Positions 1 to 64,000 of a stretch of 64,000 bases of DNA are shown piece after piece. This DNA comes from Asterias rubens. Taxonomy: Eukaryota. Positions within the stretch are counted from its first letter, which is position 1; every line of letters starts with the position of its first letter. The stretch lies in NCBI RefSeq assembly GCF_902459465.1, contig NC_047066.1:6634001-6698000 (forward strand), written 5' to 3'. Position numbers and translations under genes: made by a program. Under the pieces are notes generated by a model, which was given only the letters and a program-made list of their open reading frames with translations, made no database searches and was not told the DNA's origin.

Positions 1-1736
1 AAGTTCTTGCTATCACTACATACATCCAGTAAAGAATCCATGCAGTTTTTGATTACTGTTACTAGTTCAACTTTTTGGTCCGAGGGAGTTGTTAATGTTG
101 AGCATCCTTTAGGAGGAATTTGGCTCGCAAAGGATGGTGTTTCATGCACAGTCTGAGTTTGGGTTTCACGAAAGTCTGTTTGACACGACTGGCTGTTTAA
201 TGAAGAGTGGGTTGATGCCCTTGCGTGTTCTGACTCAAGCTTGTCTGGTTTTAACACAACTGGTGAAACCTGGACACCAATTCTGACATTTCCCGATGTC
301 TGGATTTCCAATGATGGTGGGCATTTGCATTCTGAGCAAGAACACAATGCACATGTTGGCCCTGCTTCAGCTCCCTGCTGTTTTGGTGTTTCAAAGTCAC
401 TGCCATTTTCTACAGGGGCCTTGTTGATGGCAACTTCTTGTTCTGTTTGCACGTGAGGAACCTTTGATTGCGTTTGGCAGTGTTTTTCAACAAAAGTTTC
501 ATTTGGATTTGATAGTGGTGCAGACAGTTTGATGTCTTGGGACTTCACTGTATGTAAATCCTCTTTGGGACTCATTTTTCCTTGAGTGACATCAAGCTCC
601 CCAATACTTTCTCTGTATTTACGTTTCAGACTGATGCGTCGCCGTCTCTTTTGCTCATGACAAGCAATCTTTGCTTTCGCCAGTCTTGCAGAAAGGCTAG
701 ATCTTTTTGAAGTTGAAAGCTCTTCAAGTAGATCTGAAAGAGTAATACTTAAACATGGATCAGATGTCGAGGATATTTGGGGTGTTTGTTGTTGATAAAG
801 CGCTCCAACTCCTTCAACTCCTGGCTGATTTTTAGACTGAACCATGATTTCTGCTTCTTCCAAAGATGTACCAGATGCCGGGATGTTTTGCTTACACTTT
901 TCTGTCTGGACCCTCGGGGTGCTGACTCGATGTAACCACGACGACTTAGGTGTTTCGAACCTATTCAAGTTGGTGCTAGTTCTTTGTGGTTCTGCGAGAT
1001 GCTCAGTTGACAATACGACCATTGGTGCTGCAGTTTTCCCAGATTTACTTCTTCCTTTGGTTTTCTTAGAATGAGAAATTGTGGAGTGTCCAGAACTTTC
1101 AAGACCTTTCTTTATGCGTTTTTTTTTCTTCAGTCTCTTGGCCTCGGTTGGTGCCAATTCTGTCATGACTCGTTTCAGCCCTTTTGCGAGAGGATTATCA
1201 GGTACTTTGAGTGGATGGAGAGTTGAACTTTCAAATACCTGCTCTTGATCAGTTTGTTTTGAATTGCGGATAGATTTGACAGAAGCAAAGGAATCCCCTT
1301 CAATGATCTCTATGATTTCAGCTGTGTCTTCCTGAGAACTCACAAGACTCGGCGTTCCCTTTTGAATCAGGCCGCTTTTTCTTCTGTGCCTCCCTCTCCT
1401 CTTGATACTCAAGGAATTATCTGCCACAATAACATCTTTGGACACACTCTTTACGGTTTGATTGCCATCCCCTGATTGAACTGGCTCATCTATCCCATCA
1501 ATAAGGCGTTGTCTCTTCAATCTTTTCCTGGGGCTTGGAGTTGCCTGATCTGAGTTTGAGTTTTGACAGTCCCTCAGTGGCGATATACTATGAATCCTCA
1601 TCAGTCCGTCATCAGCAACGTCTTGCCAAAAGTCTGCGCTCAAATTCGAAAAGACAGGTTGGCTTTCCCTTGCTGGCTTTGTTGGGGTTTTTAAAACAGT
1701 TTGCATTGTTGGAGTGTTTTTTGCGTTGCAAGGCAT
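1..1736 (-). CDS. First coding exon (partial, runs off window) of an unidentified low-complexity Ser/Thr/Lys-rich, probably nuclear protein
   Basis: Manual translation of the minus strand is stop-free from ATG at 1736 to position 1 (578 codons; MPCNAKNTPTMQTVLKTPTKPARESQPVF...). There is an in-frame upstream stop near 1859 and a polypyrimidine/AG acceptor at 1895-1896. The protein has basic NLS-like runs (SPRKRLKRQR, KRLKKKKRIKK, KRRRISLKRK). No family recognised. Confidence 0.8.
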   Translation of the reverse strand, partial: MPCNAKNTPTMQTVLKTPTKPARESQPVFSNLSADFWQDVADDGLMRIHSISPLRDCQNSNSDQATPSPRKRLKRQRLIDGIDEPVQSGDGNQTVKSVSKDVIVADNSLSIKRRGRHRRKSGLIQKGTPSLVSSQEDTAEIIEIIEGDSFASVKSIRNSKQTDQEQVFESSTLHPLKVPDNPLAKGLKRVMTELAPTEAKRLKKKKRIKKGLESSGHSTISHSKKTKGRSKSGKTAAPMVVLSTEHLAEPQRTSTNLNRFETPKSSWLHRVSTPRVQTEKCKQNIPASGTSLEEAEIMVQSKNQPGVEGVGALYQQQTPQISSTSDPCLSITLSDLLEELSTSKRSSLSARLAKAKIACHEQKRRRRISLKRKYRESIGELDVTQGKMSPKEDLHTVKSQDIKLSAPLSNPNETFVEKHCQTQSKVPHVQTEQEVAINKAPVENGSDFETPKQQGAEAGPTCALCSCSECKCPPSLEIQTSGNVRIGVQVSPVVLKPDKLESEHARASTHSSLNSQSCQTDFRETQTQTVHETPSFASQIPPKGCSTLTTPSDQKVELVTVIKNCMDSLLDVCSDSKN

Positions 1737-2183
1737 TTTTTGTAATAATGCAGAGTCGAAATGGTCAAAATCCAAACTGTTCAAACAAAGTGGTTTCTCC
1801 ACGCAGCACAATATCCCATTCTGTATGATGGTTGACACGGGCTGGCTGGCACAAGCCTAAACTGAAGCTCAAAGATGTTGATTCAATTCTGCACCTGATG
1901 AAAGATAAAACAAATCACACCAATTTAAAACAAAGGCAACACTTTTTTAAAATCTCAACTGATCAAGTGTTCAGCAATCAGTCTAGTCAAACAGAATGAA
2001 TCAAGGGCTCATGGGTTGGAGAGGTTATGTGTAACACACTTGTAAGCCAAATGCTAGTAAAAACACGGATCGAAATCAAAATTCTCTCATGTTGTCTAGT
2101 CTCGGATAAAGACCCTCCTGTTATTGATACCCAACCATGGCCCAAGAGGGCGCTCTTACCTTAGTCTGCAATTACAAGGTCTG

Positions 2184-2339
2184 GGGCCTTTCTCAAAGCT
2201 CGGCTTGGGCTCCGGCTTAGGCTCCGCGTGCTGTGTATGCAGCTTGCATTGTAACCTGCATTTTGTTGCAGCGCGTATTGCACGGATATCAGCACGCAGA
2301 GCCTGAGCCGGAGCCCAAGCCGAGCTTTGAGAAAGGCCC
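2184..2339. mobile_element. Palindromic MITE, PIF/Harbinger-like
   Basis: Near-perfect terminal inverted repeats gggcctttctcaaagctcggcttgggctccggct.../...agccggagcccaagccgagctttgagaaaggccc, with a 3-bp CTG duplication at 2181-2183 and 2340-2342. Confidence 0.8.
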
Positions 2340-3092
2340 CTGGTATTACAGCGGTGAGGGAATCAAACAAAGGAATAGTAGCGCCCTCTATCGTCAATGA
2401 TGCAGTATAAGTGTAACTTATAAGGCTCCCCTCTAACATTTTGGGCCTCATTTTCAAAACTGTGATGATTGGTTAACATTTTACTGTTGGTTGCCATCAT
2501 TAACTTCAGTTTCCTCTGTACTACACAACCAAAACTTTTTCCACATACTTAGTATACACTCATAAGGCTTGCATTGCCTTTTAATTGAGTTACAATAAAA
2601 ACCATCCTAAAATTCTCTCACGTTGTCTAGTCTTGGATAAAAACATCCTAAAAAATGCAATTTTCTTCTTGGCGGCTATTAGGCCTATTGTTGTTTTTCT
2701 GTTGAAGCGTCAATTTTTGAAGCGTTATCTTTGGTCACCAGCGCTGTATCCCACGGGACGAGTACCATGCCAGTTACAGTGAATCGATGAACCGCCGAGC
2801 CACGGTGAAAGGGCCGTTACAAGGCAGTGCAGCAGTGCGTGTGCGCTGTCCGTTTTCGAATGCCTGCCATTCAATCATGGGGGGGCCTTTCTTGAGTTAT
2901 AAGTTATAGTTTCTAGAAAAGAAGTAGATGATGCCCCATCCATAATTCATAATCATCACACATAGAATGATCTGTACACTAGTGCTGGGCGAATAGTGAA
3001 ATTTTGTTATTCGGATACCGCTGGCCAACTATCCGAAATTAACCGGATATTCGAATAGTTTTTTCGCCGCCAGAGGACGCTATTAAACAAAA

Positions 3093-3115
3093 TATATATA
3101 TATATATATATATAT
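3093..3115. repeat. (TA)n microsatellite; other simple runs are (TAA)n at 9597-9617, poly-C at 17008-17031 and poly-G at about 4553, 14473 and 23462
   Basis: Seen directly in the sequence. Confidence 0.9.
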
Positions 3116-3136
3116 TTAAATTTTATTTATTTTTTT

Positions 3137-3152
3137 GCCACTAGAGGGCGCT
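3137..3152 (+). promoter_or_regulatory. CTCF-type motif (GCCACTAGAGGGCGCT); weaker second copy at 3066-3081
   Basis: Match to the CCASYAGRKGGCRS core consensus. Motif match only; binding is not shown. Confidence 0.5.
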
Positions 3153-3526
3153 GTTCGTTTGTGAATGAGATCTTCTGGGCGGATTGATATTAGTTTTAGA
3201 CAGTGTCACTCGGTTCATAAAAATGACCGGATCTAATTTAAAGATGGCGATTTGCTTTTTCTTTTGATCGTGGATGACTCTACGTGAAGGAAAACTTGTT
3301 GTAATCTTTGAACAAATTACGTCAGAAATGTCAATGTTTTAACTCTTCACGGAGGTGAGCATAGTTAAATACTTAATTTATGCTGTTTTATGCTGTCTTA
3401 ATAGAAGTCTTTAGACGTCCTCAGCCAAACAAGAACTGTTACAAATACTCATTTTTGCCAAGAACAATAGCCCAATGGAATAGCCTACCATCTAACATCA
3501 GGGAGTCACCAACTATAGAAATCTTA

Positions 3527-4011
3527 AAGTCTTTTAAAAGCCTGTTGTAACCGTTTGTTATAAAATGCATATGGTTGGAAAGATGTTGTAAAAGTAGAAT
3601 ACAATGATCTACACAAATATGGGGATGCCTCGAAATTGCGTGGTTTTCTTTTTACCTCGTCCCATAACACGGTCGGCCATTTATGGGAGTCAAAATTTTG
3701 ACTCCCATATAAATGGCCGACCGTGCTAGTTTGCGTGTATAAAGAAAACCGTACAGTTTTGAGTGATACTTGTGTGGATCATTATATTCTACTTTGGATA
3801 ACTTTCCATATGGCGCCACCACTTTTTCACTCATTTTTCAATCAGGTTAATAAGTTCCTATATTATTTTATATCGAATGAAAAAGTGGTGGCGCCATACG
3901 GAAACTTTTCCTCTACTTTTAAAACATCTTTCTAACCATATGCATTTTATAACAAACGGTTTCAAACGCTTTTTATAGAACAACTCGACCGATCCAAGGC
4001 AACGTGTTCCT
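3527..4011. mobile_element. Palindromic TTAA-flanked (Kolobok-like) non-autonomous element with eroded 5' end and a nested MITE
   Basis: Same family as 63666-64000. It has an internal palindrome (cacggtcggccattt...aaatggccgaccgtg) and ends ...gtgttcct|ttaa. Confidence 0.7.
3796..3911. mobile_element. 116-bp MITE with GG...CC termini and 8-bp TSD
   Basis: TIR ggataactttccatatggcgccaccacttttt/aaaaagtggtggcgccatacggaaacttttcc. TCTACTTT is duplicated at 3788-3795 and 3912-3919; the host-family copy at about 63917 has a single TCTACTTT. Other copies lie at 36783-36914, 44670-44773 and, degenerate, at about 43845-43935. Confidence 0.85.
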
Positions 4012-4672
4012 TTAATTAACAGCTCAACTCAGACGAAACCGAAATAGTTCTAGGAGTAATCGTTCGTAACCCTCCAGATTCATCCATGGCCATGGTCTGG
4101 ATGGGACCATGAGTGACATTGACAACAATGACATCTTTCAATTACAAATTGTGTTACTTACAGCATGGGTGTTAATTTATCCAAAATACCGCGTTCTTTA
4201 CCTTTTTTCTCAGGGCTCAAATGTCCATCTTTCGAGAAATAGAATAAGTTGTTGGCCTCTCAATCAAAAAGTGCATGTGCAGAGTAGACTCAAAACCATG
4301 CGCGTTATCATCCTTTTTCCCATTATGTCAAGAAAGCACGCAGCGCGCTTGTGTTTTGCAATAACAGATCGTACCCACAGCAGAACCGGGGTTGACATTT
4401 GCATTTGATCTACGCTTGTAAACCTATATCACGTGTCTGTCAGGTGGTTTGTTTTATTTCCAAATTGCGCAGGCTGTAGTTACGCGAGCAAACTACAGAT
4501 GCGCGTGCTAACTCAAATTGCAACTTGTAGTGCAGAATCCAAAATACCTGTACGGGGGGGGGGGGGGATGGGGGCGGGATCGTTTAAGGGGTAGATTAAA
4601 TAACAAATGTTCACTTTTAACATTTTTATATTTTATTTTAGCAACGCTGAAAACCCCCAGCACTTCACCCAG

Positions 4673-4794
4673 GGCCCAATGTCATAGAGCTGCTAAGTTA
4701 AGCACAAAAATTTAGTTGATAATCCTGTTTGTATGAAGGAAGAAATTTCATGCTAAGCAAATTTTGGTGATTAGCAGCTCTATGAAATTGGGCC
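4673..4794. mobile_element. Representative of an abundant GGCCCAATTTCAT...ATGAAATTGGGCC MITE family (Harbinger-like, CWG flanks)
   Basis: Inverted termini. Related copies at about 5828-6057, 8044-8240, 22426-22647, 46425-46612, 52430-52718, 52900-53090 and 56593-56840. Confidence 0.75.
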
Positions 4795-6768
4795 CTGTGA
4801 GCGCCCTTGACATTTTTTGGCTTTAAAACCATGGAGGCCTGTAGACGGAGGTTGGAATCACGTTTAGGCTTGCCCATCCTTGTCTATTCTCTCATTAGGT
4901 TGAAAAGATCAGCTGAGAAACACCCCGATATCCCTAACAACTACATCTGTAGGCTACAGCTGAGCATCTGTCTTCCCCTGGAATACGACAAAGATAACTT
5001 GTCTGCGCTTCAGATCAAAATTGGCTGGACGCAGATGCGCTACTCCTTCAGTCTTTCACACTTGTGAACTAATTATACCAACAAAACAACACAACACTTC
5101 TTGAAACTCTTCATAAAATAAATATAAATTGGTTTTTATTCAAACTACATGTTTGTAGTAATTTAGTACAATGGTATAGTTGGGTCAGTGGGCATAAATC
5201 TGTACAACAAATAATATTCACAAATTAAGGCAAACTAAAGTTCTTTTGATTCTACCACAAGGGACAAACCGAAGCTGTCTGGATTTCGAAACATGTATAT
5301 CAATGCAACGTCAAAAAAAACATATGTACAGGAGAATTATTGCATATACTTGTAAAAGAATTAATCGCATTTAGTGTTTATATAGTCTCGGAAAAAGTGT
5401 CAAAAACTTTCATTTTGTGATGAGATGAATTTATTTCACGTCACACCAAAACTATAACTTTGTCAGACAGTTCTAGGGCAAGTGTTGGAAAGAGCTGCAT
5501 GCTTGTGAACTTTAAAAAACAAAACCGGGGTGAAATAAGTCAATCAAGCAATAAATATATGCGCAGCCACAACAACAACAAATTAAAAAACCAATCCATT
5601 ATAATACGCTATACCCCTTTATACATTGATTCATCACACCAGCAGATGGTGCCCAAAAGTGTGTCAAAAGTTGACACTTAAAAACTCACAAGACAAAAGG
5701 TTTGGATGACATATCGTAATGATGAAAAAATAGCACCAAAATGCACTGTTTATGATGTAGGCCATGTAAGGTTTGATTAGTGAATACCACATGACCAACA
5801 ATATTCCGATCAAATGACAAGGATCTGGACCCAATCTCATGGCTCTGCTTACCGTAAGCAAAGGATCAGCGCTTTAAAGTAAACATGTTCACAGGTTATC
5901 AAGTAATTGTTGCTTGTGCGCATGCGTACTCCACATCTCCCCTAGGCATTATTCGCTTACACAGCTAGCACAAATATGCTGCTTGCACAGTAAGCGAGAA
6001 TGGTGATCGTAAGCGCAGAATTTGGCAGTATAAGGAGAGCCATGAATTTGGGCCCTGCTTGGGTGTTGTATAAACATGTACATTTGAGTTCATGTAAAAT
6101 ACAAAATGGTAGATATTTGTTGGGACAAAACAAATTGATCAGGCCTAAACACAATTCAAGAAAATAAATAAACGTATGGTTTCTTACCCCAAAAAACGTT
6201 CATAATTAAGAGATAAATAAGCTTTTTACAAACACTTTGTACACAAATTTGAATAGTTAATTATGGTTGGAAAAAATTCAACCAAAGTACTATAATTTAA
6301 AGACGTGTCTATTTGCTAACTCACTGTTCAAAGAATTTTTCTGGAAATTATAAAGTAAACCATCAAATTCGTCTTCTTCTGTTAAAACATTATCTAAGAA
6401 CTTTCATTGGAAGCCTATTTTGTTTTCAAAAATATATAAGAATATTTTATTTAAGTTTGATTTCATAACTTTCTTGTTTAGGACTGAAAGTAAATATCAT
6501 ACATTACTTTATATGACTGAACACTTTTTTTTTTTAATGGACGGCAACAAAATAATAAAATTACTGAACAAAGATTTTTCATAGCAACCATCGTAATTTT
6601 TAAGATGGCCCTATCAATAGATCCCTTGGTACAATGGTACAAGGGCCCAATTCCAAGCGTACAAATTTGCCAAGCGAAGAAAAATCTTGATAAGCAGAAA
6701 CTGGTTACCAACTAAATTTCATTAACTTTACATTGTTGCAACTGGTGCCCCCTCAATGTTTTGCTTAA

Positions 6769-7168
6769 AGGCAGTGGACACTATTGGTAATTACTCAAAA
6801 TAATTATTATCATGAAACCTTTCTTGATTACGAGTAATGGGGAGAGGTTGATAGCATAAAACATTGTGAGAAACGGCTCCCTCTGACATTCTGAAGTGAA
6901 GTAGTTTTTGAGAAAGAAGTTATTTTCCACGAATTTGATTTCAAGACCTCAGATTTAGAATTTGAGGTCTCGAAATCAACCATCTGAAAGCACACAACTC
7001 AGTGTGACCATGGTGCGACAAGGGTGTTTTTTCCTTTCATTAATATCTTGCAACTTCAAAGACCAATTGAGCTCAAAATTGCACAGGTTTGTTACTTTAT
7101 GCATATGTTGAGATACGCTATAAGTGAGAAGACTAGTCTTTGACAATTACCAATAGTGTCCAGTGTCT
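6769..7168. mobile_element. TTAA-flanked non-autonomous DNA transposon (Kolobok-like)
   Basis: ttaa|aggcagtggacactattggtaatt...aattaccaatagtgtccagtgtct|ttaa. Family copies at 19366-19745, 44270-44647 (opposite orientation), 30679-about 30820 and about 39860-40063 (both partial). Confidence 0.85.
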
Positions 7169-8984
7169 TTAACAGCGTTATTAAAATTAGGACCAGGACC
7201 TGCTCATCCAGAGGTTGCGATACATAAAGTTGCCCGTAACCATTTGACATAGCAACTGTCTCGATAGTATGAGGAATTAATTTTAAGTAGTGACTTGTGA
7301 CTTAGCAAGTCCTTGTTCAAGACATTACCCAAATACAGTAATGGCTTAGCTTAGCTGGCTGTTTGGTGTATTCATTGAAAAATAGAGGTTTAGAATGAAA
7401 TTGCCCTATTTTAAAAGACAAAGTATCTTACATTTAGTAACTACACCTTCGATGTGCCATCTCTAAAAAATAAAAGAGCTGATTGTTTTACCAACCAAAA
7501 CTTTTACCCCAAAAAATTAATTAATTATTAAGTACCTATATGAACAAGCTTCGTCAAGTATTTGTTCATAAAAGCACCAACGGTTTTAAAGCACCAATAA
7601 ATTAGTTTAACAAGATGAGCTACAACATGTTATTAAGTAATGCTGAATGAATGCTGTCTGATCTGACAAAACAATTAAAACAATCAACCAGGGAGGAGAT
7701 TTGGTGTTCATGAAAATTCCACAAAAAAACTGGCCTGTGGGGCTGGATTCCCCCTTATTCTAAACCCAGAACCTGTGTAATGTTGTAACATTCAGGAGGT
7801 TTAAAGACTCGGTACATGACCAAAAATACAAAGATACAAGTTTCTTTCTTACTTCTTGCAAGAAAAGGTTAAGGCTCAACGAGGCTTTGAGGAAATCCTT
7901 GAAATCAGGAAAAATCCTTAGAAAGATATGCCAGGATAACAGCCCTCTCTATTGAAGTGTTCGCATCATTTGGTGCTTGATTTGTGGCAAGTTGTTTTAC
8001 TGTGTACTAACTTACAGAGCTTGCCATACTCGCGAAAACACCAGGGCCCAATTTCATGTCTCTGCTTACCGTAAGCAAAGAATCTGCAATTATGGAAGCA
8101 GGGAATTCAATATTTCACAGGTTAGCAGGAAATTTTCACATTACTAGGCATTCGACACTTAAAGAGCTCGTGCAGAAGTTCTGCGCTTGCCCTGTAAGCA
8201 GAGAATGGTGATCGTTTAGCTCAGAATATGGCGGTAAGCAGAGCCATGAAATTTTCCCCTGATGCTTGCTACTCTTTCTACAAGCAAAATTACCAGAGAA
8301 ATAAGGTGTAGAGTCCCAAACATGTGTCCATGAATTAGCAAATTTGTGAATACAAAGTACTTTAGAATTCATTGCAAAACAAAGTTATTATTGTAATGAA
8401 TAAACAGAAAAGCACCCTTTCAATGTCACAACATTCTCATCATCAACTTTAACCTCACTCTGAGAGGTCAAGTCACAAATGCTAAAACAACCTTTTCCTT
8501 CATTTTCTGGTAAAACTTTGTTACGCTTATATCAGAGATTACTTTTTCGACAAAATAAAAAAATTGTATGGAACAAGAACAAGGTATGAATTTAAGTCAA
8601 TGCAGTAAAAAGAAAACAAAAACAAAAAATCAGTACCATTTGCTCCACAAGGAATTACAAAAAATACTAACGTAAAACACTAAGTACGCCGATGTATGGA
8701 AGAGGGGAGGGATGATCCTAAATGCTTCAACCGAGGTCCACAAATAAAAGCGTGGTCTCTACAAGGTTAAGATGGTCGGGCAAAATGAAGACCACGCCCG
8801 ACCACGCCCCAACCACGCCCAGTATAAGAGTCAACCGCTTCTATTTCTCCAACACACCAAGATGCCTCAGTCATCTTTCAACTGTTACACAGTCACATTT
8901 TTTACACATTATAACAAAAATAAATACCTGCTCTATTTTTCAAACTTTGCAGGAAACTCTCTGAACTTTCATAGCAGACACTTT

Positions 8985-11900
8985 TTAGAGCTCTTCAAAG
9001 AAGGCAACCCTTGCTTTAGTTGAACCAGATTTTATCTGAAAAGCAAATAATAAAAAAATTAAATTAAACATGTTGATATAAACACTAATACTTTTGTTTT
9101 GGGGATGTAATAAACGACATACTTCGCTCGATGACGGCACCTGAACCAAAGGTGTTGGGATGGGCTGAAACTCTGGACCCAAGCTCTGGTGTTGTCAGCA
9201 GGAGAGTGTGGGTTCGATTCCCAGTCAGGACAAAACAGTATTGCTTTGCAGAAACAGGTTACCAGCCAAAATCAAACTAGTTTTGCATTGTTGAGGCTGG
9301 TGCCCAACTCAACTTCTGCTTAGCAAATTAACTTGTAAAAAAGTAACAACTTTGCGAAATTGGGCTCAGGTAGCTTCATGATGGGATCTTCAAAGAAGTC
9401 GATAACAAAATTCAAAATAAACTTACCCTGACGAGAGTAATGTACTTGGTCTCTCCCCTGTCGATCAGCTCGTTGTGTATTCGATCAAACTCCGTCTCCT
9501 TCTCCTCGACCTTCATGACTTCAATCTCCGACTTAAGCTCGTTCAGCTGCAACTGAAGATGTCTGCTCTTCTCCAGGTAGTCCACCCTGCAGGACGATAA
9601 TAATAATAATAATAATAGTGGCTTCTTATATAGCGCGCATATCCGTCACTAAGTGACGCTCAAGGCGCTTTAACATACAGTATTTTCCTGCAAGGTATGT
9701 GCGACTACATAGCGTTCCGTGCCTGGGTGGTTAAGAGCACCGGACTCAAGCTCAGGAAATACGCACTCCACAAACGCAACTGCTGTGGTGCCTTGTGTTT
9801 TTGCAAAGTTCCAATACAAATTTGAGTTTTCCTCATAGAAGTACCCCTAACAAGAGGAACAATTATGTGCCCCTTCAAGAATGGAAACATTACTAGACAA
9901 TATAATCCTGATAAAATAGAATTAAATGCTGAAAACTGCTTCCCAACCAAAATATGGTACAAATGCAAACAAAAGTTAGTGGCCTGACGTTTTAAACTAA
10001 AGGGAAGGTACACGTTTGGTAATTACTCAAAACAAATATTAACTTAAAAACTGACTTGGTAATGAGCAATTGGAGAGCTGTTGATGGTATAAAAGATTGT
10101 GAGAAACGGCTCCCTATGAAGTAGCATAGATTTTTTTAAAAGAGGTAATTTCTCACTCAAATAACAAAAGACTTCTAGCCAGAAGTCTTTTATTCCTTTC
10201 TGAAAGCACACAAATTTGTCCAACAAGGGTGGTTTTTCTTTCATCATTTTCTCGCAAATTCGATGACCAATTTAGCTCAAATTTTCACAGGCTTGGTATT
10301 TTATGCTTATGTTGGGATACACCAAGTGAGAAGACTGGTCTTTGAAAAATTACCAAACGTGTACCTTCCTTTTAACCCTAGCAGAGTCTTCAACCCTAGT
10401 AATCTTTCTCTGAGGCTAAATGACAACACAACACATGAACAGGGGTGCGTTCCACTCGCGCAAACGACTCGCAACTGTTCGCGCAAACGTTTTTTTATCG
10501 TTTGAACGATTGGTGCGTATACGCGATGTCAATATGGCGGCGCCCTGAAATGAAGATGGCGCGCACCATTTTTAAACTTCGTTTTTGCTGCAATAGTCCT
10601 CTTTTTGACATCATTACATCAACTAATTAACTTTGTTATTCCAAATCTGCATTATCATCCACCGAAAATACAATGTAATTATGTTTGTGACAAAGAAATA
10701 ATACCGTATGCTTGTCCGCCATTTTAAAAATCACTCGCCAACACCTCTGAAGTATGTTCGCCTAAAGTTGCCAACGTTCGCCAACGGTGGCGGCGAACAA
10801 CTCGTTCCACTTGAAATTGTTGGCGAACGTGCGCAACTTTTGGCAACGTTTGCGCGAGTGGAACGCACCCCAGGTATAAGTGTAACANNNNNNNNNNNNN
10901 NNNNNNNNNNNNNNNNNNNNNNNNNNNNNNNNNNNNNNNNNNNNNNNNNNNNNNNNNNNNNNNNNNNNNNNNNNNNNNNNNNNNNNNNNNNNNNNNNNNN
11001 NNNNNNNNNNNNNNNNNNNNNNNNNNNNNNNNNNNNNNNNNNNNNNNNNNNNNNNNNNNNNNNNNNNNNNNNNNNNNNNNNNNNNNNNNNNNNNNNNNNN
11101 NNNNNNNNNNNNNNNNNNNNNNNNNNNNNNNNNNNNNNNNNNNNNNNNNNNNNNNNNNNNNNNNNNNNNNNNNNACACAACAGAAACCTATATACCTTTC
11201 TTTTTCAATTTCTTTGGATAGTTTTTCCACATCCCCATCTGTCATCAGTTCATATGAGTTACTCTCGCTCTCGATCGCAAAGTCGCCGTCAAGTTGTAGC
11301 TTTTCTAGCTCGGAGCTTGTTATAACATGTGCGGACGTGAACTGTTTGAAAAATAGACACAGCATCAGGATGAGTAAACATAGTATGAGAAATCATTGCA
11401 ACGAGTATGTTATCTGATGTTACCGGAAGAGTGATGGCACACCATTGGTTCAATTTGGAGAGCACATTAGTTTGTATTTTCTAAGAATTTTCGTTGTAGA
11501 CCTGAAACTTTTTTGAACAAAAAGTTCTACTAGTCTTGAGAATGGATTGTACAACTAAATGTGATTGGTGAGTTATTGCATATCGTGCATTAATTTAATG
11601 AATCTGGCTATGGGTACAATATTTGCTGCTTAAAAAGTGGCACACTACAGTGACAACGAGAACGCTAACAATAATGATGCAAAGAGAACGCATTCTATTG
11701 GTTGAAATGCTCCAAGCAGAATACGCCCATGCTCATTCAACCAATCGAGGGCGATCATTTTTATCGTTCTCATTTTCGTCCTGTATGACCGGGCTTTTAC
11801 CCTCCCCTCTATTGGGTCTTCATTGTGTTCTGGGAATCTCAGAAATTCTTAAAGGAACATTACAGAGTTGGTAAGAAAACAAAATCGTGAAGATCACAGA

Positions 11901-14900
11901 TTTACATCAAACTTACACGGTCGAATGATGATGATAGTAAAAAACATCCGTTGAACTATTTCTGCCTGAAATGCCATATTTGATGAAAAATAAGTAATTT
12001 AACTTTGCGTTTGGAGTTTATCGCTCAGTGAGCGTTTTATTCATTCTTATTTTGGCATCAAAGCAATGCAAAATTTGTAATCGGTTTTTCACTCTATTCT
12101 CATGACCCAGATGGCCAATCGATCTCAAACTTCGACAGGTTTGTCAGTTTGTGTATATGGTGGATTACATAAGTGCTTACAATGCCAGCAACTGTGTTGT
12201 TAGCAAAAACCAATTCTGTAATGTTCCTTTAAGAGGATTTGAGGGGAGTACTTCTGTACAAGAGGAAAAGTTAAAGTATGTGAGCATTTTGGGCGGACAC
12301 CCTGTGTAGGCAACAACTGTTGGCCAATAGTAATTAGAATGGCTAATAGACCCTTCGCATGCGTACAGACCCTATTGATTGGTGCACTCAATTGCATCTG
12401 CGTCACGCTGACATACACTGCACTCAAAACGTTAGTGAGCATGGGCTATGTGCTATTTACATATTCCATGGGAAGGGTCTTTTGTCTAAAAGTAGTGCTC
12501 ACAGAAGCATAGGGGTAGTTTAGGAAAAGTACTCACATCTAGTAGTGGTAATTTAGTGACTTGGATAAGTTTCTCCTTTGCATTTTTCTCTGCCTCTCTG
12601 GCTCGGACCAGTTGCTCTTTTAATCTCTCTGCCTCCATAGCTCTGAAGAAAGAATTTTTTTCTAATCACAAATTGTAGATCACAACAAGCCACAATTAAA
12701 ACCAGTAAAATAAAAACCATGACCTAGTTCCCAAAGAACAAAATATACATAGCAATGTAGATATACAGTGTATACACATTGTGTGACCCCAAACCAAATT
12801 TACACCGATACCTCACCATGCAGTACCTCAAAAACTACATATTGAATGTTTTTCTTTTGTTGAACAGAAACAAATTAATTTGATTTGTAAAAAGCTAGAA
12901 TTTTAGCGACGCGATGATGGGTGCCATTTTTTCCATTCAACGCCAAAAAAATTGCTTTTGCTTTCGCATGAATTATGAACCAGAACCATTTATTTGTGTA
13001 CTGTTTACCTTCTGTCTGATTCCTCGGCCAACCTTGTTGCAATCATCTCAGCTTCATGAGCTTTCATCTCCATCATTCGTCTCTCTTCTTCTGTCTATAG
13101 TAGGGCAGCAAACAGATATTAAGAAAATGAACACTTTTCAGAGGACATTTTCTAACATTATCAAGAGCGCGTTTTGGCAACCCTAGCCTTCTGCGCAAGG
13201 AGCATGGCTTCCTCTTAAGGAAGTCTTAAACAGCCAGTTAAAACCGGCAGTGTCTAGGCAGTGCGATAAAGGACTAATCATTCTCACCTTGATAGCCCGC
13301 ACCCTGATGCGGTTTATCTCAGACTCAGCTTGGTTAGCCTTCTGCGCAAGGAGCATCGCTTCCTCCTCAGCTACCTGTGCCTTCTCCCCTAACAACTCTG
13401 CCGTCTCCTCCGACCTCATCTGTAAACCGAAGAAACAAACCAAAAATCCTTCTACTGACTGATCGTTCACTGTGGTTTTGAATGACCCATTTACTTATTT
13501 TTTAATTCAATGCTAAAATAATGTATGTAATGTGTATGTAATAGGGATGATAACGGCCTTGATTACTGTTGCACACCCGTTTGTATCCTGACTTTTCATG
13601 TTTGTCTGTCCGTCCATAGGCCGGGGGAAAAAAGCTGTTGCTTCACCCCGAACCTAGATGTTGCCATTTGTTAAAAGTGCACTTCTATATAAATTTTCTG
13701 TACTGTCAATTTTGATTATAACAGTTTTTACTATTCTGTGATTTATGGCAGCATTTAAATAAATGCAAACCTTAGCTATGCCAGTGTGCATTGCGATCTG
13801 CAAATAGTCATGCGATCCCCATGCCAGTGACAGAAGATGGTGAAAGTAAAACATTTTGGGGATCACTGTGTTCCCACGTACATTGCTGAATTGCGTCAAG
13901 GAAATCAATTTGCACACTCTTATGGGTCCCAATGTTGGAATTTGTGCATTGATTACAGAATGAAGAGAATATGTCTCACCAGAGCATCATGAGCAAGTCT
14001 GGCCTCGTCCCTGAAGTGGACCAACTGTTTCTCCATGTCCTCTTTATCTCTCTCTGCTTGCTCCCTTAACTGTCTCTCTCTCATCAGCTTATGTCTTTCA
14101 ATCTGATCGAGAAGATCATGAAAGGTTACTTTTTAAGATTCTAGGTTCAGCGGAGTTCATACTTCCCTGCAAATGCGAATGCGAAGCAAACGTTGACGTC
14201 ACAAATTCGCAACGAATAATTCGCAGCAGTTCAACTCTGTTCAACTCACTTGCGAATATCGCTGCGAAAGGAAGGTTATGACGTCAAATTCCTGTCAAAT
14301 TCGCATCGCATTCGCATTCACAGGAAGTATGAACCTGGCTTAAATCTCTTCAAAGGACAAGAGAGGGTGATTTAGTGTTCCTGGTAAACTAGATCATTTT
14401 CTACTTGGTGTTGCATTTCAGTCTTCTTTATCAATCATTATTTTTTTAGTTTGGGGCTTAAGTAAACCCGATGGGGGGGGGGGGAGGGGGGGGGTTGTAG
14501 GGTTACTTTCAGCACATGACCAACCCTGCTAATCAATGTTACTCACCAATTTTCATCAAATACTGAAAAAACTTTCAATTCGTTTATTTCAAATCAATTT
14601 CATACTTTTCCAAATCAAAATAAACATGGGTCAATCAATCATCAGTTTGTGGTGATTTTTCTTTAGAAAAAAAAAGTTTAAAGGAAAATAACTGTTTGAA
14701 AGAATAATAGCTCTCTGCACTAATGTGGATGACGTCACTTTTGCTCAAAATACCCGGCTATCAGACAAACATTCCACAACTTTAAGAAATCATCGCATCA
14801 GTGACAAGCCAAAATTCTCAAAAAGTATATAAAACTTGGTACATGTACGCACATGTATCTTTGTGAAACTTGAGACAATTTTCTGAGATCCGGGTAATTG

Positions 14901-17900
14901 GCCTCTGTTTTTAGCATTAGTACGAGAGCTATCGACGAGACTTACATGTCTTTTGGCTTTCTCTTCTTTGGCTTGTGCTTTCATCTGTTGGACCTCCATC
15001 GTGTCTGCCCTCCTCCTCTGCATAAACAGCTCATGGTTGCCGACACAAAGATCCAAAATCTGATTGCAGAATTATTTTTCAAAGTTAACGATAAGACACA
15101 TTCTTGACAGAACATACCAATAGATAGATCACTTGCATTGGCTGCCATTTTACAAATTTCGTCAGTTGATGCAAATTCGCCCCAAACAAAGCTAAAAGCT
15201 ACTCTTGGCTAAGGGTTGCTAATAAAACAAATTCAGGATGAAAATAACTCGGGAGAGCTGAAGGTAAGTATCCCTTGCATCGACCGCTATTTTAAAACTA
15301 CTTTTTCTCAATGCAAGTTTGCACCAAATTAAGCTACTCTAGGTAAGGAGCTACAAATAAAAACAAAATTTAAAATAACACTCTAAATTTCCCTCCTGAC
15401 AACAACTGACAACACTCACCAATTTATTAAGTCGTAACCTAGGCGATATGAAACAAAAGTCCGGTGATTTCTTGTCGATCGGCTTGATGGTGAACTACAA
15501 GGAGAGAGACAGACAGGAAAAAGCTTAGAATTTATCCAGTAGAGACAGAAAATGATTCTTTCCCTTGTATGCCAATTACATTCTTGCATGCGTACAGATA
15601 CCACTGGTTGGCCAACACCATAGAGAGACTGCTAGGTCATTCCGATGGGCGTAAAGCCGATGGCCCGCGTGTTTTGCAATGCACGCAAAAGAACTCAGTG
15701 CACTTTATTGTGCAGGGAAGGGGTTTGCCTCGGTGTTCATGGTTAGACCGGCTGCATATTGCACCACAGCACCTTGTAAACAATTACATGGTGCTGTAAA
15801 GAAAAAGGTTTCATACTTGAAAACCTAGCTCCTTATACCTTGCAGAAAATACTGAGCGCCTTGACACGCCCCTAGGGGTTTATAAAACACTATATAAGAA
15901 CCCAATGATTGTTTATGTTATCATTATTACCTTCTTATCTTTGTAGGATACATTCCTGATTTCACTCCAGGGAAACGATATCTTTGGTACTAATTTGTTG
16001 TCTATTTCATACACGTTCAGACCCATTGCATCTACACCAAGGTATAAGTCTGTTCCTTTCTCGTTCTGTAGGAAAAACAACCAATCAAGCAAGATTGAAT
16101 AAATCTCAACATCACGATTACGGTAAGCCTGGGCGACTAGTGCGACTAGTGTCGTAGTCGCGACTTTTGATTGATTAGTCGAGGCGCAACTACCGTTTAA
16201 CAACTACCTTCCACCTCGACTACTACCAATTGTGTCGCTATTCACAACAACATAATTTACCTACAAAAACAATCAGACATCAGTGACACAATCCTTCGAT
16301 CCTTTTAGCTTGAATTCTATGATATTGCGCCTGCAGCAAACATTGCCACAGTGCATCTTGAGAATTAAAAATTAGTCAAGACTTTTAGTCGAATAGCAGA
16401 TTTCACAAGTCGGCCAGGCCTAGATTATGGTAGGGTTGCCTTTCACCTCGGTGGAACCCAGTTCGAATCCAGGACCCGAGGCTTGCATCATGTGGATGAG
16501 GTTTGGGGGCTTTCCTCCCAAATTTACAACGGACATTTCTTCATCCTTTTTTCTACACTGGTATATTCAGGCCTACAAGTTATACTGCTGATCACTTTTG
16601 AGAGTTCCTTGGTTTTATTTACTACAAAAATATATTAGAATTGACTTGCCTTTATTTCAAAATAGTTGACTCCGTACATTTCTAGGTCTTGTGTGATCTT
16701 TAAGTACTCCATCTCAGCTTCATCTCTGTGGCAACAACAAGAGCAAAACAGTCAATTCTACGAAACACAGTTAAAACTCTCAAATGGTCACCGGTGTTAC
16801 GCATAGTGTGTAGCCAAAAGGGCACAGCAGTGTTGTAACTAATTGCAAAAAGTCTGTCAGAGGTTCCAGTTTTCAGTCAATTGCTAATGTGGATTAATTT
16901 TGGCACGACCTTACTTTCCAAAGATCAAAAATATTTGTTCTTCTAAAAAATTAATGGTATATCTTGCAACCACCGCCATACCTCAGGCCAAACAAGTTCC
17001 CTCCACACCCCCCCCCCCCCCCCCCCCCCCCGGCTTCATTAGTTTGTCAACTTCCAACACCCAAGGGAGCTAATCGACTGTCCACCTGAATTCAACCATT
17101 ATTATATTATATTTGTAAAATGACTGCTCATGAAAAAAGTTCCCTGCAATCCCACACACAACTGATTCAAAATTCAGTTCCAAATAAACACCACTGATAC
17201 CCACTAACCGAATGTCACGTTTTTACCTCATGAGTCCCTGGTGTTCGGAGTACCATGCGGTAATTCTCTCCTCCCACATCTCCGCAGTCATGTCGAACTG
17301 TTCCACGACCCGCTGGGGAAGAAGTTCCTCACTCGCCAAGAACCCAGGATGGTGCATGTTGTGATCATAGTCCCCATACTAAAAAAAATAGAAATTGTAA
17401 TTTCAGTAAACTAAGATAGGCCTTTTTGACTTGGGTCCTATTTTCTTTTATAAACAGTGTAAAATAATAAACAGTATTTATACAGTCTCAGTGTTTGAGT
17501 TTAATATAAATGTGTTGAGTGAATGAGAATTCCCTGGAATATTGACTTACGTGGCTTCATATAGAGCTACACTGTAATAGTGTGTTATCAAGTGATGTAT
17601 GACATCAAAGTACAAGTCGAGCTACAGTTCACTGCTAATTTGCCTGTTTTTATCTTATTGAAAATCAATTTAACACAAATGAATAAACCATCAAAATTCA
17701 TCAAAATATAACAATAAAACTCATCTGCGAAGCCTGGAGCTTCTAGAAATTAAAGTTAAAATTTGTATCAAGAAAAATGATGAGTGAGATAAAAAAAGGG
17801 TGGTGATTCGGTCTTGAACCTTCGTTTCAACATTGCAGGGTCATATCAGTGCGATAAAGGACCTAGGCTTTGACTCGGCCATGAACATGCCGGTTTTAAA

Positions 17901-20900
17901 CGTACATCAAGAGCTTGTCCCACTCTATTATTCCCTCGTTGTTGAGCAAAAATGTGACACTTATTTGTTAACAATCTCATAATCTCACCTTGGCCTGAAC
18001 AGCATAAGACGCCAATAAAACTGAGGCCTCCGGAGGGCAGTACACCTCCTCATTCAAGATCTGCTGCTTGACTTGAAGGAAGAATAGATGCTGGGTGATC
18101 TCCTGGATCAACTCTTCGCTCACTTCCTCCGGATAAAACTTGGCTGCAAACAAGAACGGCATCGGGGACGTCTTAGGGATGCCTTGCTCTTGCACCTATT
18201 GAGTGGGGAACAAAATTAGATTATAAATTGGTTTTTACCCATTACATGTACACCAATGTGTTTTAACACTGTATACTCAGTACTTTCCTGAGTTTTGTGA
18301 AAAAATCACAGGCATGTTAATCGGGTGGGATTCGAACCCAAGACCCTTGCAATTCTAGAGCAGTGTCTTACCAACTACACCAACGAGAATGCCTGAACTG
18401 CCTCTAGCTATTGGGCAATCTTGATGGTCTAGTTGGTAAGACACTGCTCTAGAATTGCAAAGGTCGCGGGATTGAACGCCTGTGATTTGTTTTCATAGAA
18501 CTCGCAGAAAGTATGAAGTATACAGTGCTAACACACATCGGTGTAAGGGTAAAAAGACAAATTTAAAATTAGATCAGTTTATCTTTTATTCATAGCTTCT
18601 GGAGCGTTCAACATCATTGTTACACTTAAGTTATACAAAAAAAGATCCATGCAATTTACAATTTTGCAATTGACTATTGGCATTGATATTTCTGACACAA
18701 GTATTTCTATGGTCCTCAGTGCCACGCCATCTACATGTAGTTTTCTAGCTGGAAAGGGAAAATCTGCACAAAAATATTGCAAATAGTTACACAAAAGTTC
18801 AACTTCAGTGTGGGACTGTCTATATGAGCGCATAGCTCACACAACAGATATCAGTATGGCAGCCCACAGTCATGGCATTTTCTCTAAATTTTCTAAGAAA
18901 TGGAGGTGCCCTTTGCAAAATGAAAGTGGCCTTGCCCTTTGCAAAATGAAATTCCAGGCCTGGAGAATATATCCGTTATTATCCTACTGTATGCAGGATA
19001 AACTCACTTTCTTATCCATCTTAAGCCAGCTGATGTATCCCTTGTGATCGATGAACCGCAGACCAAAGTACCAAGTTTCCCGTAGCCCAATGGTTCTGGC
19101 CACCAGGTCAAATAATTGTCGGCCAGTTGCTTTCCACTTTGAAAACAGAAAGAAAAAAAAATATTCTTTAATAGTTGAAACAAAAACCTCTCAGGAATTT
19201 GACGGGTTACTTTTACAATGTGTCTCACTGGGAAAAACCTGATATATAATGAGAAGAATTTCAAAATAATTGCTGGGTGAAAATGTTGTCACATTTAGCT
19301 CAGGGCTTGAGTTTTAGGGTAAAATGGGGCCTGTAGCTCAAACGCTTTACCGGACAAGAATTTAAAGGCAGTGGACACTATTGGTAATTACTCAAAATAA
19401 TTATTAGCATAAAACCTTTCTTGGTGATGAGTAATGGTGAGAGGCTGATGGTATAAAACATTGTGAGAAACGGCTCCCACTGAAGTGCCATAGTTTTCGA
19501 GAAAGAAGTAATTTTCCACGAATTTAATTTTAAGACCTCAGATTTAGAACTTGAAGTCTCTAAATCAACCATCTAAACACACACAAATTCGTGTGACATG
19601 GGTGTTTTTTTTCTTTCATTATTATCTCAAAAGTTCGTTGACCGATTGAGCTCAAATTTTCACAGGTTTGTTTTTTTATGCATATGTTGAGATACACCAA
19701 GTGTGAAGACTAGTCTTTGACAATTACCAATAGTGTCCACTACCTTTAACTTACAAGAAAATAATCTTTATTAATGAGAAAGAACTTTCTACACAATTTT
19801 ACATAAAAACTGTTTTATTTAAGCAAGTGCTTAGAGAAGATTGATCTCACTTTGTCTTGTGGGTAAGTAGGCCTACAGTACACCTAGGTCAATGTTTTGA
19901 TACTCAACAGACCTGATATTAAACAGACTCGAAAGCCAAATTTGAGCACAATTCATGTTTTTTAATTACACAGAAAAACACAAGAAGCTGGACCTGTCCA
20001 GTCATGATTTTACTTGTCATGCAAAAAATTGACCCCTGAGCACTGATCTCATTGTTTTGACACGTGTTCAAGTGCAGTGTTGCCTGAGCTCCAGTCTCAC
20101 TGGAAAACATTTATCATGTTGTCACCATTTTTACTTCTTTACACCGCTTGTCAAAACCATGCCATGGGAAACAATGTTATCCATAAAAAAAAATATAAAC
20201 AACTGATACTGATACACTGTACCATCATTTTTTATCAGTGATTGTTTTGCTAAATAAAAGATGTTGCTGGTGAACTGTGGTTGTTGTTTAGGAAAAAAAT
20301 TCAACCAAGTTCAATGGTGTTCACTTAGACAAAACAAAATATCAAACTGGTTGCAACCTTTACCCTGTGCACACACAAGATACAATGTTACTCAGCAGAT
20401 AGCACTTAATTGAGTCTACAATGAAAGGATTAATGTAAATTGTGGACTAGTGTCGTGGCCGAGCGGTTAAGAGCACCAAATTCAAACTCCGAAATTTCTG
20501 AATCCCCAGCCGTGACACTTGTGTCCTTAAAAGCAAGACACTTAACCATTGCTTCGTCCTTTGGATGGGACATAAAGCCGTTGGTCACATGTGTTGTGTA
20601 AATGCATGTAAAAGAACCCAGTGCACTTATCGAAAAGAGAAGGGGTTACCTCCCTCCAATTTTGGAGGGAGGTAGTGTTGATTTGTGTAATTCATAGACG
20701 TTAGTAAACCATTGTTTGTTATTGTATGAGAGAGGATGGCTATTGCCAGCTTGGTGTTTACATGTATAGGCCTATATATCCCCTTTTGGAAGTTAGCCGA
20801 GTTCCCTTGGTTGGAAGGGAAGATCATCTAAACAGACAAACACCAAACCAAATGAAAAGAAGAAAAAACATTTCAGTTCATGGAATCATGTCATAAGAGC

Positions 20901-21595
20901 ACCGAACTCAAGCTCTGATGCTTCTGTTCAGCATAGTGTGGGTTCGAATCCCGGTCGTGACAATTGTGTCCCTGAGCAAGACACTTAACTATAATTGCTT
21001 CGCTCTCCACCCAGGGGTAAATGGGTACCTGTGAGCTAGGGCAGAGATGGTTCTTGTGATTGATTTAGCCGAGTAGCGCATATTATTAATGTTGCACAGG
21101 CTGCATACTCCCCACCAGGGAGCTGAGATGCTTTAAGGAGTGTATTAAGGCCCAGTGACCAGGGGTAATAATGTGAAGCACTTTGGGACGCCCTCCGGGT
21201 GTGAAAAGCGCTATATAAAAACGGGTTATTATTATTATTCAATGTGAATGTTCATTCATGGTTCAACAGTCTAGAAGGTAACTTCAATTTGTAAATTACA
21301 TGTAATTTTATTGTACAAACGACGCATACAGATAACAGAAACCATGGAGGTAGAAGAACAGACACGAGACAACAATCTTTCTTATCAACACATCTTCAAA
21401 CAACAAAGCTCCCCACTTCTCTTGCTCCCTGCCCCTGCCCCTCCCACTTTGTAAAAAAAACACCTTCAAAACAAATGCGATAAATGCTAGAATTGAATTC
21501 TTGAAATAACTCACGTCTATTCCAAATTCAAGTTCAGCATCCATTGTTGTAACCCGGACGCTGAAAGTCTTCGGGTTTCTCCGAAGCACCGACAT
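8985..21595 (-). CDS. NF2: Merlin (neurofibromin-2), FERM-domain Hippo pathway tumour-suppressor orthologue, 590 aa
   Basis: Fifteen phase-consistent exons: 21515-21595, 19008-19136, 17989-18195, 17227-17378, 16650-16725, 15931-16065, 15420-15494, 14946-15059, 13980-14102, 13288-13419, 13009-13094, 12537-12642, 11196-11341, 9427-9586, 8985-9035 (1773 nt). Merlin-type N-terminus ([20 protein letters not shown]), Blue-box-like [11 protein letters not shown], and C-terminus [10 protein letters not shown]. Confidence 0.97.
10001..10371. mobile_element. TTAA-type non-autonomous DNA transposon in an NF2 intron
   Basis: TIR agggaaggtacacgtttggtaatt/aattaccaaacgtgtaccttcctt followed by ttaa. The interior is shared with the 6769 family. 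Confidence 0.8.
10443..10870. mobile_element. Harbinger-like MITE with CAG TSD
   Basis: cag|gggtgcgttccactcgcgcaaacg...cgtttgcgcgagtggaacgcaccc|cag. Confidence 0.85.
10888..11174. other. Assembly gap (287 N) inside an NF2 intron
   Basis: Run of n. The NF2 exons on either side join in phase, so no coding exon appears to be hidden in it. Confidence 0.99.
11853..12228. mobile_element. TTAA-flanked non-autonomous DNA transposon
   Basis: ttaa|aggaacattacagagttgg...ccaattctgtaatgttcct|ttaa. Confidence 0.8.
14155..14335. mobile_element. Palindromic MITE
   Basis: gttcatacttccctgcaaatgcgaatgcga...tcgcattcgcattcacaggaagtatgaac inverted arms. Confidence 0.7.
16126..16421. mobile_element. MITE with gcctgggcgact/agtcggccaggc termini
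   Basis: Short imperfect inverted termini and internal cgactag repeats. Confidence 0.5.
18232..18555. mobile_element. Foldback element whose arms each carry a tRNA-derived Pol III head
   Basis: The whole element is an imperfect palindrome (tttttacccat...gggtaaaaa). A-box-like TGGT(G/C)TAGTTGG at 18371-18382 (minus) and 18425-18436 (plus); perfect B-box GGTTCGAATCC at 18328-18338 (minus). Partial copies at about 23370-23590, 48110-48165 and 51170-51290. Confidence 0.7.
19366..19745. mobile_element. TTAA-flanked non-autonomous DNA transposon (6769 family)
   Basis: ttaa|aggcagtggacactattggtaatt...aattaccaatagtgtccactacct|ttaa. Confidence 0.85.
20450..20648 (+). mobile_element. tRNA-derived SINE (3' truncated)
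   Basis: A-box gtggccgagcggttaagagc followed by the family body (agcaagacacttaacc...gtaaaagaacccagtgcacttatcg). A similar copy lies at about 30865-31075. Confidence 0.7.
20890..21240 (+). mobile_element. Near full-length tRNA-derived SINE with LINE2-like tail
   Basis: B-box gggttcgaatccc, central ccacccaggggtaaatgggtacc, and tail gaaaagcgctatataaa...(tta)n. Minus-strand relatives at about 27580-27720 and 46625-46880; a tail fragment at 9596-9680. Confidence 0.8.
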
Positions 21596-24500
21596 TTTGC
21601 CGGTGACCTGCCGCCGGCTCCCCGCAGCGTTGTGACCGCCTAACTTCCTTGTCTACTCTCGCTGAACTGAACGTGTCGTTCGGTCATCCAGTCAAAACAA
21701 AGATGGGTTTAAACCAATGGTATTTATCGATCGAAATACCATAGCTATAGATCACACGTGAAATTCTAAGGAATTGGAAAGTAGGCACGAAATATGAGGT
21801 GTACAAACCATCATAAAAACAATGTAAATTGTGAGTAATTCCCTAAGAATGTGCGACACATACTGAAGTTATGCATGGACAATAACGATTGTGTACACAG
21901 TTTATGCAGCTAGCGAGGCGCTAGGCGTGCGCGGTGTACGTCGTGTACCATCTCGCCCCCATCAAAGTTACCCTACATACTCGTCCACATAGCAAAGTCG
22001 CCATTCAATAATGGCCCTTTCAAAGGCATGCCTTACAAAGTCGGCCTACCAAAGTCGCCCTTACACTTAAAACTCGCCCACTCCTGGGAGCTGCCCAGAC
22101 AAAAGTGAGGGATTTGAAGACATGTTCATAATTGAGTCACCTGTTGGTCCTTGCAATTGGTCTTTCTCTTTAGTTCTAAGTATGGTAGTATTTATCATGG
22201 ATGTCTATTTCTACCCCCCTCACGGTATAGAACAGTTTGACAAAAGTTATACACATCATTTCCTGACTTGGTGAAAACAGTCTTCAAAAAATTTCACCAA
22301 CAAAATAAAGATTACTAACAGCAGTACTACATGCAGTCTGTGCCAAATTAAATCTGCCGATACACAAAAGTTGCTGAACACAACAAAAATATGCTTACCA
22401 GAATTACAATGTTAAGACTGATATTGGCCCAGTTTCATAAAGCATGTAGCCCCAACATTGCTATATAAGCACAAAATAGTATTTACAGAAACAAAGCAAG
22501 TTCCCAGCCAAAATTACATTAGTTTTTGATTGTTGTGGCTGGTGCCCCACTCGATTTTTGCTTAGCACAAAAATTTCTTTATGAAATTGGACCACGGTCG
22601 TTTCTGCAAAAGCAAAAAATTGTAACGCAATATTTTCTGCTTAAGCATCTCTATGAAATTGGGCCTTTATGCATTGATAATACACTGCAGTAATTGCATG
22701 AGTGTCGAAATGCTTGTCTGACATGTGGGCATTAGTGTGGAGTGTGATTGAGAGTAAAATAAAAGACTGGAAAACTGAGGCATTCCTACGTAATATTATG
22801 TCAACAGGATTTCCTTTATTACTTTATCTACAAAAATCACAAAATAAAGACATCTTTTGGTTCATAATAAACATAAGCTTCACACTTCAAAAGTTTGAAT
22901 TAACAATTTTATCAGAAAACATGATTTGCATAATATATAGAAATATTTGTTTTATTTCTAAAAAATAAACAGTATATATAAACTCTCATATGATAGATAG
23001 ATACAAATGCATGAATATTTTTTTCTTCAAATTATTAAAATATTCAAAGCCTCAAATGCCTGGTAATGCAGTTTTGTTTTAATCAAAAATGTTGTAATAA
23101 ATGAATTCAAATTTGATTCTTAAGTAAACTTTTAAAGAACTCTGATTCTGATTTTTATCCTCTTCTGTTTTCTGCCGACATCTGCAGTGTACAAACAGCC
23201 ATAACTCTGTGAAACACTGGCCGAGTAAACATCTTATGTAATCTTATCTTCAGAACAGTCTGTAATAGTATACTGATAGAGTTTCATAGAGACTGGATGG
23301 TTTGGAAGGAACTCATGCAAACACAGTCTTGATATATGGAAATTTGCAACAGAAAGAATATTAATTTTGTTTTTACCCATATACAACAATGAGGGAAACA
23401 GCACTACGCAAACTCACTGCCTCAGTACTTTCCTGAGCTTTATGAAAACAAATGTGGGGGTGGGGGGGGGGGGTCAAGCCTATGACCTTTGCAATTATAG
23501 AGCAGTGTCTTACCATGGAGTTCTTCCTTCATGGTCTTACCAACTAGACCCCCAAAGTTGCCTGGTAGATAGAGGCAGTTCGAATCCTATGTTTTTATAT
23601 ATACATGTTTTGGCTAAAGACCTCCATGGTGGAGATACCCTGTATGATGCATGGACAAACTTGACAATTTGGTCTTGTAATAGATATTAAGAAATGTTCC
23701 TTAAATCAGTAAGACTCTCTATATATATACATTATAAACATAAGAAATACAACAGATTGCAAAAGATTGAGACTTTGGGAAAAATACTAAGGGGGAAAAC
23801 AAATCTCCTCAATAGCTATTATGCCCAAGTGAAAGCAAAGAGGTACAGTTATATACTTGCTAAACATCTGAGATAGATAGAGAGTTTCTGTTCAAAGCTT
23901 TCTAGACAAAGGACAAATTTCAGTAAACTTACACCAACTTAAACTACACATATTCCTACGATAAAACTACGGTAAAACTTTGACTGGTTTCTGTTATACA
24001 CAGGCCGGTGCAGCAAATTTTACAAGAGCTATTGGCGAAGTTGTCTTTTTTTACGAAATTGTATATTGATTACTTTGTATTTTGGGTAGTGGGTACTGCA
24101 CATGGCTGTTCTTCCAGAATTGCCTCAACTTCTACACATTTTTGTATCAAAATATTACAAATTGCTTAATAATAAGATCTATCATAAGACCATAATATTG
24201 CAACCAGTAACGGCTTGTCAAATTGACTATACATGTAACTATCAGTATTCTGAAAGATCTTTTGTAACTTGAAATAATTGCTATTTGTTATTAGCAATAA
24301 CAACTATTTACTGATAAAGTCAGCAATCTCATTACGAATGCCAGATTTCTGGTAACTCAGCTGTCATCATTTTATGTGAGTTACTGTGTATGGAGTTGTC
24401 CTACTGATGTAGGGTTGTTTACACAGTAAGTAAATGCAAGGTGCATATCCCCTCTCTCAACATGGCTGAGACTTAAGTTGCTAACTCGTTGGAAAGATTT

Positions 24501-24669
24501 CTAGTAACTGTCATCATTTTATGTGAGTTACTGTATGGAGTTTCCCTACTGATCAAGGGTTGTATACATGAGTGCATCCCCTTTTTCAGCAAGGCTTGCT
24601 GAGACTTAAGGTGCTAACCCGTGCGAAAAAATCTGGCCCCTAGGTTCAACGCTTCTCCTCGGTCGTTCT

Positions 24670-27600
24670 TTATTCCTGGGATGGAGCGATCCCACCCAGC
24701 AGACCCTGGGCAGTATTGAACAGGTTGATGGGGGAGTGGCCATCTGTGATCAGGGTAGACTTCAATCCAAGTCCCTGCAGGAGTTTCACCTACGGAAAAG
24801 GAAACAGAGCATCAACTTATTACTAAAATAATCTGGGAAGCTACAATTATCAGATTTAAATTCAGGGCTAAAAGCTTTGCAACTACCAGAAGAAAAAAAG
24901 GTGCAATTTTGAATTCTTTTGGGGAAAAATGGATTTAACTATTGGTTTTTTTCAAAGCCTTCGCTCGGGCCCTTCACTTTTTGTGCTTAAACAGCTTTAT
25001 GAAATTGGACCCCAGGCCCAATTGTATACAAAAAAGTAGCCAAGCATCACACAACATGCTTACCGGAATTAGATTACCAACAAAAATACCATGTTATAAG
25101 AACTATTTCTAATTTGGAATCCTGCATGATGCTTACCAAAATAAGGTTGCCATTCAAAATACCATATTCCATGTACAACTATGCCCGATATCGTGCCCAT
25201 TTCTGCTAAGCACAAACTTGTTAAGCAACATTTACTGCTTGAGCAGTGCCCTGATCTTTACAGAGCGAGTGTTGAAATGATATCTGCAGAAACCTACCTG
25301 CATCTCTGGGCCTGACACAGCGATGGCCTTGATGGTATCCGAGCCGATGGACTCAACCATCTTGTTGAACTTGGAGGTTTCGATCTCGGACATCTGCCCA
25401 GCCTTGTTCACCTCCATCTCGTTCTGTTCAGTGATGTACTTCAGCTCAGCCTCCCGGGCGTTGGTGAGACGGTCCAGCTCAGATTCCTGGATGAGAAGAA
25501 AGATGTGTAGAGAGGAAATTTAAACAAGGGCCATTGATAAAATTTGGTTAACTTCAAATATTTGAAACTATGGGAGACTTTGGACCGCTAAGTGACAGCA
25601 GACTTATCAGGTATAAATGTCCATTGTTCTGAGCATGCGTACATAACCAAGAACAATGGATTTACCATTAGACTGCTGCCACCTTGCGATCCGAAACTTC
25701 CCAAATGGACGTCAACTTTGTGATGAACAGGATGTTTTTACAGAGTGGTTTATATATTCTTTTCTCTCTATGCTGTTTACTAGTTTACATATTAGGTTTT
25801 TTTTTACAATCTTGTTTACCCTGTGTTGTTTTTTTTCCTTTAACCCTGTCTCACTTTACTTTTAACCCCTTTTAATACATTTTTGAATTTTTTTATTCTG
25901 AAATGTTTTTTCTTTTTTCGAGAAGAAGATTTCAGGCACAGAAGTTTAATCAGGTAAATTTAATAACTTGAGGTGAATATAAAAACAAGCTTAAAGTTTT
26001 TGTGTAAATCATCATTTTGTATTATACCGGGACATAAAATATGTGAAATGGAAATATATGTTGTTAAATTGACAAATCAGGAAATAACTCACAGCTTCAA
26101 TCTTAGCAGCCTCAGCCTTCAGCTTTGCCTGCTCAACGGCAGCTTCTCCCTCAATGCGTGCAGCCTCGGCACGGCTCTGGGCTTCGGCTTTAGCTTGACC
26201 GGTACTCTCTACGGCTGCGCTGTTGGCCTGGAGGAGGAGCAGCTCCTTACGAGCCTTCTCGGCCTCCGCCTCGTCCATGATCTTCTGACGCTCAAGACGA
26301 CCCTTTGCCTCCTGCTCAAGACGCTCGGCCTCATGTCTGTCATGAACAACATTAACGAACATGTCAAATTGGATTTCTGCCTGGTGTTGTCAATGTCATT
26401 TTCTGTTTGTAATGTTAGTTTTTAATGGACCACTGTCAAAGCCTTCTATGCAACCTAATCGGTACACACATGTTATGCATGGAATGAGGTGCATGCTGGT
26501 CTAGCCAGATTGACCGCTAGCTAGAGCAGCATGCACCTCATTCAACAGTTAAAGTTAAACCTTGCTTTAAAGGGTGGCTGCAGTGTTTTTTTTTAATAAT
26601 TTAAACGATTAAACATGACTTTCTAAACCTGAATTTGTTTATTTTATTTTGTATTAAATGCACAAGTATTTTAAAAATGGTTTTCAAGAGATTAGGGGAA
26701 CCCACCCCGCCCCTAAAATGGGCATAAACGTGGCGTCATGTCGGGAACCTGAGCTGTCGGGCCCCCTGGCTGTGTGCATATAGAGACGTGTGCACTGTGT
26801 GACCTGGTACCTAGGCGCGTGTAGTTAGGGACCAGACTCTTTTTGCCGACGATATGTTTAAATTCCTGACATGACGTCGATGGTAGGGGGGGGGTAACAA
26901 TCCACAAAAGGGGGGTATGACTTATTCGCTAGTTACGCAAGTGAGATATGTCGGGAAAAAAACAAAACACATTAATTTATTGAGGTTCAATACATATATC
27001 AGAAATAAATGACAGCAAAATTAACTGTTTTATTTTAATTCACCCTGCATCCCTTTAAGGAAACTTTGTCAAATTGTCTCCCCATATTTACCTGGCCGTA
27101 GCTTCCTGCGAGTTGGTCGTAATCTCAATAGCCAGCTGAACAGACTTCTGAAGCGCATCTCGTGTGCGCTGGTCGACTGGCTCCACTGACTGGATGTCAA
27201 TGCTGGTGATGACCATGTTGTTCTGGGGGAAGTGGAACCGATCCCGTATCTTCAGGTTCTCGTCCATTCCAAAGACGGAGGCACGGATGATTTTTGCAGA
27301 GTTCTGTGGAAGAATTAAAGGGGGGGGGGGGAAATAATAGTAATTTGTTTAAATTCAACACAATTTACAATAGCAAAATGCCTAGGGGCCAATTTTTATA
27401 AAACAGCTTAAGCAATAAGTTATTGCTTTACAATTGTCTGCTATTAAGCAGTAATTCTCAGGATACCAGTCTTACATTGCACATTATGACATGGTAGTCT
27501 AACTGGTAACCTTGTTCTGGTAAGCATAACTTTGTTGTGCATAGGCAGCTCTAAAAAAAAAAATGACCCTGGTCACTAATCTTTCTCAGCTCCCTGAAAA

Positions 27601-30600
27601 TATCAAACTCTACCCTCGTAGGTACCTATTTAGACTCCTGGGTGAAGAGAAGCAACTACAGAAAAGCATCTTGTTCAAAAACAAAAGTGTTGGGCATTAT
27701 AGACAAGACACTAACCCATTATTGCTACATCCTTAGGGATTTGATGTAAAGCCATTGGACCTATGTGCGTGCTGTCAGTACCCAGTTCACATTTTGTTAA
27801 AGAAAAGGGGTTTGCCCCAGTGTTTCTGGCTTACTTGGCTGCGTTAAATTTGTGCCAAGCTCCTTGTAAAGATGGCAAATATATCGGTCTTATAATAAAC
27901 ATAACAAACGTTTTGAGATGCCCTGCCAGGCCAGGAATTTCATCTTTGAGAGGGCAAAGCCATTTTCATTTTGCAAAGGGCACATCCATTGGAAAATGTT
28001 TAAGTCAAGAAATTTTTAAAGGGGCACCATGGCCAAGACCTGGGCAACTGTGGGCCATGGCCTAGCTCTGTGGCCTCTGTGAAATTCGAGACCTGCCCTG
28101 TGGTGCCAACAGCGCTTTATACCAACTGCATACGGTTATTATTATTATTTCGTCTCTTACCTTATGGAAATCATCAAAGGCAACTCCAGCCACAGCCCCT
28201 CTGATGCGTGAGGCGATTGCCTTGCAGGCATCACCGATGAAGTCAGGCACACTGAAGAGTTTAGCAGCATCTTCCGGAGGGCTTTCCTTCTTAACATCAA
28301 GATGCCTGGAAAACAAGAAAATATTTGAGGGCCGTTTTTGATGGCAGTCGTTTTTTTCAAAGTGCAATGAATTTTTTTTTTAAATGAATGCCTAGAATTC
28401 AACATGGTCCACTTTTGTTGTTTTTGATGCACCAGCATGAAAACGATTTACATTTAGCATCGACAACTGACTATTTTCTGGAAGGTTATGAAAGGTCACT
28501 ACTTTTAGCCTCGTACAAAAACTTTATTTTTCCTTTTTATTTCATTGCAATTGCGATGACTTTAGTAAAACGCAAAAACAGTGGCTTGGGACCTCCCTCA
28601 TCGCAAGTGTGATAGCAATGATGAAGTGAAACCAGCCCCTGGGCTCGATTTCACAAAGCAATAAAATCCATCATAAGAAAAATTTTCAGTATCACCATAG
28701 TAATTTGCATTGTGACATCACACTTAACTAAGCAACTACGACTGATTTGCAGTAACGATCAATTTTAGCTCTTTGTGAAATCGGGCCCAGGTCTACTCAT
28801 CTTGTAAAATACTTTTAACTGAACACTCCATCAAGCTCAAGTATACCATGCAATTAGAAAGTTCAAAAATAAGAACTTTCAGAACAGAATATGAAAAAAC
28901 CTACCAGTTGTATGACAGCTGAAGTTGAAGGCGGGCGTGGTCAGATGTCTCGATAGTGATGATATCGGTGCAGAAATCAGGGCCGAGGAGAAGGCACAGT
29001 GACCTGATCATGTTGGGGCGTTTGGGCTTCCCTCCGGACAGACTCAACTGGGTGAACTGCTCATCGGGGCCGAGCATGACTAACTCGGGACCAAACACAA
29101 CCCTGAAAAGAGCCAAGGAACAAGAAACATTACTAGTCTATGGTAAAAGTGAGCAAAACAATTAGATCTGTATGTGGGGGTGTTTAAACAGTTGATAATG
29201 ACCAGCTTGAGTTGTTTATAACTGGTTGTTATCAAATACGTTTGTGCAGGTTAGCCCACAACCTTGTTTCCATGGGTGATCAATCTCGCCTTGCTATTTT
29301 AGCCCATGATTACGAGGATGCATACTATGCGCACAAATGCATATCTGAAAACTGTCTCAGTCATAAAAATGCAACACACGAACAGAGCTCAAGGACGTCG
29401 GAAAACGGATAATCTTTACAGAGTTTCTTACTTCATAACGCCGTTTAATCAAAAGCGCATTTATGAATGGGAATAAAAGAGAAGTGATTCGTTCTTAAAC
29501 TGCCGTTTAAAACCTTGCGATATCACACGGCCATGACCATGCCGGTTTCAAACGGCAGTCACTACCCTTTTATTCCCTTAATTTTGCTTATGATAAAAAA
29601 AATCCCCCTACCTTGCTTTCTTCTCCTTGTAGTCATAGATCTGCATGGCAGCGTTGTGAGGAACACGGAATGTAACAACCCTAGTCTTCTCTCTCCGTTT
29701 TTCACGTTTACCATCTGGCGCCAGGTATGCACGGTCCGCCAAAGGGTCCTTCATGTTCATCAGGAGTTCCTCCACTGCGGGAGGAAGCTCCTTCTGCCAG
29801 AGCTCCTCATCTTGGTTTAGCATGTAGGTCTCACCTGTGATGGCTCGCACCTTTTGGAAGAGAAAAACTTGTCATAAAAGAGATTAACTGATGTCCCAAA
29901 TAAACGGTAAGCAGAAATTTGCTAAGCAGTTGTTTTAAGTTTGAATAAATAATTTCCTCCATGGAAAAGAAAAAACAAAACTAAAAATAGCTGTATTTTC
30001 TTCTTAAAAGCTTTATGAAATAGGACCCCGTAAAAAAAAAAATGATTTCTTACCTTACCCGTCTTGGTATCTCGGACATAGATACCTTCATTCTCATCCA
30101 GCGGGATGGCAGACCTCTTGGTAACCACCTCCACCTCTACTGGAGGGACGTACTCCTTGGGCCCACGGATCATCCACTTGTCACCTGGCTTACGGTCGAT
30201 ATCCTGTTGTACGCAAACAAATAATGTTAAGAGTTTATCCTAAGAAGGACTTTACAAAAGGGTGGCGCGTCTTCTAGAATAAGGGTCATTTTGTGTCAAA
30301 TCATCCGATGGGTTAAACCCTACCCTCTTCAAATTTATTCAAATTTGGTTTATGGGGTAATTGCGGCTCAACAAGCTCAAATTTCAAATGCAATATTTTC
30401 TGCTTGAAAAAAAAACAAATGAACTGAAACACCATGGGTTTTTTTCAAAACCAAAGAAAAACATGAATTGAAATGTCATTTTGTTTTCTTCAACTTACTG
30501 CATCTGTGTCCTTGAAGGCCTCTTGGGAGCGAAGCATAAGACCCTCATCCTCTCCCAAGACGTACACATCCTGAATTCCCTTCTCAAGATGCTCCCCCGG

Positions 30601-33600
30601 AAGCAGGAAGAAAGACTTCTCACCCTGTAGTTAAGAGGGGAGAGAGGGGGGAATCGTCCAGTATAAGATAAGACTTAAAGGCACTGGACACTATTGGTTA
30701 TTACTCAAAATAATCGTTAGCATACAAACTGACTCGGTAAAGAGGAATGGAGAGCTGTTGATGGTATAACAAATTGTGAGAAATGGCTCCCTGTGAAGTA
30801 ATGTAGTTTTTGTACATAGCTCTACTGTTGGTTGTCCCCCTATTATGAAAATATCTTCAGTGGCGAGTCGTGGCCAAGCGAATAAGAGCACTGTACTCAA
30901 GCTCAGGTTTTCTGTTCAGCTGAGTGTGGGTTTGAGAGTCTTAACGCTTGTGTCTTTTATTAGCCAGACACTTAACCATTATTGCTGCGTTCTTCTGGTC
31001 CTGTGTGTTGTGTAATGCATGTAAAAGAACCCAGTGCACTTATCGCAAAGAGAAGGGGTTCGCCCTAGTGTTCCATGTCGGATCAATTGCACATTGCGCA
31101 ACATGGTGCTATAAAGGAACAGTTCTCTTTGCAGGAAATAATACTGAGTAGTTTGATACGCCCCTAAGGGTGTGATAAAACGCTTTAATATAAAAAACGA
31201 GTATTATTATCAATAGTACCTTGACCAGTTTCTTCTGTCCCAGCTGTGGTTTGCCGTCAGCTCCTACTGGATCCAGGATCACACAATACTGTCTGTTGGT
31301 CAATGTAGTGATGGCAACAACACCAACAACCTGCAAATCAGACACAGGGATTTAATCAAATGCTTAAAACATGGATAAGGTTTGTCGAAAGTGAACATTC
31401 CTTAAAATACACTGTTGGGCTGGGTTCAGGAAAATTTAAAGACCTAAGGAAGTTTACAAAAATTCCTGAATTCCGAAAATCACATGCCTATTTAAAAAGG
31501 CCAACACCTAACTGGTTTTGTGCATCTATACCATAGGTGATTTTGGTTGGTAAGAGTCTGTTTTCTAAAGTTATCAAGTTATCAAACAAGGACATGTTTT
31601 TATTTTGGTTCAAATTTCTTTTACAACAAATAATTTTATTAAAGTAAACTCCATTAAGTCAAAATCTACAAATGATTCTTTCTCAGAAAATCAAATTTCC
31701 CAAATATATTTTTCAAAACTCAAACAAAGAGAAATACCACAGAAACAGGTGGATTTCTTTTCACACCAAAAACATTCCATATGATTGTTTTTTATTGTCT
31801 GTATTTTTGTGGCTGTTTTTATGTCTAGGAAAACAATTTTCATGATTCATGATGAATAAATAAATCCAATCTAATCTAATCTTATTCCAATGATTGACAA
31901 TGACAATTTCTCTTTTTACCTCTTCATAAACCTGTGGAATATGTGCCTCCGTGTCGTTCATTGTAATCAGCCATTCCTCACCGTTCTTCCTGACCACACC
32001 CTGCTCATCCTTGAAGGTGCGAGTGGCTCTGACGTGGAGTGCTTTCTGTTGATAAAGTCACATTGAAAAAAAAAACATGAGTTCAACAATCCCACAAAAG
32101 AGCAACTTTCATTATTCTACCCAAACTTTCGGCAAGAATATTCAAAAACAAGCAAAAGTGTTTGGTAAAGACATTTTTAAGTTTCGTTCAAAAGTGTCAT
32201 TAGCATTGGATTTGTAATTTGAACTGATGTGAAGTGGTTTGGGACTTCAGCAATAAACTAGCCAGCCTGAACAGCCGGACAGAATTCTGATTGGTCGTCA
32301 TTTATTTTAACTGGCATTTGGCCAGCAGACCACTGTGAAGGGAGAACCAACACTGCAGCTATTAATAAAAGAATACATAAGGGAAACTAGACTTTCGTCC
32401 AATCATTACACCCAGCCAAGAAGTGGTACATTCTTTTTATAAATTGACTCTTGAGTTAAAATACATTACTACACCGCATATATATTCATGACCGAGAGTC
32501 GAGTTCTCACTGGTCCATTCATCATCATGTGCCAGTTGCTATCTTGACTACTTACCAAACATGCACACGAGTATTCACCCACATATGTGCATCACAAGTA
32601 GCCCAGCCTTCACCTCGGGAACTAGTTTGTCATCTTCCAATACCTCGGGGAGCTAATATCGACTATTCACCCTCAAACCATGTTATACTTGTATAATAGT
32701 GCTCACCTTGTCTGTGAGTACATAAGCATTGACCACGCCCACGACTTCCTCGTACGCTCCGGGGAGGTAAGCGCCGACCTTCTTGACGAGCCACTCCTCA
32801 CCCGTCACCCTCTCCTCGTCCTCTCGATCCACAGTCTCCTTCCTGGCCCGGAGCTTGATGGCCTGGTTGGCCTTGATGATTGTTGCGCGGCAGGTTTCGT
32901 CCACGACAACTTCCTTACGGGGAATGTAAGTTCCGGGTCCTTCAAAGAGCCACTCGTCTCCGGCCACTCGCTTCTCCCCCTCGTCGTCTTCAAAGTCAAG
33001 GATGGAGCGGAGGCGGAGGGCCGAATTGGCAGGCACAACTTTCAGTGGGGACACAGCCTGTTGAAAGAGAAATGTACACATAAGCCATTTTGAGATATGG
33101 TGGACACATTACTATAACACTGTAAGGTTTTCTTCTTAACAAAAATAAGCAGGATACTAGTCAATATTTTGGCTTGTATCAATATTTTGCTAAGCTTAAT
33201 TTTGTTGTGCTTGGTAGTTCTCATCCATTTCAATCATTTCACGTCACCAATTACGCAATCCACCGCCTGACATATTTTGGGGGGCTTGATGACCGACAAG
33301 GACTTTGGGCCATCAGGAGTCTTTGAATAGGGAATTTGGATTCAAGTCACAGGACATCCATCAGTGTGATGTGATTTATGAAAATGTTAAGCCTGAATCT
33401 TTGAAGATTTTGCAGAACAATCAGGGAGGTATTTAGAATTACATTCAACATAATAGGAACAATTTTTCACAAATCAGGGAGATTTTCAAATTTGTTCATC
33501 AGAACATGGATAGATTGATTGGTTCATTTTCAGGGAACTTTCTGCAGAATCAAGGAGAGTTTGGCAGCTCTTGTGATAGCAACTAATGCGCGGGCTCTAC

Positions 33601-35298
33601 CCTGGTGTCTATAGACCCCTTGCAATACGCCCAGCGTACTCACATGAGCCTATCCTGAGTGTCATTTTGGGTGTCAAAATCATATACAAACATGCACAAA
33701 AGAGAGTTGACACCCAAAATTACGCGCACTGTCGGAGGCGCGTTCCTGTATTGTGTAAGAAATTAATAGCTCCCCCTTGCATAACGCGAAGCGCTACAGG
33801 TCACTAAGGTCATGCGCACGTTTTTATGCACAGAGAACAGCTTCTGACCAATGATCTGCCTCCTTTTTGAGAATGTGACGTCATATGCAATGGATCTATC
33901 CTTCAAGCTTCAAATCAGAGGAACTCTGCCACAATTCTCACCTGTTTGAGCATTTCTCCAGGGTAGAGAGGGAACGGGTCCTGAGTAAGGCGAATCTCTT
34001 GATCGGCATGGCTAAGTTTGATCTGTCCGCTCTTATCAACGATCACGGTGCCATCCTCTTTGCGCTGAACAGGGTTCTCGATGATGGCGTAATGGCGGGG
34101 CGGCACCATGACCATCTTCTCAGGTCCATAGATGACTCTAAAAAATGATTGATATGGTGAGTATTAACAACAGTTGGGATAATTTACGAGTCAAAGCAAC
34201 TGTTACCGTGGCAATTAATCAACCAAATTAGCCACCTGCCTGGATTTTTGAATCAGACAACAATAGCATTTTTCTCTTAAGCAGGAAATTTCCATCGGTT
34301 ACATACCGGTATTGGTATTTTGGCTGGTAAATTTTCTGGTGAAGCAAAACTTTTGTAATTAACAAATCAACAAACAAAAACCTAGAATAAGACTTAACAT
34401 CCATTTCTGGTTACTCGTTAACAATTGTGAATTTTGCCCAAGAATTCTCAGTTGAGTTGGCAAATGGGGTCTGTAAAAAATAAGCATCCTTGTCCAAATT
34501 TTAAATTTGCTTCACATTATATTATACAATCAAATCGTATTTATAACAAATTGTTATGGGTATTTTCATATCCCAGAATTTTGTACAAATAAAGATTCAA
34601 AAGATACATCTGAAAATACAGTCTTCGTTCGAGACGTTTTCTCATTGCCGATACATGTAAAACATGCACAGTCTATTTAGAGAGAAGGCTGTTGACACTT
34701 TTCCTTTAACTAGGCTTGGGGGGGGGGCAATCAACAAGACTGCAGAACTTGTAGCTGATAAGTTTTACTAGACCATAATTTTGGTCACAAGCAAGTGCAG
34801 ATTCAAAATGAGAAAAGACATGAAAAGACAAGAATCAAAATTACGATACAGTTTTAATAGAGGCCTAACAAAATTTATCTTAAACAAATATTTTATTTTG
34901 TCAGGGTTACTTAGAACTTGATTCTCAACAGTAGTGAAAGTTTTTATGAGACTCAAATTCAACATTTGTACATAATTTGTAGTGAAAATATTATGTTGAA
35001 AAAAACACTGGACTTGTACAGTGATCCTGAGTTCTGGCCCAGAACTAAAATCACTGGCCTCTGGACTGCGGTCCAGTGTTAATTTCAAGTCCTTGCCCTA
35101 CAGGGGGACGTGATTGTCTCTTTACCTTTCATGATCCTGCCTGATGTAAGTACGAGGGCCAATCTCCACTGTGGTGACGTTTGTGTTGTGATTCAGGACG
35201 TGGATGTAGTAGTAAGGGGGAATCCTGTAGATGGACTCATCAGCCCCTCCTCCTACAAGAGAAGGCGCGGCACTGCCTCGCTTGGACCTGTCAGCCAT
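24670..35298 (-). CDS. MVP: Major vault protein, 859 aa
   Basis: Fourteen phase-consistent exons: 35126-35298, 33942-34137, 32707-33057, 31920-32045, 31220-31330, 30499-30624, 30054-30203, 29612-29850, 28905-29102, 28161-28305, 27092-27303, 26093-26336, 25298-25486, 24670-24789 (2580 nt). Diagnostic motifs [24 protein letters not shown] repeats, the shoulder ([21 protein letters not shown]), the cap helix, and [21 protein letters not shown]. Confidence 0.98.
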
Positions 35299-35513
35299 TG
35301 TGAATAGTCAGCCTAAAAACAGAAAGAGTAACAATAATAAATACATGAATTTTTATAAAGCGCTTTATTTATCCATGGTTAGAATGAGAAGGCGCGACAA
35401 TGCCTCGATTGGACCTGTCAGCCATTGTGAATGGTCAGCCTAAAAACAGAGAGAGTTGAACAATAATTAATACAAATATTTATAAAGCCGCATTTATCCA
35501 ATGGTTAGAATGA
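35259..35513. repeat. Diverged 127-bp tandem duplication covering the MVP splice acceptor and start codon
   Basis: 35259-35385 aligns with 35386-35513. Both copies keep tttttag|gctgac...cacaATGGCTGACAGGTCC on the minus strand. Confidence 0.92.
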
Positions 35514-35565
35514 CATAAGGCAGTAATTCCAGAGAGGAAACATTGTAATTGAACAGGATCCTTAA

Positions 35566-36142
35566 AGTCACCTGGAAGTGGTATTTTTTCAAAATAAAGC
35601 TTTTGTCACTAATATATGTGTTTTGATGAGTGGAATGTGAATAAACAGTTAACTAAGGTTTTAAAAAATCAGTTCTTATGTTATTTACAAATTTAAGAGT
35701 AGACCCGACCCGAGAGGGCGCTGTTCGTGACGTCAATAGAGGCAGACTTTGCCTGTAATGCGTAGAGTAAACACAAATGCAAAGTACATGTACGGACCAA
35801 GTCGTGAGTTTGTACGTTTCAAAAAAAGATTTTTTGGGGTTTTTTCCGGCAATGCCGACCAGGTGTATTGCTGTTGAATGCAGAAAAACACTTTTTGAAA
35901 CGTACAAACTCACGACTTGGACGTACATGTACTTTGCACGTGTGTTTACTATACGCATTGCAGGCAAAGTCTGCCTCGATTGACGTCACAAAAGGGGTAG
36001 GCGGAGTCAGCCCCCCAAACAACTTTATATATTTTTTAAACATATAAATCGTGACAAACAATAATACTAAAAAAATTGTTTTATTGTTCGTAAGCATATA
36101 CTCTTAGTGTTTGAAAGAAAAAAAATCTATTTCCAGGTGACT
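35566..36142. mobile_element. TTAA-flanked element with a long internal inverted repeat
   Basis: ttaa|agtcacctggaa...ttccaggtgact|ttaa, with about 100-bp internal arms at 35728-35828 and 35890-35990. Confidence 0.85.
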
Positions 36143-36782
36143 TTAAAGATGAAAATAGGTATGACCATGGTATGACTTGATTTTAGATTTGAATGAGTAC
36201 GACTGAAGTAGGATGTTGAGAGGTAGCGAGCAGTCTCCAATCTGGGTCAATTAATGGTTTCTTTATGATTTAATGTAAAGTCTAAATTTGATATAAAATT
36301 ACATTCCCCCCCCCCTCCCCACCACCACAAGAAAATGGCTCAAAGATAATTTATAACTAACTGACAAATCTCTATTTATTTTATGTCATGTCATATATGA
36401 AAAAAAGGAATTTAATAATACATTGAGTAAAACTGGAGTGCATTGATGTAACTACATTATTATACATAGAGGCCAGGCTATAAAACAACAGTTACTTAAA
36501 AATACATGAAATTTGAAACTAATATAGTAATATCCTTCCGAGTGACACAAACTTTTAGCAGTGAAAATCTACTACAGGGCAAAATTGTACTTCCTCTTTA
36601 GAAAAAATCAGCTATGATTGAAAAGCCACATTGATGTGAGTCACTGAACCGTACACTGATATTTATCTCTGCTGATTGGGCCAACCCAAGGTCAATGTGG
36701 GTGTAGCTATTGATAAGGTAAACATTTTGCATTTCATGCTGGGAATTGGATTTTCTGTACAACCAACCATGGAGGTAGAATG

Positions 36783-36914
36783 GGAAAAGTTTCCGTATGG
36801 CGCCACCACTTTTTCATTCGATATGAAATAATATAGCATCTAATTTACCTGATTGATATATCCCTTTTTATAAAAATGAGTGAAAAAGTGGTGGCGCCAT
36901 ACGGAAAGTTATCC
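36783..36914. mobile_element. GG...CC MITE with 8-bp TSD (GTAGAATG)
   Basis: gtagaatg|ggaaaagtttccgtatggcgcc...ggcgccatacggaaagttatcc|gtagaatg. Confidence 0.85.
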
Positions 36915-38540
36915 GTAGAATGAACCAACTAAACACAGAACACTGAACAGTGATCTAATGCAAAATGTCATTGCTAGCACAAAGTGAGTTCACAATTACA
37001 GCTTGGGTTGGGATGTGCAAAATGTGCAGCGTCTTAAGGTGCCCAACAAACAACCAAGTTCAGCAACAAGGAGGTCCTTTCTAGAAAAATGTCAGTTACA
37101 CCTATAGGCTATACTACTCCTAGAACTACGGGAGACCATAGCCGGACGAAACCGAAATAGTTCTAGGAGTAAGATACACCCTGCCACTGTTTGTTCATTC
37201 GTCATCGTTGACGTTTCCTATGATGAAACAAATTACTACAGTACTATCATCAACTCAAATGAGATTCCTTTTAGTAAAAAATAGTGAAACTGTGGTGGCT
37301 GGATACTAACAGTTTTCTCCTAAGTAAATAATAGCATTTCTTCAGTCAATACTATGGAAAACTTTGCACGCACCTCCATTGGCATTAGGCCATGCATATA
37401 GTTTTATGGTTTTATAGAGCAAGTTTGCATCGTTTACTGTTTGTTCTATTTTTTTCAATAGTTCAACACAAACTCAACTGAACGCTGAATATTGTGGGAC
37501 CAATATTTTGGCAGATCAGGTTCAAAACATCACAAATGTAGTCATGGCAAGTATATCTTCCCATTCATAATTTCAGTCATATCATTCACAAAACAAAAAT
37601 ACATGACGGATTCAAAGAAACTCACCTTTATCGAAACTCTCGACGACAAGACTGTGAAAATATGCGAGGCGGAAGCCTGAATTTATCCATGCATATATAT
37701 TGATATATCCCTTTTTATAAAAATGAGTGAAAAAGTGGTGGCGCCATACGGAAAGTTATCCGTAGAATGAACCAACTAAACACAGAACACTGAACAGTGA
37801 TCTAATGCAAAATGTCATTGCTAGCACAAAGTGAGTTCACAATTACAGCTTGGGTTGGGATGTGCAAAATGTGCAGCGTCTTAAGGTGCCCAACAAACAA
37901 CCAAGTTCAGCAACAAGGAGGTCCTTTCTAGAAAAATGTCAGTTACACCTATAGGCTATACTACTCCTAGAACTACGGGAGACCATAGCCGGACGAAACC
38001 GAAATAGTTCTAGGAGTAAGATACACCCTGCCACTGTTTGTTCATTCGTCATCGTTGACGTTTCCTATGATGAAACAAATTACTACAGTACTATCATCAA
38101 CTCAAATGAGATTCCTTTTAGTAAAAAATAGTGAAACTGTGGTGGCTGGATACTAACAGTTTTCTCCTAAGTAAATAATAGCATTTCTTCAGTCAATACT
38201 ATGGAAAACTTTGCACGCACCTCCATTGGCATTAGGCCATGCATATAGTTTTATGGTTTTATAGAGCAAGTTTGCATCGTTTACTGTTTGTTCTATTTTT
38301 TTCAATAGTTCAACACAAACTCAACTGAACGCTGAATATTGTGGGACCAATATTTTGGCAGATCAGGTTCAAAACATCACAAATGTAGTCATGGCAAGTA
38401 TATCTTCCCATTCATAATTTCAGTCATATCATTCACAAAACAAAAATACATGACGGATTCAAAGAAACTCACCTTTATCGAAACTCTCGACGACAAGACT
38501 GTGAAAATATGCGAGGCGGAAGCCTGAATTTATCCATGCA
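36852..38540. repeat. 842-bp apparently identical tandem duplication (period 847)
   Basis: 36852-37693 matches 37699-38540 with a tatat spacer. The ORF track reports the same 62-aa ORF at 37492 and 38339. Confidence 0.95.
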
Positions 38541-39488
38541 GTTATTACCAGGTACTTGTGCAATGGCAACAGACTGACCAATCAAGAGGCCGCACATGCT
38601 GGACACGCCCACATGAATCTATAACTGTCGATTACATCATAGTTTTGCTTCAACACGCCGCGCGGCGCCTGCATTGAAAAGAAACTAAAAGACGTCATCA
38701 AAATTCACGTTTGTTTGACAATCGATTCATGATATTGATAGACGCTTGGGTTTTTGTTTGATTGCCGACGTTGCAAGAAAAGTGTTAAAACTCGTTGATA
38801 ATTCATCTTGCACTGTTAAAAAGAAAAGAATACAAACAAGAAAGCAAAATCCGACCGGGCCACTCAGGCGAGTGCGCGCTGTCAATTTGCTAGAAAAAAA
38901 TAGTTATCAACAAAATTAGCAAGGTTGTCGAACCTCCTAACTATCCACAAAACCTGAAAACCACATCATCGCAGGGCGATTACTTGCACAAATAAAAGCT
39001 GACTAGACCTAGTGTTTGTTAATTCCACACCCTTTATTTTGTATCTAGCCCTGGCCCTTTGAAGCAATTTTTCTAGAAAACAAATCCAAATACACAGGCC
39101 GCAAACGTACATCTGATGCAACCATCTGTAATAATACTGTAGACGGATCGTGAGTCACAGCACGCCAGTTCGCGAGGTTCATTACCTGGTATAATACGAA
39201 AACGGAGTGAATATGCTGACCAAATTATCTGGGGTCCATTCACTCAGTGACTAGGTGTAAGTGGATGACCTCAGCAAACAAAAACAAAGTAATTTTACCG
39301 TCTTGGAAAAGTGAATGAGTTACACACGAGCAACTCGCCAAAACATAAATGTCTACTTTAAAATATGTTTGTTTGTATAGATAATTATTTAAACCACAAG
39401 AGTTAGATTTGTTGACTTATGTATTCTTTATTTGGGGTTGGGTGGTTACTTGCAGATGGAGTGCTACATTTTTGTTTAAATCTAAAAA

Positions 39489-39504
39489 GCCACGAGAGGG
39501 CGCT
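39489..39504 (+). promoter_or_regulatory. CTCF-type motif (GCCACGAGAGGGCGCT) between the cyclase-like gene and the MVP 5' region
   Basis: Consensus match only. Confidence 0.4.
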
Positions 39505-40093
39505 ATCAAACTGATGTGACACCAAAAACAGCCGCAGTTTACAGCACAGTGTGATGGATGGCTATTCGTTTTTATTGATGATGCAGATCATTTTTAGGAA
39601 ATGTTAATATTACGTTAGTACTACTTCACCTCCTGTGCATCAGCTTATAGACCATGAAGGTGATGCAATGGGGGGGGGGCAGATGAGCAACAAAATAGAT
39701 AATGGACACTTGAAACAATTGCCTTCAAACCACGTTTACCGGTAGTGAATGCGAAATGTGTCATAATTTGTCAAACATTACAAATTCCATTATGTTCAGG
39801 AACAATTACATTTTTCCTTCAATCTTCAATACATCTTACAAACTTTATGTGGTAAATATCAGCATTTATAATTATATGATGGTGTCTTTAGAAATAACCG
39901 ACGATGTTAAAGGCAGAGGACACCACACAACTTCGTGTGACAAGGGTAATTTTTCTTCCATAGTTATCTCGCAACTCCGATGACCAACCGAGCTAAAATT
40001 TTCACAGGTTTACACCAAGTGAGAAGACTGGATTTTGACAATTACCAATCGTGTCCAGTGTCTTTAAAATCCTTCAGAGGCTATCATGTAGGC

Positions 40094-41677
40094 CTATACA
40101 CAAGGATTTTCGGGACAGAGTTCCTCTCCGCCGAACTCCAGAGCAGCGCCTTCGAATATCTGTGTACTCAAAAGACGGTAGCCAAACAGCCTACGCTCAT
40201 ACACGGCGATGTCAACCGATGCCGCAAAGCTTTCAACCAGTACATTCTCGAAGCCCCGCTCGGTGGGCCCTCTCAGACACTTCTGAAGGGTCGAAGGAGG
40301 CGCCCTAGCCCGTATGACCAACTTGTGCCGGAACGAAACCACTTCGATGGACACCTCGCCGGAGCAGCCATCCGAGGTCACCCGGGCCATTGAATTGACG
40401 GGGTGGAAGTTCAACTCCAGTTCGGTGTTGAAGTCCCTGACACCGAAGAGGTGAGCTGGTACCGATAGAGGACCGAACCCAAGCACCCCAAATGTCCCTG
40501 CGAAGGCCGTCGATGAGGTTGAGTTGACACCCTGCATCCAGATCCATGAAGCAGGGAAGCCGTTTCCCCAGTTTTTCTCCTGGTGCATTGTACCGTCGCC
40601 TTGGATGCGGAGGCCCGTCTTGTCATTCTCCCAAGTAAAGTCGCCAGGTGTTGCTAGGCTATAGACGAACCAATGGAGAGGGATGAACGGTACGTTGCCA
40701 AGCCAATCTTCTGGTCCTGTTGATGGAGAAAACCATAAGAAAAATTGAAAGAAAAGTGAGGTGTTATTCTAAAGAGAAGACCATCTAATTTTGGATTACA
40801 CTTTGTCTCATGTCACGGCAACCTTATTGTATTTTCGTAATCCAAACCATCACCGGGGGGAGGGAGGGGTCGGCACAAAGGGCTATCGAAACAAAACATG
40901 GGCTGGAGGTGATGATTAAAAAGGCGCTATCAAACAAAGTTTTAACATAGTTCGCCATAATGGGGCCACAGAATCTCCAGGGGGACCGAAATATTAAAGA
41001 GCATTCAACATTTTGTGAATTACTCAGTGAGCCGTGGCTGTCTCTTCTGTTTTTAAAACTACTTTGACCCAAGTGTTTCATAAAAAGTGGTGCAAGTATA
41101 AACGTTGATTTAGAGAAAGCACTTTGGAAAAAAAAACAGAGAACACAAAATCAGTCTCACCTTTACCGTGAGGTCCCCACGGAGATGGAGGCCCGAAGTT
41201 TCCCGAGAAGCGATCGTCTCCGATCGTAAAGTCGAACGTTGTTGAATCTGGCGTCACATTGAAGAATCCGAACGGCTTAGCTACCCATTCGAAATGTGAC
41301 GGACTCCAGTTGTCTGGATTTCCCGTCACCGGTCTTCCGCCGGATACAGTCACCGAGATGGTGTCCTCGTCTGGGTAGGCCTCGGCCACGACAAACGGTG
41401 CCGAATTGCCGTCACTTCGGATGATGGAGATATACGTCAGTGGAGGAGATGTGCTGTTGTTCCCTTCTTCCAATGGTTTTGGTAAGACCCGACCGAAGAG
41501 AACGCCGAAGGAGCGTGGGGAGGATGAGTCCGTTATACGGGCATACCAACCTTCGATGAACGGCCCTTGTTCGGGATAAACGTGGGGGTCATTATTATTT
41601 GCAGCCACTCCCGTTATTGCGGCAACTAGCAGAGCAAAAACGAGGGTCATTATGGACCGCCAAACCAATGCAGCCAT
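40094..41677 (-). CDS. Secreted tocopherol-cyclase (VTE1)-like protein, 379 aa, 2 exons
   Basis: Exons 41161-41677 and 40094-40716 are joined by a phase-1 GT-AG intron (1140 nt CDS). Hydrophobic signal peptide (MAALVWRSIMTLVFALLVAAITGVAA). Family motifs recognised by eye: FIEGWYARI, PLHWFV, HQEKNWGNGFPASWIWMQ. N-glycosylation sequons NNS, NST, NVT. Confidence 0.85.
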
Positions 41678-43303
41678 CTTGTTGCAAGGGCTGCTATGAC
41701 ATAGAGTTAAAATCGTTTAATCAGAACCTGATGCATAAATGGCTTGAATTGTCCTCGGGGATATAGACTATTATGCGGTGATGAAAAAGTTAAACCGTTG
41801 TGTCAACAGTGTCTGGTTTGAGTTAGATAACACTGCCCTTTGCTTTTTTGGATAACATGTTAAATAAGCACCACGTGATTGTTAAAGCTTGGAGGAAAGG
41901 TCATTGTTTTCACTAATATCTGTGTTCGGGGAAAAAAATGCATTTTTAGTTGCATTTTAAAACTCAATCCGATCTACCCAAACTCATCAAAAGTTGTAAA
42001 CTTATGTTTTTATGCTGAGAGATAAAGACACCAGAACAATCACTCAAACAATTAAAACAAACACCCCTAATAAACAATACAAAAACTACCCTAATTAAAA
42101 ATTAGGCCAAGTTCACGTGACCCTATAATAGAATATTATTTTTATGCACATTATACCGGCCTCCTGGCCAACACGGTCACAGAATGACACGAAAAGCAAC
42201 TTCTATAGACGTGTAGTCGTAGCCAAACCCAATGACTACACGTCTATAGCTAGATCTTCCATCATAACTTTTGGCCCAAACATTAAAAAATATATTTTTT
42301 TGAGTGAATTGTATTTCAAAGAGTATCACCCGCTCTAACGAAAAAAAGTTTAACTTTACTTTTAATGGTCAGGAACCATGACAAAAATTTAAAACGTTTC
42401 TTATAAATCAAACAAGAATTGGTCACGTGATATATTGTCGGGATCCCGACAAAAAGTAATTGTTAGCACTTTATTTCACTACTACTAATAGTCTGCGGAC
42501 TTTTTCGAGCAATGAAAGCTTGTAACTTTCTCGACCCCAATCAACATACCTATTGAATTTTAATTCAAAGTTTTTGGGTCAAATCGGCCAAAAATCTGAC
42601 ATAGCATCTTTGCCACATTCATAATATCATTTTTGATACGGCCCTTGACTATTTACGAGGTTATGTTGCACATAATCAGTGACATGTTTTTGTGCACTCC
42701 TCGTCCAGCTTTTCTCTAAAAAAGGTTGCAAACATAATTATCACTTACCTCACAATATTTTGGGACTAAACTTTTCGCAGACACACATTCCAAAGCTAAT
42801 ACAAATTTGTACGTAACACGTCTGGTTTCAACTTAAAGCATATAGAGTGTATGAATGCAACAAAGAAAGATAAAGGAAATCCGCTACTCCACAACTTGCC
42901 GAAATGTTCTACTGGATTTTTACTTGTAATGTTGTATCACTGTTTTGTGACCCTTTCAGATACAGCTGTTGGTCATTAATTGTAAGCAATTATACTGAAA
43001 AGAACAAAATGCGTCGGCCACACCCTTTTTAAAATAATGCACAACTTTCCCCTACTCGGGAAATAGAACAGCGAAGTCCCTAGTCCGTGACCGCTCTCAA
43101 GAATGGCGGCACATTCTTGTTGCAACAAATGGCTTTTTTGAATATCTCAAATTCCCGCGACAAGAAACAACAAAGGTAGACAAAAAACCACGATAGTTTA
43201 CATTGTGCAGAACGAAACAAAACAAGAGTTTACTACAACATTCGACCACTGCCAACGTTGCTTTATACACCGTTAAATCGTCTGGGCTTACGGCGGTGGG
43301 AAC

Positions 43304-52408
<9,105 letters not shown>

Positions 52409-54686
52409 CCCTTTTGAGAGCATTGTCCAATTTCGTAGCGCTGCTTTAATTAGCGGCTGATGTTTTGCTTACTGTGCGATTTCTATTTCATAGTGCTGCT
52501 GACCATAAGCACACGAAAAGGCATGCTAACCTTCCGGTGCTTACCGCACGAAATGAAATGACGTCACAATGCAAATCCACTCTAAATCGGTAAACATGCA
52601 ATATGGCCGCCCAATTTTTCTGCCAACCTGTGAAATACGCCAAGGCTTAAGCAAATTTTTCTGCTACAGTAAGCACGCACATTTGCTTACCGTTAAACAG
52701 CACTATGAAATTGGGCCTCATAACGCTGTTGAGCAGAAAATAATACTGCTTGACAAATTTCTTTACTAAGCAAAAATTGATTGGGCACCAGCCAGAACAA
52801 TGCAAACTTAAAGTAATTTTTGCTGCTAACCTGATTGTGTTTAGCGAACTGTTGTGCTTACAAGTTTTATGACAGTAAGCAAACTGCTTCCTTTAACAGA
52901 AGGTTTAAATGTATTTCACAGCTTACACATTCACCATGGATTTGCATTGTGACGTCATTCTTTTTCCTGCAGTAAGCATTGGAAGGTTAGCACACCTTTT
53001 TGTGTGCTTACAGTTGGCAGCGCTATGAAATTGAAAACGTACAGTAAGCACAAAATCGACCATTAAGCAGCTCAATGAAATTGGGCCCTGCTTCTATTCA
53101 ACCAAAAAGTAACCAGAGTAAAGATCATGACCCGAGTTGAAATATTCCAATGTTATGTTAAGTATAACAGTATTTATGTTTCTAAAACAAAATCAAATTT
53201 CTGTTTTATATAATTTTTTTCAGACACTATTACAAGAAAATACTGTTTCAAAGCTGGACTTTTTTTATAAAGGAAAGGGCTGTCACAGTACTTCCAAGAA
53301 ATCACTGGCAATAAAAATCTATTCAAAGTAAAACAAGTTTGTTGTTTATTATTTCTGCCATGTTGTATCCATTAAAAGAAATCATAAATAGTCTAACAAT
53401 CACTAGTAAGTACAATGAAAGATCACGAAAAACAAATAATATTTTTAATTTTAGATTAAAAAGATTATACCGATCTGTCTAGAAGTAAAGTGAATAACTT
53501 TATCTGTAATTATTGCATACACTTTTGAATCTTAATATCCCAATTTGTAATCAGATATTAGAAAAAGAGCAAACTCGTTTTTGTTTAACTGCAGTTTTCA
53601 AAACTATGCATAAATATCTTTGAAAATATCTATCTCTTGAAGATTCCACATCATAAATTACACCTTACAAACAATTAGAAGCAAGTTTTTACGCGAGCAT
53701 AAATTAGGTAAATTTTCATACGCTATCTATAATGCGGCTTATTATTATTCACATCACACAAACATTTTTAAGATGCTAAATTTCATAAGATATAAAACTA
53801 CCCTTATTTTGACTGGTGGGCGATTCAGAGGTAAGAACGTCAATAAAATGTCAATGGGTGGCCACCTACCGCTGAATGATGTAAACTTTTGCCCCCAAAA
53901 CCTTAGTTAGAAAATGTACCTGAGCTGAGCCAAACCAATCATTGAAGTTTTGAAAGAAAATTTGTAAAGGCCAGTTTTTACTTCCTGCGAATGGGAGGCG
54001 AGTTTTGACTAACAATTCCATAGAGTTGTGCAAAAACAGAGCTGTTATGTCAAATTCACTTCGCAAGAAGCATTTACAGGAAGTTTGAACTGAGATTTAC
54101 TCTGCTGTTGGCTTTTGTGTTATTCACTTGTTCCTACAGTATTTCTGCTTTTGTAGTGGCCTCTTCAAACATAAAATCCAAGACCAGAAAGCCCACAGTC
54201 CCAGGCAGTAAATTTAGTAGAAATTTGTCAGTAAACTCAAATAAAAAGACCCCACACAATAAGAGGGATAAGCTGCAATGTGAAACACAAAACACCATCA
54301 AAGAAAATTTCAATCAAATTTATAACGCCAGAATATAATGAAATGATTTCAAGAAACAATTTTTTACTGTGTTCTCAGTTGAGAAAATGGTGACGGCTTT
54401 TCAAGTCTAAGAATTCAACACCACCGACCAAACCCTTTTATGGCAAATTAAAGTTGTTTAAAACGCCAGAAAAAAATCAATTTGGCTTTATTTTGACATT
54501 ATATCCTAGTATGGCAGTCATTTGTAGAATGAAGAACCCATTTGTGTTTGTCAGTTTTCATTATACTACATTCCAATCGTACTTACTATCCGGATATGTT
54601 TATCTGTAGAGTGCCCTCGTGTAGAGCGCCCTCAAGGATACGGTTGATTTAATATAATTAGCGCTATGGTATTGGACTGACGCTTT

Positions 54687-57600
54687 CTAGTTGCCCTTCA
54701 CAAACTCTTCACCTTTAGCGATGTTCCCCTTGAGTTCGCCCATGGCTTCAGTAAGAAGTTTTTGTTCATAATCTGACAGCTTGCCGAAGCCCAAATTCTT
54801 CTCAAGACCATTTTTCTAGGAAAAAAAAGAAACAAGAAAAACGTTTTCAACCATTGACCCAATTTCAGAGACCTCTAACTCTGCAAAATCAAAATGCAGG
54901 TTTTTGTTCAAGGCGCACATTGCCTTCAAATCTCTCAACATTTTGCCGTTTGGAATTACTCCTCATCCCTTTTAAGAGTTGTTTAAACACTAAAACACAT
55001 ACAATGTGTTGTTATTATGAGAAGTGATAAAAAAAACATGCATTTGAGCCTAGAAATACAACCAGCAGAATAAACGGTCTGCCATTTTGTGGAGAAAAAA
55101 ATTTATTTCGTAAATATTAAGAAGACGTTTCTGCTTGTAGAACTTAAGTTTGTTTTCAATGGAGCAAGTTATTTTTTTGGGTGAGACAAAATTAACCTGT
55201 CAACCAAATTTTCAAAAATAACAATCGCAAATAGTTCTTACCCCAAGCAAGATTGGATTGGCGAAGTATGAAGCCTCTGTGATGTCAGACTTGACGTATG
55301 CACACTCCACGACGCCTGCTTTGCCGTTCAGAGCTTCCAAAACCTAGGATTTATCACAAGGGGAGATTATTACAAACTGAAAACAGCTACATCTACCAGA
55401 AGTTGTAACACAAACAAATAATATATTACTGGATGTTTGCATGAAATGGTCAAGGAGCAATCACTCCAACAAATTCTTGTGTTGAAATGCAAAACTTAAG
55501 CCCTGTTGTGCAGCTTGGAAAGTCAAAATACAGATTTCAAATAAAGAGGCGTTTGTTTTTTTACTAAGATGAGAGAGTATTCTTCTACAGAAACAAAGTA
55601 TCAGGCTCATAAATCCATATACATGTAGATCCTTAATCTTATTCAATCATTACTCGGTAAAGTCTTGCGTCGGATTGAATCTATTTCTGTTCCTGTGCCA
55701 ATATTAAAATAAAACATAACTCACCGAGGAAGCAAATCTTGCAGCAGCAAAAGCCATAGACAATGTTGCAGATCCCTGGCGAAGAGAAAAAAAAGAAGAT
55801 TATTATTGCAGATGAATACTGTTGGATCTGGATCATTGCTTTAATAGTGTCTTAGATTAGTAAAATCTATGAAAATTAATGACCATACAAACTGAGCTGT
55901 TGATAGTATAAACAAATTTAAGATAAAATTTCCTTCGAAATAATAATATAGTATGGATAATTTTTCAAACCAAAACAATTGTATTATAAGAAAATGATTT
56001 ATGCATGAATCCTTTCATTGAATCACTCTTTTCACAAGGTGACATGGTATATTTTGTTTCGTCTTGTACCTAACAATCATGTTCACTGATTGCAATCAAA
56101 CAGGGAGGGCCGCACTATCCAGCCTCAGTTTGCTTGCATTGAGAGAAAGAATTTGTATTTTTTGTTTACTTACAGCGCCTGCCTTGGCATTAACAACCTC
56201 GGTTCCTGCATTCTGGATACGATCAGATAACTTCTCCAACTCTTCATCGGAGAACGAAACAGGGGGCTGTGCCTAACAAATAAATTATTGACATAAATAT
56301 TGAGGAATTATTTGTAAAAGAATAAGATGTTGCATATGTCCTATGTCTTTATTTGTTTACTAACTTTACTTCAAACTTAATTTCGTTTTACTTCATTAAT
56401 TATTTCACAAGATAACACTGGCATACAAATAACTACAAATATATAATATATTACATTTAAATTTACTAAAATTGCTAAGTAGTAATAAGCAAAAAAGCAA
56501 TTACAGAAAGAAAAAAAACACACACAAAGAAAGGACACAGTGAAGACAGGGCCTCCTGAAGTATCGGAAATTAACATCAATTATTAAAATCTGGGCCTAA
56601 TTTCATGGCTCTGCTTACCATCAGCAAAGTATCAACGCTTACAGAAGTAGGGAAATCCCTGCTTATGTCAGTTTATTTCACAGGTAAGCAGGGAATGTTT
56701 GCTCATGCTTTCTTCATATTTCTATGCATTCTTTGTTAACACACTTAGTGCAGAAATTTGCCCTTGCCTCGTTAACAAGAAAATTTAGACAGCAAGAGCA
56801 GAATTTTTGTGGTAAGCAGAGCCATGAAATTGGACCCTGGTTGTTCTCTTTATCCTTACTGCAAACTGGCAAATTTCACAAAACAACCACAAATGATTGC
56901 AAAGAGAAGCGCGGTCGGAGAAAAGAAATTATGAACAAGATTTTCCAAATCATACTTTCAATATTAAAAACCATGAGAAAATTATCAAAGTACCCTCACA
57001 TTATTTATGAAAAATTTCCTAATGTACCTGTGACAAATATTTGCAAATGATCGCAAAGAAACACAGTCAGAAAGGACAACATTTTCCAAATCAAACTTTC
57101 AATTTTAAAACCACAAGATAATTATCAAAGTGCTGCCACAGTATTTAAGAACAGTGCCAAAAGTACCTGTGAGAGAAGAGGGATGATAGTGATTCCAGAG
57201 TGACCTCCGATGACCGGCACAGAGGTAGTAGCAACATCAAGCCCCTTCAACTCAGCGACAAACGTGTTTGATCTCACAATGTCCAAGGTGGTCACACCAA
57301 AAATGCGGGCGGGATCGTACACTCCGGCTTTCTTGTAGACCTCGGAGCAGATGGGTACAGTTGAGTTTACCTGATGTGACACAATAAAATAAAATAAATG
57401 TTTTCTTAAAATTCCTCAAGACTTTAAAGAATTATCAAGCAGTGTAGACTACTGAGACTGGAGTTGGTTTTTAACGATCAACTTGAACGAAATCACTCAA
57501 ACTAATTTGACTTTTTACCCTTACGTTTCTTTTGTGTGTAGGTATTGTTTGATTAGTTTGAAGTTAGATATGGAATGCAGGGATGGATTTCAAAAGGAGT

Positions 57601-60600
57601 TAAGACTAGTCTTATCTCGACTTAGGACGAGTAACTCGTCCTAAACTCGTCCTAACTTAGGACTAGCCATACATTTTTAACTAAGACTAGTCCTAAGTTA
57701 GGACTAGTCTTAACTCTTTGAGAAATCGACCCCAGAAGTGTTATCTTTCTGTATTACACAAACCCACTCACGCTTGTGTGATAACCTATACCGGTACTAA
57801 GCCTAATCAGTACCATGAAAAACTCTTGATTCAGTATCTATGGGCAAAACATACAAGTACACATTTAATGCAAGCGACCATTCACTTACTGGATTTGTGA
57901 TGATTCCCATGATGGCTTTGGGACAGTATTTAGCGGCAGCTTCACTCAGATTCCTGACGATAGATGCATTTGTGTTGAACAGATCATCTCTCGTCATTCC
58001 TTGATTGAAGAAATTATATTGGAGGTTAACTTAGCATTTGAAACAATTATTTGTAATGGAAATGAAACCTACTAAAAATCTGTAAGGTTTCAAAGATGGT
58101 TTGGTCCCATTAGAGAAGTCATTGAGAACTGTTAATTTTTTTAAATTTTTGGTCTGAGCATTCACAAAACATAAACAATTAAAATAAGATGACGAAAATT
58201 GATAAAGACAATGAAATCACATGACATATTGGTAAAACAAGTTTAAGCCAGCCTGCAACCATATGGTAAATATCACAATACACACCATGTACATTGTTCG
58301 TACACAGAAAATGATACCAATAGTAGGAGGGTTAAACATTCATGAGGATATCAATCAAAGATTTACCAGGTTTCCTTGGTACTCCGGCAGGGATGAGAAC
58401 CAGTTGACATCCCTCTAAGCATTGCTGTAGTTGTTCATTTCCCTGGTAACCAGCAACTTTAGCTGGAGTTTCAATATGACTGAGATCTGCAGCAACACCG
58501 GGTGTATTGACCACATCGAACAGCGCAAGGCTGCTGACCATTGGGTTGTTCTTGAGGAGAAGCGACAATGGCTGGCCGATGCCACCAGCTGCACCAAGAA
58601 CTGCTACTTTTTTATTGCTCTGTAAAAAAAAAGGAGCATTTATTACTTAAAATGACACGTGCTACTGGGCCAATCTCAGACCATAGACCTAGACCAACAC
58701 AAAGAGTTATGATGGACCTCTTGCTGTGATTCAAAATCAAAGTCTATTATTATAATTCTTTTTTTCCCTGTAATATTTTTTGTGTGATGCTCTAATTGTT
58801 CTAAATTTATTTTAAGATTAAATCTGTGTTCTTAGAAGAAAGTTTGTCTTGATTTTTGAAAGTGGTAAAATGTTTGCAAATCTTACAAAAATGGTCGAAC
58901 TTTCACATTTGTTACTCTAGAATGACTTGGGTTGTCTGAAACCCTAAGGTCTGTAATGGACCATACATTTGAATACTAAAAAATGTTGGTACATTTAATT
59001 TTAGTTTTTTGTTCATTCATTTATTTTTTATTATTCTAGTTTAAATTTAATTTAAAACAATTGGAGATGCTACACAGATAGGTCTCATAATAAAAAAGAG
59101 AAGCTACGCATGTCCTGTAGAAAACAAACCTAAAAGAGCACAAAACGAATGGTGTAGAAACAGAGTTGGATTGGCGCACACGGCACAACTGGGTGTCATA
59201 TTCTTCTACTACCTAGAAACTATAAAGCTTCCTCGTGAGCCTTTATAGTTTCTAGAGTAGGTGTCACAAGACTGCAAAAATAATTATATTAAAACAAAAA
59301 TGAAACATTGAAAATAGTAAGTTGTCTATCCTATTAATTCTTATTAGGCCTATGGCAGTTTTTCGCCACATTAATTTTAAATAAAATTTGAATTAAAATT
59401 GTTGCAATATTATTAATTAATATTATAATTGAATAACGGTGTCAGGACACTTCGTACCTTTGCCACTTCGTACCCTGGACACTTCGTACCTTTTGAAGGT
59501 ACGAAGTGTCTTTGGACACTTCGTACCTTGGACACTTCGTACCTTCCCTTGAGACACTTTGTACCTTTCCGTGAGACACTTCGTACCTTCTCACGAGACA
59601 GGGTGGAACCTTCAGACGAGACATTTCGTACCTTCAGGATTTCATCGCATCAACCAGAAGGCAGGGAACCACGTAAGCATGTAACTTAAGAACAACTTAA
59701 GAACACTTACAAGAAACACCCAAACACTTCACAACCCCAAAGATATTCCACAAATATTTTTAACAGTAATCATTATTTTTAATGAACTTCACTTTACAGT
59801 CCATATCAAATAAATAAATCATAATAAAAATCATAGTAATAAAAATCATAGTAAAACACGTTTTAAAAATAAATACTTTTAACTTAAAAACTGGTATTCC
59901 ATCTTTTCCTATATTTTTTATATCCGAAAACATCGGATGACGTAATGTACACCGGCCTCAAAAACTTCCAGCGGAGCGGCGCCCTCTATGGCTGACTGGA
60001 ACAAATGGCTGATCTGCACGAATGTTACAATATTAAATTATGATATTTTAAACTTCACACTGACAAGGACTTTCACATTTTAGACATTAATAACAATTCA
60101 TGAGGTATTCAGTTATATACTTTTATAATTTTACTGAAGGTACGAAGTGACTCGGCTGACGGTACGAAGTGACTTATCTGATGGTCACTTCGTACCCCGC
60201 CCATGGTATGAAGTGACCAATTTGGGTACGGTACGAAGTGTCCCGAAGGTACGAAGTGTCCAGGGTACGAAGTGGCAAAGGTACGAAGTGTCCGACATCC
60301 TTGAATAACGGTTAATAAAATCTAAATAAATAATCTGTTTTTATATTAAAATGTTTATCGAAAAGTTTTGTTCATTAATTAAAAAATAAAATTAATTAGA
60401 TTAGTTTTATTTTAGGGCTAGGCCTAACTAACCATGCTAACTAAACATGCTTTAAAAATAGCCTAATTAGGCTAATTAATATTAATTTGATTTGATGAGA
60501 AAATCGCTGAGGAGGAATGAGGTAAAGTTAATCAAAGACATTATTGGTACACTACCCACCCTCCCCACAACAACATTGAAAATACAAAACACAAGTTGAA

Positions 60601-60782
60601 ATTTTAAAAAAGAACTCGGACTGGCCGCCCCCACCGTACCCAGTCATGCCGGGTAGGTCGCCTATAGGAAAATTGAACGTAGAATGAGGAATGGCTTTTT
60701 TTACCTTGGCCGACAGAGACAACAATCGTCTCGTTTGGGTTGGAGTTCCCAGCCTCCTAAGAAGTACAACAGATCCCAGCAT
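54687..60782 (-). CDS. MDH2: Mitochondrial malate dehydrogenase, 341 aa
   Basis: Exons 60705-60782 (Arg-rich targeting peptide [26 protein letters not shown]), 58367-58619, 57890-57999, 57167-57370, 56174-56272, 55725-55775, 55242-55343, 54687-54815 (1026 nt). Motifs [59 protein letters not shown]. Confidence 0.97.
57581..57732. mobile_element. Harbinger-like MITE with CAG TSD
   Basis: cag|ggatggatttcaaaaggagttaagactagt...actagtcttaactctttgagaaatcgaccc|cag. A related element lies at about 28640-28790. Confidence 0.7.
59438..60300. mobile_element. Non-autonomous Mutator/Foldback-like DNA transposon with 9-bp TSD and subterminal CTTCGTACC arrays, in MDH2 intron 1
   Basis: TTGAATAAC is duplicated at 59429-59437 and 60301-60309. 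Termini ggtgtcaggacacttcgtacc / ggtacgaagtgtccgacatcc; many cttcgtacc/ggtacgaag units at both ends. Confidence 0.9.
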
Positions 60783-61087
60783 TTTCGGTGTAAATAGACT
60801 AAACTATCAGAGATACAAATTTGGTAAAAAGGATGGTTTAATAACCGAAAAAACACGTAAATGTTGGAAGTATGCGACTCGTCCGCGACCACAACCGGCG
60901 AAAAAGTTCAGAGAATTTAGAAAGGTCAAGTTGCACGATCAGCTTGCCGGTGTCACCGCGCAGTCGCAACAGCGATTTCAGTACCCACAACGCACCACAG
61001 CGGAAGTACAGATTCTCCTTGGCAACTCATAACGCGGAAGTACGAAAAGAAAAGCAGAAAGCAGACGACAAAAGTTAGAGCAACAGG
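60783..61087. promoter_or_regulatory. Putative bidirectional promoter of MDH2 and STYXL1, with the putative non-coding STYXL1 exon 1 ending at 61087
   Basis: CpG-richer segment directly upstream of the MDH2 ATG. Two ETS/GABP-type CGGAAGT motifs (61001, 61035). A strong plus-strand donor cagg|gtgagt at 61088 could splice to the acceptor at 61929-61930, just before the STYXL1 ATG. Confidence 0.6.
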
Positions 61088-61934
61088 GTGAGTTTTTGTC
61101 TTGGGATTGCTCTTCTTCCCCTTTCTCTTGAGTGCAACTTCCGGAAATTTATTTTGTAACTATGGCCATGTATGTGCTGATGTGGAGAAAGGAGGAAGTA
61201 ATACAAATAAATAATAAAGAGACAAGTCATGGATATAATTTTAACATGAATTGATGATTGATGTTTATTTTCAGACCTGCCTTTCCATTCCTTTTTTAAT
61301 ATCATGGTTTTTGTTTTTGTTTAACTATAATGTTTAACTTAATAATGTTTAACTTATAGGTAAAATTTCCAACAGTCAGTATCATCGATTATCATGTTGT
61401 TATTGATACGCATCATAAAATGAATGATCATTTACTTTGCCCGCCTTGTTCGACAGCCCAAGGCAAGAAGTTGTTGGGGCTGTTGTTTTGTTATGTTAGT
61501 TAGGCCTTTAGCATGTTTAGGCTATGCATAGGGCCTACTAACTAAATACCATGCTTACTGTGTACTTACTAGTGTCATGTTCGTTATTTATGGGGATTTA
61601 TAGCTCTCTTTTACTAGTTTTATTTTAACATCGGTCATCTAAATAAGCTGCAATCATAGGCGCCAATAAATGTATGATAAGACCGATTGATGTATAAAAA
61701 TAGCCATAATCATCATTCCCCTGGCAGAGGAAACATCTAACGATTGCCCCACCCTTTCCTTTGTTTAAAGGAGTACAGTACAGCGCCCAAGTTGCATGGG
61801 TCTTATGCAGGTTGGACTCTTCTAATACTCATCATATTTTTCATAAATTAATATTGTTACAAATGTCCTTCATTTTCTCCAAGTCCAGTGTGTCTGTCAT
61901 TTAGTGAAAAGCTCCCGAATACATTGTCAGCAAC

Positions 61935-63048
61935 ATGGCTGCGCGCATTGTGATGTGTGAACCGACAGAACTGTATAACATCCTCCAGCAGGCCACATCA
62001 TATCCGTGTCTCAGTGATCCTAACTACCTGCTATTGCTCGGTAAGTTGGTCCAATCAGTAGTTATTTGTGACGCGGGCCTGGAACTACTTGCACGGAGGC
62101 CACAGAGGCCCTTGAGGCCTTGGCCTCTGTTGCCCCTGGTCTTGGCCTTTGTGCGCATTCAAAAGTTTCCAATAAACTTTAAGATTTTCCAGGGCAAGCG
62201 CCCTTTGCAAATTAAAGTTGGCCTTGCCTTCTCAGAGATGAAATTCCAAGCCTGGTGACATACATTTGAAGTTGGTATAACTCTTAGACCAACAAATTCT
62301 CTGCCAAAAAGTCTACTCAATTGGGGGAAGCTTGACTGTGTGCAATTATTGGTCCACTTCAAATGCAACAAAGACACCAAATGAACAACAGATAAATACT
62401 GAGCAACTCTTTGCAGATCTTGTATTTGACATACTCAAGCACTTGTACTCATTAACTCATTATTGACACAGCTATTGTTAATTGGTAGATAAATAACATT
62501 GAGATAACTGCTACATAAGTGGTTTTTAACCGTTTGTTTATAAAGTGGACCCGAAAAAATGTGTACCAATGGTTTTGGCTGTGCACTGCACACCCTATGC
62601 GTTTTTCATATTTTTTATTAATGTTTATGTTTTGTCGACAGATGCCAGGCAAACAAATGAATACAATGAGAGCCATATCATCACAGCAAAGAAAGCTCCA
62701 AGGGTAATTCCTTCCCCCTTATTTATCTATCAATGTATGATACATCCATCAACTGCTTATTGTAACCATGGAGCTTTTTATAGCTTTTGTCAGACTTCTC
62801 CATAATGTTCTTTGCTTTGCCGTCCTTGTCCGGTCACCCCAGCCATCTTCACGAATATGTCCCTCCATGCTCTTGATTTGAATCTTTTTAATTATTATCA
62901 TTTCCTTATTTTTTATGCCATGACAAATCTTGTTTTTTCCACTTGCAGTCTCCTTCAGGTGAATTTCTTGTACCGTATGATGGTGAACTGGAGTGCAAGA
63001 TGCATGTTGTAGTGCTGGACAGCAAGGCACACAGTTTAAAAGATCAAG
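61935..63048 (+). CDS. STYXL1: Serine/threonine/tyrosine-interacting-like protein 1 (MK-STYX), N-terminal rhodanese/CH2 region; partial, gene continues beyond the window
   Basis: Exons 61935-62040, 62642-62703 and 62949-63048 are in phase: [56 protein letters not shown]... This matches the recalled STYXL1 N-terminus ([10 protein letters not shown]...DPNYL...ESHVITA). Confidence 0.9.
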
Positions 63049-63665
63049 GTAGGGAACATGACTTATATATTAACCTATTAGTCGCCACATCCCAATTTCA
63101 GTAAAGTCTTCTGTCAATAGTTATTTGGATATATTCTTATCTTCCAGTATGCGCTAATCCACCAATCAGATGCTCGAACTGGAGGGTGGTTTAAAAAGCT
63201 ATAACCTACTCCTAGTTTTTATATTGCACTCTGCATATTGTGAGTGTCAATGCCTCAGGTTCCACATACCGACAGTGCAAAAATTACATTCTAAACTTTG
63301 CGCGTGCATGCTGTTAGTCGCGAAATAATGTTTGGGACACAGAAGCGCTATATTTTTCTGTATTTCACTCGCGCTTGTGTTATAACTTATAATCACTCTT
63401 GTTAGAGCCAAACAAGAAGAAAGAAGACAATAAATAAATTTCAGTGTGAGATGTGGTAGAGAAACCCCAGAGATTTAATTCCAGGGAAACCCACACAGTC
63501 AATCATAGTGGCCCCCGGTGGGAATAAAACCAGGGTTCCAGAGGTGGAAGGCGAGGCAAGACACGACTATACCAACCTGACCACCCCTTACCACTTGCCA
63601 AAATAGATAGGATGGTAAGAGTCTTGTCATGCAGTGTCCATGCTCACTGTGTACAGTAATATTAA

Positions 63666-64000
63666 AGGAACACGATGCCCTGGATCGGTCGAGTTGGTCT
63701 TTGAAAAGCATTTGTAACCATTTGTTATAAAATACATATGATTAGAAAGATATTTTAAAAGTAGAATCAAATGATCCCCAAAAGTATCACTCGAAATTGC
63801 GTTGTTTTCCTTTTACCTCGTCGACAAACACGGTCGGCCATATGGTCGACCGTGTTAGTTCGCAAAGTAAAAGGAAAACCACGCAATTTCGAGGCAAATG
63901 TGTGTGGATCATTGTATTCTACTTTTAAAACATCTTTCTAACCATATACATTTTATAACAAACGGTTATAAACGCTTTTCAAAGACCAACTCGGTCGATC
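63666..64000. mobile_element. Palindromic TTAA-type element, cut by the window edge
   Basis: ttaa|aggaacacgatgccctggatcggtcgagttggtc... and the mirror arm ...gaccaactcggtcgatc at the end. Same family as 3527-4011. Confidence 0.85.

What the first reader, a model, noticed from the sequence alone, without database searches (positions are those of the whole stretch)
40094..41677. Secreted tocopherol-cyclase-like protein encoded in an animal genome
Seen: a complete 379-aa two-exon gene with a signal peptide, four Cys residues (possible disulfides), several N-glycosylation sequons, and motifs EGWY and EKNWGxxFPxxWxWxQ that I recognise from the tocopherol cyclase (VTE1) family. Known: VTE1 closes the chromanol ring of vitamin E in cyanobacteria and plastids, and animals do not make tocopherol de novo. 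Inference: a secreted version cannot be doing the plastid reaction in its usual setting. It may be an extracellular cyclase or hydratase acting on dietary or endogenous prenyl-quinones or polyketides, or a lipid/quinone-binding protein. Its single intron, against 8-15 exons in neighbouring genes, would fit an old horizontal transfer or retroposition, but does not show one. This is the best candidate in the window for an undescribed function.
Basis: partly seen in the sequence, partly recalled or inferred. Interest (0 to 1): 0.8.

Follow-up and report, generated by a model that had tools for sequence, protein, structure and literature searches.

The report
Secreted tocopherol-cyclase-like starfish protein
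The starfish Asterias rubens carries a real, expressed gene for a secreted relative of the plant vitamin-E ring-closing enzyme; it belongs to an old, uncharacterised family shared by corals, echinoderms, acorn worms, molluscs and worms, and its substrate is unknown.

Summary
A two-exon, 379-aa gene lies on the minus strand at 41677..40094. It equals RefSeq LOC117290107 of Asterias rubens, "uncharacterized protein", which starts at Met10. A transcript contig carries exactly the predicted splice. Of 12 differences from the reference in that transcript, 11 are synonymous.

The protein passes the Pfam Tocopherol_cycl cut-off (45.7 bits against 26.6). It keeps the FEGWY and HxEKNWGxxFPxxWxWxQ motifs. 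It folds with high confidence (pLDDT 94.8) into the AttH-type double barrel. Plant VTE1 models are its closest characterised structural relatives.

It is not a VTE1 orthologue. It belongs to a separate exported clade with a signal peptide and a clade-wide Cys pair, plus a second Cys pair found only in animals. The clade occurs in stony corals, echinoderms, a hemichordate, molluscs, nemerteans, an annelid, amoebae and scattered bacteria.

Animals form one clade (100/100). A phase-1 intron is shared across echinoderms and the hemichordate, so the gene is ancient and inherited vertically. It is not a recent transfer.

Its function is untested. The most likely role is a cofactor-free enzyme that protonates a prenyl double bond of a lipid, then closes a ring or adds water, outside the cytosol. 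I rate it a new variant of a known kind, of moderate interest.

The parts
41161..41677 (-). Exon 1: Met1 to the first base of codon 173. RefSeq starts at Met10 (41650).
   Evidence: Rebuilt. Colinear with orthologues. The X1 transcript contig covers 41160-41612.
41600..41677 (-). Predicted signal peptide, about residues 1-26, ending ..TGVAA just before NNNDPH.
   Evidence: Hydropathy maximum at residues 8-26 and no later hydrophobic segment. In all 35 eukaryotic homologues a hydrophobic N-terminus directly precedes the conserved DPH..EGWY block. In the model this part is a low-confidence N-terminal helix. Cleavage is inferred.
41537..41557 (-). IEGWYAR motif, first strand of the N-terminal barrel. 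E42, G43, W44, Y45 and R47 are nearly invariant.
   Evidence: Alignments A1 and A2. Shared with the canonical-type bacterial group L047/L050/L052.
40717..41160 (-). The only intron: 444 bases, GT..AG, phase 1, inside the Gly codon of G-K-G|P-E-D-W.
   Evidence: joint 40715|41160. The same alignment column and phase are used in Amphiura, Antedon and Glandiceps.
40094..40716 (-). Exon 2: the rest of codon 173 to Val379, plus the stop at 40094-40096.
   Evidence: Pfam PF14249 37.2 bits on this exon alone. X1 contigs cover 40040-40715.
40532..40585 (-). HQEKNWGNGFPASWIWMQ, residues 217-234. This is the family's signature and proposed catalytic motif.
   Evidence: H217, E219, K220, N221, W222, G223, F226, P227, W230 and W232 are at least 90% conserved in A1 and A2. 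YxEKNWG plus FPxWxWxQ was proposed as the catalytic region of plant and cyanobacterial cyclases (PMC4963081).
40100..40366 (-). The four Cys codons: C290 (40364-40366), C319 (40277-40279), C373 (40115-40117), C378 (40100-40102). They probably form two disulfides.
   Evidence: C290 and C373 are conserved through the exported clade. Both are absent together in L017 and in the canonical-type outgroup. C319 and a C-terminal Cys occur only in animals. The pairing is inferred.
40040..40093 (-). Start of the 3' UTR, as far as transcript contigs show it.
   Evidence: X1 record 1 spans 40040-40384.

Best explanation
This is Asterias rubens LOC117290107, a genuine, spliced, single-copy gene under purifying selection. 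It encodes a secretory-pathway protein with a cleavable signal peptide, probably two disulfides and N-glycans. The protein has the AttH-type double-barrel fold and belongs to a distinct exported clade of the tocopherol-cyclase family (Pfam PF14249). Animals have inherited the gene vertically since before the cnidarian-bilaterian split. The eukaryotic clade as a whole nests among bacterial sequences. The family's proposed catalytic motifs are intact, so the most likely mechanism matches the characterised relatives VTE1, CrtC, kievitone hydratase and archaeal Hgs. In that mechanism a cofactor-free acid/base enzyme binds a lipophilic prenylated substrate in the barrel and protonates a trisubstituted isoprenoid C=C. 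The resulting cation is then captured by a neighbouring hydroxyl (ring closure) or by water (hydration). This would happen in the secretory, lysosomal or extracellular space, not in a plastid. Shown here: gene, splice, transcript, constraint, family, fold, clade and age. Inferred: secretion, disulfides and catalysis. Unknown: substrate and tissue.
For: Gene and expression: model; exact splice in an X1 transcript contig, with cover on the exons only; 11 of 12 CDS differences synonymous; only these two exons match the family profile in the genome; flanking genes are animal genes with Vault, LDLa and Trypsin domains.
Family: PF14249 45.7 bits, E 6e-12, cut-off 26.6; motifs kept and proposed as catalytic in PMC4963081.
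Fold: pLDDT 94.8, pTM 0.91. For the Amphiura orthologue model, plant VTE1 models are the best Swiss-Prot matches (E 5e-19 to 3e-18, TM 0.67-0.69, 19-21% identity), ahead of CrtC at 4e-12. For the Asterias model, solved structures give Z 23.7 Fsa2, 23.6 CghA, 22.9 AttH 2ICH, 20.2 kievitone hydratase and 17.6 25-phosphosteroid lyase, against 6.3 for the next unrelated chain.
Export: a hydrophobic N-terminus precedes the conserved block in 35/35 eukaryotic and 43/44 bacterial homologues, and 18/44 bacterial ones have a lipobox-like Cys. The Cys pair is present or lost together.
Age: animals 100/100, Ambulacraria 100/95, Lophotrochozoa 100/95, eukaryotes 97/90. A phase-1 intron is shared across Ambulacraria.
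Precedents: kievitone hydratase is a secreted, N-glycosylated fungal enzyme of this fold (PMC5805349). AttH-like hydratases add water at tertiary isoprenoid carbons (bioRxiv 10.1101/2025.10.20.683597).
Against: There is no biochemical evidence for any member of this clade. The Pfam score is modest (46 bits, against 124 bits for the canonical-type bacterial group), and identity to plant VTE1 is only about 20%. So the same chemistry is not assured. The fold also hosts Diels-Alderases, a phosphosteroid lyase and the non-enzymatic ceramide binder Svf1. Three 2026 RNA-seq runs of the species show almost no reads on the exons, so expression is restricted or low. No signal-peptide predictor was run, and a signal anchor is not excluded. 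Bacterial gene neighbourhoods gave no pathway clue. I could not inspect model coordinates, so the position of the conserved residues in the pocket is not shown.
Confidence: 0.6

Rival explanations
1. It is a true chromanol-forming cyclase with VTE1 chemistry. It would convert dietary or endogenous prenylquinols (DMPBQ/MPBQ-type quinols, plastoquinol, ubiquinol-like compounds) into tocochromanols or plastochromanol-like products outside the plastid. Marine invertebrates would then complete part of chromanol synthesis themselves.
For: Plant VTE1 models are the closest characterised structural relatives. The (Y/H)xEKNWG..FPxxWxWxQ and FEGWY motifs are kept. Chromanols and chromenols are reported from marine invertebrates, with their biosynthesis largely unassigned (PMC9078042).
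Against: The clade is separate from canonical-type cyclases: there is a long branch to the L047 group and the score is 46 against 124 bits. Its exported location is remote from where prenylquinols are made. The same clade occurs in amoebae and heterotrophic bacteria that are not known to make tocopherols. No pathway partners lie near the bacterial genes. No assay has been done.
Confidence: 0.12
2. It is a non-catalytic secreted carrier or sensor for lipids or quinones. It would use the double barrel as a lipocalin-like binding cavity, as the ceramide-binding protein Svf1 does.
For: The fold is shared with Svf1 and Svf2 (ranks 25 and 28). The protein is secreted, disulfide-bonded and glycosylated like many carrier proteins. 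No activity is known.
Against: Near-invariance of polar and charged residues (E42, R47, H217, E219, K220, N221, E366) from bacteria to animals is typical of catalysis rather than hydrophobic ligand binding. The closest characterised relatives are enzymes.
Confidence: 0.15
3. It is an enzyme of this fold with different chemistry, for example a pericyclase or Diels-Alderase, an epoxide-rearranging enzyme or a lyase acting on a sterol or polyketide.
For: The highest Z-scores among solved structures go to Fsa2, CghA and Phm7 (Z about 23), and a 25-phosphosteroid lyase is at Z 17.6. Starfish are rich in modified sterols (my own knowledge, not tested here).
Against: Identity to those enzymes is only 7-12%. 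None of their Pfam families (DA_N, AsqO_C) hits the protein. The conserved sequence motifs are those of the tocopherol-cyclase family.
Confidence: 0.1
4. It is a contaminant, a recent horizontal transfer into the starfish, a retrocopy or a pseudogene.
For: It has only one intron among many-exon neighbours, and local G+C is higher (0.477 against about 0.38).
Against: It is embedded between MVP and an LDLa/trypsin gene. It is spliced and transcribed, intact and constrained. Orthologues exist in six echinoderm species of five classes and a hemichordate, and the same intron was confirmed in the four ambulacrarian genes examined, from starfish, brittle star, crinoid and hemichordate. The animal clade has 100/100 support.
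Confidence: 0.01

Closest known systems
Tocopherol cyclase VTE1 / SXD1 / slr1737 (Pfam PF14249, EC 5.5.1.24)
   Same: Same Pfam family, above the cut-off. Same fold, with the best Swiss-Prot structural matches. The FEGWY, (Y/H)xEKNWG and FPxxWxWxQ motifs are shared. It is probably cofactor-free acid catalysis on a prenyl double bond.
   Different: It is a separate clade with about 20% identity. It has a signal peptide instead of a plastid transit peptide and a conserved disulfide pair. It lacks the long plant C-terminal extension. It occurs in animals, amoebae and heterotrophic bacteria. The substrate is unknown, and no vitamin-E pathway context is seen.
Tocopherol-cyclase-like proteins of heterotrophic bacteria (Szymanska group, PLoS One 2016, PMC4963081)
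   Same: They are uncharacterised PF14249 relatives outside phototrophs that keep the EKNWG region.
   Different: That paper lists bacteria only and has no occurrence of 'animal'. The exported clade with a Cys pair, and its animal members, are not described there.
Kievitone hydratase (Fusarium/Nectria; PDB 7A0Q)
   Same: AttH-type fold, Z 20.2. It is a secreted, N-glycosylated enzyme with a signal peptide that hydrates a prenyl double bond of a foreign (plant) lipid-like compound (PMC5805349). This is the best functional analogy for an extracellular member.
   Different: About 9-10% identity, a different Pfam family, and fungal. Its role in phytoalexin detoxification is established, whereas nothing is established here.
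Carotenoid 1,2-hydratase CrtC and archaeal hydroxy-GDGT synthase Hgs (AttH-like hydratases)
   Same: Same fold (CrtC E 4e-12). They add water at a tertiary isoprenoid carbon through a conserved acidic residue (PMC4717167; bioRxiv 10.1101/2025.10.20.683597).
   Different: No PF07143 hit. The His-x-Trp...Tyr-x-Asp catalytic set of CrtC could not be mapped onto this protein. They are cytoplasmic or membrane-associated prokaryotic enzymes.
Fungal decalin-forming Diels-Alderases Fsa2, Phm7, CghA and MycB, and AttH NE1406 (PDB 2ICH)
   Same: These are the highest structural Z-scores among solved structures (22.7-23.7).
   Different: 7-12% identity. The tocopherol-cyclase motifs are absent from those families' definition. 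The chemistry (pericyclic) and the biological setting (secondary-metabolite clusters) are different.

Membership tests
Pfam PF14249 Tocopherol_cycl (family in the broad sense) | HMM score above the curated gathering cut-off (26.6 bits) | tested here: met
   P0239 scores 45.7 bits, E 6e-12, and exon 2 alone scores 37.2 bits. Orthologues score 45-64 bits.
Pfam PF14249 Tocopherol_cycl (family in the broad sense) | Signature motifs (Y/H)xEKNWG and FPxxWxWxQ, plus N-terminal FEGWY | tested here: met
   HQEKNWGNGFPASWIWMQ and IEGWYAR are present and nearly invariant in the clade. The motif is defined in PMC4963081.
Pfam PF14249 Tocopherol_cycl (family in the broad sense) | Fold like VTE1 | tested here: met
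   With the Amphiura orthologue model (51% identical), plant VTE1 AlphaFold models are the top Swiss-Prot matches, E 5e-19 to 3e-18, TM 0.67-0.69. With the Asterias model, 'Tocopherol cyclase' fold clusters match at about E 1e-17.
VTE1 orthologue (true tocopherol cyclase of plastids and cyanobacteria) | Groups with plastid and cyanobacterial cyclases in a tree | tested here: inconclusive
   Plant and cyanobacterial sequences could not be fetched. Against the canonical-type bacterial group (124 bits to PF14249), the animal protein sits in a different clade across a branch of about 3.4 changes per site.
VTE1 orthologue (true tocopherol cyclase of plastids and cyanobacteria) | Plastid or cytoplasmic location (transit peptide or none) | tested here: not met
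   It has an N-terminal signal-peptide-like segment, a conserved Cys pair and sequons. The location is inferred, not measured.
VTE1 orthologue (true tocopherol cyclase of plastids and cyanobacteria) | Cyclises DMPBQ/MPBQ to gamma/delta-tocopherol | not testable with these tools
   This needs an enzyme assay or complementation.
AttH-like double-barrel superfamily | Two-barrel beta fold superposable on NE1406 (2ICH) | tested here: met
   Z 22.9, rmsd 4.2 over 282 residues. Foldseek E 1.3e-10. The model has pLDDT 94.8.
CrtC / kievitone hydratase type hydratases | Match to their sequence families and their catalytic residues (CrtC His239, Trp241, Tyr266, Asp268) | tested here: not met
   No PF07143 or other hydratase family hit at E up to 0.01. 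No sequence-level match to PDB chains. The residue mapping could not be done without coordinates.
Fsa2/CghA-type Diels-Alderases | Pfam DA_N / DA_C / AsqO_C domains | tested here: not met
   Only PF14249 is found. The structural similarity is high but identity is 7-12%.

The most novel reading that the evidence does not exclude
Marine invertebrates, from corals to starfish, encode their own secreted prenyl-lipid cyclase or hydratase. It would act on isoprenoid quinols or related lipids from food or from the animal itself. It would make chromanol-type or hydroxylated products, for example finishing tocochromanol or plastochromanol-like antioxidants or meroterpenoids that are now credited to algae or symbionts. 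If so, this would be an animal-encoded step of 'plant' lipid chemistry, retained for over half a billion years and lost in vertebrates and other model animals.
Probability: 0.12. Interest if true: 0.85.

Novelty: new variant of a known kind. Interest (0 to 1): 0.5.

Why it matters
Tocopherol cyclase is treated as an enzyme of phototrophs, and animals are held to depend on diet for chromanols. Here an intact, constrained and expressed family member is shown to be part of an ancient animal orthologue group with secretory features. The papers I found mention it only as a line in coral annotation tables (PMC3750612, PMC6214176).

The characterised enzymes of this fold perform chemically difficult, cofactor-free protonation of unactivated isoprenoid double bonds. 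An extracellular animal version would therefore be a new enzymatic activity for animals. It could bear on three questions:
- where marine-invertebrate chromanols and meroterpenoids come from;
- how grazers and predators process prenylquinones and carotenoid-like lipids;
- whether the enzyme is useful in biocatalysis.

The question is directly testable with a recombinant protein. If the protein turns out to be a mere lipid carrier, the interest is modest.

Tried and rejected
- Sequence searches of solved structures, with exon 2 and with the family profile, found nothing meaningful. NCBIfam also gave nothing.
- I looked for a conserved operon around the bacterial homologues. The neighbours differ from locus to locus (Fer4, metallo-beta-lactamase, HD-GAF, NifU, peptidases, MCP, ExbB, FGE-sulfatase) and include no prenylquinone or carotenoid genes.
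- I considered that the clade might mark predatory or phagotrophic organisms. The whole-collection pattern scan returned mostly Bdellovibrionota, Myxococcota and Elusimicrobia. However, only 10 of 301 sampled genomes of the Bdellovibrionota-type phylum carry it, so it is sporadic there. I do not rely on this idea.
- Canonical plant and cyanobacterial VTE1 sequences could not be brought into the tree. The bacterial group L047/L050/L052, which scores 124 bits to PF14249, served as a stand-in outgroup.
- Three raw RNA-seq runs of the species (X12-X14) gave about zero reads on the exons. This is not evidence of a pseudogene, given the spliced X1 contig.
- High read depth at 39835-40155 and 42189-42500 comes from dispersed repeats, not from this gene.
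- No paper in the library mentions the LOC identifiers of six orthologues. Searches pairing 'tocopherol cyclase' with bivalve or sea urchin gave nothing relevant beyond a chromanol review.
- Rfam and repeat searches of the locus were empty.
- Bilaterian monophyly within the gene tree is not recovered in the best tree, where corals group with Ambulacraria (100/98). It is not rejected either (AU p 0.13 on the careful tree and 0.72 on the quick tree).
- No complex prediction was attempted, because no binding claim is made.
Full report
**Observation.** The gene lies on the minus strand. Exon 1 runs 41677..41161, a 444-base GT..AG phase-1 intron runs 41160..40717, and exon 2 runs 40716..40094 including the stop. 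Together they encode 379 residues. An in-frame stop lies 14 codons upstream of Met1. Residues 10-379 are identical to P0239, 'uncharacterized protein LOC117290107 [Asterias rubens]'. The window is therefore from the common starfish, and the gene is already annotated, with its start at the second Met. The family profile finds only these two exons in the 417.6-Mb genome. The flanking genes are ordinary animal genes: major vault protein on one side and an LDLa/trypsin-domain gene on the other. Contamination is thus excluded.

**Expression and constraint.** I laid reads and contigs of four runs of the species on 39300-42500.
- A 723-nt contig of run X1 joins 40715 to 41160 and skips exactly the predicted intron. 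X1 contigs cover the exons from 40040 to 41612 and none of the intron.
- Three deep RNA-seq runs from 2026 show about no reads on the exons, so expression is restricted or low in those samples.
- Twelve positions in the coding sequence differ between the X1 transcript and the reference. Eleven are synonymous and one is a conservative E375D change. This is the pattern of purifying selection.
- Near-identical words of exon 2 also occur in three marine metatranscriptomes. I could not lay those runs.

**Family.** Exon 2 alone scores 37.2 bits on Pfam PF14249 Tocopherol_cycl, and the whole protein scores 45.7 bits (E 6e-12) against a cut-off of 26.6. IEGWYAR is at residues 41-47 and HQEKNWGNGFPASWIWMQ at 217-234. 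Their key residues are at least 90% conserved in alignments of 90 and 98 relatives. A study of plant and cyanobacterial cyclases singled out YxEKNWG with the adjoining FPxWxWxQ as the probable catalytic region, and noted cyclase-like proteins of unknown function in heterotrophic bacteria (PMC4963081). That paper does not mention animals.

**Fold.** Two models were made.
- The Asterias protein gave pLDDT 94.8 and pTM 0.91. The 51%-identical brittle-star orthologue gave 94.5 and 0.90.
- Against reviewed UniProt models, searched with the brittle-star model, plant tocopherol cyclases lead (E 5e-19 to 3e-18, TM 0.67-0.69, 19-21% identity). They are followed by CrtC (4e-12), Rv0493c and fungal Diels-Alderases.
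- Against solved structures, the Asterias model gives Z 23.7 for Fsa2, 23.6 for CghA, 22.9 for AttH NE1406, 22.7 for Phm7, 20.2 for kievitone hydratase and 17.6 for 25-phosphosteroid lyase. The next unrelated chain is at 6.3.
- No tocopherol cyclase structure appeared among the solved-structure matches.

The protein therefore has the AttH-type double barrel, and VTE1 is its closest characterised relative.

**A distinct exported clade.** A search of 1.84 billion representative proteins with exon 2 found 470 relatives at E up to 0.001. Named relatives are as follows:
- stony corals: Oculina, Montipora, Desmophyllum;
- echinoderms of five classes: Asterias, Acanthaster, Amphiura, Diadema, Lytechinus, Antedon;
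- the hemichordate Glandiceps;
- many bivalves and gastropods;
- nemerteans (Lineus, Tubulanus) and the annelid Owenia;
- amoebozoans (Planoprotostelium, Balamuthia, Dermamoeba, Soliformovum), a rhizarian (Lapot) and one green-algal record.

No vertebrate, arthropod or nematode protein appears among the listed hits, but the lists are truncated, so absence is not shown. A pattern scan of one genome per prokaryotic species gave 48 loci, mostly Bdellovibrionota, Myxococcota and Elusimicrobia. The gene is sporadic even there, in 10 of 301 sampled genomes of one such phylum.

Several features mark the clade as exported.
- In all 35 eukaryotic and 43 of 44 bacterial sequences, a hydrophobic N-terminal segment comes immediately before the conserved DPH..GPxFEGWY block. 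In 18 of the bacterial sequences it has a lipoprotein-like Cys.
- Cys290 and Cys373 are conserved through this clade. Both are missing together in one Bdellovibrionales sequence and in the canonical-type group. That co-variation is expected of a disulfide.
- Cys319 sits in an animal-only insertion, and it is accompanied by a Cys near the C-terminus (Cys378 in the starfish). This pair is found in animals only.
- The starfish protein has five N-glycosylation sequons and no other hydrophobic segment.

I infer a secretory-pathway protein. This was not tested with a dedicated predictor or by experiment.

**Age and origin.** The careful maximum-likelihood tree has 81 sequences under LG+C20+F+G4. It is rooted on the bacterial group that scores 124 bits to PF14249. 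Support is given as ultrafast bootstrap / SH-aLRT:

| Clade | Support |
|---|---|
| Animals | 100/100 |
| Ambulacraria | 100/95 |
| Lophotrochozoa | 100/95 |
| Cnidaria | 100/100 |
| All eukaryotes, nested among bacteria | 97/90 |

The best tree puts corals with Ambulacraria (100/98). Holding Bilateria together is not rejected (AU p 0.13 on the careful tree, 0.72 on the quick tree).

Gene structures agree with vertical descent. The starfish intron lies in the same alignment column, the same Gly codon and the same phase as the intron of the crinoid Antedon, of the hemichordate Glandiceps, and the second intron of the brittle star Amphiura. The Oculina and Mytilus genes have no intron. The family is thus intron-poor throughout. 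The one intron arose before echinoderms and hemichordates diverged, and the gene was present before the cnidarian-bilaterian split.

A bacterial origin of the eukaryotic clade is plausible from the rooting. Whether animals received the gene vertically from an earlier eukaryote or from a protist cannot be decided here. Recent transfer, retroposition in the starfish lineage and pseudogene status are all excluded.

**Mechanism (inferred).** The family's characterised relatives all work without cofactors on isoprenoid double bonds.
- VTE1 closes the chromanol ring.
- CrtC hydrates lycopene through an essential Asp, with His, Trp and Tyr partners (PMC4717167).
- Kievitone hydratase hydrates a prenyl group and is itself a secreted, N-glycosylated enzyme with a 19-residue signal peptide (PMC5805349).
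- An archaeal AttH-like protein hydrates tetraether lipids at tertiary carbons (bioRxiv 10.1101/2025.10.20.683597).

Polar and charged residues (E42, R47, H217, E219, K220, N221, E366) are retained from bacteria to animals. This favours catalysis over simple lipid binding. My best reading is a secreted acid/base enzyme that protonates a prenyl double bond of a lipophilic substrate and closes a ring or adds water. The substrate may be of dietary or microbial origin, by analogy with kievitone hydratase. The bacterial neighbourhoods gave no help on the substrate. Other possibilities remain open: true chromanol formation, other chemistries seen in this fold, or a carrier role like that of Svf1.

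**Comparison with the literature and novelty.** Coral papers list a 'tocopherol cyclase' among plant-like genes or domains without analysis (PMC3750612; PMC6214176). RefSeq names one abalone orthologue 'tocopherol cyclase, chloroplastic-like'. No paper in the library mentions the orthologues' identifiers. A chromanol review notes chromanols and chromenols in marine invertebrates, with their biosynthesis largely unassigned (PMC9078042). The gene is therefore known as an annotation, and its family is known. What has not been described is the exported, disulfide-bearing clade, its deep animal history and its function. I class it as a new variant of a known kind, with moderate interest (0.5), pending an assay.

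Noticed in passing
window 39924-40067, just downstream of the stop codon; other copies at 44266-44435, 19580-19749, 10207-10362 and 7013-7172: A dispersed repeat of about 145-170 bases (about 70% identity between copies in the window) lies in or next to the 3' UTR. It attracts heavy RNA-seq depth from reads that run on into unlike sequence, so those reads come from many other copies in the genome. It has no Rfam match.
   Followed up: partly
window 42189-42500, about 0.5-0.8 kb upstream of the start codon: A second stretch has high RNA-seq depth at 95-99% likeness, with most reads only partly on it. It looks like another dispersed repeat. No other copy was found inside the window.
   Followed up: partly
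L002:13925-17458 (Amphiura filiformis, downstream of the orthologue): The brittle star has a tandem paralogue of the gene (P0212, partial model). The nemertean Lineus longissimus also has two copies on one chromosome. The starfish has one.
   Followed up: partly
window 40094-40716 (exon 2), in runs X2-X4: Seawater and marine metatranscriptomes from two studies hold 22-24% of the sampled 31-mers of exon 2. This might reflect starfish larvae or shed RNA in plankton samples.
   Followed up: no
window 40001-42000: G+C is 0.477 in the 2-kb bin holding the gene, against 0.33-0.44 elsewhere in the window. This fits a compact, exon-dense gene in AT-rich surroundings and is not evidence of foreign origin on its own.
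   Followed up: no
P0015 ([Myrmecia] bisecta, green alga) and P0018 (Lapot gusevi, Rhizaria): A green-algal record and a rhizarian transcript fall inside the exported eukaryotic clade, next to an amoebozoan and next to animals respectively. This could be contamination from prey or associates, or gene transfer between eukaryotes.
   Followed up: no
G001:C42:13755-14429 (L059): One Bacteriovoracaceae genome carries a second, different PF14249 homologue (a 463-aa open frame matching the N-terminal two thirds of the profile) besides the exported-clade gene.
   Followed up: no
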